Shown one piece after another: positions 1-64,000 of a stretch of 64,000 nucleotides of DNA. The position numbers and the translations under genes are program-made. Source of the stretch: SAR86 cluster bacterium AG-390-O18 (GTDB taxonomy: Bacteria; Pseudomonadota; Gammaproteobacteria; Magnimaribacterales; AG-339-G14); NCBI GenBank assembly GCA_003279605.1, contig QCHF01000001.1:26075-90074 (forward strand), given 5' to 3'. Each line of letters opens with the position of its first letter. The first letter of the stretch is position 1. Below the pieces are notes generated by a model. The model saw only the letters and a list, made by a program, of their open reading frames with translations. It was not told where the DNA came from and made no database searches.

Positions 1-737
1 TAGACTTTAAAGACCATATGAGGCTAATAGAAGCATTTGTTAAAATTAGCAATAAGAGAATTCCCATTATTGCTGGAACAGGAGCAAATTCAACAGAAGA
101 AGCAATAACTCTAACCAAATCTGCTGAATCTAGTGGCGCAGATGCTGCTCTTTTAGTTTCTCCTTATTATAATAAGCCTCCACAAGAAGGAATTTATGAA
201 CATCATATTAAGATTGCAGACGAGGTAAATCTTCCTCAGATTTTATATAATGTTCCGTCAAGAACAGCTAGCTTTATAGAATCAGAAACAGTTTCAAGAT
301 TAGCTAAGCACCAAAACATAATAGGCATTAAAGATGCTACTGGAGATATGGAAAACTTAGAAAATCTTAAAACTTTATGCAAAGAAGAAATTAAAACTAA
401 TAATTTCTCTCTTTTTTCTGGGGATGATTTTAGCTCTCTTGAGTTTATTGCCAAAGGTGGAGATGGAACTATTTCTGTAAGCTCAAACATTGTCCCAAAA
501 ATTGTTTCAGATATTTGTGAATTAGTTAAAAAAGATTACGATGCTGCAAAGAATCTTGACGATTCTCTTAAAGAGTTAAATAAAAATTTATTCATAGAAT
601 CTAATCCTATTCCAGTAAAATGGGCTCTTTTAAAAATGGGAATGATTAAAAGTGGAATAAGACTTCCTTTAGTAGAATTAAATGATAAATTTAAGAGGCC
701 ATTAGAGGCTTGTTTGGCAGAGCTTAATCTTATTTAA
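1..737 (+). CDS. dapA: 4-hydroxy-tetrahydrodipicolinate synthase, C-terminal part (5' end lies outside the window)
   Basis: The frame is open from nt 3. The translation has DHDPS-family signatures (IPIIAGTGANSTEEAI..., LLVSPYYNKP, GIKDATGD with the catalytic Lys). It is followed by bamC and purC as in E. coli. Confidence 0.93.
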   Translation, partial: DFKDHMRLIEAFVKISNKRIPIIAGTGANSTEEAITLTKSAESSGADAALLVSPYYNKPPQEGIYEHHIKIADEVNLPQILYNVPSRTASFIESETVSRLAKHQNIIGIKDATGDMENLENLKTLCKEEIKTNNFSLFSGDDFSSLEFIAKGGDGTISVSSNIVPKIVSDICELVKKDYDAAKNLDDSLKELNKNLFIESNPIPVKWALLKMGMIKSGIRLPLVELNDKFKRPLEACLAELNLI

Positions 738-1703
738 ATGAGTATTTTAAATCAAATTATTATTCTTTTACTATTTGTTTCATGCGCAACTAATTTTATT
801 AGCGAAGATGAAGTTAAAGAAGATAAAATTAAATTTAAGGATAGAAATTCATCAATTCTTAAATCTAAAGAAGTTCTAAAGGATTCTTCATTTATTGTAA
901 ATAGATATCCCATAAGTGGTGAAGTAGAAATCCCTCAAGAACAGACAAAAACACCAAGACCAAAAGAATTATTTTCTGCATCATCTGAAAACGAGATAAG
1001 ACTTCATAAGCTGGGAGAAGTGAGATGGATTTATTTAGGTTTAGAACCTAGTTCAGTATGGCCTATGGCTATAGAATTTCTTAAAAGTAATGAAATCTAT
1101 AAATTGGGTACTTATGATCCCTCAACAGGAATTATTAATAGTAAAAATTTTAGATTCAATAATCAGGAAACTAAAATAGAATTTAAATTAGAAAGAGGGC
1201 TTCAACAGTCTAGTACAGAAATATTTGTTACTCATTTGACTAATTTAAATGGAAATTGGGAAATTATTCCAAATGAAAATAGCGATTTAAATAAAATTGT
1301 TAATGAATTCTATGATTTCTTATCTTCTTCAGCGCCATCCACGGGTACCTCTTTGGTTGCTTTAAATTTAAATGTAAGTAATAAGACTGAAGTTGTAACA
1401 AACCAGAATGGTTCTAAATTTATAAAGCTAAGAGTTAACTTTGCTAGAGCCTGGGCGGCAACAAGAAGATCTCTTCAACTTGCTGGATATAAGATACTCG
1501 ATGAAGATAGAAATACTGGAAAATTTTATTTAGAATATATTGTCAAAAGATCTATCCTCAGTAGAACGCCTTCATTATCCGAGGTTGAAGTTTTTGTAAA
1601 AGAAGTGAGTTCAGATGAATGTATTATTTCAACAAATCTCAATGAAGATAATTTAGATATATCTCAGGATATTATTTCTCAAATAAACCAAGCACTATCT
1701 TAA
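738..1703 (+). CDS. bamC: Outer-membrane lipoprotein, probably BAM complex subunit BamC/NlpB
   Basis: The N-terminal signal peptide has a lipobox-like LLFVSC. Its position directly after dapA and before purC matches E. coli dapA-bamC-purC. The sequence itself is poorly conserved, so the call rests on context. Confidence 0.6.
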   Translation: MSILNQIIILLLFVSCATNFISEDEVKEDKIKFKDRNSSILKSKEVLKDSSFIVNRYPISGEVEIPQEQTKTPRPKELFSASSENEIRLHKLGEVRWIYLGLEPSSVWPMAIEFLKSNEIYKLGTYDPSTGIINSKNFRFNNQETKIEFKLERGLQQSSTEIFVTHLTNLNGNWEIIPNENSDLNKIVNEFYDFLSSSAPSTGTSLVALNLNVSNKTEVVTNQNGSKFIKLRVNFARAWAATRRSLQLAGYKILDEDRNTGKFYLEYIVKRSILSRTPSLSEVEVFVKEVSSDECIISTNLNEDNLDISQDIISQINQALS

Positions 1704-1709
1704 AAAAAT

Positions 1710-2423
1710 ATGGAAAAAAAAGAACTTCTTACCAAAGGAAAGGCCAAAGAGCTTTATAAGACATCAGATGATTCAAAACTAGTAATGGACTTTACTGATG
1801 ATACGTCAGCATTTGATGGAAAAAAAATAGAACAACTAGCTGGAAAGGGTACAGTCAATAATAGATTCAATAATTTTATTATGAATTATCTCGATTCTAA
1901 AGGTGTGGCTTGTCATCTTTTGGAAGAACTTAATGATCGTGAAAGTTTAGTTTTATCTTTAGACATGTTTCCGATTGAATGTGTTGTAAGGAACTATGCT
2001 GCAGGTAGTATTTGTAAACGTCTTGGGCTGGAAGAAGGTCTAAAATTTGAAAATCCTATATTTGAATTCTTTTATAAAGATGATGACTTAGGAGACCCAA
2101 TGATAAATGATAATCACATAATTTCTTTTGGATGGGCAGAATCAGATGATATAGAAATTCTAAAAAAACTTACTTTAGAAATTAATGACCATTTAGTAGA
2201 CTTATTTCTCAAAGCAGACTTAATTCTAGTTGACTTCAAATTAGAGTTTGGAAAAAACTCAGGAAAAATATATCTGGGTGACGAGTTTACTCCAGATGGA
2301 TGCAGAGTTTGGGATAAGGAAACTAAAAAGAAACTAGATAAAGATAGATTTAGATTGGGCCTAGGAGATGTAGTTGAATCTTACCAAGAGATAGCTCATA
2401 GACTTGGCGTAAATTTAACTTAA
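1710..2423 (+). CDS. purC: Phosphoribosylaminoimidazole-succinocarboxamide (SAICAR) synthase
   Basis: Typical PurC N-terminus (LLTKGKAKELYKTSDDSKLVMDFTDDTSAFDGKK), 237 aa. Confidence 0.95.
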   Translation: MEKKELLTKGKAKELYKTSDDSKLVMDFTDDTSAFDGKKIEQLAGKGTVNNRFNNFIMNYLDSKGVACHLLEELNDRESLVLSLDMFPIECVVRNYAAGSICKRLGLEEGLKFENPIFEFFYKDDDLGDPMINDNHIISFGWAESDDIEILKKLTLEINDHLVDLFLKADLILVDFKLEFGKNSGKIYLGDEFTPDGCRVWDKETKKKLDKDRFRLGLGDVVESYQEIAHRLGVNLT

Positions 2424-3467
2424 GTCATTATTTATTACTTCCAATATCTCGCTACCTGGACAAAGTTCGTCTTGCTCTAAAGTATTTAAAGGTTTATCAG
2501 GTAAATCCATTATTTCAGTCAGAGGCTTACATTTATTGTCCACATAGAGAAGCCCAGTAATAATTTTTCCTTCTTTGTTTTTCTTTCTAATAAGATCCAG
2601 AGAATTCCCTGCATCTGTAGGGTCAAAATTATGATCAGTTTTTTCTAGAGATAGTCTGGACCCGTCATGAAGTTTTACTTCTACACTTGAGCCTTCGTCA
2701 TAATTTGTCTTTATTTCTTCCCCTAATGGAACAAAATCTGTTTTACCCATTGCTTCATTATGATTTCGAATGTAGTCATAACTTTTTGTTGAAGAATCAT
2801 GATTATTGAAAGTTACGCAAGGACTAATAATATCCAAGAGTGCAAAACCTTTATGTTGTATAGCTCCCATAATTAAAGGTACTAATTGATCTCTATCTCC
2901 AGAAAAACTTCTAGCTACATATGATGCTCCCATCTGTATTGCCATTGAAGTAAGATCTATCGGAGGAAATAAATTGTCTTCTCCGTATTTATTTTTAGAT
3001 TCAAGATCGTTTGTTGCAGAAAATTGTCCTTTAGTTAAACCATAAGTTCCATTATTTTCAACAAAATAAACCATATTAACTTGTCTTCTAATCGCATGGA
3101 TAAATTGTCCAATACCTATTGAGGCGCTATCTCCATCTCCTGATACTCCTAAGTAAAGGAGATCTTCATTAGCACAATTTGCACCTGTAGCTATCGAAGG
3201 CATTCTTCCATGGACAGAATTAAATCCATGAGAGGCATTTAAAAAATATGCTGGAGCTTTTGAAGAACAACCAATACCAGATAATTTAGCTACTTTATAA
3301 GCCTCAATATTTAACCTAAAACAAGCTTCAATGATGCAAGCACTTATAGAATCATGACCGCACCCGGCACACAGAGTAGAAACTCCCCCCTCATAGTCTC
3401 TTCTTGTAAGACCTAATTTATTTTTTTCTAGGTTAGGATGTTTATTTATTGGTTTAAAGTAACTCAT
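2415..3467 (-). CDS. 2-oxoacid:ferredoxin (acceptor) oxidoreductase, beta subunit (TPP/Fe-S binding)
   Basis: KorB-type signatures (CAGCGHDSI, GVSGDGDSASIGIGQFIHAIRRQVNMVYFVENNGTYGLTKGQ). It has a 4-nt ATGA overlap with the upstream alpha subunit. Confidence 0.88.
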   Translation of the reverse strand: MSYFKPINKHPNLEKNKLGLTRRDYEGGVSTLCAGCGHDSISACIIEACFRLNIEAYKVAKLSGIGCSSKAPAYFLNASHGFNSVHGRMPSIATGANCANEDLLYLGVSGDGDSASIGIGQFIHAIRRQVNMVYFVENNGTYGLTKGQFSATNDLESKNKYGEDNLFPPIDLTSMAIQMGASYVARSFSGDRDQLVPLIMGAIQHKGFALLDIISPCVTFNNHDSSTKSYDYIRNHNEAMGKTDFVPLGEEIKTNYDEGSSVEVKLHDGSRLSLEKTDHNFDPTDAGNSLDLIRKKNKEGKIITGLLYVDNKCKPLTEIMDLPDKPLNTLEQDELCPGSEILEVINNDLS

Positions 3468-5296
3468 GTCATCAAGGCCTGTTGTGATTCTCTTTCGTAA
3501 ATCTTCTTAGCAATAAATTTTGCTTGAATTGGATCACCATTAAACCAAACTAGCGATCTAAGTTTTTCTGCTGAAATTCCTCCTTCAGCCATTATTAAAG
3601 TTCTCATTTGACTATCTCTATTTTGTTCAATTACATATATAAGGTCATGGTTTTCAATGAATTCCCATACATCTAAATTAAAAGGAAAAGATCTAATTCT
3701 CATTAGGTCCACTTCAATATTATTTTCGTTGAGAATGTCTTTAGCTTCATACATTGCAGCAGACGTACTACCGTAAAAAATTACTCCAGAACTTCCTTGC
3801 TTTTCTGAAAGATTAATTATTGGATCGGGAACTAATTCAGAAGCAGTTCTGAATTTTTTAACTAGCCTTGTTAAGGTTTGCTCATTTATATCTCCATTTT
3901 CTGTATACCTAGCATATTCATCATGAGATGTTCCTCTAGTAAAGAAAGCTCCCTTCTCTGGGTGAGTTCCTGGATAAGTTCTATAACAAATACCATCATC
4001 ATCAACATCTAAATATCTGCCAAAATTATCCATCTTATCTAAATCTTCGGCTTTAAGAACTTTTCCTCTATCGTATTTTTGTTCATCATCCCATTCAAAT
4101 TTATCTGTAACCCAATCATTCATTCCAATATCTAAATCGCTAATGACAAATACAGGAGTTTGTAATCTTTCAGCTAAATTAAAAGCTTCAGCAGAAAATT
4201 CAAAACATTCCTGAGGATCTTCAGGAAATAAAAGCACATGCTTAGTATCTCCATGAGAAGCATAAGCACAAGAGAGAATATCGGATTGTTGAGTTCTTGT
4301 CGGCATTCCAGTTGAAGGACCACCTCTTTGAATATTGAAAATAACCAGAGGCACTTCTGCAAAGTAAGCTAGACCTAAAAATTCACTCATCAAAGAAATT
4401 CCTGGACCGCTTGTTGCAGTGAAACCTCTTGCACCATTCCAATTAGCGCCTATCGCCATACCCACAGCAGCTAATTCATCTTCTGCTTGAACACTTATGT
4501 AATTATTTTTACCTGTCTGAGAGTCAATCCTGTACTTTGAAGCATACTTTTCAAAGCCTTCTGCAACAGAGGTAGAAGGAGTTATTGGATACCAAGAGCA
4601 AAAAGTAGCTCCCCCATAGACTGCTCCTAACCCACAAGCATCATTTCCAGAAACAAGTATTTTATTTTTAAGTTTATCTTCTCTTTTGACATTAATTCCT
4701 AGCGGATAAGGTAAATTTTTTAAGACGTAATCTCTTCCGATATTTAAAGCTTTTATATTTGGTTCAATAAGCTTAGGCTTACTCACAAATTGTTCCGAAA
4801 TTAATTTCTCAAGTACTTCATATTCAATTTCTAAAAGAGGCGATAAAGCTCCTACATAGGCAATATTTTTAAATAAAGCTCTTTGTTTGGCATTTGTAAA
4901 GGAATCCACACAAAGTTGCGTTAATGGAATTTCAATAATAGTGATGTCATCCCTATTAAAATTTCTTTTCCAAGTTGAATCATATAAAAGGTAACCGCCT
5001 TCAGAAATTTCTTCAACATCTTGAGAATAAGTTTGAGGATTCATCGCAACAGCAATATCTACACCACCTCTACTTCCTAAATAACCTTTATTATTCACTC
5101 TGACTTCGAACCAAGTTGGCAAACCTTGAATATTCGAAGGAAAAATATTTTTTGGACTTATAGGTATACCCATCCTAAAAATAGACTTTGCAAACATTTG
5201 GTTGGCACTTGCAGAACCTGTTCCATTAACATTTGCAAATTTAATGACAAAGTCATTAAGCGAATTAATAGGATCTACTTTTACAGGATTTTCCAC
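3464..5296 (-). CDS. 2-oxoacid:ferredoxin (acceptor) oxidoreductase, alpha subunit (gamma-alpha fused type)
   Basis: An N-terminal POR-gamma-like region (FANVNGTGSASANQMFAKSI) is followed by an alpha domain (GNDACGLGAVYGGATFCSWYPITPSTS, GARGFTATSGPGISLM). GTG start overlaps the upstream stop by 1 nt (TAGTG). Confidence 0.88.
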   Translation of the reverse strand: MENPVKVDPINSLNDFVIKFANVNGTGSASANQMFAKSIFRMGIPISPKNIFPSNIQGLPTWFEVRVNNKGYLGSRGGVDIAVAMNPQTYSQDVEEISEGGYLLYDSTWKRNFNRDDITIIEIPLTQLCVDSFTNAKQRALFKNIAYVGALSPLLEIEYEVLEKLISEQFVSKPKLIEPNIKALNIGRDYVLKNLPYPLGINVKREDKLKNKILVSGNDACGLGAVYGGATFCSWYPITPSTSVAEGFEKYASKYRIDSQTGKNNYISVQAEDELAAVGMAIGANWNGARGFTATSGPGISLMSEFLGLAYFAEVPLVIFNIQRGGPSTGMPTRTQQSDILSCAYASHGDTKHVLLFPEDPQECFEFSAEAFNLAERLQTPVFVISDLDIGMNDWVTDKFEWDDEQKYDRGKVLKAEDLDKMDNFGRYLDVDDDGICYRTYPGTHPEKGAFFTRGTSHDEYARYTENGDINEQTLTRLVKKFRTASELVPDPIINLSEKQGSSGVIFYGSTSAAMYEAKDILNENNIEVDLMRIRSFPFNLDVWEFIENHDLIYVIEQNRDSQMRTLIMAEGGISAEKLRSLVWFNGDPIQAKFIAKKIYERESQQALMT

Positions 5297-7326
5297 TAGG
5301 CAACTTCCTTAGTTTTAACCTTATCTTTATTTAGGTTATGCGCTTCAATGTAATTATTTTTTTGAATGTCCCAAGCACCAGTTGGACACCTTTCAGCACA
5401 GAGTCCACAATGAACACACATATCCTCATCTTTGATCATTACTCTCCCAGTAACTAGTTTTCCTGATACATAAAGATCTTGATCCAAATTCAATGCCGGC
5501 ACTCTAAGCTTTTCTCTTACTTTTTCTTCAGTATCGTTTGTAGTGAATGTAATACAGTCTGTCGGACAAATATCAACACAAGCATCGCACTCTATACAAA
5601 GTTTTTCTTGAAAAACTGTTTGCATATCACAATTGAGACATCTTTGTGCTTCATCTAGAGCGAGTTTCTCATCAAAGCCTAATTCAACTTCCATTTTAAG
5701 ATCATTAAGGGCTTGTTTTAAATCTGCATGCGGCACTTCGAGACGTACTTCCTGAGAAATGTCATTATCATAAGACCATTCATGAATTCCCATTTTTTGA
5801 CTTACTAAATTTGTAAGTGGTGGAGGCCTATCGAATAAATCAATTTCGCTACAAAAATTATCTATAGAAATTGCAGCTTGATGACCATGTGCTACAGCCC
5901 ATATAATATTTTCAGGACCCCAAGCAGCATCACCGCCAAAAAAAACTTTTGGATGTGAAGACTGCATTGTAGTTTTATCAACAATAGGGCAATCCCATTC
6001 ATTGAAATCAATTCCGATATTTTTTTCTATCCATGGAAAAGCATTATCTTGACCAATTGCCAAAAGCACGTCGTCGCATTCGATAATTATTTCTTCACCC
6101 GTAGGAATTAACTTTCTTTTGCCATCAGTGTATTGAGCTTCCATTTTTTCAAACTTCATTCCCTTTAATTTACCTTTGTCATCTAATAAAAATTCTTTTG
6201 GAGAAGTGTTATCTAAAATAGGAATTCCCTCATCAATAGCTTCTTCTAACTCCCAATCAGACGCTTTCATATCTGATTTTGGACTTCTAACAGTAACTTT
6301 AACGTCATCTGCTCCTAATCTAATGGCTGTCCTGCAGCAATCCATAGCTGTATTTCCACCTCCAATGACAATTACTTTCTTACCAATTGATTTTGTATGC
6401 TCAAAAGCAATACTTGTTAACCAATCTATTCCAATATGAATATTTTCACTTGCCTCTTTTCGACCCGTTATTTCAAGATCTTTTCCTTTAGGCGCTCCTG
6501 TTCCAACGAAAACAGCATCAAAAGAATCAATAATATTTTCTAGGCTATCAATGTAAGAATTAGTTTTAAGATCAGCTCCCATTTTAATTATTCTATAAAC
6601 CTCTTCATCTAAGACTTCAGCAGGAAGTCTAAAAGAAGGAATATTGGTTCTCATCAACCCACCTGGTTTATTATCTTTCTCAAAAATAGTAACTTCATAG
6701 CCTAAAGGTAGTAAGTCTCTGGCTACTGTTAAAGATGCAGGGCCTGCGCCGATAAGACCAATTTTCTTACCATTTTTAACTTTTGGAATCTCAGGAAGAT
6801 AAGGATCAATATCATTCTTATAATCGTATGTAACCCTTTTTAATCTGCAGATAGCTACTGGCTTATCGTGAGTTCTTCCTCTTCGACAAGCAGGTTCACA
6901 CGGTCTATCACAAGTTCTTCCAAGTATCCCTGGAAATACGTTTGATTCCCAATTAAGCATATAAGCATCATCGTATTTTTTTTGAGCAATCAGACGAATA
7001 TATTCAGGGACATTAGTGTGGGCAGGACAAGCATATTGGCAATCAACTACTTTGTGAAAATATTGCGGATCAGAAATATCAGTTTTTTGCATATGCTCAG
7101 TTCCTCTAAGCACAATACCTTTATCATCTGCATTGATTTTCTTAATTTGAAATTCAGTTTTGAATTCTTCAATAATTTTGTCTCTGACAGGTATGGCTTT
7201 ATCTAAATCCTTTTCGCCAGTAGATCTTCTTAAATCATAGCCTAGTTCATTTCTTAAAGATAAAGGTACAGCAAGCTTTACCCACCATACATTATTTCTT
7301 TTAAACAAATATTTTTTATCTGACAT
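5296..7326 (-). CDS. GltD-like NAD(P)H flavoprotein fused to a C-terminal 2x[4Fe-4S] ferredoxin domain, with an unusual N-terminal extension
   Basis: GltD-type N-terminal Cys clusters are present (CQYACPAHTNVPEYI, CDRPCEPACRRG). There are two Rossmann motifs (IGLIGAGPASLTVA, VIVIGGGNTAMDCC). The C-terminal dicluster motifs are CLNCD..CIECDACVDICP and CVHCGLCAERCP. It is the first gene of a translationally coupled three-gene unit with the OFOR subunits. The start is uncertain: ATG at 7326, or an internal ATG at 7092 preceded by AGGA. Confidence 0.8.
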   Translation of the reverse strand: MSDKKYLFKRNNVWWVKLAVPLSLRNELGYDLRRSTGEKDLDKAIPVRDKIIEEFKTEFQIKKINADDKGIVLRGTEHMQKTDISDPQYFHKVVDCQYACPAHTNVPEYIRLIAQKKYDDAYMLNWESNVFPGILGRTCDRPCEPACRRGRTHDKPVAICRLKRVTYDYKNDIDPYLPEIPKVKNGKKIGLIGAGPASLTVARDLLPLGYEVTIFEKDNKPGGLMRTNIPSFRLPAEVLDEEVYRIIKMGADLKTNSYIDSLENIIDSFDAVFVGTGAPKGKDLEITGRKEASENIHIGIDWLTSIAFEHTKSIGKKVIVIGGGNTAMDCCRTAIRLGADDVKVTVRSPKSDMKASDWELEEAIDEGIPILDNTSPKEFLLDDKGKLKGMKFEKMEAQYTDGKRKLIPTGEEIIIECDDVLLAIGQDNAFPWIEKNIGIDFNEWDCPIVDKTTMQSSHPKVFFGGDAAWGPENIIWAVAHGHQAAISIDNFCSEIDLFDRPPPLTNLVSQKMGIHEWSYDNDISQEVRLEVPHADLKQALNDLKMEVELGFDEKLALDEAQRCLNCDMQTVFQEKLCIECDACVDICPTDCITFTTNDTEEKVREKLRVPALNLDQDLYVSGKLVTGRVMIKDEDMCVHCGLCAERCPTGAWDIQKNNYIEAHNLNKDKVKTKEVA

Positions 7327-7333
7327 CTAAAGT

Positions 7334-7448
7334 GTACCTTATCTTCATCTCAAGGGACTATCTATTAGGAATTATAGTATTTTTATTAAAAAGGTACAAT
7401 AGATGGTAATATGTTTATGAATTATCGGTTTTAGATTAAATGTACCTT
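7334..7448. repeat. Three copies of the octamer TGTACCTT/AAGGTACA in the divergent OFOR/isc intergenic region
   Basis: TGTACCTT occurs at 7334-7341 and 7441-7448, and its reverse complement AAGGTACA at 7391-7398. The last two copies sit in A/T-flanked arms (AAAAAGGTACAAT ... AAATGTACCTTTTT). This is a possible operator; function is unknown. Confidence 0.35.
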
Positions 7449-7500
7449 TTTAGATTATTGTTTTCGTGGTAATATTCACGCGAATTTTAAATGAGATGAA

Positions 7501-8706
7501 ATGAATACTTATTATTTTGATTATGCTTCCACTACTCCAGTTGATTCTTTGGTAGTAAATAAAATGAAAGATTGTCTTTCAGTTGACGGAGCTTTTGGTA
7601 ATTCAGGATCGAGATCACATATATTTGGATGGAAGGCTGAAGAACTGGTTGAGGAAGCTAGAGTAAATGTTGCTAATTTAATCAACTGCGACTCTAGAGA
7701 AATAATATGGACTTCTGGAGCTACTGAATCAGATAACTTAGCTATCAAAGGAGCGGCATATTTTTATTCAAATAAAGGGAAACACATAATCACTTCTAAA
7801 ATTGAACACAAAGCTGTTTTGGATGTATGCAGACAACTTGAAAGCGAATCTTATGAAGTTACTTATTTAGAACCTAACAATGATGGAGTAATTACTCCTG
7901 AGTCTGTAAAAACGGCATTGAGAGAAGATACTGTTTTAGTTTCTTTAATGCATATCAATAATGAGATAGGCGTTATAAATGATATTGAGGCTATTGGAAA
8001 AATTGTTAAACAAAATGGAAGTATTTTTCATGTTGACGCGGCACAAAGCGCAGGCAAGATTCCAATTGATATAGAAGATTTAGAAGTAGATTTAATGTCG
8101 TTTTCTGCTCATAAAATTTATGGCCCCAAAGGAATCGGAGCATTGTATGTAAGAAGAAAGCCTAGGGTACGCCTTCAACCCTTATTCCATGGCGGAGGCC
8201 AAGAAAGAGGTATAAGAGCAGGAACTCTTCCAACTCATCAGATTGTAGGAATGGGCGAAGCTTTTAAGCTTGCCAACAAAAAAATGGCAGAAGATTATCA
8301 AAATCTGTCCAAATACAGAGATATCTTATGGAACGGATTAAAAGATATGGAAGAAGTTTACATAAACGGAGCAATTGAAAATGCATTTCCAGGAATCTTT
8401 AACATGTCATTTAATTTTGTTGAAGGCGAGTCTTTAATAATGGCATTAAAAAATATTGCTGTTTCATCTGGCTCTGCTTGCACTTCAGCTAGTCTTGAAC
8501 CATCTTATGTTCTAAGAGCCTTGGGAAGAAAAGACGAACTTGCTCACAGCTCGATAAGATTTTCTTTCGGAAGGTATACAAAAGAACAAGAAGTCAAAGA
8601 AACAGTAGAGCTTGTAAAAGATTCAGTTAACAAACTTAGAGAAATCTCACCCTTGTGGGAAATGTATCAAGATGGCGTAGATTTAGATAAAATAGAGTGG
8701 GCATAA
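7501..8706 (+). CDS. iscS: Cysteine desulfurase IscS
   Basis: 401 aa. Class V aminotransferase with the IscS signature [21 protein letters not shown] and the PLP-Lys region [17 protein letters not shown]. It heads an isc operon. Confidence 0.96.
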
Positions 8707-8733
8707 AATGATAATTTTAATTGTGAGGAACTA

Positions 8734-9156
8734 ATGGCTTATTCACAGAAAGTAGTAGATAAATTTGAACAGACACTAAAAAATCCTAAGGAGGCAAGTG
8801 TAGGAAGATGGAAGCCTGGAGACAAAGACTTTCACAGAGTTGGCACAGGGATTGTTGGTGCTCCTGCTTGCGGAGACGTCATGAAGCTTCAAATTAAATG
8901 TGAAAATATAGATGGTACAAATAAGATTGTAGATGCAAAGTTCAAGACTTATGGTTGTGGTTCAGCAATTGCTTCAAGCGGAGAGCTAATCGATATGCTC
9001 AAAGGTAAAACTCTAGAGGAGGCTCAAAATATATCAAATCAGGAAATCGTCGACATTCTTGAATTACCAGCAATAAAAATTCACTGCAGTGTCCTTGCTG
9101 AAGAAGCTATCCATAGGGCGGTAGATGACTTCAAAAGCAGAAGAAATAATGACTAA
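8734..9156 (+). CDS. iscU: Fe-S cluster assembly scaffold IscU
   Basis: Contains GAPACGDVMKLQI, KTYGCGSAIASS and IHCSVLAEEAI. The HscA-recognition motif LPPVK reads LPAIK here (9064-9078). Confidence 0.95.
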   Translation: MAYSQKVVDKFEQTLKNPKEASVGRWKPGDKDFHRVGTGIVGAPACGDVMKLQIKCENIDGTNKIVDAKFKTYGCGSAIASSGELIDMLKGKTLEEAQNISNQEIVDILELPAIKIHCSVLAEEAIHRAVDDFKSRRNND

Positions 9157-9884
9157 TGCCGAAAATAAAAATATTGCCTCATGCTGAAATTTGTCCTCAT
9201 GGTGCAGAATTTGAAGCAGAATCCGGAATTTCAGTCTGTGAAAATCTTCTCAATCAGGATATAGACATAGAACATGCTTGTGAACTCTCATGCGCTTGTA
9301 CTACATGTCATGTTATCTTTACTGAAGGTTTTAATTCCTTAAATGATTCTTCTGATGATGAGGAAGATCTATTAGATAAGGCCTGGGGTTTAGAGCCAAG
9401 ATCAAGATTAAGTTGTCAGACAATAGTAGAAGATGCAGACTTAGAAATACAAATTCCTAAATATACGATAAATATGGTTTCAGAAAATCACCCTAAACCC
9501 TCTAAGAAGGCAACAAAAGAAATTTCTTCAAAAGATTTTGATATTTCTAACAATGCGGCTAGTCATTTAACAGAAATGATAAAAGCTAACAATTCTTTTG
9601 GTGTTCGTATATCTTTGAAAGATTCAGGCTGTTCGGGCTTTGCTTATCAACTTGACTTAATTGATGATAAAGATGAAACCGATCTTGCTGGTCTAGTAAA
9701 TGGAGTAAATTTATTTATTCACGATAAAAGTTTTGTTTTTCTTAAAGGCACCAAACTTGATTACGTTAAAAAAAACTTAAATCAAGAACTGGTTTTTTTA
9801 AATCCAAATGTTTCAGCCGAATGTGGTTGCGGTGAAAGTTTTAATTTCGATACCGAGCTTGTAAAAGATCTATCCAATAACTAA
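9156..9884 (+). CDS. Fusion protein: [2Fe-2S] ISC ferredoxin (Fdx) at the N-terminus plus A-type carrier IscA at the C-terminus
   Basis: Residues 1-112 align with E. coli Fdx (MPKI.ILPH..CP.GA..EA.SG, IEHACE.SCACTTCH, LDKAWGLEP.SRLSCQ, IP.YTIN). Residues ~127-242 align with IscA (SGCSGFAY, FLNPNVSAECGCGESF). It is a single uninterrupted frame. Confidence 0.85.
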   Translation: MPKIKILPHAEICPHGAEFEAESGISVCENLLNQDIDIEHACELSCACTTCHVIFTEGFNSLNDSSDDEEDLLDKAWGLEPRSRLSCQTIVEDADLEIQIPKYTINMVSENHPKPSKKATKEISSKDFDISNNAASHLTEMIKANNSFGVRISLKDSGCSGFAYQLDLIDDKDETDLAGLVNGVNLFIHDKSFVFLKGTKLDYVKKNLNQELVFLNPNVSAECGCGESFNFDTELVKDLSNN

Positions 9885-9889
9885 ATACA

Positions 9890-10084
9890 ATGGATTGGTC
9901 AGACACCTATGACATCGTAGATAGTCTCTGTGAAAAATATCCTAATGAAGAGCCTGAGAGGTTGCTTTTTTTAGATCTTATGAATATGGTTACGTCTCTT
10001 GAAGGATTTTCAGGAAAGAAAGAGAACTGTAATGAAAGAATTTTAGAAGCTATTCAGGCTATTTGGATAGAGGAGAAGGATTAA
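9890..10084 (+). CDS. iscX: Fe-S assembly accessory protein IscX (YfhJ)
   Basis: A 64-aa acidic protein beginning MDWSDTYDIVDSLCEKYP, in the position after fdx as in E. coli. Confidence 0.85.
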   Translation: MDWSDTYDIVDSLCEKYPNEEPERLLFLDLMNMVTSLEGFSGKKENCNERILEAIQAIWIEEKD

Positions 10085-10491
10085 TGTCAGAAAAAACATT
10101 ATGCATAATTAAACCAGATGCAGTTGGAAATAATTTTGTAGATCAAATCAATGAGATGATTCAATCAAAAGGATTGTCTATTTTAAAAAGTAAAAAAACT
10201 AACATTTCTTCTGAAATTGCTAAACAATTTTATGCAGAGCATTCAAAAAAACCTTTCTTTAATGAACTTGTAGATTTTATAACTTCAGGACCTGTAGTTG
10301 TCCAAATACTAGAAGGAGATTCATGCATTAGAACTTATAGAAGCTTAATGGGCGCAACCAATCCGGAAGAGGCTGAGGAAGGAACCATTAGAAAAAAATT
10401 TGCCAAGTCAATTTCTAAAAATGCTGTACATGGTTCTGATTCACCAGAATCCGCAGATAGAGAAATTGAAATAATGTCTGCTTTGTTTTAG
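10084..10491 (+). CDS. ndk: Nucleoside diphosphate kinase
   Basis: Starts MSEKTLCIIKPDAVGNN and contains NAVHGSDS. I placed the start at the ATG at 10084 (TAATG overlap with iscX) rather than the upstream start at 10063 in the ORF track. Confidence 0.93.
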   Translation: MSEKTLCIIKPDAVGNNFVDQINEMIQSKGLSILKSKKTNISSEIAKQFYAEHSKKPFFNELVDFITSGPVVVQILEGDSCIRTYRSLMGATNPEEAEEGTIRKKFAKSISKNAVHGSDSPESADREIEIMSALF

Positions 10492-10500
10492 TTTAGAGCT

Positions 10501-11343
10501 ATGGAAAGCTGGAACGAACAGCTAAAGACTAAAATTCTTGAATCTGAATTTTCGGTAAAAGAAATATCAGATAAAACAAAAATTCCAACAAAATTCATCG
10601 AAGCAATTGAGAAAGCTGATTTTAAAAAACTTCCAGCTGAAATTTTTGCAAAATCTCAAATAGAGCGACTTTTTAAATTTTTGGGAATTGACCCAAGTGA
10701 AGCGCTTAAAGACTATGAAGAATTCATATCTCCGCCAGAAATATCATCTGAAGATGAAACTTCAAAGGAAAATAAGCCTTTATATCAAAACCTTTTTGAT
10801 AATTTAAATTTACCTGCTATCAAGAACTCTTATTTCAAATATGGAAGTATTTTTTTGGTAGTTATCATTTTATTGATCTTAATGTTTGCAGTTACAAACG
10901 ATGAGGAAATTGATCCATCAGAAAATGTTAAAAAAATGAACTTATTAGATTCTTTAGAAATTGAAAACCAATATTCATTTATCGCTTCATCTAAGGAAGA
11001 ATTATTTTATGAGAATGAAATTACAAATGATTTGTCTAATCAAAAAACTTTAGAAGATTTCAGTCCAAAAGACATAAAAAGAAAGATTGAAATTACAATT
11101 GAGGGAGAAAGTTGGGTAGTGGTCTTTGATAAAAATGAGAGACTTCTCTACGAATTGATGCAAACTGGAAGTTATGAGTTTTCAGGAATCTCTCCATTAA
11201 GGTTTAAAATAGGCTATGCTCCTGCAACCAATTTATATATCGACGATCAAAAGATTAGTTTTTCTAGAGCAATCAAAGGAGCAACTAATTATGCTCATTT
11301 TTGGGTAAACGAGGAAAATAAAGTTGAATCAATTAGAGATTAA
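10501..11343 (+). CDS. rodZ: Cytoskeleton/shape protein RodZ-like (HTH, one TM segment, C-terminal DUF4115-like domain)
   Basis: It has an N-terminal HTH-like region, a central TM segment ([18 protein letters not shown]) and a C-terminal beta-rich domain. Its position upstream of ispG-hisS matches E. coli. Confidence 0.7.
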
Positions 11344-12439
11344 ACGAAGAAAAAGCAGACTGATTAACGTCGGGAATGTTCCTGTGGGAGGAGACTCAGA
11401 GATTTCGGTACAGAGTATGACAAATACTCTGACAACTGATATAAAAAATACTGTAAAACAAATTAAAGCATTAGAAAAAGTTGGAGCAGATTTAATAAGA
11501 GTTTCTGTTCCAAATGAAGATTCTGCAAAAGCCTTTAGAAAAATAAAAGAGCAAACAAAGACCCCATTAATTGCTGATATCCACTTTGATTATAAGATAG
11601 CTATTCAGGCAGCAGAACAAGGAGCAGATTGTTTAAGAATAAATCCTGGAAATATTGGTAATGAAAAAAAAGTAAAAGAAGTAATTGCTTGCGCATCTCA
11701 TTATGATATACCGATAAGGATTGGAGTAAACGCTGGCTCTCTTGAAAAAAAACTGCAAAAAAAATACGGAGAACCCAATTCCGATGCCTTAGTTGAATCG
11801 GCTATGAATCATGTAAATATTTTAAAGAAACAAAATTTTGAAAATTTCAAACTCAGTATAAAAGCCTCCGATATCTACATGATGACAGAAAGCTATAGAA
11901 AAATTAGCTGCCTGATTGATCAGCCCCTTCATTTAGGTTTAACAGAAGCCGGTGGACAAAGAAGCGGAACAATTAAATCATCAATAGCAATTGGACAGCT
12001 TCTTTCAGAAGGCATAGGCGACACTATAAGAGTATCTCTAGCCTCAGATCCCTGTGAGGAAATCAAAGTTGGCTTCGATATTTTACGGTCTCTAAAATTA
12101 AGAAAAAAAGGCATCAATTTCATTGCCTGCCCAAGTTGTGCAAGACAAAATTTTGATGTCATTAAAACAATGAATGAACTTGAATCTAGACTTGAAGATG
12201 TAACTGAAAATATAGATGTTGCGGTTATTGGTTGTTATGTAAATGGACCAGGAGAATCTAAAGCTGCGGATATTGGCTTAACTGGAGCTTCACCAAACAA
12301 TCTTGTATATATAGATGGTAAGGCAGATCATAAACTCTCAAACAAAGATCTCGTTGACTCTCTTGAGAAATTAATTAGAAAGAAAGCAAAAAAAATTAAA
12401 CAATCTAAAAGTAAGCTTTCTATTAAAGAGGTCCAATAG
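11324..12439 (+). CDS. ispG: 4-hydroxy-3-methylbut-2-en-1-yl diphosphate synthase (flavodoxin)
   Basis: Contains [29 protein letters not shown] and [11 protein letters not shown] start overlaps the rodZ end. Confidence 0.95.
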
Positions 12440-12441
12440 TC

Positions 12442-13692
12442 ATGAAAAAGATTTCAAAGTTGCGAGGAATGCAAGACACAGACCCTATTGAAACATCCAA
12501 AATTAATTTTGTAGAAAACAGCTTTGATGAAATTTCTAAAAGTTATGGCTATCAAGAGGTAAGATTCCCAATCATAGAAAGTACAGATTTATTTAAGAGA
12601 TCCGTCGGCGATCAATCTGACATAGTAAATAAAGAAATGTTTACTTTTGAAAGCAAAAGCGGTAAATCGATGACTCTTAGACCAGAAGGCACAGCTGGCT
12701 GTATGCGTATGGCTATAGAAACTGGATTACTAGATGCTGGCCAACAAAGACTGTCCTATAAAGGATCAATGTTCAGATATGAACGTCCTCAAAAAGGCCG
12801 ATCTCGAGAATTTCAACAACTAAGTCTAGAGGCCTATGGTTTTAATGATTATGCCATTGATTTAGAAATGCTTGAGATATCAAATATGTTTTTTGAAGAA
12901 CTTTCAATAAAGAAAGAAATGACTTTAGAAATTAACTCCATTGGCTCTCAAAATGATCAACAAGAATACTCTAAAAAAATAAAAGATTATTTTTTAAAAT
13001 ATAAAAAAGACCTTGATGAAGATAGCTTAAAAAGATTAGAAAAAAATCCCTTAAGAATTTTAGACTCAAAAAATCAAGATTTAGAAAATCTTATTAAAGA
13101 AGCTCCAAAGATAGATCAATCGATTTCAAAAGAATCTCAAGAAAAATTTAATTTAATAAAAAACAATTTAGCGGATTTAAAAATTGAATATCAAGAAAAT
13201 CCTCTTTTGGTTAGAGGGCTTGATTATTACAATGATTTAGTTTTTGAGTGGAAATCAAATTCAATTGGCTCACAAGATACTATTTGTGGAGGAGGCAGAT
13301 ATGATTCTTTATCTAAAATTATTGGCGGAAGAGAAACCAACGCTATTGGTTTATCAATTGGCCTTGAAAGACTGTGTTTATTGATTGAAGATTCAACATT
13401 AAACGACACAAAATCATTATTGATAGTATCTCTTGAAGACTCCTTTTTTGTGGATGGAATGAAACTGGCTTCATCTTTAAGAAAGAAATTAAAAAACCTT
13501 TCGATCCAATTTTCCGGAAAAGAAAAAAATCTAAAAACTCTCTTAAAAAAAGCAAACAAAAAAAATACTGATTTCATGGTTATAATTGGCCGAGAAGAGA
13601 TCAAAAATAATTCATATACCTTAAAAAAACTTTCAATGAATCAAGAAATGAAAATCGATAATTTTGATTCTTTATTAAAAAACCTGAAATAA
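12442..13692 (+). CDS. hisS: Histidine--tRNA ligase
   Basis: Contains LRGMQD, MTLRPEGTAGCMR, FRYERPQKGRSREFQQ and CGGGRYD. Confidence 0.95.
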   Translation: MKKISKLRGMQDTDPIETSKINFVENSFDEISKSYGYQEVRFPIIESTDLFKRSVGDQSDIVNKEMFTFESKSGKSMTLRPEGTAGCMRMAIETGLLDAGQQRLSYKGSMFRYERPQKGRSREFQQLSLEAYGFNDYAIDLEMLEISNMFFEELSIKKEMTLEINSIGSQNDQQEYSKKIKDYFLKYKKDLDEDSLKRLEKNPLRILDSKNQDLENLIKEAPKIDQSISKESQEKFNLIKNNLADLKIEYQENPLLVRGLDYYNDLVFEWKSNSIGSQDTICGGGRYDSLSKIIGGRETNAIGLSIGLERLCLLIEDSTLNDTKSLLIVSLEDSFFVDGMKLASSLRKKLKNLSIQFSGKEKNLKTLLKKANKKNTDFMVIIGREEIKNNSYTLKKLSMNQEMKIDNFDSLLKNLK

Positions 13693-13697
13693 ATTAA

Positions 13698-14321
13698 ATG
13701 AATTTTCTAAATAAAATTTATGCTTGGATTCTTAAAAATTACATTAAGGTGATTGTTTTTCTTCTTATCATAGGATTCTCCTATGGGATTTATCTTTATT
13801 TTTATTATATGGATGAAAAAAAGGATCAAGAGGCAGGAGATTTATTTCTTAATTTTTATAATTCTTATTCAGCTTCTGATTTCAATGAACAAGAATATAA
13901 AATTGTTAGTGATAAGATTTCTCAAATAGATAATGCTTCAATTTATTTGGTAATGCTTAAATCAATTTATGCAGTAGAGTCAATAGAAAGTAATGATATA
14001 CAAAAAGCTTTAACTGAACTTTCGAATGCTAGAGAAATTTTAAGTTCAAAAGGAAATGAGTTTAATTTTTTAAAGGAAATAATTGATTTAAGAATGGTAA
14101 ATATTTTTATTGATTTAGAAGATTTAGAAAGGGCTAATAATATTCTTAAAAATACCTTTACCACCTACCAAACAAACAAACTTATTCTTCAAGGAGACAT
14201 CTCAGCAATAGAAAAAAAATTTGATGAAGCCAAGCAGAAATATATTTATGCCTTAGAAAGATCTGAAAATGAAACTCAAAAAAACCTTATTAATTTAAAA
14301 ATTTCCACATTGATAGATTGA
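13698..14321 (+). CDS. yfgM: YfgM-like membrane-anchored TPR-like protein
   Basis: It has a single N-terminal TM segment and a helical repeat body. Its position between hisS and bamB matches E. coli. Confidence 0.6.
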   Translation: MNFLNKIYAWILKNYIKVIVFLLIIGFSYGIYLYFYYMDEKKDQEAGDLFLNFYNSYSASDFNEQEYKIVSDKISQIDNASIYLVMLKSIYAVESIESNDIQKALTELSNAREILSSKGNEFNFLKEIIDLRMVNIFIDLEDLERANNILKNTFTTYQTNKLILQGDISAIEKKFDEAKQKYIYALERSENETQKNLINLKISTLID

Positions 14322-15451
14322 TGAAATTTAAAAATTTACTTTATTTACTTCTATTTCTAGTTCTCATTGCTTGTGAGACAGGAACAAAAGAAGCAGAAAA
14401 ACCTAACGAATTAAAAAAACAAATTAACGAAAAGTTTTCTTTTGATAAAAGATGGTCAGTAAATGCATTTAAGTCATTACCTTTAGGAAAAATAAATATT
14501 GCCTCAGATAAAGATAGCGTTTTTATTTTCGATTCGAATGGAGTAATTAAAGCATTTTCCAATAATGGAAAAAGAATTTGGAATAAGAAACTCGATGTTG
14601 ATATTTCTACCGGAATAACCCTAGGCTTTAAGAGGCTATTGTTGAGCTCTTCGAATGGAGAGGTATTTTGCCTTTCTAAAGACTCAGGAGAAATCATTTG
14701 GCAATATTCAACTTCGGGAGAAGTTTTATCTCCACCAGCTACAAATGGAGATATTGTAGCAATACAGAATATTGATGGCAGACTAACTGCAGTTGATCTA
14801 GAAACAGGAGAATTTAGATGGGATTATAGAAGCGTTATTCCAAACCTAACCTTGAGAGGAACTTCTGAACCTTCATTTTATGAAGGTTTCTTATACATTG
14901 GTTTTGCAAATGGTAATTTGGCTAAGATTGAACCCAGATCAGGAGTAACTCAATGGGAAATACCTATAACGACATCTAAAGAAACATCAGAAATTGGAAG
15001 GATTGTTGACATAGATGGAAATTTCGTTTTTTCAAGCGGAATCGCTTTTGTTGCAACATTTCAAGGAGATGTTGCTGCATTGGACACTAGATCGGGAAGA
15101 TTTATATGGAAAGAAAAGACCTCTACCGCAAATGATTTGCTTTCTTCCAGAGGAAAAATAATTTTAATAGATGAAAAAGATCAAGTGCTTGCGTATTCTC
15201 AAAATTCTGGAAATTTGGAATGGTTCAATAAAGATTTTTTCTTGAGGGAACTTACTTCTCCAAATAGATTAAAATCCTTGATAGTTTATGGAGATTTTCA
15301 GGGCTTTCTCCATGGGTTAGATATTTCTCAGGGCGAACAAGTTGCAAGAAAAAGAGTCTCTAGATCAAAAATTGTTTCAATATCTACTAAAGATGAAAAT
15401 GTCTTAACTTTGGACTCAAAAGGAAAACTTTCACTCTTTACTTTGCAATGA
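14318..15451 (+). CDS. bamB: Outer-membrane protein assembly factor BamB (PQQ-like beta-propeller lipoprotein)
   Basis: It has the lipobox LVLIAC and repeated propeller blades (G.V.A....G...W). The yfgM-bamB-der context supports the call. Confidence 0.85.
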   Translation: MMKFKNLLYLLLFLVLIACETGTKEAEKPNELKKQINEKFSFDKRWSVNAFKSLPLGKINIASDKDSVFIFDSNGVIKAFSNNGKRIWNKKLDVDISTGITLGFKRLLLSSSNGEVFCLSKDSGEIIWQYSTSGEVLSPPATNGDIVAIQNIDGRLTAVDLETGEFRWDYRSVIPNLTLRGTSEPSFYEGFLYIGFANGNLAKIEPRSGVTQWEIPITTSKETSEIGRIVDIDGNFVFSSGIAFVATFQGDVAALDTRSGRFIWKEKTSTANDLLSSRGKIILIDEKDQVLAYSQNSGNLEWFNKDFFLRELTSPNRLKSLIVYGDFQGFLHGLDISQGEQVARKRVSRSKIVSISTKDENVLTLDSKGKLSLFTLQ

Positions 15452-15464
15452 TATTGTCCCCACC

Positions 15465-16850
15465 ATGGGACCCATAGTAGCAATAATAGGAAGGCCTAAT
15501 GTTGGTAAATCTTCGCTGTTTAATAAAATAATCGGAGAAGATAAAGCCATAATTGCTGATTTTTCAGGATTAACTAGAGATAGACTTTATGGAAATTTTT
15601 CATTTAAATCTCAAAATTTCTCAATTATCGATACAGGGGGAATTTCAGATGAAAGAGAAGAAATAAATCTTCTTATTCTTAAAGAAATAGATAAGGCCAT
15701 TGAAGAAGCTGACGGGTTTATTTTTTTAGTCGATGCCGAGTATGGCTTAAGCCAGGATGATTATAAGATCCATGAAATTCTCAGAAAATCTGGAAAAAAA
15801 TATATTCTTGCCCTCAATAAATCTGAACTTAAGACTTCAGAAAAAAACATAAATGACTTTTATCAACTTGGAGTTAAAAGTTTCATTAAAGTATCTGCTA
15901 AGAGTGGTTTGGGTATAAAAAACCTCAAAGAAGAAGTATTCAATCAATTTCATATTGAAACCATTTCTGACCTTGAAAAAGAGATTGATAGTCAAAACAT
16001 TAAGGTGAGTATTTTAGGTAAGCCCAATGCCGGAAAATCTACTTTTTTTAATTCTATAATTAAAGAAAATCGTTCCATAGTTTCAGCTAGGGCAGGTACG
16101 ACTAGAGATGCTGTTTCTAAATTAATTATTTTTAAAAATGACAAGATAGAACTTTTTGATACTGCAGGCTTAAGAAAAAAATCAAAAGTAGATAAAGCAA
16201 TAGAAATTTTTTCTGTTTCTAAAGCTATTTTGAGTATGAGATCTTCATCTGGGGTTCTTTATTTGGTTGATGGAAAAGAAAATATTACTGATCAAGATTT
16301 ACATCTTATCTCTTTAATAGTTTCTGCTGGGAAACCTTTAATTTTAGGAATCAACAAATCTGACAAACTCTCTCAGTATGACAAATCAAATTTAACTAGG
16401 TCCATTAATAAGAAATTAGCATTCATATCAGGTATATCCATTCATTATATTTCAGCAAAACAAAATAAAGGCACTGCTAAAGTATTTAAAGAGCTAATAA
16501 AACTCATAAAAAAAAGCCTTAACAAAATAGATACTTCAGAGCTGAATAATTTTATAGAAGAAGCCTCTAAGTTAAATCCTCCTCAGATGTCTGGCAGGTT
16601 TAGGCCAAAAATTAAATACGCAAATTTGCTTTCATCTCAACCTACAATTATTAGAGTTCAGGGTAACAACTTAGATAAGTTAACAAAACAATATCAAAAA
16701 TACTTGGAAAATTATTTAAGAAAAAAGATGAACTTTGACGGCATTCCTATCAAGTTGGTTTTTAAAAATAATACTAATCCTTTCGGAGATAAGAAAAACA
16801 AACTTACCAAAAAGCAATTAGCTAAGAGAAAAAGGATAGCAAGGCGCTGA
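15465..16850 (+). CDS. der: Ribosome-biogenesis GTPase Der (EngA), tandem G domains
   Basis: Two P-loops are present (GRPNVGKSSLFN, GKPNAGKSTFFN), with a KH-like C-terminus and a basic tail. Confidence 0.94.
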   Translation: MGPIVAIIGRPNVGKSSLFNKIIGEDKAIIADFSGLTRDRLYGNFSFKSQNFSIIDTGGISDEREEINLLILKEIDKAIEEADGFIFLVDAEYGLSQDDYKIHEILRKSGKKYILALNKSELKTSEKNINDFYQLGVKSFIKVSAKSGLGIKNLKEEVFNQFHIETISDLEKEIDSQNIKVSILGKPNAGKSTFFNSIIKENRSIVSARAGTTRDAVSKLIIFKNDKIELFDTAGLRKKSKVDKAIEIFSVSKAILSMRSSSGVLYLVDGKENITDQDLHLISLIVSAGKPLILGINKSDKLSQYDKSNLTRSINKKLAFISGISIHYISAKQNKGTAKVFKELIKLIKKSLNKIDTSELNNFIEEASKLNPPQMSGRFRPKIKYANLLSSQPTIIRVQGNNLDKLTKQYQKYLENYLRKKMNFDGIPIKLVFKNNTNPFGDKKNKLTKKQLAKRKRIARR

Positions 16851-16885
16851 TAAGATAGATTTTACAATATAATGAATTTTTTGAG

Positions 16886-17254
16886 ATGAATTCGCCTAGA
16901 TATTTAAATCTATTTAAAATCGCTTTACCTTTGCCAGGGATTTCTTCTATTTTGCATAGAATTTCAGCAGTTGCTATTTTTGTATTATCTCTTCCAATGA
17001 TGGGAATTTTGGTTTTTTCATTGAGTTCTAAAGCTAATTACGAAATCATTATTTTATTATTTGAAAATATTCTTTTTAAGAGCTTGTTTTCGCTTTTTAT
17101 TACGGCAATTTTTTATCATTTTGTCTCTGGCTTAAGACATTTAGTAATGGATTTTGGATATTGGGAAACTCTTAGAGCTGGTAGGGTGTCAGCTCTTGCT
17201 ACTTTTATTTCAACTGGATTATTTTTCTTTTCTTTTCTGTATTTAACATGGTAA
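16886..17254 (+). CDS. sdhC: Succinate dehydrogenase cytochrome b556 subunit
   Basis: A 3-TM protein with the SILHRISAV heme-ligand region; first gene of sdhCDAB. Confidence 0.88.
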   Translation: MNSPRYLNLFKIALPLPGISSILHRISAVAIFVLSLPMMGILVFSLSSKANYEIIILLFENILFKSLFSLFITAIFYHFVSGLRHLVMDFGYWETLRAGRVSALATFISTGLFFFSFLYLTW

Positions 17255-17610
17255 CGAAGCTATATAAATTAAAGAAAACAGGAATCTTTGATTATGTTCT
17301 TGTAAGAATCACGGCAGTAATTCAGGCAGTATATTTTTCAGTTATAACCTTCTATTGGTTAGTCAATAGAGACTTTAAATACGAACAACTATCTGGCTTT
17401 TTTGATATTCTCATCATAGAAATTTTTACGGTAATAGTTGCTATTTCAATTGCTTATCATTCAGTGCAAGGAATTTGGAACGTTGCAACGGATTATCTTA
17501 CCCAGGCGCAGATTGGTGCTTCGGCTAAACTTCTTAGACCTGCAGTTATAGGTTTTAGCTGGTTCCAAGCTCTTGGATTAATTTTTTGTAGTTTTTATAT
17601 TTTAGGTTAG
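17248..17610 (+). CDS. sdhD: Succinate dehydrogenase hydrophobic membrane anchor subunit
   Basis: A 120-aa 3-TM protein between sdhC and sdhA. Confidence 0.85.
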
Positions 17611-17615
17611 TAATT

Positions 17616-19421
17616 ATGGCAATGAATGGAAAAGGCACTCTTTTAGATGCATCAACTTTACCCGTAAAGGAATTCGATGGAATTATCGTTGGCGGTGGCG
17701 GTTCTGGAATGATGGCTTCTCTTCAGCTCGCTAAATCGGGAATGAATACGGCTGTTGTTTCTAAAGTTTTTCCAACTCGTTCTCATACCGTTTCTGCTCA
17801 GGGCGGTATCACTTGTTCAATTCAAAGTGCAGATCCAGATGACGACTGGAGATGGCATATGTTTGATACAGTCAAAGGCTCCGATTTCATTGGAGATCAA
17901 GACTCCATAGAATACATGTGCAAAGAAGGTCCTGAAGCAATATTTGAATTGGAAAATATGGGATTGCCTTTTTCTAGAACTGAAGAAGGTAAAATTTACC
18001 AAAGAGCATTTGGAGGTCAGTCAAAAGATTATGGAAAAGGAGGTCAGGCTGAGAGAACTTGTGCTGCTGCTGATAGAACGGGCCATGCTCTTTTGCATAC
18101 ACTTTTCCAAGCAAACGTTAAAGCGGGAACTAACTTTCTTTCAGAGTGGTTCGCAGTTGATCTTGTAAAAAATCAAAATGAGCAGGTTGTTGGAGTTATT
18201 GCTTTTGAAATTGAATCGGGTGAACCATACTTTTTAAAATCTAAAGCTACTGTTTTAGCCACCGGAGGAGCAGGAAGAATATATCAAACAACTTCAAACG
18301 CCCTTATCAACACTGGTGATGGTACAGGAATGGCATTAAGAGCAGGCTTTCCAGTTCAAGATATGGAGATGTGGCAGTTTCATCCGACAGGTATTCATGG
18401 CCACGGAACCTTAGTAACTGAAGGCTGTAGAGGAGAAGGTGGTTACTTGGTGAACAAAGACGGTGAACGATTCATGGAAAGATATGCCCCTAATTATAAA
18501 GATCTAGCTAGCAGAGATGTTGTTGCAAGATCAATGTTTACTGAAATCCTTGAAGGTAGAGGCTGTGGTCCAGATGCTGATCACGTTTATTTAAAACTCG
18601 ATCATCTAGGGCCAGAAATCGTTCATAAAAGACTACCTGGAGTAACAGAATTATCGAAAAGGTTTGCTCATGTTGATCCTGCCGAACATCCTATTCCGGT
18701 TGTTCCTACATGTCATTATGCAATGGGAGGTATTCCAACAAATGTTCATGGCCAGGTTATTTCTCAAAATCCTGACGGTACGGATAAAATCATAGATGGT
18801 CTCTATGCTGCAGGAGAAGCAGCTTGTGTCTCCGTTCATGGCGGTAATCGTTTAGGAGGAAATTCTCTTTTAGACCTAATTGTTTTTGGAAGATCCGCTG
18901 GATTACACATAGAAGAAAGTTTCAAGTCTGGCATAAAAATGGATAATCCTTCACCTGACGATGTCGACTATGCTCTTAGAAATCTCAACAGAGTGAATAT
19001 CAGCCAATCTGGTGAAAACTTTGTAGAAGTTAAGAAAGACTTACAAAAAACAATGCAAATGAATTTTGGAGTATTTAGAACTGAAGAATTGATGGAAAAT
19101 GGTATTAAAGAAGTTTCCAATCTCAGAGACAAATCTTTAAATATTTATCTTGCTGACAAATCCTCTCAGTTTAATACAGCCAGAGTTGAAGCTTTGGAAC
19201 TCCTTAACCTAATCGAAGTTGCTGAAGCCACTGCAATCAGTGCAAACGAAAGAAAAGAAAGTAGAGGAGCTCACTCTAGAGAAGATTACCCAGATAGAGA
19301 TGATGAAAATTGGCTCAAGCACTCAATTTATTTTTCCGATACCAAGCAAGTATCTAAAAGAGATGTTAATTTTAGGCCTAAGCAGGTTCAAGCCTTCCAA
19401 CCAATTGTCAGGACTTATTAA
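17616..19421 (+). CDS. sdhA: Succinate dehydrogenase flavoprotein subunit
   Basis: Contains [20 protein letters not shown] (FAD-linked His) and HPTG; 601 aa. Confidence 0.97.
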
Positions 19422-20161
19422 TGAATGCAATTGCAGCAAGTGAGATCAAAACTCTTCGATTGAGTATTTATAGATATGATCCCCTGAAGCAAGAGAAGCC
19501 ATACATGCAAGACTTTGATATCGATATACCGGCAGAAAAAGATTTAATGGTTTTAGATGTCTTAATGCTTGCAAAGGAACAAGATCCTTCAATCTCTTTC
19601 AGAAGATCTTGCCGTGAGGGAGTTTGTGGGTCTGATGGTTTAAACATAAATGGTAAAAATGGGCTTGGATGTATTACGCCTTTATCTGATGCAATCAAAT
19701 CTAATAAGCTTTCTATCAGACCTCTACCAGGTCTACCTGTTATTAAAGATTTAATTGTTGATATGAAACAATTTGTTGATCAGTATAAAAAAGTTAAACC
19801 ATATCTGATCACTGATAAAAAAGTCGATACTAGAGAAGCCATTCCTCAAACAATCGAAGAAAGAGAAAAGTTAGATGGCCTTTATGAGTGCATAATGTGC
19901 GGTTGCTGCTCTACTGCCTGTCCATCCTTCTGGTGGAACCCTGATAAATTCTTGGGACCGGCAGCTCTATTACAAGCATACAGATTTATTGCTGACAGCA
20001 GAGACACTGCTACAGAAGAAAGATTAGAGCAACTAGAAGATGCTTTTAGCGTTTTCAGATGTCATGGAATTATGAACTGCGTTTCAGTCTGTCCTAAAGG
20101 CTTGAACCCTACAAAAGCAATTGGTGAAATTAAAAAAATGTTAGTTAAAAGAGCTTTATAA
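19421..20161 (+). CDS. sdhB: Succinate dehydrogenase iron-sulfur subunit
   Basis: Contains CREGVCGSDG, CIMCGCCSTACP and CHGIMNCVSVCPKGLNP. Confidence 0.97.
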   Translation: MNAIAASEIKTLRLSIYRYDPLKQEKPYMQDFDIDIPAEKDLMVLDVLMLAKEQDPSISFRRSCREGVCGSDGLNINGKNGLGCITPLSDAIKSNKLSIRPLPGLPVIKDLIVDMKQFVDQYKKVKPYLITDKKVDTREAIPQTIEEREKLDGLYECIMCGCCSTACPSFWWNPDKFLGPAALLQAYRFIADSRDTATEERLEQLEDAFSVFRCHGIMNCVSVCPKGLNPTKAIGEIKKMLVKRAL

Positions 20162-20171
20162 TACTAACACT

Positions 20172-21329
20172 TTGAATTTACACGAATATCAGTCTAAACA
20201 ACTCCTAGAAAATTTTGACCTACCAACAGCTAAGTCTGTAGTAGTTTTTTCAGCAGAAGAAATTTCCAGTCTTATCAGTGAATTAGACGGTGAAGAATTT
20301 GTTGTCAAAGTTCAAGTTCATGCTGGCGGAAGAGGGAAAGTAGGCGGAGTTAAAATAACAAACGATATTGATGAGATTATAGAATTTGCTAAGGATTGGC
20401 TTGGAAAGAAATTTGTCAATCACCAGACTGGCGATGAAGGAAAACCAGTTTCTGCAATAATGATTGCAGAAAGTACTACGATCCAAAAAGAATTTTATCT
20501 AGGCGCTGTAATAGACAGAAGTTCTCAATCTTTGGTGGTGATGGCCTCACCAGAAGGAGGCATGGATATTGAAAAAGTTGCTGAGGAAAGTCCTGAGAAG
20601 ATTTTTAAGATCAATGTCAGTAAAAATAAGAAAGAAGATTTTGACATTCTACCTCTGGTTAATGGCCTCGGGTTGTCTCCCAACCAAACCGAAGAATTTA
20701 AGAAAATAGTTTCTGGATTGGTAAATTTATTTTTTGAAAAAGATCTTTCTTTGATTGAAATCAATCCTTTGGTTATAGATCAAAATGATTCTCTAAAATG
20801 TTTGGATGCAAAAATAAATATTGATGAAAATGCATTGTTTAGACAAGAAGATCTTTTAAAACTGCGAGATTCCTCGCAAGAAAATCAAAAGGAAATCGAA
20901 GCAGCAAAATGGGATCTTAACTATGTGGCTTTGGATGGAAATATAGGATGTATGGTGAATGGAGCTGGTCTTGCAATGGCAACAATGGATATCATTAAGC
21001 TTTCTGGGGGATTTCCAGCTAATTTTTTAGATGTTGGAGGTACTGTAGATAAAGAAAGAGTAGCCGAGGCTTTTAAGATCATTCTTTCTGATGAAAAAGT
21101 TAAGTCGGTCTTGATAAATATTTTTGGTGGAATTGTAAGGTGCGATGTCGTTGCCTCTGGGATAGTTTCAGCTGTTTCAGAAGTTGGAGTTGATATACCT
21201 GTTATCGTGAGACTCAAAGGTAATAATTCAGAAGAGGCAAAAAAAATTCTATCTGAAAGCGACCTTAATATTATTTCTGCGGATGATCTCTCAAAAGCAG
21301 CAGAATTAGCAGTTAAAAATTCAGGATGA
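20172..21329 (+). CDS. sucC: Succinate--CoA ligase (ADP-forming) beta subunit
   Basis: Starts [12 protein letters not shown] (TTG start) and contains [10 protein letters not shown]. It begins only 10 nt after sdhB. Confidence 0.96.
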
Positions 21330-22198
21330 GTATCTTAATTAATAAAGAGACTAAAGTAATTTGTCAGGGATTTACTGGGGCACAAGGCACATTGCATTGC
21401 AGTCAAGCGATACAGTACGGAACCGATATTTTAGGTGGTGTGACTCCTGGTAAGGGTGGGCAAACCCATTTAGATCTTCCAGTCTTCAATTCCGTAAAAG
21501 AAGCAAAACAAGCCACTGAGGCAAATGCTAGTATAATTTTTGTTCCCGCCAAATTTTGTAAACCTTCAATAATTGAGGCAATAGAAAGCGGTATTGAATT
21601 GATAATCTGTATAACCGAAGGTATTCCAACTTTGGATATGTTAGAAGTTAAAGAACTAGCAGATAAGGAAGGCATAAGAATTATTGGTCCAAATTGTCCA
21701 GGAATAATTACGCCGGGTGAATGCAAATTAGGAATTATGCCGGGTTTCATTCATAGCCCTGGGAAGGTAGGAATTGTCTCAAGGTCAGGAACTCTTACCT
21801 ACGAAGCAGTTGATCAGACTACCAAGGTAGGTCTCGGACAGTCTACTTGTGTGGGTATAGGAGGAGATCCGCTTCCCGGTACAAGCTTTATTGATGTTTT
21901 AAAGCTTTTTGAAGAAGATCCTCAAACAGAAGGAATTGTTATGGTAGGAGAAATTGGGGGTTCAGCGGAGGAGGAAGCCGCAGAATATATCAAAGAAAAA
22001 GTCTCTAAGCCTGTAGTAGGTTACATAGCAGGAGTAAGCGCACCTCCCGGAAAAAGAATGGGCCATGCAGGTGCAATAATTTCCGGCGGCAAAGGAACTG
22101 CAGAAGACAAATTTAATGCTCTAGAAAGTGCTGGGGTAAGGATTGTTAAAAGTCCATCTGAAATAGGACAATCTATTTTAGAAGAAATCTCTCTTTAA
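21326..22198 (+). CDS. sucD: Succinate--CoA ligase alpha subunit
   Basis: Contains [21 protein letters not shown] and the GHAGAII phospho-His region. Confidence 0.97.
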
Positions 22199-23823
22199 GA
22201 TTTTTTATTCGAAATCTTAAAATCTGTTTTCGTTAAGAAACAAAATCCATAAGAAGATAGATTTAATTTTTTTGAGTCTTGCCCGACCTGCTGAGATGGA
22301 AGAAAAGGTATGATTTTTCCATAAGTATTATCTATCGCAATTTCTCTTTGGGATAAATTAAACATACAGCAAATTTCTTTCTCATTTCCTCTGTAAAAAA
22401 TCAAAACTTCATTATTATTTTCAAAATAAATCTCTTCGGTAAAGAAGGATATTTTTTTTCTTAAAGAAATAAATGTTTTATAAAAATGATAGGTTGAGTT
22501 TCTATTTTTTAATTGCTTTTTAACAGAGTTGATAATTTGTTCTTTTTTAATTGGAAGCCACGGCTTTGAACTTGAAAAGCCAGCAAATTTCTTACTTTCA
22601 TCCCAAATCATGGGAGTTCTACATCCATCTCTACCAAAATCCATAGGCCAGAATTTTTTTCCAGGAGGATCTTTTATTTCATCAAATTCAATTTTGGTTT
22701 GAGTTTGACCAAGCTCTTCACCCTGGTAAATGCATGGTGTTCCTTTCAATGACATGAGTAACGCACAAGTTAATTTTGCAAATTTTTGTCTATCTTTTTT
22801 TGTTTTATTCCACCTAGACAAATGCCTCACTACATCGTGATTGGAAAAACTCCATGTCGGCCACCCATCTTTAGTTTCTTTAAAAAATTTAGAAACAGTA
22901 TTCCTTATGTGTTTTGGAGAAAATTCATCTCTGAGAAGATCAAAACTGTAAGCCATATGCAGCTTGTCATTGTTCGCAGTGTATTTGGCTTGTAATTCAA
23001 CATTTGAAATTTCTCCAATCATCGTCGTTTCTTTATATTTATCTGTAAGCTTCCTTAGCTTTTTTAGGAATGCAAAATTATCTTTTTGATTAATTGAATA
23101 TTTTAAATTTTGATAATAGTAAGGATTTTTTCCAGAAGCTCTTGATTTGATAGCAGGATTATTTCTTAATTTTTTATCATGAAAATAATAATTAGCAGTA
23201 TCAAGCCTAAAGCCATCAATGCCTTTTTCTAGCCAAAACTTAACAGTTGAAAGTAACCATTTCTGAACATCTATGTTGTGGAAGTTAAAGTCTGGTTGTG
23301 ACTTTAAAAAATTATGTAAGTAATACTGTTCTCTACTGGTATCCCATTCCCATGCAGAACCTCCAAAAACAGAAAGCCAGTTATTTGGAGGAGAGCCATC
23401 AGGTTTAGGATCAGCCCAGACGTACCAATCCGATTTTGAATTATCTTTATTTGATTTACTGAGCTTAAAGAAAGGATGAGTATCAGAACTATGTGACAAA
23501 ACTTGATCAATTATTACTTTAATTTTATTTTCTTTGGCTTTTTTTATGAGTTTTTCAAAATCAAGAATATTTCCGAATAAGGGATCAATGTCAGTGTAAT
23601 TGGAAACATCGTAACCCATATCTTTCATAGGAGAGGTAAAAACTGGAGAAAGCCATATTGCATCAACACCTAATGAAGATAAGTAAGAAATTTTTTTGGA
23701 TATTCCTTTGAGATCACCAATACCATTTCCAGAAGTGTCATTGAAAGAACGTGGATAAATCTGATAAATAACTCCCTTTTTCCACCAAGGAAGGTTAGTT
23801 TCTGAAGAAAACTTTTTAGTCAC
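22195..23823 (-). CDS. GH13 alpha-glucosidase / oligo-1,6-glucosidase family
   Basis: Contains [49 protein letters not shown] and GEI; 542 aa. Confidence 0.88.
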
Positions 23824-24853
23824 TCACTTTTATAAGTTGTTTTCCAAAATTCTTACCGCTTAATACATCTCTTAACCCCTGTGGGGCATTCTCGATGCCT
23901 TCTAAGACGGTTTCTTTATATTTTATTTTACCTTGACGCATCCATTCAGCTAACTCACGTGTTGCCTGTTCCCACTTTTCATTAAATTCTGTAACCACAA
24001 AAAATCTATGCTCAGGCGCTGGATCTAAATTCCCAAAGATATCAAAAGGAGTTTCTGGCAACTCACTGCTTTCTGAGATATTTGAATTAAAGGAATTATA
24101 GGCTGAGATAAAGCCACAAATTGGAACTCTAGCTCCAGGATTGAGAAGCTCGGCAACTGCTTTTGAAACTTCTCCACCGACGTTTTCAAAATAGATGTCT
24201 ATCCCATCTGAACAAGACCCAGATAAGTCATCTCTAAATGTTTTTGATTTATAGTCAATGGCATAATCTAGTCCCATCACATCTTTAACAAAATCACATT
24301 TTTTCTTTCCGCCTGCGATACCTATAGTTTTACAACCAATAAGTTTAGCCATTTGACCAACGACAGAGCCCACAGCTCCAGAGGCTGCAGATACAACCAC
24401 AGTATCACTTTCTTTTACCTTTCCTACCTCTTTAAGCCCAAAATAAGCTGTTCTACCTGGCATACCTGCTGGCCCTAAAAAAGATTGTATTGGGGCCAAG
24501 TCAGGATGAATTCTCATTAAGGCAGGATTATCATCATTGCATCTAATGAAAGACTGCCAACCCAAGTGGGCTGCAACGTAATCTCCAATTTGGAATTTCT
24601 CAGATCTAGATTGAATTACTTGCCCAACACTTTCACCTGTCATTACCTCTCCTATTGCAACAGGCTCGGTATAAGATTTCATATCATTCATTCTGCCTCG
24701 CATGTATGGATCAATAGAGAGATACATCACTTTAATTAAGATTTGGTTTTCATCAAGATCATTTAAGTAAGTCTCTTCTAATTTCCAACATTCATCTTCC
24801 GGCATGCCTTCAGGTCTTTTTGCTAAGACCCATCTCTTATTAATTTTTTCCAT
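23816..24853 (-). CDS. NADP-dependent alkenal/enone oxidoreductase (MDR family, YncB/CurA/PTGR1-like)
   Basis: Contains WVLAKRPEGMP, YLSIDPYMRGRM and VVSAASGAVGSVVGQ. Confidence 0.8.
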   Translation of the reverse strand: MEKINKRWVLAKRPEGMPEDECWKLEETYLNDLDENQILIKVMYLSIDPYMRGRMNDMKSYTEPVAIGEVMTGESVGQVIQSRSEKFQIGDYVAAHLGWQSFIRCNDDNPALMRIHPDLAPIQSFLGPAGMPGRTAYFGLKEVGKVKESDTVVVSAASGAVGSVVGQMAKLIGCKTIGIAGGKKKCDFVKDVMGLDYAIDYKSKTFRDDLSGSCSDGIDIYFENVGGEVSKAVAELLNPGARVPICGFISAYNSFNSNISESSELPETPFDIFGNLDPAPEHRFFVVTEFNEKWEQATRELAEWMRQGKIKYKETVLEGIENAPQGLRDVLSGKNFGKQLIKVSD

Positions 24854-24858
24854 ATTCC

Positions 24859-25080
24859 TTATTCTCCCTTTTTTACTTTGAATGTAATGATTCCATCTTC
24901 TTCAGAAAAAGAAATCAACGAATGATTAAGATATTCGCAGAACTTTTTAACATCTTTAATTGCAGTAGGATCTGTGGCTATGAGAGTTACTTCATCGCCA
25001 TTTTTAGCTTCATGAATAGATTGATGAAGAAGCATTATTGGCTCAGGACATTTAAGACCTTTGGCATCTATTTCAATCAT
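24859..25080 (-). CDS. TusA-family sulfur carrier-like protein
   Basis: A 73-aa protein with the D..GL.CP.P motif (IDAKGLKCPEPIMLL). Confidence 0.75.
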   Translation of the reverse strand: MIEIDAKGLKCPEPIMLLHQSIHEAKNGDEVTLIATDPTAIKDVKKFCEYLNHSLISFSEEDGIITFKVKKGE

Positions 25081-26490
25081 TCAAGAATTTAAGACAAATC
25101 TATTTCTACCTCTTCCAGTAGTATAATTAACTCTTGCAATAACAAAAGCTGCCGAAACAAAAAGACCAACTGTCAAACCGATCCACATACCTGGTGCCCC
25201 AATAGGATCAGAAAAGAAGTTAGTCATTGATAATGTGTATCCAATTGGCATGCCAATAATCCAATAAGCAATAAACATAAAAAAGAATAAAATCTGGGTA
25301 TCTTTAAAACCTCTCAAAGCACCTACGCCAGAGAAGTTAAGCCCATCTGCAATTTGAAATATAGCAGCAATTATTAATAATGTAGCTGCTAACTTCACAA
25401 TTTCAGTATCTGGATTGAAGAAGCTAGCAAGGTAATTACCAAACTCTATAAGAATGAAGGTATTTATAATTGCTAAGAACAAAGCAAAAAACATTGCAAA
25501 AAATGAAGAATATCTTGCTCTGTCTAATGAGTTTGACCCTACTAAATTTCCAACTCTAACATTGGCTGCTAAGCCTATCGAAAGGGGCAACATAAAAGTT
25601 AAAGTAGTAACTTGCATGGCAATCGCATGAGCAGAAATAACATTTTCACCAAGCCTACTTAAAATCAAACCCGCCCCACTAAAAACAGCTATTTCTATGA
25701 ATAAGGTGCCCCCAATAGGAATCCCAAGTTTTATGATTTCAGAAATTTGTTTTGGATCAGGAGATTCAAAACTCTCAAAAAATCTAATCTCCTTAAAAAA
25801 CTTTGAAAAATAAATGTATCCAAGAATGATTAAAAGAGAAGACCACGAAGAAATTAAAAATGCTATTCCACAACCTTTACCGCCTAATTCAGGAAAGCCA
25901 AACTTACCGAAAATCAAAACGTAATTTACTAGAGCATTTATTAAAACCATCACAATATTTATGTAAGTAATGGGAAGAGGTTTTTTCATACCTTCACACA
26001 TGGACCTCAAGGGTTGGAATAAAAACATTGCCGGAGCTCCTATCATCAACCCAAATAAATAATCCTTTGTAATAGTCTTTACTTCTTCGGGAGTGCCTAA
26101 AATATTAAGAAGTGAATCAGCATTCAACGTATAAACGACGAATAAAAGAATCAAAGGAATTGTCAGCCAATAGGATTGCTTTACGATAGGTCCAATTTTT
26201 GTAATTTGCTTTGCTCCATAAAATTGAGCAACAAAAGAAGTAACGATAAACAACACACCAGCAATCCCAAAATAAGCAGGCCAAAAAAGCATATTACCTA
26301 TAGCTACAGCGGCCTGATCAATGGTGTTGTAATTACCAGTCATCAAAGCAGAAATTACTCCTGTCGCGTGAGCTGCTAATTGAGTTAAGAGCATTGGAGT
26401 TGCTAATTTAAAATATTCCTTGGCTTCTTCCGAAGCTACTGATCTTTTTAAAACGCTATCTTCTGTTGAAGGGTTGAGGGTTTCTTTCAT
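25081..26490 (-). CDS. MATE family multidrug/sodium efflux transporter
   Basis: 469 aa and about 12 TM segments, with NorM-like repeated halves. Confidence 0.82.
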   Translation of the reverse strand: MKETLNPSTEDSVLKRSVASEEAKEYFKLATPMLLTQLAAHATGVISALMTGNYNTIDQAAVAIGNMLFWPAYFGIAGVLFIVTSFVAQFYGAKQITKIGPIVKQSYWLTIPLILLFVVYTLNADSLLNILGTPEEVKTITKDYLFGLMIGAPAMFLFQPLRSMCEGMKKPLPITYINIVMVLINALVNYVLIFGKFGFPELGGKGCGIAFLISSWSSLLIILGYIYFSKFFKEIRFFESFESPDPKQISEIIKLGIPIGGTLFIEIAVFSGAGLILSRLGENVISAHAIAMQVTTLTFMLPLSIGLAANVRVGNLVGSNSLDRARYSSFFAMFFALFLAIINTFILIEFGNYLASFFNPDTEIVKLAATLLIIAAIFQIADGLNFSGVGALRGFKDTQILFFFMFIAYWIIGMPIGYTLSMTNFFSDPIGAPGMWIGLTVGLFVSAAFVIARVNYTTGRGRNRFVLNS

Positions 26491-26631
26491 AGAATCGCTG
26501 TATCATACAGGAAGTAAAAATATCTGGAGATTAAAATTAGAAAAGACAATAGACCTTTTTGGCTTAAAAGAATTCATTGGTGGCTTGATCAACAATACAT
26601 AAAAAAAATTATCACTCCTCAATTTGATCAT

Positions 26632-27258
26632 TTGGGGACCAGTCCACTTATTTTGGGTGTTAAATATCTTCACGTATCTGGTAAAAACATATCGGTTGGA
26701 GATTTCGCAACTTTTATAACATCCCCAGACGCTCATGTTCATATCACTACTTGGAATGCAGACAAACACGATGGAAAAATAGAAGCAGGTAAGTTTTGTT
26801 TGTTTAGTCCAGGAGTAAGAATTTCTGCAGCTACATCAATAAAAATTGGAGATTCATGTATGTTTGCCAATGGGGCATACATTTCTGACTCTGATTGGCA
26901 TGGTATTTATGATAGAGCTTTGCCTGTTGGAAAGTCTTTAGAAGTAGTTTTAGAAGACAACGTTTGGATAGGAGATAGTGCAATTGTTAACAAAGGGGTA
27001 AGAATTGGAAAAAATAGCATTGTTGGCGCAGGATCGGTAGTGGTAAAAGATGTTCCTTCAAATGTAGTAGTTGCTGGCAATCCGGCAAAAGTAGTAAAAG
27101 AATTAGACGAGAGTGAAAAAATGATTTCCAGAGCAGATATGTTTTCTTCCCCTAAAGAATTAGATGATTTGTATCTCAAAATCGATCAAATTAGCCTTAA
27201 AAACAATTCTTTTTTTGGCTGGATTAAAAGCAAGTTGCTGCCTAACAAAAACAATTGA
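26632..27258 (+). CDS. Hexapeptide-repeat (left-handed beta-helix) acyl/acetyltransferase
   Basis: Hexapeptide repeats are present ([45 protein letters not shown]). The start is uncertain: TTG at 26632 or 26653, with no in-frame ATG near the 5' end. Confidence 0.75.
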
Positions 27259-28361
27259 TGAATATTGTTATTAATAAAGATTTACAACACTTAACTAAAA
27301 CATTTGAAAGTAATTCTAAATTCAATGTTCGAAGCCTTGCGTCACACAAAATCTCAAATCAAGCTATCAAAGATTCCGACGCTGTCTTTTTGAGATCTAC
27401 GACGAAAATTAATGAAGAATTGTTAGATAACACTAACGTAAAATTTGTTGCTTCTTTAACTTCAGGAGAAGATCATATAGATCAAGATTACCTTGAAAAC
27501 TCAAATATTTATCTTTCTACAGGAAAGGGCGGAAATGCATTGGCTGTCGTTGAATATTTACTAAGTGTTTTATCTGTCTTGATTATTGGTAATAAAATTA
27601 AACCTTATGAGGCAAAGTTTGGCATTATCGGTTATGGCAATATAGGCAAAAGATTTAAAAATATTTTGGATGAAATTAATTTTCCTTGTTGTATTTACGA
27701 TCCATATTTTCCTGAAGTTTCCTCTAGTCTTAATGAAGTTTTATCCTCGGAAGTAATTTCCTTAAACTGTTCTTATTCCAAAACTGGGAAATTTCCATCT
27801 CATAATCTTTTAGACATAAATTTTCTGAAAGAAATGAAGGATGATCAATTTTTAATTAATTCTTCAAGGGGCGAAGTTCTAAGTGACGAGTACTACTTAT
27901 CAAAAAAATCGGACAATTTTATTTTCGATGTATGGCCTAACGAACCCAATCTTAACTTAACAAAGTTCAAAAAGCCTTTTATAGCGACTCCACATATTGC
28001 TGGAAAAACAATGAGCGCGGAAAATAAATTCATTGAAAAAGCTTTAAGTGAATTTAATCAATTCTTTGATAAAAATATAGAGGTAATCGAACCAAAGAAA
28101 TTTATAGACTTTACAATAGATAATTCCATAGATGAGGAAATAGAAGTCTTCGGAATTCCGCCTTCTATTTTTCTAAAAATTTATGATGTTAAAAGAGATG
28201 ACTTCGCCTTTAAAAGTTTTTTTAAAAAACAAGAAGATCCAAGAGATTTTCAGGAATTAAGAACTTCACTCAAAAGGCTAGGTTTCAGTAATCATAAAAT
28301 AGTTGGTGATGTAAGCACTGCAGCCAAAACAAAATTAGATCTTTTTGGATTCAGACTTTAA
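27255..28361 (+). CDS. pdxB: Erythronate-4-phosphate dehydrogenase
   Basis: The PdxB-type N-terminus and D-2-hydroxyacid dehydrogenase fold are present ([44 protein letters not shown]). The C-terminal dimerisation extension is also there; 368 aa. Confidence 0.8.
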
Positions 28362-28393
28362 GAAAGGCATGAATTGTCTAGTATAATAATCCA

Positions 28394-29305
28394 ATGATTA
28401 ACCCAAATACTCTTCTTTCTGAAGAAGAAATAGCCATTTTGAGAGATTCTAAGGATTGGAGGAATTATTTAGCTATTGTTAGTATTTGGGTTCAAATTGC
28501 TCTTGGTTTTCTTATTTTTTCTTTTTCACCAAGTATCTTAACCTTTATAATTGCCGCTCTTATTATTGGAACCAGACAGTTTGCCTTGGTAGTAATGATG
28601 CACGATGGTGCTCATAATTTGATTTCAAAGAATAAAAAGATTAACGACTTTATTTCTCAGTGGCTTTGTGCCTATCCAATGATGACAGAGACGGAAAATT
28701 ATAGAAAATATCACTTAAAACACCATAAACACACGGAAACCGATTTAGATCCTGATAAAAGTCTGACCGATCCTTTTCCAGTGTCAAAAAAAAGCTTTTC
28801 TCGAAAAGTATTAAGAGATTTAACTGGCGTAGCTGGCTTGAGGCGTTATTTTGGCTATTTGTATTCAGCATGGGGCGTAAATGAAAATAATTTTTTTGGA
28901 CACCTAAAACATTTTGTTTCTTCGCTTTATGGTTTTTTAATTTGTCAGGCAGTGATTTTTACGACATTAGCTTTTTTTAATGTGCCATGGCTATATTTAC
29001 TTTTGTGGTGGATACCAAAATTAACAATTTTCAGTTTGTTTTATAGGCTGAGAAGCATCTCAGAGCACGCTTGTACATCTGGACAAGATGACTTTACTCA
29101 CACTAGAACAACTTTATCTTCAAATTTTGTAAGATATTTTATCGCGCCTTTGAATGTAAATTATCATATTGAGCATCATTTATTTATGTTTTGCCCATGG
29201 TATAACCTTCCTAAAGCTCACGAAATGCTGAAAAAGAAAGATTTCTATAAAGATCTAGAAATTGAAAACGGTTATCTCAACGTTTTTAAAAAAGTAATTA
29301 TCTAG
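28394..29305 (+). CDS. Membrane fatty-acid desaturase family di-iron protein (substrate unknown)
   Basis: Three His boxes (HDGAHN, HLKHHKH, HIEHHLF) occur between TM segments. Confidence 0.75.
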   Translation: MINPNTLLSEEEIAILRDSKDWRNYLAIVSIWVQIALGFLIFSFSPSILTFIIAALIIGTRQFALVVMMHDGAHNLISKNKKINDFISQWLCAYPMMTETENYRKYHLKHHKHTETDLDPDKSLTDPFPVSKKSFSRKVLRDLTGVAGLRRYFGYLYSAWGVNENNFFGHLKHFVSSLYGFLICQAVIFTTLAFFNVPWLYLLLWWIPKLTIFSLFYRLRSISEHACTSGQDDFTHTRTTLSSNFVRYFIAPLNVNYHIEHHLFMFCPWYNLPKAHEMLKKKDFYKDLEIENGYLNVFKKVII

Positions 29306-29306
29306 A

Positions 29307-29690
29307 ATGAATAAAGAAGATCTCAAAGGTAAGATTTCTAAAGCTTCTTTCATAGTCACTCAAGAGCATGGAACTGAAGCACCTTTCTCTGGTGAACTTT
29401 TGGATACAAAAGAGGAAGGTATTTTTACTTGTGTTTGTTGTGGCAACGAGCTTTTTTCTTCAGCTACAAAATATGATTCCGGAACGGGATGGCCAAGCTT
29501 TTGGGATGTCCTTAATGAAAATTCTGTTGGTGAAGAAATTGATAAAAGTCATGGGATGATTCGAACAGAAGTGCATTGTCAAAAGTGCGGCGCTCATTTA
29601 GGACATTTGTTTCCTGATGGGCCAATGCCCACAGGAAAAAGGTATTGTATGAATTCTGTTGCAATGCAGTTTAAACAATCTGATAAGTAA
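29307..29690 (+). CDS. msrB: Peptide-methionine (R)-S-oxide reductase
   Basis: Zn Cys pairs are present (CVCCGNELF, CQKCGAHLGH), with GWPSF and the catalytic RYCMNS. Confidence 0.95.
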   Translation: MNKEDLKGKISKASFIVTQEHGTEAPFSGELLDTKEEGIFTCVCCGNELFSSATKYDSGTGWPSFWDVLNENSVGEEIDKSHGMIRTEVHCQKCGAHLGHLFPDGPMPTGKRYCMNSVAMQFKQSDK

Positions 29691-29692
29691 AG

Positions 29693-31249
29693 TTGGATTC
29701 CTCGCAAAGTCAAAAGACTAAAACTTCTCTAAAAACTTTAGTTGTATCATTTTGGACTTTTATTTCAAGAATATTTGGAGTTTTAAGAGATATAGCAACT
29801 ACATACATTTTAGGAGCCGGAGTTGCTCACGATGTATTTGTGGTAATGCTAAAAATACCTAATTTATTTAGAAGGCTAGTTGCTGAGGGTGCTTTTAGCC
29901 AAGCTTTTATTCCTGTCTTTACAGAATACAAGAACAATCAATCAAAAGAAGAGCTAAAGAAGCTAATAGATTTAACTTTTACTGCAATTTCGTCATTGGT
30001 CTTATTCTTATGTATTTTATTTATGATTTTTGCTCCAATCGTGGTTTTTATTTTTGCTCCAGGGTTTTATTTTGATCCGGAAAAAAAAATTCTTGCAATA
30101 GAAATCTTAAGAATTACTTTTCCTTACTTATTTTTTGTATCTTTGGTTGCTTTTTTTGGATCTATACTGAATTCTTTCAGTCTCTTTTCCATCCCAGCTG
30201 CAACTCCTATCGCTTTTAATTTAAGCATAATTATCGGAGCAATATTTTTTACAGATTACTTCGAACTCCCGGTTTTAGCTATTGCCTGGGGAGTATTTGC
30301 TGCAGGACTCATTCAGTTTTTTATAAATATAATTCCCATCCTCAAACTTAAGCTGTTTCCAAAATTAAAATTGGACTTTAATCATCCTGGATTAAAAAAA
30401 ATTTCAATATTGATGCTCCCAGGAATTTTAAGTGGGGGAATAATTCAAATTAATATCCTTATAGATACAATTTTCGCATCCCTACTACAAACCGGAAGTC
30501 CAACTTGGCTATATCTTTCTGATAGATTAATTCAATTGCCTTTAGGAATTTTTGCTATTGCTGCAGCTACAGTCATTTTGCCTGCTTTATCAAATGCTGC
30601 TGCTCTAAAAAATGATTTGGAATTCAATGAAAAATTTAATTGGGCTTTAAAATTCATATTTATTGTAGGTATACCGTCTTCAGTTGGACTATATTTTTTA
30701 AGTTCGGAAATTATTAGCATTTTATTCTTGCGAGGTGAGTTTTCAATTTCAGATGCTCTTATGACAAGTTACAGTTTAAAAGCATTTTGTTTTGGGTTGA
30801 TTGCATTTATGGCTATAAAAATTCTTAATGTAGGTTTTTTTGCAAGACAAGATCCCAAAACTCCAATGTATGTCGCTCTAATATCCTTGATCCTTAATGT
30901 TATTTTCAATTGGATATTCGCTTTTAAGTTTGGTTATGGCCATGTTGGCTTAGCAATTGGAAGCGTTATAGCTGCAATAGTTAGCTTTTTTATTCTAAGT
31001 TTTATACTTATTAAACGTTCAATATTAACTCTAGAAGAGGATTCAGTGATTTTTCTTTTAAAAATTATTATCAGTTCTTTAGGTTTATTTTTCGGACTCG
31101 TCGGCTTTCAAACATTATTTCCTAACTTTTCTGACTGGAGTTTATTAATTCAAATTTTTAATTTGCTTTTAATTATTTTCTTTGGAGCATTTATATATTT
31201 TGGTTTAATGTTTGTATTCGGGTTAAGGATGAGTTTTTTTAAAAATTAA
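29693..31249 (+). CDS. murJ: Lipid II flippase MurJ
   Basis: Contains SRIFGVLRDIATTYILGAG and AEGAFSQAFIPVF. 518 aa, multi-TM, TTG start. Confidence 0.92.
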   Translation: MDSSQSQKTKTSLKTLVVSFWTFISRIFGVLRDIATTYILGAGVAHDVFVVMLKIPNLFRRLVAEGAFSQAFIPVFTEYKNNQSKEELKKLIDLTFTAISSLVLFLCILFMIFAPIVVFIFAPGFYFDPEKKILAIEILRITFPYLFFVSLVAFFGSILNSFSLFSIPAATPIAFNLSIIIGAIFFTDYFELPVLAIAWGVFAAGLIQFFINIIPILKLKLFPKLKLDFNHPGLKKISILMLPGILSGGIIQINILIDTIFASLLQTGSPTWLYLSDRLIQLPLGIFAIAAATVILPALSNAAALKNDLEFNEKFNWALKFIFIVGIPSSVGLYFLSSEIISILFLRGEFSISDALMTSYSLKAFCFGLIAFMAIKILNVGFFARQDPKTPMYVALISLILNVIFNWIFAFKFGYGHVGLAIGSVIAAIVSFFILSFILIKRSILTLEEDSVIFLLKIIISSLGLFFGLVGFQTLFPNFSDWSLLIQIFNLLLIIFFGAFIYFGLMFVFGLRMSFFKN

Positions 31250-32206
31250 ATGTATTTGATAAGAGGATTAAAAAACTTATCGCTATTTAATGAGAGATTT
31301 AGCGAAGAAAAGCTTGTAGTAACTATTGGCAACTTTGATGGCCTCCATCAAGGCCATAAAAAAATAATTCGGGAAATGAAAAGTATTTCTCAAAACTCTA
31401 GTGCTAAAACGATGGTGATATTTACTGAGCCTCATGCAAAGGAATTCTTTTCTATGGATAAAAACATCATGGAGCAGCCAGCAAGAATCTCCCCTTGGCG
31501 AGACAAGTTTAAAAATTTAGAAAATGAAAATATAGATTTTGCCTTTTTCTTAAAATTTAATAAGTCTCTTCAAACTATGAGCCCAGAAATATTTATTGAG
31601 AAAGTTCTGGGATCATTAAACATTACCAATTTAATGATAGGAGATGATTTCAGATTTGGACAGAATAGAAAAGGGGATTTTTTAATGCTTAAAGAGTGGA
31701 GTAGGAGTAAGGGCATTTCACTATCAAAATTACCTACTTTTTCAATTAATAATCATCGCGTTAGCAGTACTTGGATTAGAGAGACACTATCTTTAAGTGA
31801 TTTTTCTTTAGCAAAAAAATTATTGGGTAGACCATACTCATTTGAGGGTAAAGTTGTTCATGGAAACAGATTGGGAAGATCAATAGGTTTCCCAACCGCA
31901 AATATATGGCTTCCAAAAAATAATTTGCCTATAAAAGGAGTGTTCTCTGTAAAGATTTCAATAGATATGTCAGAATTCGAAGGTATTGCCAATATTGGAA
32001 TCAGACCTACGGTTGGAGGCACCTCTCCAGTACTAGAAGTAAATATTTTTGATTTTAAAAAAGAAATATATGGGAAGCGTATAAAAGTAGAATTCGTTAA
32101 AAAAATAAGAGATGAAAAAAAGTTCAACAGCCTTGATGATCTAAAAAAACAAATTGCGATAGACGTAAATACTGCCAAAGAACAATTACTTGATGAAAAA
32201 AATTAA
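31250..32206 (+). CDS. ribF: Bifunctional riboflavin kinase / FMN adenylyltransferase
   Basis: Contains GNFDGLHQGH, SSTWIRE and GFPTANI. The ribF-ileS-lspA-ispH order supports the call. Confidence 0.94.
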   Translation: MYLIRGLKNLSLFNERFSEEKLVVTIGNFDGLHQGHKKIIREMKSISQNSSAKTMVIFTEPHAKEFFSMDKNIMEQPARISPWRDKFKNLENENIDFAFFLKFNKSLQTMSPEIFIEKVLGSLNITNLMIGDDFRFGQNRKGDFLMLKEWSRSKGISLSKLPTFSINNHRVSSTWIRETLSLSDFSLAKKLLGRPYSFEGKVVHGNRLGRSIGFPTANIWLPKNNLPIKGVFSVKISIDMSEFEGIANIGIRPTVGGTSPVLEVNIFDFKKEIYGKRIKVEFVKKIRDEKKFNSLDDLKKQIAIDVNTAKEQLLDEKN

Positions 32207-34967
32207 AGATACTTTAAATTTACCTAAAACCGGATTTTCCATGAAAGCCAACTTGGCTCAGAAAGAGCCAGAGATGATTAAGTATTGGGAAGAAATTAAG
32301 CTTTATGACCTGCTGCAAAGTAAAAATAAAGATGGTCCAAAATTTTTATTACATGACGGACCGCCTTATGCAAATGGTCCGATTCATCTTGGAACAACAA
32401 CTAATAAGGTACTGAAAGATATCATTATTAAATTTAAACAACTTCAGGGTTTTAACTCTCCATACATTCCAGGCTGGGATTGTCACGGACTTCCAATCGA
32501 ATTGAATGTTGAAAAAAAGATTGGAAAGGTAAACGTTGAAGTTCCAGCTGATAAGTTTAGAGAAGAGTGTCGAGAATACGCAAACCAACAAATTGCAATC
32601 CAAAGAAATGATTTTAAAAGGCTTGGGATTCAAGCGGATTGGAAGAATCCTTACAAAACCATGTCTTTTGATTACGAGGCGAATACCATCAGGGCGCTTG
32701 GTAAAATAATTGAAGCAAATCATTTAGTAAGAGGAGAAAAACCTGTTTACTGGTGTTCAGAATGCAAATCTGCTCTTGCTGAAGCTGAAGTTGAATATTA
32801 TGACAAAGAATCCACAGCAATAGATTTTCTCTTTCCAATACAAAAGGAAGTTCTTGAAAAATTACTTTCGTTAGAGATTAATTCTCCAACTTTTGCTGCA
32901 TCATGGACTACTACTCCATGGACAATTCCAAGTAATCAAGCAATTTCTTTCAATCCTGAGTTTGAGTATGAATTAATAGAATTTGAGCATGAAAATAATC
33001 AAATAGCTGTATTGGTTGCTTCAACTTTAAAGGAACGAACTTTGGAAAGAATAGATGTTGGTTCACACAATGTTTTAGGTAAGTTATCTGGAAGTGCATT
33101 AAAAGAAATTGAAGCGAATCATCCTTTTTTAAAGAGACGATCTTTATTTATTTCTGGAACGCATGTTACTGATGAAATGGGAACAGGTCTCGTTCATACC
33201 GCTCCTGCTCACGGTATGGATGATTATCATGCTTGCTTAGGTAAAGACTTAGATTTTCGAAGCCCGGTTGATGAAAAGGGTGAATTTATCGAAAGCCAAG
33301 AATTCGTTGGCGGACTTAATTTAGAGGAGGCAAATAATAAAATCATTGAATTATTGGCTGAAAAATCTTTATTACTTAGTAAAAGTACTTATAGACATAG
33401 TTTTCCAAATTGTTGGCGTCATAAAATTCCTGTATTTTTTAGAGCAACACCACAATGGTTTATTTCCATGGAAAAGAACTTTCTTTTGCAAAACTCTGAA
33501 GAAAAAATAAATGAGATCAATTGGCTCCCAGAGTGGGGAAAATCAAGAATTGAAGGAATGATGCAAGAAAGACCAGATTGGTGTATTTCAAGACAACGCT
33601 CTTGGGGAGTGCCGCTCCCTCTGTTCACTAAAAAAGAAACTGGAGAACTTCATCCTAAAACTCTAGAAATTATAGAAAAAGTTGCACAAGAGGTAGAAAA
33701 AATAGGTATCCAAGCTTGGTATGATATGGAGCCTAGTTCGTTAATCGACGATTATGAATTATATGAAAAATCCTCTGATATCTTGGATGTCTGGTTTGAC
33801 TCAGGCGTAACTCATCATTGTGTTTTAGAACAAAGAGAAAATTTATCTTATCCTGCAGATCTATATTTAGAAGGTTCAGATCAACACAGGGGGTGGTTTC
33901 AGTCTTCTTTGTTGACTGGCATGGCTATTAATAACGAGGCTCCGTATAGATCAGTTCTCACACACGGATTTGTAGTTGATGGCGAAGGAAAAAAACAATC
34001 TAAATCTCTTGGTAATACTGTTTCTCCTCAATCTGTTTGGAATAAGAAAGGAGCTGATATTCTTAGGGCATGGGTAGCCTCATCAGATTTTAGAAATGAA
34101 ATTTATTTTTCAGACGAAATCCTGGATAGAACGGCGGATTCTTATAGAAGAATCAGAAATACGATTAGATTTTTGTTATCTAATTTATATGATTTTGATC
34201 ATCAGAAAGAAGTCAGTTTAGATTCAAGAGTGGAAATAGACATATGGATTCTTAAAGAAGCAGAGAAACTCCAAAATGAAATTATTGAAGATTATTCAAA
34301 TTATGAGTTTCATTTGGCTTATCAAAAAATTCTAAATTTTTGTACTAACGAATTGGGAAGTTTTTATCTAGATATTCTCAAAGACAGACTCTATACCTCA
34401 AAAAAATCTGGTATTGCCAGAATTTCAGCACAAGCGACAATAAAAAGCCTATTGGATAAATTATTGTTATGGATTGCACCAATTTTAAGTTTCACCGCAG
34501 AAGAGGCTTTCAGAGAGCTTTATAAGGACAAAAAGTCTATTTTTCTTGAAAGTTTTTCATCAGCTCAGGAAGATATATCCCTTACTTTAGATGAAGATTC
34601 CTGGAAAGTGTTGAGCGAAATAAAAATTGAAGCAAATAAACTTTTGGAGGAAAAAAGAAATGATGGAATTATTGGCTCTTCCTTAGATGCTGAAGTAAAA
34701 ATCTTCTGTAACTCTGAGACCTTTTTAAGACTGAGTCCTTGTATTGATGAGTTGAAATTTCTTTTAATTGTTTCAGACGCTTCAATGGAGGTAGCTGATG
34801 ATGAAGGTCAATCTTCTATTTCAATCGAAGTAAAACCCTCTGGTAAAGAAAAATGTGATCGTTGCTGGCACCATACAGGAAATCTCAAAAAGATTTTAGA
34901 TTCAAATCTATGCCCAAGGTGCATAGAAAACGTTGAGGGCGAAGGTGAAAAAAGGAAGTTTTTTTAA
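32193..34967 (+). CDS. ileS: Isoleucine--tRNA ligase
   Basis: Contains [19 protein letters not shown] (HIGH), KQSKSLGN (KMSKS) and the C-terminal Zn Cys pairs CDRCWHH..CPRC. I used the ATG at 32193; the ORF track starts one codon earlier at a TTG. Confidence 0.97.
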
Positions 34968-35448
34968 ACCACAAAAATTATTCTTTCTAGCAGCATTAAT
35001 TATTTCTTTGGTCTTTTTTGATCAATTCTCAAAATACTTAATTGAGGCAAACTTTAATCTTTATGAGTCTACAAACATACTTCCTTACTTAAACTTCACT
35101 TTTATAAAAAATTTTGGTGGTGCTTTTAATTTATTTAATGATGCTTCTCTTAACTTAGGATTGATGTTTATTTTGTTAGTTTCTTTAATTTGTTTTTATC
35201 TTCTTTTGGCAATTTTTACCAATCTCGTATTCAAAGAAATTCTTTTCAAAGAGAGGGTTTTTTGGAGTCTTATTCTTGCTGGTGGGTTGGGAAATCTTTT
35301 AGATAGAATCACAAGAGGATATGTTGTAGATTTTATTGATATAACATTTAATCCTTATGTATTTAATTTAGCTGACTGCTTTGTGACATTAGGTATAATT
35401 TTTTTATTGATTGATTCCTTTTTTGCGCATAAATCTAATGCAGAGTAA
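34933..35448 (+). CDS. lspA: Lipoprotein signal peptidase (signal peptidase II)
   Basis: A 4-TM protein with [14 protein letters not shown] and VVDFID..FNLAD. The start is uncertain (TTG 34933 or GTG 34945). Confidence 0.9.
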
Positions 35449-36379
35449 GACCATTAAGCTAGCTAATCCTAGAGGCTTTTGTGCCGGAGTAGACAGGGCA
35501 ATAGATATCGTAAATATTGCTTTGGATAAATTTGGACCTCCTGTTTATGTAAGACATGAAGTTGTTCACAATCGAAAAGTTGTGCAAGACCTAAAAATTC
35601 GTGGAGCTAGATTTGTTGATAATCTTGATGAGGTTCCAGAAGGATCCATAACAATATTTTCAGCTCATGGTGTATCTGAAAAAGTAGAATCTCAAGCAAA
35701 AAAATATAATTTAAATTTTTTTGATGCTACTTGCCCACTTGTTACTAAAGTGCATATGGAAGTCATTAAATATGCTCAGCAAGGAAGAGACGTCATCATG
35801 ATCGGACATAAAAATCATCCTGAGGTTGAGGGAACTCTTGGCAGGTTTCCAAATAAAAGTTCAGGAAAAATATATCTCGTTGAAGATGAAAAGGATGCTC
35901 ATAATATAAATATTTCTCAGCCCTCTAATTTAGCTTTAGTAACTCAGACAACTCTCTCGGTAGATGATACAAAGCAGATCATTGAAATTCTCAAGAAAAG
36001 ATTCCCTGAAATAAAATCACCAAATGCAGATGATATTTGTTATGCAACACAAAATAGACAAGATGCTGTAAAGCAGCTTGCTTTAGAAACAGACTTTATA
36101 ATTGTTGTTGGTTCTGAGAATAGCTCAAATTCAAATAGATTGAAGGAATTAGCAGAGCTCATGGGTACGGAATCATGTTTGGTAGATCATGTTTCACAAC
36201 TTTCTGAGGACTCTTTAAAAAATATTAGTAAATTAGGAATTACATCAGGAGCTTCAGCTCCTGAAGAACTTGTCAAAGAAATAATTTCTTACTGTAAAGG
36301 TTTTGGGTTTTCTACAGTTAAAGAAATTCAAGGCCTTAAAGAAAATATATCCTTCAAACTACCAAAAGAGCTTAGATGA
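35438..36379 (+). CDS. ispH: 4-hydroxy-3-methylbut-2-enyl diphosphate reductase
   Basis: Contains [34 protein letters not shown] and NSSNSNRL. Start placed at the ATG at 35438. Confidence 0.95.
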
Positions 36380-37617
36380 AAAGTGACATAGCAATTATTG
36401 GAGCCGGTATTGCTGGCATAACAACAGCGTATGCACTTGCTAAAAAAGGTCAGAAAGTGACTTTAATTGATTCCAGAAGATATCCTGCAATGGCAACTAG
36501 TTATGCTAATGGAGGCCAATTAAGTGCCAGTAATTCCGAAACTTGGAATACTACAAAAAATATACTTAATGGAATAAAGTGGATGTTCAAGAAAGATGCT
36601 CCGCTTCTTTTTAATCCTTCGCCAAGTATTCAAAAATACAAGTGGATGATAGGGTTTCTTCTTGCTACATTTAATGGTAAACATAAATCTAATACTCAAC
36701 AAACTATTGAGTTAGCCAAAAGAGCTAGAGAAATATACTTCGATATAGCAGACTCTGAAGGCATTAAGTTTGATCTTCTAAAGAAAGGTATTCTTCATTT
36801 TTACAATGATGAGAAAGAATTTAGTTCTGCAGCAGACAAAGCTTCTTGGCTAGATCAGGAAGGAATGGAATGGGAGGCTTTATCTTTAGATGAAATTGAA
36901 GATTTGGAACCTGCATTCAAGTCTGCAAGCAACGAAAAGAAAATAGTCGGAGGAATTTATACAAAATCGGATGCGAGTGGTGATATTCATAAGTTTTGCA
37001 CTAATATGATTAAAACTTTAGAAGAAAAGTATGGTGTTGAAACTTTTTTCAATACTGAAATAGAAACAATTTATAAAGACAAAGATAAAGTAATTCTTTC
37101 TGCGACAGATCAAGCCAATTCAAAAGGATATGTTTTTGATCAAGTTGCAGTTTGTGCCGGCGTTGAAACTCAAAAGTTTGCAGATATATTAGGAGATGGC
37201 ATGAGAGTTTATCCTGTCAAAGGATATAGTGTAACCATCTATCTCGACGATATGATTTCTCAACAAGCTGCTCCTCAAGTATCTTTATTGGATGATCCGG
37301 TAAAAATTGTTTCCAGTAGGCTTGGTAATAGACTTAGGGTTGCAGGAACTGCAGAATTGGCAGGAAAGAATAAAGATATTAGACAAGATAGAATTCGTCC
37401 TTTGCTTAATTGGGTAAGAGAATATTTTCCTTCAGTAAGTACGGAAAACTATACACCCTGGGCCGGTTTGAGACCTATGACACCTGACATGATGCCTTTA
37501 ATATTTGAGAGTAAAGTTAAGGGAATATTTTATAATACTGGACACGGTCACTTAGGTTGGACTTTAGGCGCAGCTACTGGCGAAATATTGGCTGAAAAGA
37601 TGGGAAATGATCAATAA
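36376..37617 (+). CDS. FAD-dependent D-amino-acid dehydrogenase-like oxidoreductase
   Basis: Contains [21 protein letters not shown] and a DAO-family body ending GHGHLGWT. Confidence 0.75.
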
Positions 37618-38137
37618 AGAAGGTTGGCTTACAGAAGCGGAAAAACACTTATCTCCAAACTTTGATCAAAGACCAATAAACTCTGAGATAAAACTCATTG
37701 TTATTCACAACATTAGCCTACCCCCTGAAAACTTTGAGCCTGAGAATGTCAAGAAATTCTTTAAGAACGAACTTGATTTTGAGTCTCATAAGTTTTTTCA
37801 CGAGATTAGAGATTTAAAAGTATCCAGTCATTTTGTAATTGATCGAACAGGAAAAATTTATCAATTTGTATCGGTCTATGACAGGGCATGGCATTCTGGC
37901 GTATCTTCTTTTGAAAACCAAGAGAATTGCAATGATTTTTCATTAGGCATCGAACTCATTGGCAGTGACAATACTCCTTTTGAAGATAATCAATATGATT
38001 CTTTAGAAAGACTTATAGAAATTCTATGCAATTCTTTTCCGGAGATTAAAAAAGAAAATATCGTAGGCCATTCTGAAATCGCGCCAGGTCGAAAGACTGA
38101 CCCAGGACCCTTTTTTGATTGGTCAAAGATAAGATAA
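37607..38137 (+). CDS. ampD: 1,6-anhydro-N-acetylmuramyl-L-alanine amidase AmpD
   Basis: Amidase_2 signatures are present (SPNFDQRP, IVIHNISLP, AWHSG, GHSEIAPGRKTDPGP.FDW). Confidence 0.88.
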   Translation: MINKEGWLTEAEKHLSPNFDQRPINSEIKLIVIHNISLPPENFEPENVKKFFKNELDFESHKFFHEIRDLKVSSHFVIDRTGKIYQFVSVYDRAWHSGVSSFENQENCNDFSLGIELIGSDNTPFEDNQYDSLERLIEILCNSFPEIKKENIVGHSEIAPGRKTDPGPFFDWSKIR

Positions 38138-38146
38138 TATAGCGTA

Positions 38147-38629
38147 ATGCCTTCTTTTGATATTGAATCCAAAATTGATAATCATGAGTTATCAAACGCA
38201 ATAGATCAAACTAATAGAGTGATCACGAATAGATATGACCTGAAAGATGCAAATGCCAATGTGGCTTTGCAAGAGAATGAAATCAAGGTTTCTGCTAATG
38301 AGTCCTTTCAAATAGATCAAATTATCCCAATTCTCAAAGAAAATTTAAGTAAACGCAAAATTGATTTGAAGAGCTTGAAAATAGGGGATACTCATGAAGC
38401 CAATAATTCTGCTTCAGTAAATATTGAACTTGTACAAGGTATTTCTAGCGAAATAGGAAAAGAAATTAATACACTTATAAAAGCAAAAAAGATGAAAGTT
38501 CAAAGTTCCATCCAAGGAGACTCCGTAAGAGTCTCAGGAAAGAAAAGAGATGATCTTCAAGCTGCAATCACATTAATAAAAGAACAAAATTTCGATATTC
38601 CTCTACAATTTCAAAATTTTAGAGACTAA
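38147..38629 (+). CDS. yajQ: YajQ family nucleotide-binding protein (UPF0234)
   Basis: Starts MPSFDIESKID..ELSNAIDQ and is 160 aa. Confidence 0.88.
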   Translation: MPSFDIESKIDNHELSNAIDQTNRVITNRYDLKDANANVALQENEIKVSANESFQIDQIIPILKENLSKRKIDLKSLKIGDTHEANNSASVNIELVQGISSEIGKEINTLIKAKKMKVQSSIQGDSVRVSGKKRDDLQAAITLIKEQNFDIPLQFQNFRD

Positions 38630-38631
38630 AA

Positions 38632-39912
38632 ATGACTCTTATAGACTCCTTGAGGAATTATTTAAGTCCTCAAATTTTAGTAATTTTGTGCTTAGGTTTT
38701 ATCTCCGGAGTGCCATATGGGGTCTTAATGGACCCTCTAAATTATTGGCTATCAGAAGAGGGTATTGAAAAATCTACAATTGGTCTGCTTTCATTGGTTT
38801 TTTTAATTTACTCTTTAAAAGTATTTTGGGCTCCTTTAGTAGATCGTTTAAAAATTCCAGGACTTCATAATTTAGGACAACGAAAATCATGGTTATTTTT
38901 TTCACAGTTTGTCACCGGTTTAATCATATTATCAATTAGTTTTGTTGAACCTAAAGAAAGTTTAAATATTTTTGTTTATCTGATTCTTGCAATTGGATTT
39001 TTTTCTGCTACTCAAGATATATGTGCCGACGCTTTAAGAATAGAACTTGTTGAAAAAAGGGAGTTAGGTGAGGCATCAGCAGTTTTTGTTATTGGTTGGA
39101 GAATCGGCGCTATTTTGCTTTCTGGCGTAGCAACTTTTTACCTAGCTGAATTATATGGATGGAGTTTTGCATACCAAATGATAGGCATAATTGTAATTTT
39201 TTTGTCTTTTATTTTTTTAATTCTCATAAGAGAGCCAGAAAGAGACATTAGACCTCCAAAAGATTTTTTTAAAGAACCTCTTGCTTGGTTTGAAGATTCC
39301 TTTTTAGCTCCATTAAAGGACCTTTATTTAAGATATAAAAATCATCTACTGCTATTACTTTTCCTAATATTTACTTATCGACTTAGTGATATGTTTTTAG
39401 GCCCAATGGCTATGCCTTTTTACAGAGAAACAGGATTTACAAAAATTGAAGTAGCAGAGATAACTAATTTTTATGGACTTATCATGACTATCTTTGGCGG
39501 TCTATTTGCAGGAGCTTCAGTATATCGCTATGGCCTTTCAAAAAATTTAGTTGCAGGGGCTATTTTGACCCCTTTAACCAATCTTCCTTTCATTTATCTA
39601 AACATGATTGGTCATGATGTAAATTTTCTTATAGTCACTATTACTTTAGACAACTTTACGCAGGGATTTGTGAATGTGATGGGCGTTACTATTCTAGGTA
39701 CAATTGTTTCAAAAAGTTTTACCGCAACACAGTTTGCTTTTTTAGTAGCATTGGTATCTGTACCTCCAAGGATTATTTCAGGAGGCTCAGGAATAATTGT
39801 CGATAGTATGGGTTTTCATGAGTTTTTCATAATCTGCGCGATACTTGGAATTCCGGCAATTATTTTCTCGATAATGGCACACAAAAGAAGACACGCACTT
39901 GGTTTTGAATAG
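38632..39912 (+). CDS. ampG: MFS permease AmpG (muropeptide importer) family
   Basis: A 426-aa MFS protein with AmpG-like LVDR motif regions, located next to ampD. Confidence 0.8.
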   Translation: MTLIDSLRNYLSPQILVILCLGFISGVPYGVLMDPLNYWLSEEGIEKSTIGLLSLVFLIYSLKVFWAPLVDRLKIPGLHNLGQRKSWLFFSQFVTGLIILSISFVEPKESLNIFVYLILAIGFFSATQDICADALRIELVEKRELGEASAVFVIGWRIGAILLSGVATFYLAELYGWSFAYQMIGIIVIFLSFIFLILIREPERDIRPPKDFFKEPLAWFEDSFLAPLKDLYLRYKNHLLLLLFLIFTYRLSDMFLGPMAMPFYRETGFTKIEVAEITNFYGLIMTIFGGLFAGASVYRYGLSKNLVAGAILTPLTNLPFIYLNMIGHDVNFLIVTITLDNFTQGFVNVMGVTILGTIVSKSFTATQFAFLVALVSVPPRIISGGSGIIVDSMGFHEFFIICAILGIPAIIFSIMAHKRRHALGFE

Positions 39913-40252
39913 AAGCGTATATTTAAACAGATGGTTAAATAGTTTTTATATTCTATTTTTCATTTCTTTGTATTTATTTTTTGCTCCTCTCGAGGATGAT
40001 GGTACAGAAATTTTTCCTAACTCAGATAAAGTAGCGCATTTTTCTATTTTTTTCTTAATGACTGTTTTATTAATAATCGGCAGATTAAAAAAGAATTACG
40101 CACTGATTTTCTGTTTTATTTATGCTTTCTTTTCTGAAATTGTTCAAACTTTTCTTAGTTATAGAACCGGCAGTATTTTTGACTTTGTCTCAGATATTTT
40201 AGGAATAACATTTGCAATCTTTTTCATTTCATTACTTGAAAAAAGAGTTTAA
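39899..40252 (+). CDS. VanZ-like small membrane protein
   Basis: Contains DKVAHFSIFF, EIVQ and R.GSIFDFVSDILG; 4 TM segments. Confidence 0.7.
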   Translation: MVLNRSVYLNRWLNSFYILFFISLYLFFAPLEDDGTEIFPNSDKVAHFSIFFLMTVLLIIGRLKKNYALIFCFIYAFFSEIVQTFLSYRTGSIFDFVSDILGITFAIFFISLLEKRV

Positions 40253-40271
40253 GAACATAAATAAATAAAAG

Positions 40272-40300
40272 TTGTGAATTAAGCAATCGTTTAATAGAAT
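40272..40300 (+). promoter_or_regulatory. Putative sigma70-type promoter of groESL (TTGTGA-17 nt-TAGAAT)
   Basis: The -35-like TTGTGA is at 40272-40277 and the -10-like TAGAAT at 40295-40300, 17 nt apart. It is followed by GCGCATCTCA, which also occurs at the rpsP promoter. Confidence 0.5.
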
Positions 40301-40342
40301 GCGCATCTCACATTTGTTTAGTTATTTTTAAGGAGTGCTAAT

Positions 40343-40636
40343 ATGAAATTTAATCCATTAGGAGACAAACTTCTAGTAAGAAGAAGCGATGAGGAAGAAA
40401 CTACTGCAGGAGGTATTGTCCTGCCTGGATCTGCAGCTGAAAAGCCTTCCCAAGGCGAGGTATTAGCTATTGGTCCAGGAAGAGTTCTTGATTCAGGAGA
40501 AAAAGTCGATGTTCCAGTAAGCGTTGGAGATACAGTTGTTTTTGGTCAATATGCTGGAAGCAACACTATAAAAGTTGATGGTGAAGAATTACTAATTCTT
40601 AGTGAAAGTGATCTTCTTGGAACAGTTTCTAAGTAA
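40343..40636 (+). CDS. groES: Co-chaperonin GroES
   Basis: Contains [10 protein letters not shown] and [12 protein letters not shown] strong AAGGAG RBS lies upstream. Confidence 0.97.
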
Positions 40637-40666
40637 ACAATTAAATATTTTTTTAATACGAGGTAA

Positions 40667-42313
<1,647 letters not shown>

Positions 42314-42326
42314 AAATCTTCTATCG

Positions 42327-42362
42327 AAAAAAAAGAGGCCATGTTAGGCCTCTTTTTTTTAT
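42327..42362 (+). terminator. Rho-independent terminator after groEL
   Basis: The hairpin AAGAGGCC-ATGTTA-GGCCTCTT is followed by a T8 run, with an A-run upstream. It is the only clear intrinsic terminator I could see in the window. Confidence 0.85.
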
Positions 42363-42406
42363 TTTACGGATTTAGAATATAATGAAGCTTTTAAGAGGGA
42401 AATCTA

Positions 42407-43090
42407 ATGGAAATAGAACTATATTTATACAATGTCCTAGTGAGATGGGGACACATCTTAGTTGGTATCGCTTGGATTGGGCTTTTATATTATTTCAATT
42501 TTGTGCAAACAGAATACGTAAAAGTTGCAGATCCGGATGCTAAGGCAGATGTTATGAAAAAATTGGCGCCTAATGCACTTTGGTGGTTTAGATGGGCTGC
42601 TTTTTTAACCTTTTTAACAGGTTTATATCTTTTGTATGTTCAAGAGAGAGCCATTACTACAGCTATAACTTTAGGGTCGCTCATGGGTATAATCATGATG
42701 TTGAATGTTTGGGGAATCATTTGGCGTAATCAGAAAATTGTTATTGGCCTTAAAGAAGGAGACGCGGCTGCAGCAGGAGCCAAAGCTGGTCTAGCCTCGA
42801 GGACAAATACTTTACTTTCTTTACCAATGCTTTATTTCATGGTTTCCTCAGCTCATGGTGGAACTGCTTCTTACCCGAAATCGTACCTTTTAATTGACCA
42901 ATCTGCTGCGGGTGGACCCATTGCAGGTTATTTAGGTTATGATTTTTGGATTGTAGTAGCTGCGGTACTTTTGATAGAGTTGAATGCAATTTATGGAAAA
43001 ATGTTTCCTGTAATTGCATCTGTAAGATCGGTTATAACTTCTAGCTTTATCTTAACTATTATTTTTTCTGGCCTAGTTTTTTATATTTAG
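42407..43090 (+). CDS. Integral membrane protein resembling the N-terminal membrane domain of the PuuD (urate hydroxylase) family; function unknown
   Basis: 227 aa and about 5 TM segments. The motif LVRWGHILVGIAWIGLLYYFNFVQ resembles the conserved first helix of PuuD-type proteins (from memory). No cytochrome c CxxCH motif is present. Confidence 0.45.
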   Translation: MEIELYLYNVLVRWGHILVGIAWIGLLYYFNFVQTEYVKVADPDAKADVMKKLAPNALWWFRWAAFLTFLTGLYLLYVQERAITTAITLGSLMGIIMMLNVWGIIWRNQKIVIGLKEGDAAAAGAKAGLASRTNTLLSLPMLYFMVSSAHGGTASYPKSYLLIDQSAAGGPIAGYLGYDFWIVVAAVLLIELNAIYGKMFPVIASVRSVITSSFILTIIFSGLVFYI

Positions 43091-43091
43091 G

Positions 43092-44372
43092 TCACTCGTC
43101 GCCGAGTTCTTCATCTTCTTGTACAATTTGAAGAACTCTCGCGATCTTAATCATATTATTTCTAATCAATACAGTTTCGATAGAGTAATTATCAATTTCA
43201 ATTTTGATATTGTTTTCAGGAATTGTTTCAACCTGATCGATAATTAATCCGTTTAAGGTTTTAGCTCCATTTATTGGAAGCTGCCAATTTAGTTTTTTGT
43301 TTAGCTCTCTCAATGGTATTGAAGCATCAATTAAATAACTACCATCTTTTTGCTCCATAATTTCTACAGTCTCTCTATCGATATCCGTAGCAAGCTCGCC
43401 AACAATTTCTTCTAGGACATCTTTGATCGTAACTAATCCCTTAACAGATCCATATTCATCAATTATTACAGCAACCGTCTTTTTATTTTTTTGAAAATTA
43501 AAAAGTTGTGTGCTCAAAGGAGTATTTTCTGGAATGAAGTAAGCTTCGTCTAAAGATTCAATCAAACTTTCAATTGATTTATCTTTATTTGAAAGAAAAG
43601 AAGTAATTCCATAAAGGTCTATAACTCCTCTTAGATCATCAAGAGATTCATTATAGACAGGTAAAAAATCCTTTTGATTGTTTTGAAGGTTACTGAGAAT
43701 ATTTTCTATCGGCTGATTTATATCTATACCAATTACTTCACTTCTTTGCGTCATAACTTCGTCAACGGAAACTTTATCTAGCTCCAAAACACTTATTAAC
43801 ATGTCCTGATATTTCTTGGGAATCAAGTCTCCAGAGTTTTCCAAGACGCTCTTTAATTCTTCAGGCGATAAATCTTCGTTAAATGAAGTTTCTTTTGTCC
43901 CCAAAAGCCTCATAAAAAAGTTCGAAAAGAAGTTAACAAACAAGACTAAAGGCCTGAGTATCTTTTGCAAATATTTAAGGATTAGAGATGCAGGAAGAGC
44001 AACTTTTTCTGAATTCAATGCCGCGAAAGTCTTAGGCGTAATTTCAGCAAATACTAAAATTATTAAAGTTAAGACAATTGATCCTATTACAACACCACTG
44101 TCTCCAAATAAATTCAAACAAAGGACAGTTGTAAGTGAAGCCGCAAGGATATTTACAAAGTTATTTCCTATGAGAATAACACCTAGCAATCTGTCAGGTC
44201 TTTTTAAGAGTTTGTCAGCTCTAATAGCTCCTTTATTGTTTTCTTTAACCAAATGTTTAAGGCGATACCTATTTAAGGACATCATTGCCGTTTCTACTCC
44301 AGAGAAAAAAGCAGAAAGAAATAGCAGAAAAACGATGCTAGAAAACAGCATCCAAGGATTAACGTCAGCCAA
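43092..44372 (-). CDS. CNNM/CorB (HlyC/CorC) family transporter-like protein (DUF21, CBS pair, CorC_HlyC)
   Basis: The N-terminal DUF21 (LSAFFSGVETAMMSLNRYRLKHL), the CBS pair and the C-terminal transporter-associated domain are present; 426 aa. Confidence 0.85.
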   Translation of the reverse strand: MADVNPWMLFSSIVFLLFLSAFFSGVETAMMSLNRYRLKHLVKENNKGAIRADKLLKRPDRLLGVILIGNNFVNILAASLTTVLCLNLFGDSGVVIGSIVLTLIILVFAEITPKTFAALNSEKVALPASLILKYLQKILRPLVLFVNFFSNFFMRLLGTKETSFNEDLSPEELKSVLENSGDLIPKKYQDMLISVLELDKVSVDEVMTQRSEVIGIDINQPIENILSNLQNNQKDFLPVYNESLDDLRGVIDLYGITSFLSNKDKSIESLIESLDEAYFIPENTPLSTQLFNFQKNKKTVAVIIDEYGSVKGLVTIKDVLEEIVGELATDIDRETVEIMEQKDGSYLIDASIPLRELNKKLNWQLPINGAKTLNGLIIDQVETIPENNIKIEIDNYSIETVLIRNNMIKIARVLQIVQEDEELGDE

Positions 44373-44427
44373 TTGTAGAAATTAAGTGAATTGTTTGCAT
44401 TTTTTTACAATTATAAGAAGGTTTTAC

Positions 44428-44455
44428 TTGAATACAAAATTAAATTACTTAGAAT
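44428..44455 (+). promoter_or_regulatory. Putative sigma70-type promoter of the rpsP operon (TTGAAT-16 nt-TAGAAT)
   Basis: TTGAAT is at 44428-44433 and TAGAAT at 44450-44455. It is followed by ACGCATCTCA, matching the groES promoter downstream region. Confidence 0.5.
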
Positions 44456-44474
44456 ACGCATCTCAAAGATATTT

Positions 44475-45533
44475 ATGGTAACTATAAGACTAGCTAGAGG
44501 AGGCGCTAAAAAGCGTCCTTATTTTCATATTACAGTCGCTGATTCAAGAAGAGCTAGAGATGGAAAATACATCGAAAGGGTAGGTTTTTTTAACCCTATT
44601 GCCTCAGCTCAAAATGACAGGCTTAATATAGATCATGAAAGATTAGACTATTGGGTGAGTAAAGGAGCTCAAGTTACCGAGAGAGTAAAAAACTTGATTA
44701 AAGAGTCAAAGCTTTCAATTGAAGATTTCAATCAGTTAATCGCTAAGAAAGAGAAACTCAGGTTAGTCAAACTTGAAAAGAAAAAAGCTTTAACCTCTGA
44801 AACAGACACTGAAAAAAGTTCTTCTGAAGGGGGAGAAGTCTCAGCTGAGACAGAAAATACAGAACCAAAAAGTACCAATAATAAACAATCAAATAATGAG
44901 GATAATCTAATGGAAAAAACTGAAGATATTATTGATAAGGTTGCAGAAGGTACAAAAGAAGTAGCTGAAGGAGCTGCTGAAGCTGTAACAGATGTTGCCG
45001 AAGGCGCAGTCGATGTTGCTGAAGAAGTAGTTGAAACAGCTGAAGATGTTGTTAAAGACGCTGCTGAAGCTGTAACAGATGTTGCTGAAGGAGCTGCTAA
45101 TGTAGCTGGCGATGTTGCTGAGACCGCTGAAGATGTTGTTGAAGACGCAGTTGATGCTGTTAAAGATGTTGCCGAAGGCGCAGTCGATGTTGCAGAAGAC
45201 GTTGTTGACACTGCAAAAGAAGTCGCAGGCGATCTTGCTGAAGGCGATGTTGTTGAAGCAGTAAAAGACGTAGCTGAAGGAGCAGTCGATGTTGCAGAAG
45301 ACGTTGTCGAAACTGCAGTTGATGTTGCCGAAGACGCAGTTGAAGCAGTAAAAGACGTTGCTGAAGGTGCAGCTGATGTAGTTGAAGACGTTATCGAAAC
45401 TGCTGAAGATGTTGTTGAAGATGCAGTTGATGCTGTGAAAGATGTTGCTGAAGGCGCTGCTGATGCAGTCGGTGATGCAGTTGATGCTGTCAAAGACGCA
45501 TTCACATCCGACGACTCTAAAGACGATAAATAA
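44475..45533 (+). CDS. rpsP: 30S ribosomal protein bS16 with a ~270-aa acidic repeat C-terminal extension
   Basis: The core [43 protein letters not shown]... aligns across the whole 82-aa E. coli S16. The frame continues without a stop to 45533. Start placed at the ATG at 44475; the ORF track begins 28 codons earlier at a non-homologous alternative start. Confidence 0.9.
44982..45500 (+). repeat. In-frame tandem repeat, period 87 nt (29 aa), about 5.5 units, inside the rpsP tail
   Basis: Unit starts (GCT/GCA GT. A.A GA. GT.) fall at 44982, 45069, 45156, 45258, 45345, 45432 and 45486. The spacings are 87, 87, 102, 87, 87 and 54 nt. The peptide unit is about [29 protein letters not shown]. Confidence 0.9.
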
Positions 45534-45542
45534 ATTATCAAG

Positions 45543-46052
45543 ATGACCTACCAAGATGATGATTTCATTTTGGTAGGTAATTTTGGCCGTCCAATCGGCC
45601 TTAAAGGAAGTATCAAATTAAATTCCTTTACCAGGCCTTCTGAAAATATAAAATCTTATAACTCTTTCTTTATGAAAGAGAACTCTGAATTTATTGAATT
45701 AGAAGTAAAAAAAATAACTACTTCTGGTAAAAATCTAATCATTTTTTTAAATAATTGTAATTCTCTTGATGAGGCTGAAGAAACCTTCAAGGGTAGAGAA
45801 ATTTTTATTTCTAAATTAGATCTACCAGAAGTAAAAGATAAGTTTTATTGGAATGATTTAATTGGTTTAGAGGTAATCATACGAAGCTCAGAAAAACCCT
45901 TAGGCAAGGTTCACTCGCTTTTGGAAACGGGCTCTAATGATGTCCTAATAATTAAAAATCCAAATCAAGAAGATATATTGATTCCATTCATCATGAAACA
46001 AGTAATTCTTGAGGTAACAGAAAAAAGCATTTATGTAGATTGGGAGGTTTAA
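45543..46052 (+). CDS. rimM: Ribosome maturation factor RimM
   Basis: 169 aa with G.FGRPIGLKGSIKL and a PRC-barrel C-terminus; sits in the rpsP-rimM-trmD-rplS operon. Confidence 0.9.
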   Translation: MTYQDDDFILVGNFGRPIGLKGSIKLNSFTRPSENIKSYNSFFMKENSEFIELEVKKITTSGKNLIIFLNNCNSLDEAEETFKGREIFISKLDLPEVKDKFYWNDLIGLEVIIRSSEKPLGKVHSLLETGSNDVLIIKNPNQEDILIPFIMKQVILEVTEKSIYVDWEV

Positions 46053-46790
46053 ATGAATTTTACTTTTGTTTCCTTATTTCCCGAAATCATAAGATCTGCT
46101 TTGAATGAAAGCATAACCAAAAGAGCAATTGAAAAGTTTTTGATCTCTTATGAAACTATAAATCCTAGGGATTATCTTAAGACTAAAGAAAGAATTGATG
46201 ACAAAGTTTACGGCGGCGGTCCGGGAATGCTTTTAAAATCTGAACCTTTAATGAAAGCTCTGGATGATGCAATTTCTAAATGTGATAGATCAGAAAGTAA
46301 AATTATTTATTTATCTCCAAAAGGTAAGCCATTTACTCAAGAGACTGCTGAGGCTTTGGCTTCAGAGAAAAATATAATATTTATCTGTGGTCGTTATGAA
46401 GGAATTGATCAGAGAATCATTGACCATTATGTCGATGATGAAATAAGTATTGGTGATTATGTCCTTTCAGGAGGCGAGCTACCAGCTTTGGTAGTATTTG
46501 ATGCAATCTCAAGAAACATCGAGGGCGTTTTGGGAGACGATGCATCTCTTGATCAAGAATCTTTTTCCAGAGGATTATTAGAATATCCTCAATATACTAG
46601 ACCGGAAAAAATGAAATTGGGAGAAGTTCCTAAAGAATTATTATCTGGAAATCATGCAGCTATAGAGCAATGGCGAAAGAAGCAGATGCTTGGAATTACT
46701 GCTTTGAGAAGAAAAGACCTTCTTGAAAAAAATGAATTATCATCTGAAGAAAAAGCTCTTTTGGAAGAATTTTTTGATGAACTTGAGTGA
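46053..46790 (+). CDS. trmD: tRNA (guanine37-N1)-methyltransferase
   Basis: Contains DDKVYGGGPGMLLK, ICGRYEGIDQR and DYVLSGGELPALV. Confidence 0.96.
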   Translation: MNFTFVSLFPEIIRSALNESITKRAIEKFLISYETINPRDYLKTKERIDDKVYGGGPGMLLKSEPLMKALDDAISKCDRSESKIIYLSPKGKPFTQETAEALASEKNIIFICGRYEGIDQRIIDHYVDDEISIGDYVLSGGELPALVVFDAISRNIEGVLGDDASLDQESFSRGLLEYPQYTRPEKMKLGEVPKELLSGNHAAIEQWRKKQMLGITALRRKDLLEKNELSSEEKALLEEFFDELE

Positions 46791-46834
46791 TAATCTGATA
46801 GAATTCCCTTCCTTAAAGACAAGCAGTAATTGAA

Positions 46835-47188
46835 ATGAGTAGCAAAAGAACGTCTGTCCAAGTCATAGAGGCAGCTCAACTTAAAGATAATGTTCCTGAG
46901 TTTAATCAAGGGGATACTGTTTTAGTTGAGATTGTAGTTAAAGAGGGAGACCGAGAGAGGACTCAACCTTTTGAAGGCGTAATAATCGGCATTAAAAACA
47001 GAGGTCTAAATTCTGCTTTCACAGTTAGAAAAATTTCCAGTGGTGTTGGAGTTGAAAGAACTTTTCAAACTCACAGTCCGTTAATAAAATCCATCAAAGT
47101 CAAAAGGAAAGGTAAAGTTAGACAATCAAAGCTTTATTACTTAAGAGAACGCTCTGGAAGATCCGCAAGAATAAAAGAAAAAGTATAA
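46835..47188 (+). CDS. rplS: 50S ribosomal protein bL19
   Basis: Contains F..GDTV.V...V.EG.RER.Q.FEGV.I...[20 protein letters not shown]. Confidence 0.96.
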
Positions 47189-47195
47189 TCACATA

Positions 47196-48095
47196 ATGAG
47201 TGATTCGGATAGGCAAATTCTTGATGCCTTCATCGACAATATCTGGATTGAAAAGGGATTAAGTCAAAATACTTTAGACTCGTATAGAAGTGATCTTGAG
47301 CAATTTTCTTCATGGCTTGAAAAAAACAACCTTTCTTATATAAAAACTTCCAAGAAAGAAATTCTCGCTTATTTATCTTTTCTTTTTCAAAAAGGCTTAG
47401 GAAGTAAAACAGTTGCCAGAAAACTTTCTTCATTAAAATCTTTCTTCCGCTATTTGGTTTTTAAATCCATTATTACAAATGATCCCTCAAGCGAGGTTGA
47501 AACGCCAAAATTATTAAAGTCCATTCCCAAATCCATTTCAGAAAAAGAAGTTGAAGCATTGTTAGCTGCGCCTGATGAAAAGACAGATATTGGGCTTAGA
47601 GATAAAACTATGATTGAGACTTTATATTCATGCGGGCTAAGAATTTCAGAATTAACAAATTTAGAATTGCTAAATCTTAACTTGCGCCAAGGTGTAATCA
47701 GAGTAATTGGAAAAGGTCAAAAAGAAAGATTGGTGCCAATGGGTGATCAGCTTATTAGTTTATTAGAACTCTACATTTCCTCATCAAGGAAAAGCCTTCT
47801 AAACAAAAGACATTCTGACTTTTTATTTTTATCAACAAGAGGACAGGGTATGACTCGTCAATCCTTCTGGCATAGGATAAAAAATTATTGTTTGGCTTCA
47901 GGTTTTGAGCCAGATAAAATTTCGCCTCACGTACTTAGACACGCTTTTGCAACCCACCTTTTAAATAATGGAGCCGACTTAAGAGTGGTGCAGCTTTTAC
48001 TCGGACATAGCGACTTAAATACAACGCAAATTTACACAGAGGTTGCTAGACAACGTCTGAAAAGACTTCATACTGAGCACCATCCAAGAGGCTAG
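47196..48095 (+). CDS. xerD: Site-specific tyrosine recombinase XerD
   Basis: The N-terminus is FIDNIWIEKGLSQNTLDSYRSDL. The catalytic region is HVLRHAFATHLL..GADLRVVQLLLGHSDLNTTQIYT, and it ends HHPRG. It is followed by dsbC as in E. coli. Confidence 0.92.
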   Translation: MSDSDRQILDAFIDNIWIEKGLSQNTLDSYRSDLEQFSSWLEKNNLSYIKTSKKEILAYLSFLFQKGLGSKTVARKLSSLKSFFRYLVFKSIITNDPSSEVETPKLLKSIPKSISEKEVEALLAAPDEKTDIGLRDKTMIETLYSCGLRISELTNLELLNLNLRQGVIRVIGKGQKERLVPMGDQLISLLELYISSSRKSLLNKRHSDFLFLSTRGQGMTRQSFWHRIKNYCLASGFEPDKISPHVLRHAFATHLLNNGADLRVVQLLLGHSDLNTTQIYTEVARQRLKRLHTEHHPRG

Positions 48096-48098
48096 GAT

Positions 48099-48809
48099 AT
48101 GATTATTTATAGGTTTATTGTTTTATTTTTCTCTTTGCAGATTTTTGTTTTAGATAAAGATGAAATAAAAGCAAAATTAAACGAAATCATTCCAGAAGAG
48201 ATATCGGTAGATATGGTTGACGATACTTATTCTCCTAACTTTTTTTCTGTTGAATTATCTGACGGATCTTTATTTTATGTAACAGCTGATGGTGAATTTA
48301 TCATCAATGGCGATCTTTATCAGATTGAAAAAAAATCTTTAATAAATTTTTCAGACATGCGAGATTCTAAAAAAAGAATTAATAGAATACTTGAAATAAA
48401 TCCAAGCGAATTTATAACCTTTAAACCCAAAGAAAAGAAAATAGATATCTATGTTTTTACAGACGTTGATTGTGGGTATTGTAGAAAATTACATTCTGAA
48501 ATCACAAGTTATTTAGAAAAAGGCATACAAGTTAATTATTTAGCTTATCCAAGAGAGGGTTTGGAAAGTGAGACTTTCCACAAAATGAAGACTGCTTGGT
48601 GTTCAAAAAATCCTCAAGCAAGTTTGACGACTTTAAAACTTGGTAAAACCATTAAAGGCAGTGATTGCACTAAAAAAATTGTTTCAAAACATTATAATTT
48701 AGCTAAAGAATTTAATGCTCGAGGAACTCCTACTATAATTTTAGAGAATGGTTTCTTATTGGCAGGTTATCACTCTGCTGAAGAGATATTGAATTTTTTA
48801 ACAAAATAA
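48099..48809 (+). CDS. dsbC: Thiol:disulfide interchange protein DsbC
   Basis: It has a signal peptide, an N-terminal dimerisation domain and a thioredoxin fold with CGYC. Confidence 0.88.
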
Positions 48810-48811
48810 AT

Positions 48812-49990
48812 ATGGATAAAAACTTTTCTTCAATAAATCGATTACCTCCTTATGTTTTCGAGGAAATTGGTCAACTTAAAATGGCAGCCCGAAGAAGGGG
48901 TGAAGATATTATTGATTTTGGAATGGGTAATCCAGACGGCGCAACTCCTGATTTTATTGTCGATAAACTCAAAGAAGTCGTGACGCGACCTGATACCCAT
49001 CGTTACTCTCAATCAAAGGGGATTCCTAAATTGAGACAGGCTATAACTGACTGGTATGCTAGAAAATTTGATGTTTCATTGGATCCTGAAGAAGAGGCAA
49101 TAGCTACTCTTGGTTCAAAAGAGGGCTTAAGTCATTTAGCCATTGCTACAATGGATAAGGGAGACGTAATTTTGGTACCAAATCCAGCTTATCCAATACA
49201 CCCCTTTGGTTTTGTAATTGCTGGGGCGGATATTCACCACGTACCAATAGGTCCTGGCATTGATTTCTTTAAAAGTTTAAAAGATGCAATAAAAAATTCT
49301 TTTCCGAAACCAAAAATGTTGCTTATTAATTTTCCAAGCAACCCAACAACGAGTTGCGTTGATTTAGATTTTTTTAAGGAAGTTATTGCTATTGCTAAAG
49401 AACATGATATTTGGGTTGTTCATGACTTGGCTTATGCTGATCTTTGTTTTGATGGTTATGAAGCACCATCAATTCTTCAAGTAGAGGGAGCAAAAGATAT
49501 AGCTGTTGAGTTTTATACTCTTTCAAAAAGTTACAACATGCCCGGTTGGCGCTTAGGTTTTTGTTGTGGCAATAAAGAACTCATAGCTGCGTTAGCAAGA
49601 TTAAAATCTTATTTTGATTACGGTCACTTCACACCCATTCAAGTAGCTGGAATAGAAGCTTTGAATAATGGTGACAAGGAAGTGGAAAAAATTTGCCAAA
49701 CTTATAAATCACGAAGAGATGTACTTTGCGATGGTTTGAATTCATTTGGTTGGAGCATTGAAAAACCTAAAGCAACTATGTTTGTTTGGGCAAGAATTCC
49801 TGAATCGTTTGAAATGAAGTCTATGGAGTTTTCTAGATTCCTATTGGAAAAGGCTAAAGTTGCCGTCTCACCAGGCCTAGGTTTTGGAGAGTATGGAGAT
49901 AACTTTGTTAGATTTTCTTTGATTGAAAATGAACAAAGAACGAACCAGGCGGTCAGAGGTATAAAAAAAGCATTCAAAGAGTATCTCTAA
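48812..49990 (+). CDS. Class I/II PLP-dependent aminotransferase (AlaC-like alanine/glutamate transaminase type)
   Basis: Contains [17 protein letters not shown] and the [15 protein letters not shown]-Lys region. Its position upstream of hom-thrC is as in many gammaproteobacteria. Confidence 0.85.
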
Positions 49991-51258
49991 TGACAAATTT
50001 AAAAATAGGTTTATGCGGTACTGGAAATGTCGGATCAGCTTTTATTGAAAGCATCATTTCTTCAGAGTCTCTAATAAATCGAAATTATGGTTTGAATATT
50101 TCAATATCTTTGATTGGTGCAAGAAAAGGCAAGGTATCTGGCGTCTCAAATATTTCAGTTATTACAGATATACAAGAAGTTGCTAAATCAGATGATGTTG
50201 ATGTTGTTGTAGAGTTGATTGGCGGCGTCGAAGATGCTTACAAACTTGCTGTTTCAGCACTTAAAAATAAAAAACATTTTGTCACGGCAAATAAAGCTCT
50301 TATTGCTGCTCATTCAAAAGAACTTTTTGAATTGGCAAAGGAAAATCAGGTTCACATTGGTTTTGAAGCTTCTGTGGCTGGCGGTATTCCAATTATTAGA
50401 ACCATAAGAGATGGCTTAATTAGTAATCATATAAATTCCTTTGCAGGAATATTGAACGGCACTTCAAATTTTATTTTTTCTAAAATGGCTGACGAAAAGC
50501 TATCTTTTGATACTGCATTGGCTTTGGCTCAAGAAGAAGGGTTTGCTGAACCTGATCCTGCTTTTGATATTTCAGGACAAGATGCTGCACAAAAAACAAG
50601 CATCTTAGCCACGCTTTCTTTTTTTCAAAACTCCTCAATGGAAAATGTTTATTTTGAAGGAATCGATAATATCTCTCCTGATGACATAGATTATGGCAAG
50701 CAATTGAATTTTGTTTTAAAGCCTTTATCGGTTGGCATGCAAAATAAAAACCAAGTTACTCTTGGCAGTTTTCCTTCTTTTGTAAAAGCAGATTCTCTTT
50801 TGGCCTCAATCCAAAATGAAAATAATGCAGTGCTTGTAAATGCTGAAAATGTTGGTGGCACGATGTATTCAGGACCAGGTGCCGGAGCAAAACCGACGGC
50901 CAACTCGGTCTTATCAGACATCATTGATATAGCACGTGGAAAAATTTTTGATTATGAAAAATTTGTTGAAAAAAACCTATCCTCAAGTTTTGAAAATTTT
51001 TCCTGTGATCGCTACCTAAAACTCCAAGTAAATGATAAGCCTGGGGTAGTGGCAAAAATTTCTACTTTGTTAGCAAACAATAATCTCTCGATTGATAATC
51101 TTATTCAAAAAGAATTAGAAAGAAGTGACGGTCAAATACCTCTAGTTATCGTTTTAAGTAACTCAAACGAAACAACTATCCAAGAGACTATCAAAAATTT
51201 GGAAGCTTTAGATGAGGTTTTGGGACCATTAACTCATATTAGGATTTTAGATATCTAA
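49990..51258 (+). CDS. hom: Homoserine dehydrogenase (with C-terminal ACT domain)
   Basis: Contains GLCGTGNVGSAF, VTANKAL, EASVAGGIPII and GILNGTSNFI. Confidence 0.94.
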   Translation: MTNLKIGLCGTGNVGSAFIESIISSESLINRNYGLNISISLIGARKGKVSGVSNISVITDIQEVAKSDDVDVVVELIGGVEDAYKLAVSALKNKKHFVTANKALIAAHSKELFELAKENQVHIGFEASVAGGIPIIRTIRDGLISNHINSFAGILNGTSNFIFSKMADEKLSFDTALALAQEEGFAEPDPAFDISGQDAAQKTSILATLSFFQNSSMENVYFEGIDNISPDDIDYGKQLNFVLKPLSVGMQNKNQVTLGSFPSFVKADSLLASIQNENNAVLVNAENVGGTMYSGPGAGAKPTANSVLSDIIDIARGKIFDYEKFVEKNLSSSFENFSCDRYLKLQVNDKPGVVAKISTLLANNNLSIDNLIQKELERSDGQIPLVIVLSNSNETTIQETIKNLEALDEVLGPLTHIRILDI

Positions 51259-51259
51259 A

Positions 51260-52645
51260 ATGAAATACTTCAGTACTAGAGGAAATTCAAAGCCACTTAA
51301 TTTTATTGATGTGCTGACATCAGGTACAGCAAAAGATGGTGGATTGTATGTGCCAGAAAATTTTCCAAAGTTTTCCAATGAAGAAATCGCTGATTTTGAG
51401 ACTGCAAGCTATCAAGATCTGGCTTCGCATCTCTTGTATCCATACATTGAAGGGTTTTTATCAAAGGATGACTTTGAGCAAGTTGTAAAAAATGCTTACG
51501 ACTCTTTTGCTGTTCCTGAAGTTGTAAAGTTAGTTGAAACAAAAAATATAGGTTATGTCCTTGAATTGTTTCATGGCCCAACTTTTGCTTTTAAAGATGT
51601 AGCTATGCAACTGTTGGCAGCTTTATTGGATAAAGCTGCTGAAAAAACTGATAAGAAAATAGTTGTTCTTGGAGCTACTTCAGGCGATACAGGTTCTGCT
51701 GCCATAGAAGCATGTAAAAAATTTAAAGACATCAATATTGCTATTTTATTTCCTCATCAGAAGATATCTCCTGTTCAACAAAGACAAATGACAACTTCAA
51801 ATGCAAAAAATGTTTTTCCTTTGGCGGTAAAAGGTGATTTTGATGATTGTCAAAATTACGTAAAAAAAATATTTATAGAAAACAACAATGAAGAGGTCAA
51901 GTTTGTATCAATCAATTCAATTAATTGGACAAGAATTATGGCACAAAGTGTCTATTTTTTTTCCACCAAACTTCAACTAAAAAAAGATTATGTAGCTTCA
52001 ATTCCTTCTGGAAACTTTGGACATGCGTATGCTGGCTGGACAGCAAAAAATATGGGTCTTTCATTTAAAGGAATCAATATCGCAACCAACAAGAATGATG
52101 TTTTGCACCGACTCTTTTCTGATGATATTTATCAGAAAAAAGAAACATCCGCTTCTCTTGCTCCATCTATGGATATATCTGTGGCAAGTAATTTTGAAAG
52201 GTTGCTCTTCGAAATATACAAAAAAAATGGTTCTCAGCTGAATGATACTTTTTCATCATTTCCTGCAAAATCAATAGATTTCAATAAGACAGATGAAATT
52301 TGGCAGGAAGTGAAAGCTTTCTTTCAAAGTTCGACTTGTAACGATAAAGAAATTGTTGAAACAATTGTAAAAAGCTATGACTCAGAAAATATTTTATTTG
52401 ATCCTCATACTGCAACAGCAATAAAGGGAAACAAAGATCTTAATCTTGATGTTTCAGAGCTTGTAACCTTTGCTACGGCACATCCAGCTAAATTTCCAGA
52501 TGCAATAAATAAAGAATTGGATATTTTAGACGAAAATACTCCAAGCTCCTTGAAGGAAATTATGACTAGAGAAGAAGCTTTTTCAGTGCTTGAAAATAAT
52601 TTTGAGGACCTGAATAATTATCTTAATTCAGAGGTTCTTAATTAA
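51260..52645 (+). CDS. thrC: Threonine synthase
   Basis: Starts MKYFSTRGN, then GGLYVPE, FHGPTFAFKDVAM (PLP Lys) and GATSGDTGSAA. Confidence 0.95.
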   Translation: MKYFSTRGNSKPLNFIDVLTSGTAKDGGLYVPENFPKFSNEEIADFETASYQDLASHLLYPYIEGFLSKDDFEQVVKNAYDSFAVPEVVKLVETKNIGYVLELFHGPTFAFKDVAMQLLAALLDKAAEKTDKKIVVLGATSGDTGSAAIEACKKFKDINIAILFPHQKISPVQQRQMTTSNAKNVFPLAVKGDFDDCQNYVKKIFIENNNEEVKFVSINSINWTRIMAQSVYFFSTKLQLKKDYVASIPSGNFGHAYAGWTAKNMGLSFKGINIATNKNDVLHRLFSDDIYQKKETSASLAPSMDISVASNFERLLFEIYKKNGSQLNDTFSSFPAKSIDFNKTDEIWQEVKAFFQSSTCNDKEIVETIVKSYDSENILFDPHTATAIKGNKDLNLDVSELVTFATAHPAKFPDAINKELDILDENTPSSLKEIMTREEAFSVLENNFEDLNNYLNSEVLN

Positions 52646-53735
52646 ATGGTTGAACTGTCTTTAGGCGAAAGAATCAAAGTTACTGCTAAGTCTCTAGCTG
52701 AGCTTAGGGGGTACCTTTGACTTTGAAGAAAAGAAAAAACGCTTAGACGAAATCAACACCAGGCTTCAAGACCCTGAAGTTTGGTCTAATCAAGAAGAAA
52801 GTCAGAAATTAGGCAAGGAAAAAGCTTCCTTAGAAAAACTCGTTGATTTGGTAGAGGGATTAAATAACTCTGTAGAAGATCTGAATGAATTATTTGAGCT
52901 AAGCGAAAATGAATCAGAAGCAAACCAATTAAAAGAAGAGCTTTTTAATGTTGAAGAAAAAATTGCAGATTTGGAGTTCCGTAGAATGTTTTCAGGAAAG
53001 ATGGATCAAGCAAACACTTATCTTGATATTCAGTCTGGTTCAGGGGGGACGGAAGCTCAGGATTGGGCAGAAATGCTCTTACGAATGTATTTGAGATGGG
53101 GCGAAAATAAGGGTTTTAAAACCGAATTAATTGAAGTCTCTCCAGGAGAAGTTGCAGGAATTAAAAGCGCCACGATTAAATTTGAAGGCGAGTTTGCTTA
53201 TGGTTGGCTTAGAACAGAATCAGGTGTTCATCGACTGGTTAGAAAGTCACCTTTCGATTCTGGAAATCGTCGTCATACCTCTTTTGCGTCAATTTTTGTG
53301 TCGCCAGAAGTAGATGATGATATTCAAATAGATTTAAATCCTGCAGACATTCGAATCGATACTTACCGAGCTAGCGGTGCAGGAGGACAACACGTAAATA
53401 AAACAGATTCGGCAGTTCGATTGACTCATTTGCCTTCAGGAGTAGTAGTGCAATGTCAAACTCAAAGATCGCAACATAAAAACAAAGATAGTGCGATGAA
53501 GCAGTTACGTGCAAAGCTCTTTGAGATAGAATTAAAAAAGCAACAGCAAGAAATGGAAAATTTAGAAGCATCAAAGGCAGATATCGGTTGGGGAAGTCAA
53601 ATTAGATCTTATGTATTAGACTCGGCAAGAATTAAAGACCTCAGAACAGGCGTAGAAACAGGAAACTGCAACGATGTACTGGATGGAAATTTAGATTTAT
53701 TTATTGAAGCCAGTTTAAAGCAGGGAATTGAATAA
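52646..53735 (+). CDS. prfB: Peptide chain release factor 2, requires a programmed +1 frameshift (52646..52717 joined to 52719..53735)
   Basis: Frame 0 gives [24 protein letters not shown] and then TGA at 52718-52720. The +1 frame continues [22 protein letters not shown]... It carries SPF (RKSPFDS) and GGQ ([16 protein letters not shown]). The ORF track shows only the distal 295 aa. Confidence 0.95.
52705..52721 (+). promoter_or_regulatory. RF2 autoregulatory +1 frameshift site (SD-like AGGGGG, then TAC CTT TGA C)
   Basis: The sequence AGGGGGTACCTTTGAC nearly matches the classical E. coli prfB site AGGGGGTATCTTTGAC. Confidence 0.92.
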
Positions 53736-55189
53736 TGTCTCAAGATAAAGAAGAAAGTCATTTAATTGAAGAAAGGCGAAAGAAACTTGCTGAGCTTAGA
53801 GAAGCTAACAAAGCTTTTCCAAATGATTTCAAAAGAAAACATTTGGCTCAAGAGTTGAAAAACGAGTTTGATGAGTTTTCTAAAGAAGAATTGGAAAAGA
53901 AGAAGGCAAAAGGAATAGTTGCTGGACGCATCATGCTTAGAAGAATGATGGGCAAGGCAAGTTTTACAACCATTCAAGATTTTTCTGGAAGAATTCAGCT
54001 TTACATCAGAGCTGATGAAATTTCGAACTACGATGAATTTAAAAATTATGACTTAGGGGATATTGTCGGTGCAGAAGGTACGGTATTTAAAACCAATACC
54101 GGCGAACTCTCGATACATGTCAAAAAATTAAAACTCTTAACCAAATCTTTACGACCATTACCAGAAAAACACTTAGGTTTAACTGATACCGAAATACGTT
54201 ATCGCAAACGCTACCTGGACTTATTGACCAATCCAGAAAGTTTAGAAGTCTTTAAAACTAGAGCAGAAATAATAAGCAATATTAGAGCTTTTCTGCTAGC
54301 TGATGACTTTATTGAAGTTGAAACTCCTATGATGCATCCCATTCCAGGCGGAGCTACAGCAAGGCCTTTTGTTACGCATCATAACTCTTTGAATATGGAT
54401 CTATTTTTAAGAGTTGCACCAGAATTATATTTGAAGAGATTGGTTGTTGGTGGATTTGAAAAAGTATTTGAGATCAATAGAAATTTCAGAAATGAAGGGC
54501 TTTCAACTAGACACAATCCAGAATTCACTATGTTGGAATTTTATACCGCCTACGTTGATAGTGACTTTCAAATTAAATTTGTGGAGAAGATGTTCAAAGC
54601 AATTACAAAATCATTGCCTCATAAAACAAATATATTCAAAAAAGCTTTTCATAAATTAACTATGGATGAAGCAATATTGCAATTCACTCCTCTGAAGAAA
54701 AAGGACTTAAGTGATGCCAAGAAGCTCAAGGAATTTTGCAAATCAGAAAAAATAAAAATGGATGCTAAGGGTTCATTAGCCATCATGAAAAATGAAATAT
54801 TTGAAGCATTGGTCGAAGAGAAACTTATAGAGCCTACTTTTATTACTGAATATCCAATTGAAGTTTCACCTTTAGCGAGAGCTTCGACTGTAAATCCTGA
54901 GGTGGCAGAAAGATTTGAACTTTTTATAGACGGTAAAGAGATTGCTAATGGCTTTTCTGAGTTAAACGATCCTGAAGAACAGGCAGAACGTTTCAAAGGT
55001 CAAGTTGCTAAAAAGGATGCAGGTGACAATGAAGCGATGCATTTTGATAAAGATTACATCGAAGCTCTAGAGCATGGGTTAGCACCATGTGCCGGAGTTG
55101 GTATTGGTATAGATAGATTAACCATGTTAATTACCGGTACCGAATCTATTCGAGATGTTTTATTATTTCCTCAACTAAAAAACAAATAA
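53735..55189 (+). CDS. lysS: Lysine--tRNA ligase (class II)
   Basis: It has an OB anticodon-binding domain and class II motifs (FRNEG, ELFIDGKEIANGFSELNDP, GVGIGIDRL). The prfB-lysS linkage matches E. coli. Confidence 0.96.
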   Translation: MSQDKEESHLIEERRKKLAELREANKAFPNDFKRKHLAQELKNEFDEFSKEELEKKKAKGIVAGRIMLRRMMGKASFTTIQDFSGRIQLYIRADEISNYDEFKNYDLGDIVGAEGTVFKTNTGELSIHVKKLKLLTKSLRPLPEKHLGLTDTEIRYRKRYLDLLTNPESLEVFKTRAEIISNIRAFLLADDFIEVETPMMHPIPGGATARPFVTHHNSLNMDLFLRVAPELYLKRLVVGGFEKVFEINRNFRNEGLSTRHNPEFTMLEFYTAYVDSDFQIKFVEKMFKAITKSLPHKTNIFKKAFHKLTMDEAILQFTPLKKKDLSDAKKLKEFCKSEKIKMDAKGSLAIMKNEIFEALVEEKLIEPTFITEYPIEVSPLARASTVNPEVAERFELFIDGKEIANGFSELNDPEEQAERFKGQVAKKDAGDNEAMHFDKDYIEALEHGLAPCAGVGIGIDRLTMLITGTESIRDVLLFPQLKNK

Positions 55190-55194
55190 GAATT

Positions 55195-56394
55195 ATGAGT
55201 AAAGATTGGACAAAAATTAGATCAAAGGTAAAAGATTTCATTGAAAGTGAAATTTATCCTAAAGAAACCGAGTTAGCTAAGGGCACTCCCGAGTCACGAG
55301 AAATGCTTGGTTCATTAATGCAATTGGCAAAGGATGAAAAAATTTGGGCATTGGGACACCCAGAAGATATTGGTGGAGGCGGAATGCCTTTTATGGAATA
55401 CGTATACGTAAATGAGGTCATTGGTAGATCTTCTTTTGCCATGGTGGCATTGGGCACACATTCTCTTCAAGATTCAATAATGCTTCGAGAATTTGCTTCC
55501 CCACATTGGCGCGATCAGTACCTCGAACCCTTAGTTCAAGGAGAAATCTTTCCAAGTTTTGGCATGACTGAGCCTGATGTTGCAAGTTCTGATCCTACTC
55601 AATTACAAACCACAGCTATCCTTGAAAATGGTACGTGGAAAATAAATGGTACAAAATGGTTTACCACTGGAGCTGCCAGAGCTGCCTACACTACAGTGAT
55701 GTGTCGAACCGAATTAGACGCTCCTAGTCATGGCGCTTTCAGCATGATCATTGTTCCAACAGATAACCCAGGTTATAAAATTGTTAGAGAAACTCCTGTA
55801 CTTGGTATTAATGGTGGACACTACGAAGTTAAATACGACAACGTCGAAGTTCCTGAAGAAAATTTATTAGGTCCAAGGGGGCAAGGATTTATCATCGCAC
55901 AGAAACGACTTGGGCCTGGAAGAATTTTTCATTGCATGCGCTGGTTAGGCCAAGCTCAAAGAGCTTTTGACTTGCTTTGTGAAAGAATGCACGAAAGAGA
56001 GACTTTCGGTACTCCTTTAACAAAAAAACAACTGCTGCAAAAATTTGTTTTCGATAGTGCTTGTGAAATTCAAGCTTCTCGTCACTTAACCCTTGATGCT
56101 GCTAAAAGAATTGACCAGGGAGATGATGCGAGAATTGAAATTGGTTTGATTAAAGTGGTTGGGGCAGAGATGCTACACAATGTCATAGATCGAGCCATCC
56201 AAGTTCATGGTGCGAAAGGACTCACTGACGATACTCCATTAAGTCTTATGTATAGACATGCTAGGGAGGCAAGAATTTATGACGGTCCTGATGAAGTTCA
56301 TGTCCAATCCGTTGCGAGACGTATTCTTAAGAACTATGAAAATAATGGTCCTGGGTGGGATTTTGGCGAGCGAGATGCATCCCTAGTATCTTAA
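55195..56394 (+). CDS. Acyl-CoA dehydrogenase family protein, ACAD10/11 / FadE2-like subgroup
   Basis: ACAD fold with GMTEPDVASSDP and the subgroup-typical LGPGRIFHCMRWLG segment. It ends ARIYDGPDEVH. Confidence 0.85.
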   Translation: MSKDWTKIRSKVKDFIESEIYPKETELAKGTPESREMLGSLMQLAKDEKIWALGHPEDIGGGGMPFMEYVYVNEVIGRSSFAMVALGTHSLQDSIMLREFASPHWRDQYLEPLVQGEIFPSFGMTEPDVASSDPTQLQTTAILENGTWKINGTKWFTTGAARAAYTTVMCRTELDAPSHGAFSMIIVPTDNPGYKIVRETPVLGINGGHYEVKYDNVEVPEENLLGPRGQGFIIAQKRLGPGRIFHCMRWLGQAQRAFDLLCERMHERETFGTPLTKKQLLQKFVFDSACEIQASRHLTLDAAKRIDQGDDARIEIGLIKVVGAEMLHNVIDRAIQVHGAKGLTDDTPLSLMYRHAREARIYDGPDEVHVQSVARRILKNYENNGPGWDFGERDASLVS

Positions 56395-56395
56395 G

Positions 56396-57358
56396 ATGTC
56401 AGATTTTCAGGAATTTTTAGAAAATTCTCTGCAGCAAAAAATTAAGCAACTGATTCCTCTCACAGGAGGAGCTTCTGCAGATATTAATCGTATTGTTCTT
56501 GCTAATGAAGATGAACTTATAGTTAGAAGAACTCTGTCGCAAGAAAAATCCGTTATGGCAATTCCAAAAATCTTAGAAGCAAAAATACAGAAAGTTGTTA
56601 AAAAAAATGGAGCTCCTGTACCAGATATCATATTTGAGTTTTCTGAAGGCGAAGAAATAGGCGAGGGTTATGTCATGGAAGCAATTCCAGGAGAGACTAT
56701 TCCTCGTAAAATTCTTAGAGATGAAAAATTTTCATCTGCTCGAGAAAAACTTCCTTTTGAAATCGGTAAATCTTTGGCCAAAATCCATCAAACACAATTA
56801 GAAGATTTAAAAGCTCTTGATCAGGTGACCTTTTCAGACTCTTTAGAAAAACTCTTTCAGGTATATCTAAGCTTTAACCAACCACAACCAGTCTTTGATT
56901 TAGCTTTTAAATGGCTTGAAGCCCAAGAACTCAAAGACTATGGAGAAGTTTTAGTTCATGGAGATTTTCGTTTTGGAAACTTCATTATTTCGGAAGAAAA
57001 TTTAGAATCTATTATTGATTGGGAGTTAGCTCATATAGGCAACCCTATGGAAGATCTTGGATGGCTTTGCGTGCGGTCTTGGCGATTTGGTAATGTCAAA
57101 AAAAGGGTAGGTGGTTTAGGAGATACCAAAGATCTCATTGCTGGTTATGAATCCAACTCTGATATAAAAATTGATGAATCTCAGCTTGATATATGGCAGC
57201 TCTATGGCTCATTACGCTGGGGAGTTATTTGCATGATGCAAACTTTTGCTCATCTAAGTGGAATGGTTAATTCAGTAGAAAAAGCAGCGATTGGCAGAAG
57301 AGTATCCGAAACGGAATTTGATTTAATGAATATGATTAAGCATAAAAATTTCTTATGA
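56396..57358 (+). CDS. Aminoglycoside-phosphotransferase-fold (APH/ChoK-like) kinase family protein
   Basis: The catalytic loop LVHGDFRFGNFII and the IDWELAHIGNPMEDL motif are present; 320 aa. Confidence 0.82.
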   Translation: MSDFQEFLENSLQQKIKQLIPLTGGASADINRIVLANEDELIVRRTLSQEKSVMAIPKILEAKIQKVVKKNGAPVPDIIFEFSEGEEIGEGYVMEAIPGETIPRKILRDEKFSSAREKLPFEIGKSLAKIHQTQLEDLKALDQVTFSDSLEKLFQVYLSFNQPQPVFDLAFKWLEAQELKDYGEVLVHGDFRFGNFIISEENLESIIDWELAHIGNPMEDLGWLCVRSWRFGNVKKRVGGLGDTKDLIAGYESNSDIKIDESQLDIWQLYGSLRWGVICMMQTFAHLSGMVNSVEKAAIGRRVSETEFDLMNMIKHKNFL

Positions 57359-57702
57359 GTGTTTTTGATAGACCAACTTCTAAAGAACTTTTAGAGGCAG
57401 TAATTGATTTCATTGACGCCGAAATAAAATCGGATTCTTATCCTGCAAATAAAAAGTTTAAATTTCAGATTGTTTTAAATGTCCTAAATGTTGTTAAGAG
57501 GGAGGTTGAAACTGGAGAAGAAATAAATAAAAAATTTTCTGAGCTAGGCTCAAACCTTATTGGAGAAAATGAGTTCACCATAGAAAAATTGTCCCAAAAA
57601 ATTAGAGATAAAGAATTTGATCATGAAGACAAAGATCTTGTAGATTTTCTATATAACCTTACAGAGGAAAAAATTAAAATAGACAATCCGAAATATAAAT
57701 AA
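57355..57702 (+). CDS. Small helical protein, DUF6285-like (family name from memory)
   Basis: 115 aa. It starts RPTSKELLEAVIDFIDAEI and ends IDNPKY. It overlaps the kinase stop by 4 nt (ATGA). Confidence 0.6.
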   Translation: MSVFDRPTSKELLEAVIDFIDAEIKSDSYPANKKFKFQIVLNVLNVVKREVETGEEINKKFSELGSNLIGENEFTIEKLSQKIRDKEFDHEDKDLVDFLYNLTEEKIKIDNPKYK

Positions 57703-57714
57703 CTAAAAACTGTC

Positions 57715-58536
57715 ATGGATGCAAAAATATATGGTCACAATCATTCTCCCTGGGTTCAAGCAGTATTATTAGGGTTACATGAAAAGAAAATAAAATATAC
57801 CTTGTATCAAACACCGCCATTTGAAATATTTAAAATCTGGGGTGTTTATATGCCGGCTGCTGCTTTAGATGGAAATTCTTGGGAAGTTGAGTCTTCAAAA
57901 ATATTAAAAAAAATTGGATTCAATAAAGTTTCTGAACAAGATATCCGAGCCGCTCAGGATGCATGGAAGGGCGTCTTACACCGCCCTGATAATCCCTTTA
58001 AATTTTTTTCAGCATGGGCTCATGCTTGTGACTTGAACTTACCATTTATTAAAAGCTTGATGAATAGCTTTCTTTTAAGTTTTACATGTTTTTACATGTT
58101 CCTGCTTATAAATATCATAAAAGTTAGATTTAATATGAAAGACCCTGAAAATTTCGGAGATCAATATCTTTTTTGGGAAAATGAGCTTCTTGAATCCGAT
58201 GGTTCTTTCATTGATGGTCTCAATCCTGGTACAAGAGATTTCTTACTTTTTGGAGTAATTCAGTGCCATTCAAGTCTTCCTGTTCCTGCTCTCAAAGCCC
58301 TTCAAAATGACGAAAGACTCCTCAACTTGAGAATTTGGATGCATAAGATGCATGAAAGGTTTGAAGATTATCCTCATCTTTATTCAGGGGAATTTTTTGA
58401 GCCTAATTTACCACTTCCGAAGTCTTCAAGTTTTTTACAAAAGATTTTCTTTTATTTTGGAATAATAATTATGTTCCTTGCTTTTCCTATAACATTGCCA
58501 CTTGCTTTATTTTTAATGAAAAAAGCTCCAAGATAA
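57715..58536 (+). CDS. GST-like protein with predicted transmembrane segments
   Basis: It has a GST N-domain pattern (IYGHNHSPWVQAVLLGLHEKKIKY ... PAAALDGNSWEVESSKILKKIG). There is a central hydrophobic helix (LLSFTCFYMFLLINII) and a C-terminal TM segment (IFFYFGIIIMFLAFPITLPLALFLM). Confidence 0.55.
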   Translation: MDAKIYGHNHSPWVQAVLLGLHEKKIKYTLYQTPPFEIFKIWGVYMPAAALDGNSWEVESSKILKKIGFNKVSEQDIRAAQDAWKGVLHRPDNPFKFFSAWAHACDLNLPFIKSLMNSFLLSFTCFYMFLLINIIKVRFNMKDPENFGDQYLFWENELLESDGSFIDGLNPGTRDFLLFGVIQCHSSLPVPALKALQNDERLLNLRIWMHKMHERFEDYPHLYSGEFFEPNLPLPKSSSFLQKIFFYFGIIIMFLAFPITLPLALFLMKKAPR

Positions 58537-58552
58537 TTTGTAAAAGTTAAAA

Positions 58553-58783
58553 ATGAATAAAGAAAATTTTGAACCAATAAGATTTCTTAATTATTTAAAA
58601 CACAGAGCAGATCATCAGGGAGTTCCCCTAGCTTTGGATGAGGGTTTTATTATGGAATCTTTTCATGTTGGGGTAAGGTATTTTTTTGGAGTTACTATTG
58701 ACGATAAGGGAATGCCAATTCACGATAGAAAACAGCCTTACGAAGGTTTTTTAGAAGAGTGGATTGAAAGGAGTATTAACTGA
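58553..58783 (+). CDS. Hypothetical 76-aa protein
   Basis: It is an open frame in a densely coding region. I recognise no family and see no strong RBS. Confidence 0.4.
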   Translation: MNKENFEPIRFLNYLKHRADHQGVPLALDEGFIMESFHVGVRYFFGVTIDDKGMPIHDRKQPYEGFLEEWIERSIN

Positions 58784-58908
58784 TGAATAAAACTTTGATA
58801 TTTATAATTTTAGTTTTAGTTTTTGGAGGAGCTTTTCTCTACAATTTTTATCATACTCAGTTGGAAAAAATGCAACATTCAGTTGAGCACATGATCCATC
58901 GACATTAA
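58783..58908 (+). CDS. Unlisted 41-aa single-pass membrane peptide with a His-rich tail (MNKTLIFIILVLVFGGAFLYNFYHTQLEKMQHSVEHMIHRH)
   Basis: Its ATG overlaps the preceding TGA (TGATG). A strong AAGGAG lies 9 nt upstream (58768-58773). It fills the space exactly up to the convergent mdh stop. It is below the size cut-off of the ORF track. Confidence 0.45.
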   Translation: MNKTLIFIILVLVFGGAFLYNFYHTQLEKMQHSVEHMIHRH

Positions 58909-59904
58909 TCAAAGTAAATCTTTTATATCGTTTCTCTCATCCAGAAGCTCTTGAGTGGTCAAATCGATTTTTTCCTGAGCATACTCGCTTATTGGTAAAT
59001 CTTGGACAATTGAAACCTTTCCACTGGCATCTGCTTTCAAAGGAAAGCCAAAGATCAAACCTTCTGGAACATTGTAACTACCGTCACTTAAAACTGCCGC
59101 ACTAAACCAGTCATCTGCAAGAGTTTCTGAAAGCGTTGCTTTTACCGTATCAATAGCAGCATTGGCCGCTGACGTTGCAGATGAGGCTCCTCTGGCATCG
59201 ATAATGGCTTTCCCACGTTGTTGCACGATTTTAAGAAAATCGTTTTCGATCCAGTTTTGGTCATTGATCCAACCGCTAGCTGATTCGCCTTTGATTTCTG
59301 CATTGTCTAGATCGGGATACATGGTAGGACTGTGGTTTCCCCAAATGGTCATTTTCTTAATATCAGAGATTTCTAAATCACATTTATTTGCAACCTGAGC
59401 TTTTGCTCTATTGGCATCTAAGGCAGTCATTGCCATCCATATTTGAGAAGCATTGTTACCATGCTTGCAACCAATTAGAGCGTTGGTATTTGCCGGGTTT
59501 CCAACAACAAGTATTTTTGCATCTGCCTTAGCATTATCTCCCAAGGCTTTTCCCTGTTCGGTAAAGATGCCTCCATTTATTTTTAATAAGTCCGCACGTT
59601 CTTCAATTTTTTTCCCATTGATAGTGATACCTCTCGGGATGCTACCAACTAAAAGAGCCCAATCAACATCTCCTGAAGCTTCATTCATGTCGGAAAAGTT
59701 TTTTACAGTCCCTAAAGTATTAAAACCACAATCTTCTAATTCCATGCGAGAGCCTTCAAGCCTGGATACAACTTGAGGTACTTCAACAAGATTTAAATTA
59801 ACTTTTACATCTGAGCCAAAAGTTTCGCCACTAGCCAATCTAGTTAGTAAGGCATAACCGATTTGGCCAGCTGCTCCAGTTACTAAAACATTTACTTCTT
59901 TCAT
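58909..59904 (-). CDS. mdh: Malate dehydrogenase (NAD, cytosolic/Thermus-type family)
   Basis: Contains VLVTGAAGQIGYALL, MELEDCGF and VVGNPANTNALI; 331 aa. Confidence 0.93.
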   Translation of the reverse strand: MKEVNVLVTGAAGQIGYALLTRLASGETFGSDVKVNLNLVEVPQVVSRLEGSRMELEDCGFNTLGTVKNFSDMNEASGDVDWALLVGSIPRGITINGKKIEERADLLKINGGIFTEQGKALGDNAKADAKILVVGNPANTNALIGCKHGNNASQIWMAMTALDANRAKAQVANKCDLEISDIKKMTIWGNHSPTMYPDLDNAEIKGESASGWINDQNWIENDFLKIVQQRGKAIIDARGASSATSAANAAIDTVKATLSETLADDWFSAAVLSDGSYNVPEGLIFGFPLKADASGKVSIVQDLPISEYAQEKIDLTTQELLDERNDIKDLL

Positions 59905-59915
59905 GTGTTTTTCCT

Positions 59916-61457
59916 TTAAATTAAGTTAAAAATATTCTTTCCTTGTTTTTGAGAAACGGATACTTTTGCATCCAACATCTCATTTTTAATCATGTTATTC
60001 AGAAGAATCTCATCTTTTTCGCTATTAGCAATAAATCTAGTTCCATCTTCTAGAGATCCGATTATTAATGCAAATTCTAAACCTTTTCTACCATTAACGA
60101 CGGTATAAGTATCTATCTTTCCTTTTCCTGAAGGTGTTTCCGTGAAATTTTGAATGGCTTTTGAGTTGATATCTTTTTGAAGAGAACTGTTATTTATTTT
60201 TTCAAAAGGTTTAGCTGGTATTGTCGACATTACAAGAGCTGCGTGTTTAGTGATAAACCATGAATTTGCAGTAAGCAATCCATAAGTTTGAGGATTTTTT
60301 CTGAGTTGTCTTACCATTTCTGTAGTTGAAAACATCGTGTAAGAATTTCCAGGGCCTCCAAAGTAGGGTAAACCTCCTGTAACCGTTAAATCTTTTTTGT
60401 CTTCCGGAATACTCAATTCTTTTTTTGCAATTTGTACTGCTGAAGGGAAACAAGAATACAAATCAAAATGTTTGATGTCGGATAAAGAAATTTCAGCTTG
60501 ATCCAAAGATTGATTTACACAAGTCTTGATTGCAGGGGAAGAGAAAAAATTAGGCCTTTCAGTCACGTTCCAAATATCATTGAGAATAGAGCAGCCATGA
60601 ACATACACTCTTTTGTTTTCTACTACATTAAGTTCATCGGCTTTACTTTGGGACATCAAGATAAAAGCAGAAGCCATGTTTACTCGAATGACTGAATTTA
60701 AATATTTTGTATATGGAAAACCAACCATTCGATTGTTTGACGTTTCTTCTGCAATCTCTCTTGCGTTACGATAGGAAGGAAACCAAGAATAAGGATTTTT
60801 TGATGCAATCTTGCTGAATTCGCTGAATAACACACTACATTCATCAAGATGAGCAGCCGCTGTTTTCTTCTCTCTTTTTCTCAATGCTTGAGCAAAAAGA
60901 GGGTATACGTTGGTTGGTAAGTCCATTCCATGTAACTTTTCGTGATCTGAAAAACCAATATCATTATTGCCTATCATCTCTGGCGAGCCTCCTGGCTCAT
61001 CTAGCCAATCCAATGACATACCAGCTTTTAACTTAGCTATCATTGTTTGAAGAGCTTCCCCTCCACTAAGCAAAGCGCAATCTGTTTCCCCAGTGGAAAT
61101 TTTAACTAGAGCATCCTCTAACAATACTTGAGGGCTATTACCACCCATCGGTGCATATACTTCATTTTTTGCTGAGACATTGAGTTTATTGGCAAGAGTT
61201 CTTGGAAAATTTGAATATTGAAAGTTTGATTGGTTGGTTGCGGTAAGAAAATCTACAGTGAACCTAACTACACCTAAATAATCAATATGCTTATTCAATT
61301 CTTTGATTCCAGAGTCTTGAATCGCATGCTCGCAGGCCTTTGCAAGAAGCTCTTGTGGGTTCAGCCCATCTTCTTTGGATCTATCAACTAAGTCACCGAC
61401 ACCAACGATGACAGGAGCTCGTTTATCAATTTTTTTATTTTGCTTACGTTCTGACAA
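59916..61457 (-). CDS. Thiolase-fold protein (SCP2/DUF35-associated thiolase-like) with a ~100-aa C-terminal extension
   Basis: It has a thiolase-like N-terminus (APVIVGVGDL) and C-half motifs (DLYSCFPSAVQIA, GGLPYFGGPGNSYTM). 513 aa, TTG start. The canonical nucleophile Cys motif is not evident to me. Confidence 0.65.
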   Translation of the reverse strand: MSERKQNKKIDKRAPVIVGVGDLVDRSKEDGLNPQELLAKACEHAIQDSGIKELNKHIDYLGVVRFTVDFLTATNQSNFQYSNFPRTLANKLNVSAKNEVYAPMGGNSPQVLLEDALVKISTGETDCALLSGGEALQTMIAKLKAGMSLDWLDEPGGSPEMIGNNDIGFSDHEKLHGMDLPTNVYPLFAQALRKREKKTAAAHLDECSVLFSEFSKIASKNPYSWFPSYRNAREIAEETSNNRMVGFPYTKYLNSVIRVNMASAFILMSQSKADELNVVENKRVYVHGCSILNDIWNVTERPNFFSSPAIKTCVNQSLDQAEISLSDIKHFDLYSCFPSAVQIAKKELSIPEDKKDLTVTGGLPYFGGPGNSYTMFSTTEMVRQLRKNPQTYGLLTANSWFITKHAALVMSTIPAKPFEKINNSSLQKDINSKAIQNFTETPSGKGKIDTYTVVNGRKGLEFALIIGSLEDGTRFIANSEKDEILLNNMIKNEMLDAKVSVSQKQGKNIFNLI

Positions 61458-61515
61458 GATGTAATATTACCGACTTGAGTTAATCAAACGCATATTAAAT
61501 AACAAGGAGAACTAA

Positions 61516-62424
61516 ATGACTATTAATTTTGACGGAAAAGTTGCCATTGTAACTGGAGCTGGTGGCGGACTAGGTAGATGTCATGCTTTAGATTTAGCAA
61601 AGAGAGGGGCTAAGGTTGTTGTCAACGATCTTGGTGGAAACGTAGATGGTTCTGATGATGGTTCTTTATCGGCAGCAGAAAAGGTCGTAGAAGAAATTAA
61701 AGCGGCAGGCGGAGAAGCAATGGCTAATGGAGCAAGTGTTACTGATGTTGCTCAAGTCGAGGAAATGGTTAAACAAACTATGGATGCCTACGGCAGAATA
61801 GATATCTTAATCAACAATGCCGGAATTCTTAGAGATAAATCTTTTACAAAAGTTACCGATGAAGATTTTCGTATGGTTTTAGAAGTTCATTTAATGGGAA
61901 CAGTGAACTGTACAAAAGCAGTTTGGGAAATTATGAAAGAACAGAATTACGGCAGAATTGTAGTGACTTCATCATCCAGTGGTTTGTATGGAAATTTTGG
62001 ACAAACAAATTACGGGGCAGCAAAAATGGCCGTCGTTGGTTTAATCAATACCCTTAAACTAGAAGGTGCTAAATATAATATCAAATGCAATGCTCTTGCT
62101 CCGGTAGCAGGAACTAGAATGACCGAAGATTTAATGCCTGGAGAAGTTTTAGATCAGATTCAACCTGATCACGTAACCCCAGCAGTGACCTACATGGTCT
62201 CTGAAGATGCACCGACAGGAGTCATCATGTCAGCAGGCGCTGGAGTTTTTGCCAGAGTTTTTGTTCATGAAACTATGGGTGTCAACTTAGGTACTGGTGA
62301 AGATATGACTGCAGAAAACATTGCAGACAAATGGGATGAAATCTCTGACATGAAAGATGCAAGGCCTTGTTACCAGGGTGGTGAACAATCGCAAAAAATC
62401 TTTGAATTGATAATGAAAGGCTAA
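61516..62424 (+). CDS. SDR oxidoreductase closely resembling the (3R)-hydroxyacyl-CoA dehydrogenase domain of MFE-2/HSD17B4
   Basis: The segment FDGKVAIVTGAGGGLGRCHALDLAKRGAKVVVNDLGG...GSLSAAEKVVEEIKAAGGEA...NNAGILRDKSF...YGRIVVTSSSSGLYGNFGQTNYGAAK parallels the human HSD17B4 N-terminus almost motif for motif. Confidence 0.85.
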   Translation: MTINFDGKVAIVTGAGGGLGRCHALDLAKRGAKVVVNDLGGNVDGSDDGSLSAAEKVVEEIKAAGGEAMANGASVTDVAQVEEMVKQTMDAYGRIDILINNAGILRDKSFTKVTDEDFRMVLEVHLMGTVNCTKAVWEIMKEQNYGRIVVTSSSSGLYGNFGQTNYGAAKMAVVGLINTLKLEGAKYNIKCNALAPVAGTRMTEDLMPGEVLDQIQPDHVTPAVTYMVSEDAPTGVIMSAGAGVFARVFVHETMGVNLGTGEDMTAENIADKWDEISDMKDARPCYQGGEQSQKIFELIMKG

Positions 62425-63335
62425 GGCTCACCAGCCCTTTCATAATCAACTTCAACTTTATAAATCTCTCCAGTTTTGTTTTCTTTGCAAAACTGGGGAT
62501 TTGAAGATTCGGCAGTCAAAATATAAAGCTCTTTTTCGTCTTTGCCGCCTAACATGCATGCATAAGCAGACTGAGGAGTTGGAATTCGATCAGTAATTTT
62601 TCCTCCTTTCTTATATCTAATCACCTCTGCAGTTGTCGGAGAAGCTACCCAAATTCCATTATCTGAATCCAAACATATACCATCCGGCACAGGAAAAGGG
62701 GTGCTGTTTGATTCTTTTAGAGGAATGTTTAGAAACCTAATGATGCTTGTGATTATTTTAAAGTGAAGGGGCATGACTCTTGCCCAAATGGTTCTTTTAG
62801 ACAATTCACCAGATTCATTAATTTGAAAAGAAGTTAAATTTCCTCCAAACGTCTCTCCTACAATCAATTCTCTACCATCTGGTGAAATGACAGTTCCATT
62901 TGGAAAGAGTAGGTCATCAGCGCATATTTTTACCTCTCCTTCTTGTGTTACAGAAATCAAGCAAGTTTTATGAATTTTGCTTTCAACATTGTCAGTCCCG
63001 AAGTTACCTACATAAGCGGTTCCATCTTTAGCGATAACCATATCGTTACATTGATAAGGAGTAAGATGTGACAGATCAGCATGAATCGAAAGCTCTCCGT
63101 CTTTTAGTTTCATGAGTTTTCGATCAAGCATAGAAACAATAATCAAACTACCATCCGGCAACCATCCAAGCCCAGAAGGTTGTTCCGGTATTTCTGCGAG
63201 GGTTGATAGATTTCCATCAGCATCAAGATTGTGGACTTTGTAACCATGCATATCTGAAAACCATAATTTATTTTCATGCCATCTTGGGCCTTCTAAGAAA
63301 TGAAAACCGTCTGCAACTTTTGTCAAATTACTCAT
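62421..63335 (-). CDS. SMP-30/gluconolactonase/LRE family beta-propeller hydrolase
   Basis: Contains LEGPRWHENKLWFSD, YVGNFG, PNGTVISPDG and PDGICLDSDNGIWVA. Confidence 0.82.
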   Translation of the reverse strand: MSNLTKVADGFHFLEGPRWHENKLWFSDMHGYKVHNLDADGNLSTLAEIPEQPSGLGWLPDGSLIIVSMLDRKLMKLKDGELSIHADLSHLTPYQCNDMVIAKDGTAYVGNFGTDNVESKIHKTCLISVTQEGEVKICADDLLFPNGTVISPDGRELIVGETFGGNLTSFQINESGELSKRTIWARVMPLHFKIITSIIRFLNIPLKESNSTPFPVPDGICLDSDNGIWVASPTTAEVIRYKKGGKITDRIPTPQSAYACMLGGKDEKELYILTAESSNPQFCKENKTGEIYKVEVDYERAGEP

Positions 63336-64000
63336 TTCTTTTCTCTTTTATTACTTTCATCAATTTTTTAGGATTATCAGTGATAATTGCATCCACACCA
63401 AGCTCTATTAGATCTCGCATGTATTTCTTATTATTCACAGTCCAGGTGATGCAATATTTACCTTCCTTCTTGAATTTTTTGATCAAATTCATACTTTTTT
63501 TTGAATCAATATGCTGACTGATACCAAACGATTTACTTTTTTCTAAAAAGGAGCTTATCTTTTTATAATCGTAATCAAAAAAAGCAGGAATAATGCTAAG
63601 CGTTGCAGGTATATCAAATCTCTTGTTTAATCCCTCCACAACGTTTGGGTAGAAACCCAAAAAATGAGTATTCAATTTTGAAATGACATCCGTTTCTACC
63701 ATCTCATTCAATTCATTAAAACTAATTTTACTTGGCTTTATTTCAATAAAAATTTTTGATTTTTCAGGTTTACAATCAAACGCTTCTTTAAGTAAAGGTA
63801 TATATGTATTTGCAAACTTTTTTGAACGAAAGCTACCTACGTCTACGGCTTTTAAAGCAGCAAGACTTTCTTGCGAGATCGCATATTCGCTTTCACTGAC
63901 TCTTGCAAGACTATCATCGTGAATACAGATTAATCGTTTATCTTTTGTTTCTCTGACATCGAGTTCGACAGCATCAACTCCTTGATCCCAAGCTTTGATA
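63328..64000 (-). CDS. Glycerophosphodiester phosphodiesterase family protein, 5' end beyond the window
   Basis: The minus-strand frame is open from the window edge, reading IKAWDQGVDAVELDVRETKDKRLICIHDDSLARV... (GDPD E.D.R/HD motif). It continues into the listed 127-aa ORF ending WTVNN....LGVDAIITDNP. Confidence 0.82.
   Translation of the reverse strand, partial: IKAWDQGVDAVELDVRETKDKRLICIHDDSLARVSESEYAISQESLAALKAVDVGSFRSKKFANTYIPLLKEAFDCKPEKSKIFIEIKPSKISFNELNEMVETDVISKLNTHFLGFYPNVVEGLNKRFDIPATLSIIPAFFDYDYKKISSFLEKSKSFGISQHIDSKKSMNLIKKFKKEGKYCITWTVNNKKYMRDLIELGVDAIITDNPKKLMKVIKEKRNE

Follow-up and report, generated by a model that had tools for sequence, protein, structure and literature searches.

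The rpsP locus and the layout of its product

The window, a 64,000-nucleotide stretch of contig QCHF01000001.1 from the SAR86 cluster bacterium AG-390-O18, contains a complete rpsP gene at positions 44475 to 45533 of the plus strand. The open frame found by ORF scanning extends from 44391 to 45533, and translation from the true start, the ATG at 44475, gives 352 codons followed by a stop. One frame encodes the bS16 core (residues 1–82), a Lys-rich helix (83 to about 110), a fast-evolving polar spacer (about 111 to 145), and a 207-residue domain of mainly Ala, Val, Asp, and Glu (146–352); the parts beyond the core make up an extension of 270 residues. A first-pass annotation made from the sequence had placed the feature at 44721–45533; the fused reading frame is real and occupies 44475–45533, while the interval given spans the tail only, from codon 83 (44721) to the final base of the stop codon (45533). 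Directly downstream on the plus strand (45543–47188) are rimM (45543–46052), trmD (46053–46790), and rplS (46835–47188), matching Pfam RimM, tRNA_m1G_MT, and Ribosomal_L19, and the order rpsP-rimM-trmD-rplS is also found in related loci, which is the operon context of a bS16 gene. A candidate sigma-70-like promoter, TTGAAT-16-TAGAAT, precedes rpsP at 44428–44455 (plus strand) with 9 of 12 consensus matches; it is weak, and the consensus scan found no more sites than would be expected from shuffled sequence. Neither Rfam nor tRNA scanning of the window gave a match. Two antisense ORFs of 269 and 215 aa, on the minus strand within 44732–45554, were rejected as genes because the substitutions fit the plus frame only (71 synonymous versus 7 non-synonymous), and they are artefacts of a stop-poor repeat.

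The core (44475–44720, plus strand) is a canonical bS16, as the first-pass annotation had stated for the first ~82 residues. Residues 8–68 match both Pfam Ribosomal_S16 (PF00886; 85 bits, cut-off 27) and TIGR00002 (92.2 bits, cut-off 45.3), and the solved S16 chains of Pseudomonas and E. coli in the PDB align with residues 1–78. The AlphaFold model of the core (pLDDT about 90) has the S16 fold, superposing on S16 chains in Foldseek with a target-normalised TM of 0.88 and an rmsd of 1.8 Å. Core dN/dS was 0.005–0.04.

The Lys-rich extension (residues 83–110; 44721–44804, plus strand) is modelled by AlphaFold as a helix over residues 82–110, with pLDDT dropping from about 80 to 64. It aligns with the extension of the 137-aa bS16 of Coxiella burnetii (PDB 9t0z), a protein that can be aligned with the window protein through residue 122, and its pN/pS is 0.23. 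From this likeness, the helix is a probable anchor lying on 16S rRNA or uS4. The spacer that follows (residues 111–145; 44805–44909, plus strand) is acidic, rich in Ser, Asn, Glu, and Thr, and predicted to be disordered (pLDDT 28–37). It evolves fast, with 31% amino-acid identity and a pN/pS of 0.57 over residues 109–137 between the window and L001, and its length differs among clades. Even so, rapid change and indels have introduced no stop into the linker and have left it in frame in every lineage; its 63 codons contain no stop in the coding frame, compared with 3 and 11 in the other two frames.

The fusion proposed in the first-pass annotation proved genuine and in frame, and it was reproduced in independent assemblies. 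The SAR86 single-cell genome AH-321-K11 has an orthologue of the same length and the same 352-aa architecture with a 207-residue tail; dS is about 1, and it is therefore a different genome. All 20 of the 20 metagenome contigs bearing an 11-residue tail motif have it fused in frame to S16, and the tail is exactly 207 aa in 10 of 14 complete metagenome genes, among them one on a Sanger-era GOS contig. A 325-aa form has 220 cluster members, and those appearing as 82-aa proteins are contig-end truncations, with the exception of L091. In this one long-read assembly, a single 1-nt insertion splits the gene such that the tail begins exactly at Met146; the insertion adjoins a CCC run, and the frameshift is probably an error. 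When sister genomes were checked for a stop or frameshift, one sequence, L091, was frameshifted, compared with over 200 cluster members that are intact. An assembly or annotation artefact, in which repeats were mis-assembled or two genes wrongly joined, might be argued from the split in L091 and from some short contigs with shorter or frameshifted versions (L095, L097, P0005), but it is extremely improbable given that a single-cell genome, many Illumina assemblies of different projects, and the Sanger GOS contig all show an identical architecture, and that the substitution pattern supports the reading frame. These observations confirm that the rpsP fusion is not an assembly artefact.

Architecture and conservation of the acidic domain

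The domain formed by residues 146–352 has a net charge of about −59. Its composition agrees with the first-pass description of an acidic tail dominated by Ala, Val, Glu, and Asp: residues 141–352 are 23% Val, 22% Ala, 18% Asp, 16% Glu, 6% Lys, 6% Gly, and 5% Thr, with no Pro and no hydrophobic segment in the tail. The repeat is real, as Tandem Repeats Finder reported a period of 87 nt with matches of 78–84%, and the autocorrelation of tail residues peaks at 7, 11, 18, and 29. The hydrophobic moment is coherent across about 200 residues at 3.63–3.67 residues per turn (z = 18 versus shuffles), with Val or Ala at 49 of the 54 residues on the moment face and Asp or Glu at 42 of the 54 on the back. 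Far from being the featureless, low-complexity polyanionic string that it might be taken for, the tail forms an amphipathic helical domain of strict periodicity, on which strong purifying selection acts position by position.

In this domain, two long amphipathic helical segments flank a conserved hinge, and the C-terminus is a conserved acidic tip. Segment A (residues 146–250; 44910–45224, plus strand) opens with an 11-residue stretch followed by 29-residue units, detected as a tandem array at 44973–45199, and has a phase-coherent hydrophobic moment of 3.625 residues per turn at a phase of −58 ± 8 degrees and a pN/pS of 0.046. Segment B (residues 259–343; 45249–45503, plus strand), with its array at 45252–45465, has a phase of +82 ± 7 degrees and a pN/pS of 0.020. 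The hinge between them, AGDLAEGD (residues 251–258; 45225–45248, plus strand), is a 5-residue insertion at which the hydrophobic moment drops to 0.13 and the phase jumps by about 140 degrees. It is kept in P0001 as ASDLAEGD and in a 44%-identical clade as AVMDGDVKG. The tip, TSDDSKDDK (residues 344–352; 45504–45530, plus strand), ends in Lys352, which is invariant in a 16-sequence alignment, and SAR86 tails of other repeat types end alike (..SSDDETK, ..PQDKEK, and ..SSDNEKK).

Valine is a poor helix former, which counts against a helical tail. Two AlphaFold models show an all-helical tail that is interrupted at the hinge, in each case with low confidence (pLDDT 50–60). De novo four-helix bundles (E ≥ 0.01) were all that Foldseek retrieved for the tail-only model, and matches to the full-length model were limited to the S16 core. 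A matched antiparallel hairpin was initially suggested by the segment lengths of the window (103/86) and P0001 (76/57), which differ by one unit per segment, and was dropped as evidence because other contigs show segments of 105/57 and 47/57. Segment lengths thus vary independently in some contigs (105/57, 76/57, and 47/57), which argues against a simple matched hairpin unless these contigs are collapsed assemblies.

Comparison of sequences showed that purifying selection on the tail roughly equals in strength that on the core. Between the window and L001, dN/dS was 0.015 for the core, 0.195 for the linker, and 0.020 for the tail; between L085 and L090, the corresponding values were 0.005, 0.53, and 0.048. 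Across twelve 207-aa tails, 168 of the 207 residues are invariant, 121 of these 168 use more than one codon, and Asp/Glu swaps at acidic codons are 3–4 times rarer than synonymous changes. These results largely refute the idea that the tail is a neutral low-complexity expansion that arose through replication slippage and is tolerated at a solvent-exposed C-terminus. The tandem 87-nt units, the range in total length from 231 to 354 aa between contigs, and the quite different acidic repeats of other lineages would be expected from such an expansion, which nonetheless is very improbable with a tail dN/dS of 0.02–0.05 and with this many positions invariant although the nucleotide sequences diverge by about 20%. 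Identity is 97% between orthologous repeats and roughly 70–80% between paralogous ones, and there is therefore no concerted evolution; the hinge and the tip are kept at 44% overall identity. An expansion without function is also hard to reconcile with the streamlined genomes of SAR86, which are 1.05–1.66 Mb in size and for which HIMB1674 is the first isolate (bioRxiv 10.1101/2024.03.17.584874).

Acidic S16 tails in other lineages and profile matches

The first-pass annotation had regarded an acidic tail on S16 as unexpected. This holds for the constrained helical domain, which is undescribed, and not for the general architecture of a core plus an acidic tail, which is not unique: every other SAR86 S16 inspected has a long acidic tail, as do many alphaproteobacterial S16 proteins of 190–250 aa. 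The other SAR86 tails are built from different repeats, some of the EEAPAEE type, with net charges of −12 to −68, and share with the window tail an acidic tip and a C-terminal Lys. The same plan of core, basic segment, and acidic tail is found in the Alphaproteobacteria (for example Sphingomonadales, 190–250 aa) and in SAR86 AG-325-C22 (273 aa, (EEAPAEE)n), but these tails contain 12–17% Pro and have no alpha-helical periodicity, whereas the window tail is Pro-free, helical, and conserved position by position. Other SAR86 lineages apparently manage with an acidic repeat that contains Pro and is not helical, so a defined fold may not be required for whatever function the tails share.

Long bS16 proteins with solved structures include those of Mycobacterium (156–162 aa), Cutibacterium acnes (147 aa), Coxiella burnetii (137 aa; PDB 9t0z), and the Bacteroidota Flavobacterium johnsoniae (188 aa) and Porphyromonas gingivalis (192 aa). 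As in the window protein, their extensions start right after the core, at about residue 80, with a first part that is basic. In the published structures, they cross the solvent face of the 30S body and make contact with uS4 and 16S rRNA (PMC10085706, PMC12123416, PMC7804294). They differ in being 55–110 residues long and not polyacidic, and they lack a repeat-built amphipathic acidic domain, a long disordered spacer, and an internal start signal. The NCBIfam models for long S16 all scored below cut-off (PRK14520, 73.5 versus 165; PRK14521, 44.9 versus 209; PRK14522, 58.7 versus 192), and literature searches on SAR86 with S16 and on acidic or low-complexity bS16 found nothing on the tail. The view that this repeat belongs to no curated or characterised family of S16 extensions was therefore upheld.

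Outside the ribosome, there are parallels of charge and layout. The C-terminal tip of bacterial SSB and the acidic tail of HMGB1 likewise join a basic nucleic-acid-binding core through a flexible linker to an acidic element with a conserved C-terminal motif, and the DNA mimic Ocr shares a carboxylate-rich, nucleic-acid-like charge pattern; the SSB and HMGB1 tails are short (10–30 residues) and disordered, and Ocr is a stand-alone protein. An exhaustive phmmer search of the tail against 1.8 billion representatives gave 943 matches at 20–45% identity to heterogeneous long repeat proteins, which have no common architecture; they were rejected as one family and read as similar in composition and periodicity. 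Besides the S16 fusions, a word-indexed search of the tail found unrelated proteins, about 355 aa long and carrying acidic repeats of a similar kind, whose JGI labels (ElaB/YqjD, gas vesicle, MlaD) are unsupported by any profile match. The ElaB/YqjD name occurs only as such a label on unrelated repeat proteins; the tail had no DUF883 match at E ≤ 1 and no hydrophobic segment for a transmembrane helix.

Among curated profiles, the tail matches Phasin_2 (PF09361) at 44–46 bits (cut-off 24.9) and the Rv1893-like family of unknown function (PF23706) at 50–52 bits (cut-off 27), with weaker matches to ApoLp-III, Apolipoprotein, YtxH, REF, and ApoO. Together with an 11/3-type periodicity typical of surface-binding helices, these could indicate a phasin- or apolipoprotein-like domain that binds lipid, PHA, or membrane and tethers ribosomes there. 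The periodicity itself is clear (peak at 3.66 residues per turn, z = 17.9, with the 11-residue basis seen in apolipoproteins), and the Pfam matches seem mostly to reflect it. The reversed tail still scores 34.8 bits with Phasin_2 and pattern-preserving shuffles score 21–25, so this match probably reflects periodicity and composition rather than homology. With Rv1893, the reversed tail scores 25.5 bits and residue shuffles give no score; the excess over these controls could come from a shared short motif rather than common descent. Phasin models of NCBIfam remained under cut-off (TIGR01985, 21.7–24.3 versus 99.7; TIGR01841, 18.9 versus 30.2), as did ApoLp-III (PF07464, 31 versus a gathering score of 36.3) and Apolipoprotein (PF01442, 25 versus 90). 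A long amphipathic helix of about 3.67 residues per turn is common to ApoLp-III, ApoA-I, bacterial phasins, group-3 LEA proteins, and the tail, but profile matches that survive sequence reversal do not establish homology. In lipid-binding class A helices, the interface carries Lys or Arg and the hydrophobic residues are larger. The tail does not have this layout: its Lys content is just 6%, Ala and Val dominate the flanking sectors, and Asp and Glu occupy the back. A polar face that is almost exclusively acidic, without interfacial Lys or Arg, and an apolar face of Ala and Val only are a poor fit to anionic bacterial membranes, making a lipid- or PHA-binding role quite improbable.

A candidate internal start and the possible role of the domain

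A candidate internal translation-initiation region lies at the boundary between spacer and domain (44886–44912, plus strand), where GAGG (44898–44901) is followed after 8 nt by the ATG of Met146 (44910–44912). All 27 sequences examined, which represent three of the four clades with helical tails, have this arrangement, in seven amino-acid contexts, and the Glu at position −4 is always encoded by GAG, which accounts for only 20% of Glu codons in the genome. The 24 nt upstream of the ATG are identical between the window and L001, compared with a pS of 0.45–0.78 elsewhere, and the predicted mRNA folding energy at this site, −0.5 kcal/mol, is among the weakest 3% of the gene's windows. Because 17 of the 352 internal ATGs in the window are preceded by an SD-like motif (about 5% by chance), the presence of such a motif is not significant and only its conservation counts; an SD of any kind precedes about 21% of the window's genes. 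In the P0025 clade, the internal Met is missing and the site reads GAGG-8 nt-GTC. In the other clades, the conserved SD-ATG suggests that a free 207-residue form of the domain is produced as well, and it lends some support to the first-pass idea of a moonlighting or separate domain. Two products from an in-frame internal start are known from IF2 alpha/beta, ClpB-93/80, and CheA long/short, where an SD and start codon within the ORF at a domain boundary likewise yield a separate C-terminal domain; for rpsP, internal initiation is predicted from sequence conservation alone and is absent in one SAR86 clade.

Carried further, this evidence would make the free acidic helical protein the functional entity, with the S16 fusion a secondary relic or by-product of a stop lost between rpsP and a former downstream gene. 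The conservation of the start across contexts, its invariant upstream region in the least structured part of the mRNA, the low frequency of SDs among the window's genes, and the point at which L091 is split are all in keeping with this proposal. It is nevertheless unlikely, as it leaves unexplained why the linker stays open and in frame in every lineage, and neither the exhaustive phmmer search, the word-indexed search, nor the metagenome contigs yielded a stand-alone tail homologue. The absence of an internal Met in the P0025 clade, the chance rate of such motifs at internal ATGs, and the probable error in L091 weigh against it as well. The tail might instead act as an intramolecular chaperone or RNA mimic, shielding the basic S16 core and the Lys-rich helix until they dock on 16S rRNA and perhaps escorting other basic ribosomal proteins during 30S assembly. 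S16 acts early in assembly (PMC10931766), the charges are complementary (core +8, Lys-rich helix about +5, tail −59), the flexible spacer is long enough for fold-back, and acidity, not sequence, is what the SAR86 tail types have in common. Yet −59 far exceeds what is needed to neutralise +13, and neither the position-specific conservation nor the amphipathic periodicity would be explained, so that we consider this role improbable.

We slightly favour, as a whole, the interpretation that the S16 extension is a genuine lineage-specific C-terminal bS16 domain of SAR86 (Magnimaribacterales), which would form a tethered polyanionic helical rod on the 30S subunit and possibly also a free protein. 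Its structural and evolutionary part is held with high confidence, while the functional mechanism is tentative. In this mechanism, the basic helix would follow the course known from solved long bS16 proteins, along the solvent face of the 30S body in the direction of uS4 and h17, and the spacer would serve as a flexible tether. The Ala/Val faces may pack together into a helical hairpin or bundle with an all-carboxylate surface, by which each small subunit would gain a folded, nucleic-acid-like polyanionic rod. Basic partners or cations might bind to such a rod, or it might repel RNA close to the mRNA-entry side; a global effect on ribosome charge is unlikely because about 55 extra charges amount to ~3% of the charge of 16S rRNA (about 1,500 phosphates). 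A broader proposal, which we regard as doubtful, is that SAR86 rpsP is a dual-output gene, in which initiation at codon 1 would give bS16 with its tethered polyanionic helical domain and initiation at the GAGG-8 nt-AUG of Met146 would give the free 207-residue protein. The domain would then be a new folded, nucleic-acid-like acidic module acting in cis on the 30S body and in trans. It could act on basic RNA-binding proteins, as their decoy or escort, or have a modulating role close to uS4 and the mRNA-entry side, and it would have persisted in genomes that are among the most streamlined of the ocean.

SAR86 is among the most abundant bacterial groups of the surface ocean, and its streamlined genomes spend about 0.8 kb on an appendage of a primary 30S assembly protein, under selection of near-core strength. 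This conservation of the tail points to an unrecognised, lineage-specific feature of the ribosome. The question is now testable, given that the SAR86 isolate HIMB1674 exists and ocean metaproteomes are public, and the finding also makes the acidic S16 tails of Alphaproteobacteria, so far uncharacterised, worth a closer look. Should the internal start be used, rpsP would be a natural case of one ribosomal protein gene that yields two products, and if the tail is present on ribosomes, SAR86 small subunits would bear a folded acidic domain without counterpart in any solved ribosome.

The rpsP reading frame and its S16 core

An ORF scan found a single open frame on the + strand (44391-45533) spanning rpsP, the gene for ribosomal protein bS16, with a start at ATG 44475 ([16 protein letters not shown]...) that gives 352 codons. 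The first-pass annotation had described a bS16 core with a long in-frame acidic tail at 44721-45533; position 44721 is codon 83, 45533 is the end of the stop codon, and the fusion was confirmed as written by the ORF scan, Pfam, TIGR00002, composition, and the downstream genes, rimM, trmD, and rplS, which lie directly 3′ of rpsP. Residues 1-82 form the S16 core, as defined by matches to Pfam Ribosomal_S16 (residues 8-68, 85 bits, cut-off 27) and TIGR00002 (92 bits, cut-off 45), by alignment of residues 1-78 with S16 chains from Pseudomonas and E. coli structures, and by an AlphaFold core that fits solved S16 chains with a target-normalised TM of 0.88. The linker that follows contains no stops in the rpsP frame versus 3 and 11 in the other two frames and is open and in frame in all lineages compared, indicating that the S16-tail fusion is translated.

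On the minus strand, ORFs of 269 aa (44732-45541) and 215 aa (44907-45554) overlap the tail. These were rejected as coding, since they are stop-free only through the GAN/GCN/GTN codon repeat and substitutions support the + frame only. Two genes lie upstream of rpsP in 42407-44372, one for a membrane protein of 227 aa containing a Urate_ox_N-like domain and the other, transcribed divergently, for a CNNM/CBS/CorC_HlyC protein, a gene order common to related SAR86 loci. Neither protein matched ffh, so that gene does not seem to neighbour rpsP in the window. Scans of the 64 kb for tRNAs, rRNAs, and Rfam families found none, and the 34% GC and dense gene packing are in line with published SAR86 genomes (31-40% GC, 1.05-1.66 Mb; bioRxiv 10.1101/2024.03.17.584874).

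Architecture of the linker and acidic domain

The linker consists of a predicted Lys-rich helix (residues 83-~110, AlphaFold pLDDT ~80), which can be aligned to the extension seen in Coxiella burnetii bS16 (137 aa; PDB 9t0z), and a polar, acidic spacer (residues ~111-145) that is predicted to be disordered (pLDDT ~30) and differs in both length and sequence among relatives. The acidic domain (residues 146-352) is built of 29-residue (87 nt) units, with V/A/D/E/K/G/T making up 96% of residues 141-352 and a net charge of -59. Residue autocorrelation of the tail peaks at 7, 11, 18, and 29, and at 3.63-3.67 residues per turn the hydrophobic moment stays coherent along ~200 residues (z = 18 vs shuffles), Val/Ala accounting for 49 of the 54 residues within 45 degrees of the moment and Asp/Glu for 42 of the 54 on the opposite face. 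With 3.625 residues per turn, the phase is constant within each of two segments (146-~250 and ~259-343), and between them lies a hinge, AGDLAEGD, a 5-residue insertion that turns the phase by ~140 degrees and is kept in the homologous protein P0001 and in a 44%-identical clade. The protein ends in the tip TSDDSKDDK (45504-45530), whose terminal Lys does not vary among 16 aligned sequences. The first-pass annotation had left helical, coiled-coil, and disordered structures in play; AlphaFold modelled the tail as all helical, broken at the hinge, with a pLDDT of only 50-60, and a Foldseek search with it found no natural structural relative.

Pfam matched the tail to Rv1893-like (50-52 bits, cut-off 27) and Phasin_2 (44-46 bits, cut-off 24.9), with sub-threshold matches to apolipoproteins, YtxH, and similar families. 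Residue-shuffled tails gave no matches, the reversed tail scored 34.8 bits for Phasin_2 and 25.5 bits for Rv1893, and pattern-preserving shuffles scored 21-25 bits for Phasin_2, indicating that the matches mainly reflect amphipathic periodicity and composition. The NCBIfam phasin models and three long-S16 models all scored far below their cut-offs, the latter placing the tail outside those S16-extension subfamilies, and an exhaustive phmmer search returned hundreds of heterogeneous repeat proteins with no coherent family or stand-alone orthologue. The tail behaves like an 11/3-type amphipathic helix, but its matches are not enough to assign it to any described family. Closely similar acidic Ala/Val/Asp/Glu amphipathic repeats also occur on unrelated proteins (P0276, P0274, and P0278, 355 aa; P0285, 331 aa; P0259; P0290). 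In one 355-aa family the repeats precede a domain bearing an HELVH (zincin-like) motif, and in another such protein they follow an HdeD-like membrane domain, with the tail end KAKDTFGGDKD.

Conservation, selection and a candidate internal start

Among GTDB species representatives, one full-length relative was found (CACOJO010000010.1, the single-cell genome of uncultured SAR86 cluster bacterium AH-321-K11), whose rpsP likewise has 352 codons and differs from that of the window at a dS of ~1.0, so that the two genomes are independent. When metagenome contigs were scanned at the DNA level for the motif [11 protein letters not shown], 20 contigs from several projects were recovered, all 20 with the motif joined in frame to an S16 core; in 10 of 14 complete genes the tail is exactly 207 residues (352-354 aa for the whole protein), and one of these 10 is on the GOS Sanger contig AACY020142036. 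In a 44%-identical sister clade (P0016, 325 aa), the cluster comprises 220 members, almost all of 325 aa; one is on a 1.31-Mb contig, a genome size in line with published SAR86 genomes. Shorter variants (231-324 aa), mostly from short contigs, could be either true unit loss or repeat collapse. The fusion could in principle be an artefact, and the first-pass annotation had named a frameshift between core and tail in sister genomes as evidence against it. One was seen: in L091 (2740-2920), a pilon-polished long-read contig (ERZ28548065 contig_5153_pilon, 1.31 Mb), a single T inserted after codon 82 (ACTCCC[T]GACC), beside a CCC run, breaks rpsP into two ORFs, one for an 82-aa S16 and one of 188 aa beginning at the internal Met. 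Because more than 200 relatives are intact, this is probably an assembly or long-read indel error; if real, it would mean that a split rpsP is viable.

Comparison of the window with L001 gave dN/dS values of 0.015 for the core, 0.195 for the linker, and 0.020 for the tail, with 71 synonymous and 7 non-synonymous tail differences. The corresponding values were 0.005, 0.53, and 0.048 between loci L085 and L090, and 0.040 (core) and 0.033 (tail) between the window and L081, where the linker was not computable (dS saturated). Across twelve 207-residue tails, at nucleotide identities down to 79%, 168 residues are invariant, 121 of them using more than one codon, and in the same codons even exchanges between Asp and Glu occur 3-4 times less often than synonymous changes. 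Orthologous repeat units are much more alike than paralogous ones, indicating that each unit has its own constrained sequence and that the units do not evolve in concert. Such a pattern is what a folded, functional domain held by a flexible tether would show; it does not suit a tail that is junk or a generic 'bristle', nor the rival reading of a neutral expansion.

The acidic domain opens with the tail's only Met, Met146, which is the ATG of a candidate internal start signal (GAGG, 8 nt, ATG; 44886-44912, + strand, GAGG at 44898-44901). This arrangement is present in 27 of 27 sequences examined from three clades (beyond the window, L001, L081, L085, L086, L089, L090, and L095-L114), while the encoded residues vary (NEDNL, NEDNT, KEDGS, KEEKS, TEGGE, KEEIN, TEEKN) and GAG, 20% of the window's Glu codons, is the codon of the position -4 Glu in every case. 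The window and L001 are identical over the 24 nt before the ATG, versus a pS of 0.45-0.78 elsewhere, and -30 to +20 is predicted to be among the least structured mRNA stretches. Shine-Dalgarno-like motifs precede ~21% of the window's long ORFs (10/47), rpsP itself lacking one, and by chance occur at ~5% of internal ATGs. One SAR86 clade has GAGG-8 nt-GTC, without a start codon. A free 207-aa protein may be made. A less likely rival reading takes it as the main product; as no lineage compared has closed or shifted the linker frame, initiation at Met146 would add an output to the fusion without replacing it.

Other acidic S16 tails and a possible role

In the best 80 S16 genes from a genome scan, nearly all gammaproteobacterial, ~70 encode 76-94 residues and the SAR86 entries are all long and acidic: AG-325-C22 (273 aa, (EEAPAEE)n, net charge -68), a Tara bin (177 aa, (AAPEEAAKEE)n), and two further entries interrupted by contig ends. 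Pro/Glu/Ala-rich acidic repeats after a basic segment, found in SAR86 S16 of 177-273 aa (L021, L002, L010, L022) and in many alphaproteobacterial S16 of 190-250 aa (P0061, P0066, P0086, P0115), look like a widespread class, of which we found no description. A helical acidic S16 tail ending ..AVTGDDEEDEK also occurs outside SAR86, in a 54%-GC organism where rpsP belongs to an ffh-rpsP-khpA operon. SAR86 tails of every repeat type inspected (window, L021, L002, L087, L088) end in a Ser/Asp/Glu-rich tip and a C-terminal Lys ([36 protein letters not shown]), and this shared tip could be a docking motif. Judged from these sequences, the plan of bS16, basic segment, and acidic tail is recurrent and uncharacterised; among the versions inspected, that of the window is the longest and the only one for which a constrained helical domain is demonstrated here. 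Solved long bS16 of Actinobacteria and Bacteroidota have extensions reaching uS4 and 16S rRNA (PMC10085706, PMC12123416, PMC7804294), but none is polyacidic.

The fusion is real and in an expressed frame, with a modular architecture, an amphipathic helical acidic domain, strong selection, and SAR86-wide tail acidity. By analogy with solved long bS16, the Lys-rich helix would anchor on the solvent face of the 30S body, pointing to uS4 and h17, with the spacer as a tether. The Ala/Val faces would pack into a carboxylate-coated hairpin or bundle, and the resulting polyanionic rod, resembling nucleic acid and located near the mRNA-entry side, might bind basic partners or cations, or repel RNA. We hold the structural and evolutionary account with high confidence; the functional part is tentative and on balance doubtful, and an intramolecular chaperone or a lipid or PHA tether are rival, less likely roles for the tail.

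Literature searches found no description of the window's acidic domain, and we regard it as a real, conserved, and undescribed variant of lineage-specific bS16 C-terminal extensions. It is found in an ecologically dominant, streamlined lineage, where the internal initiation signal is unexpected.
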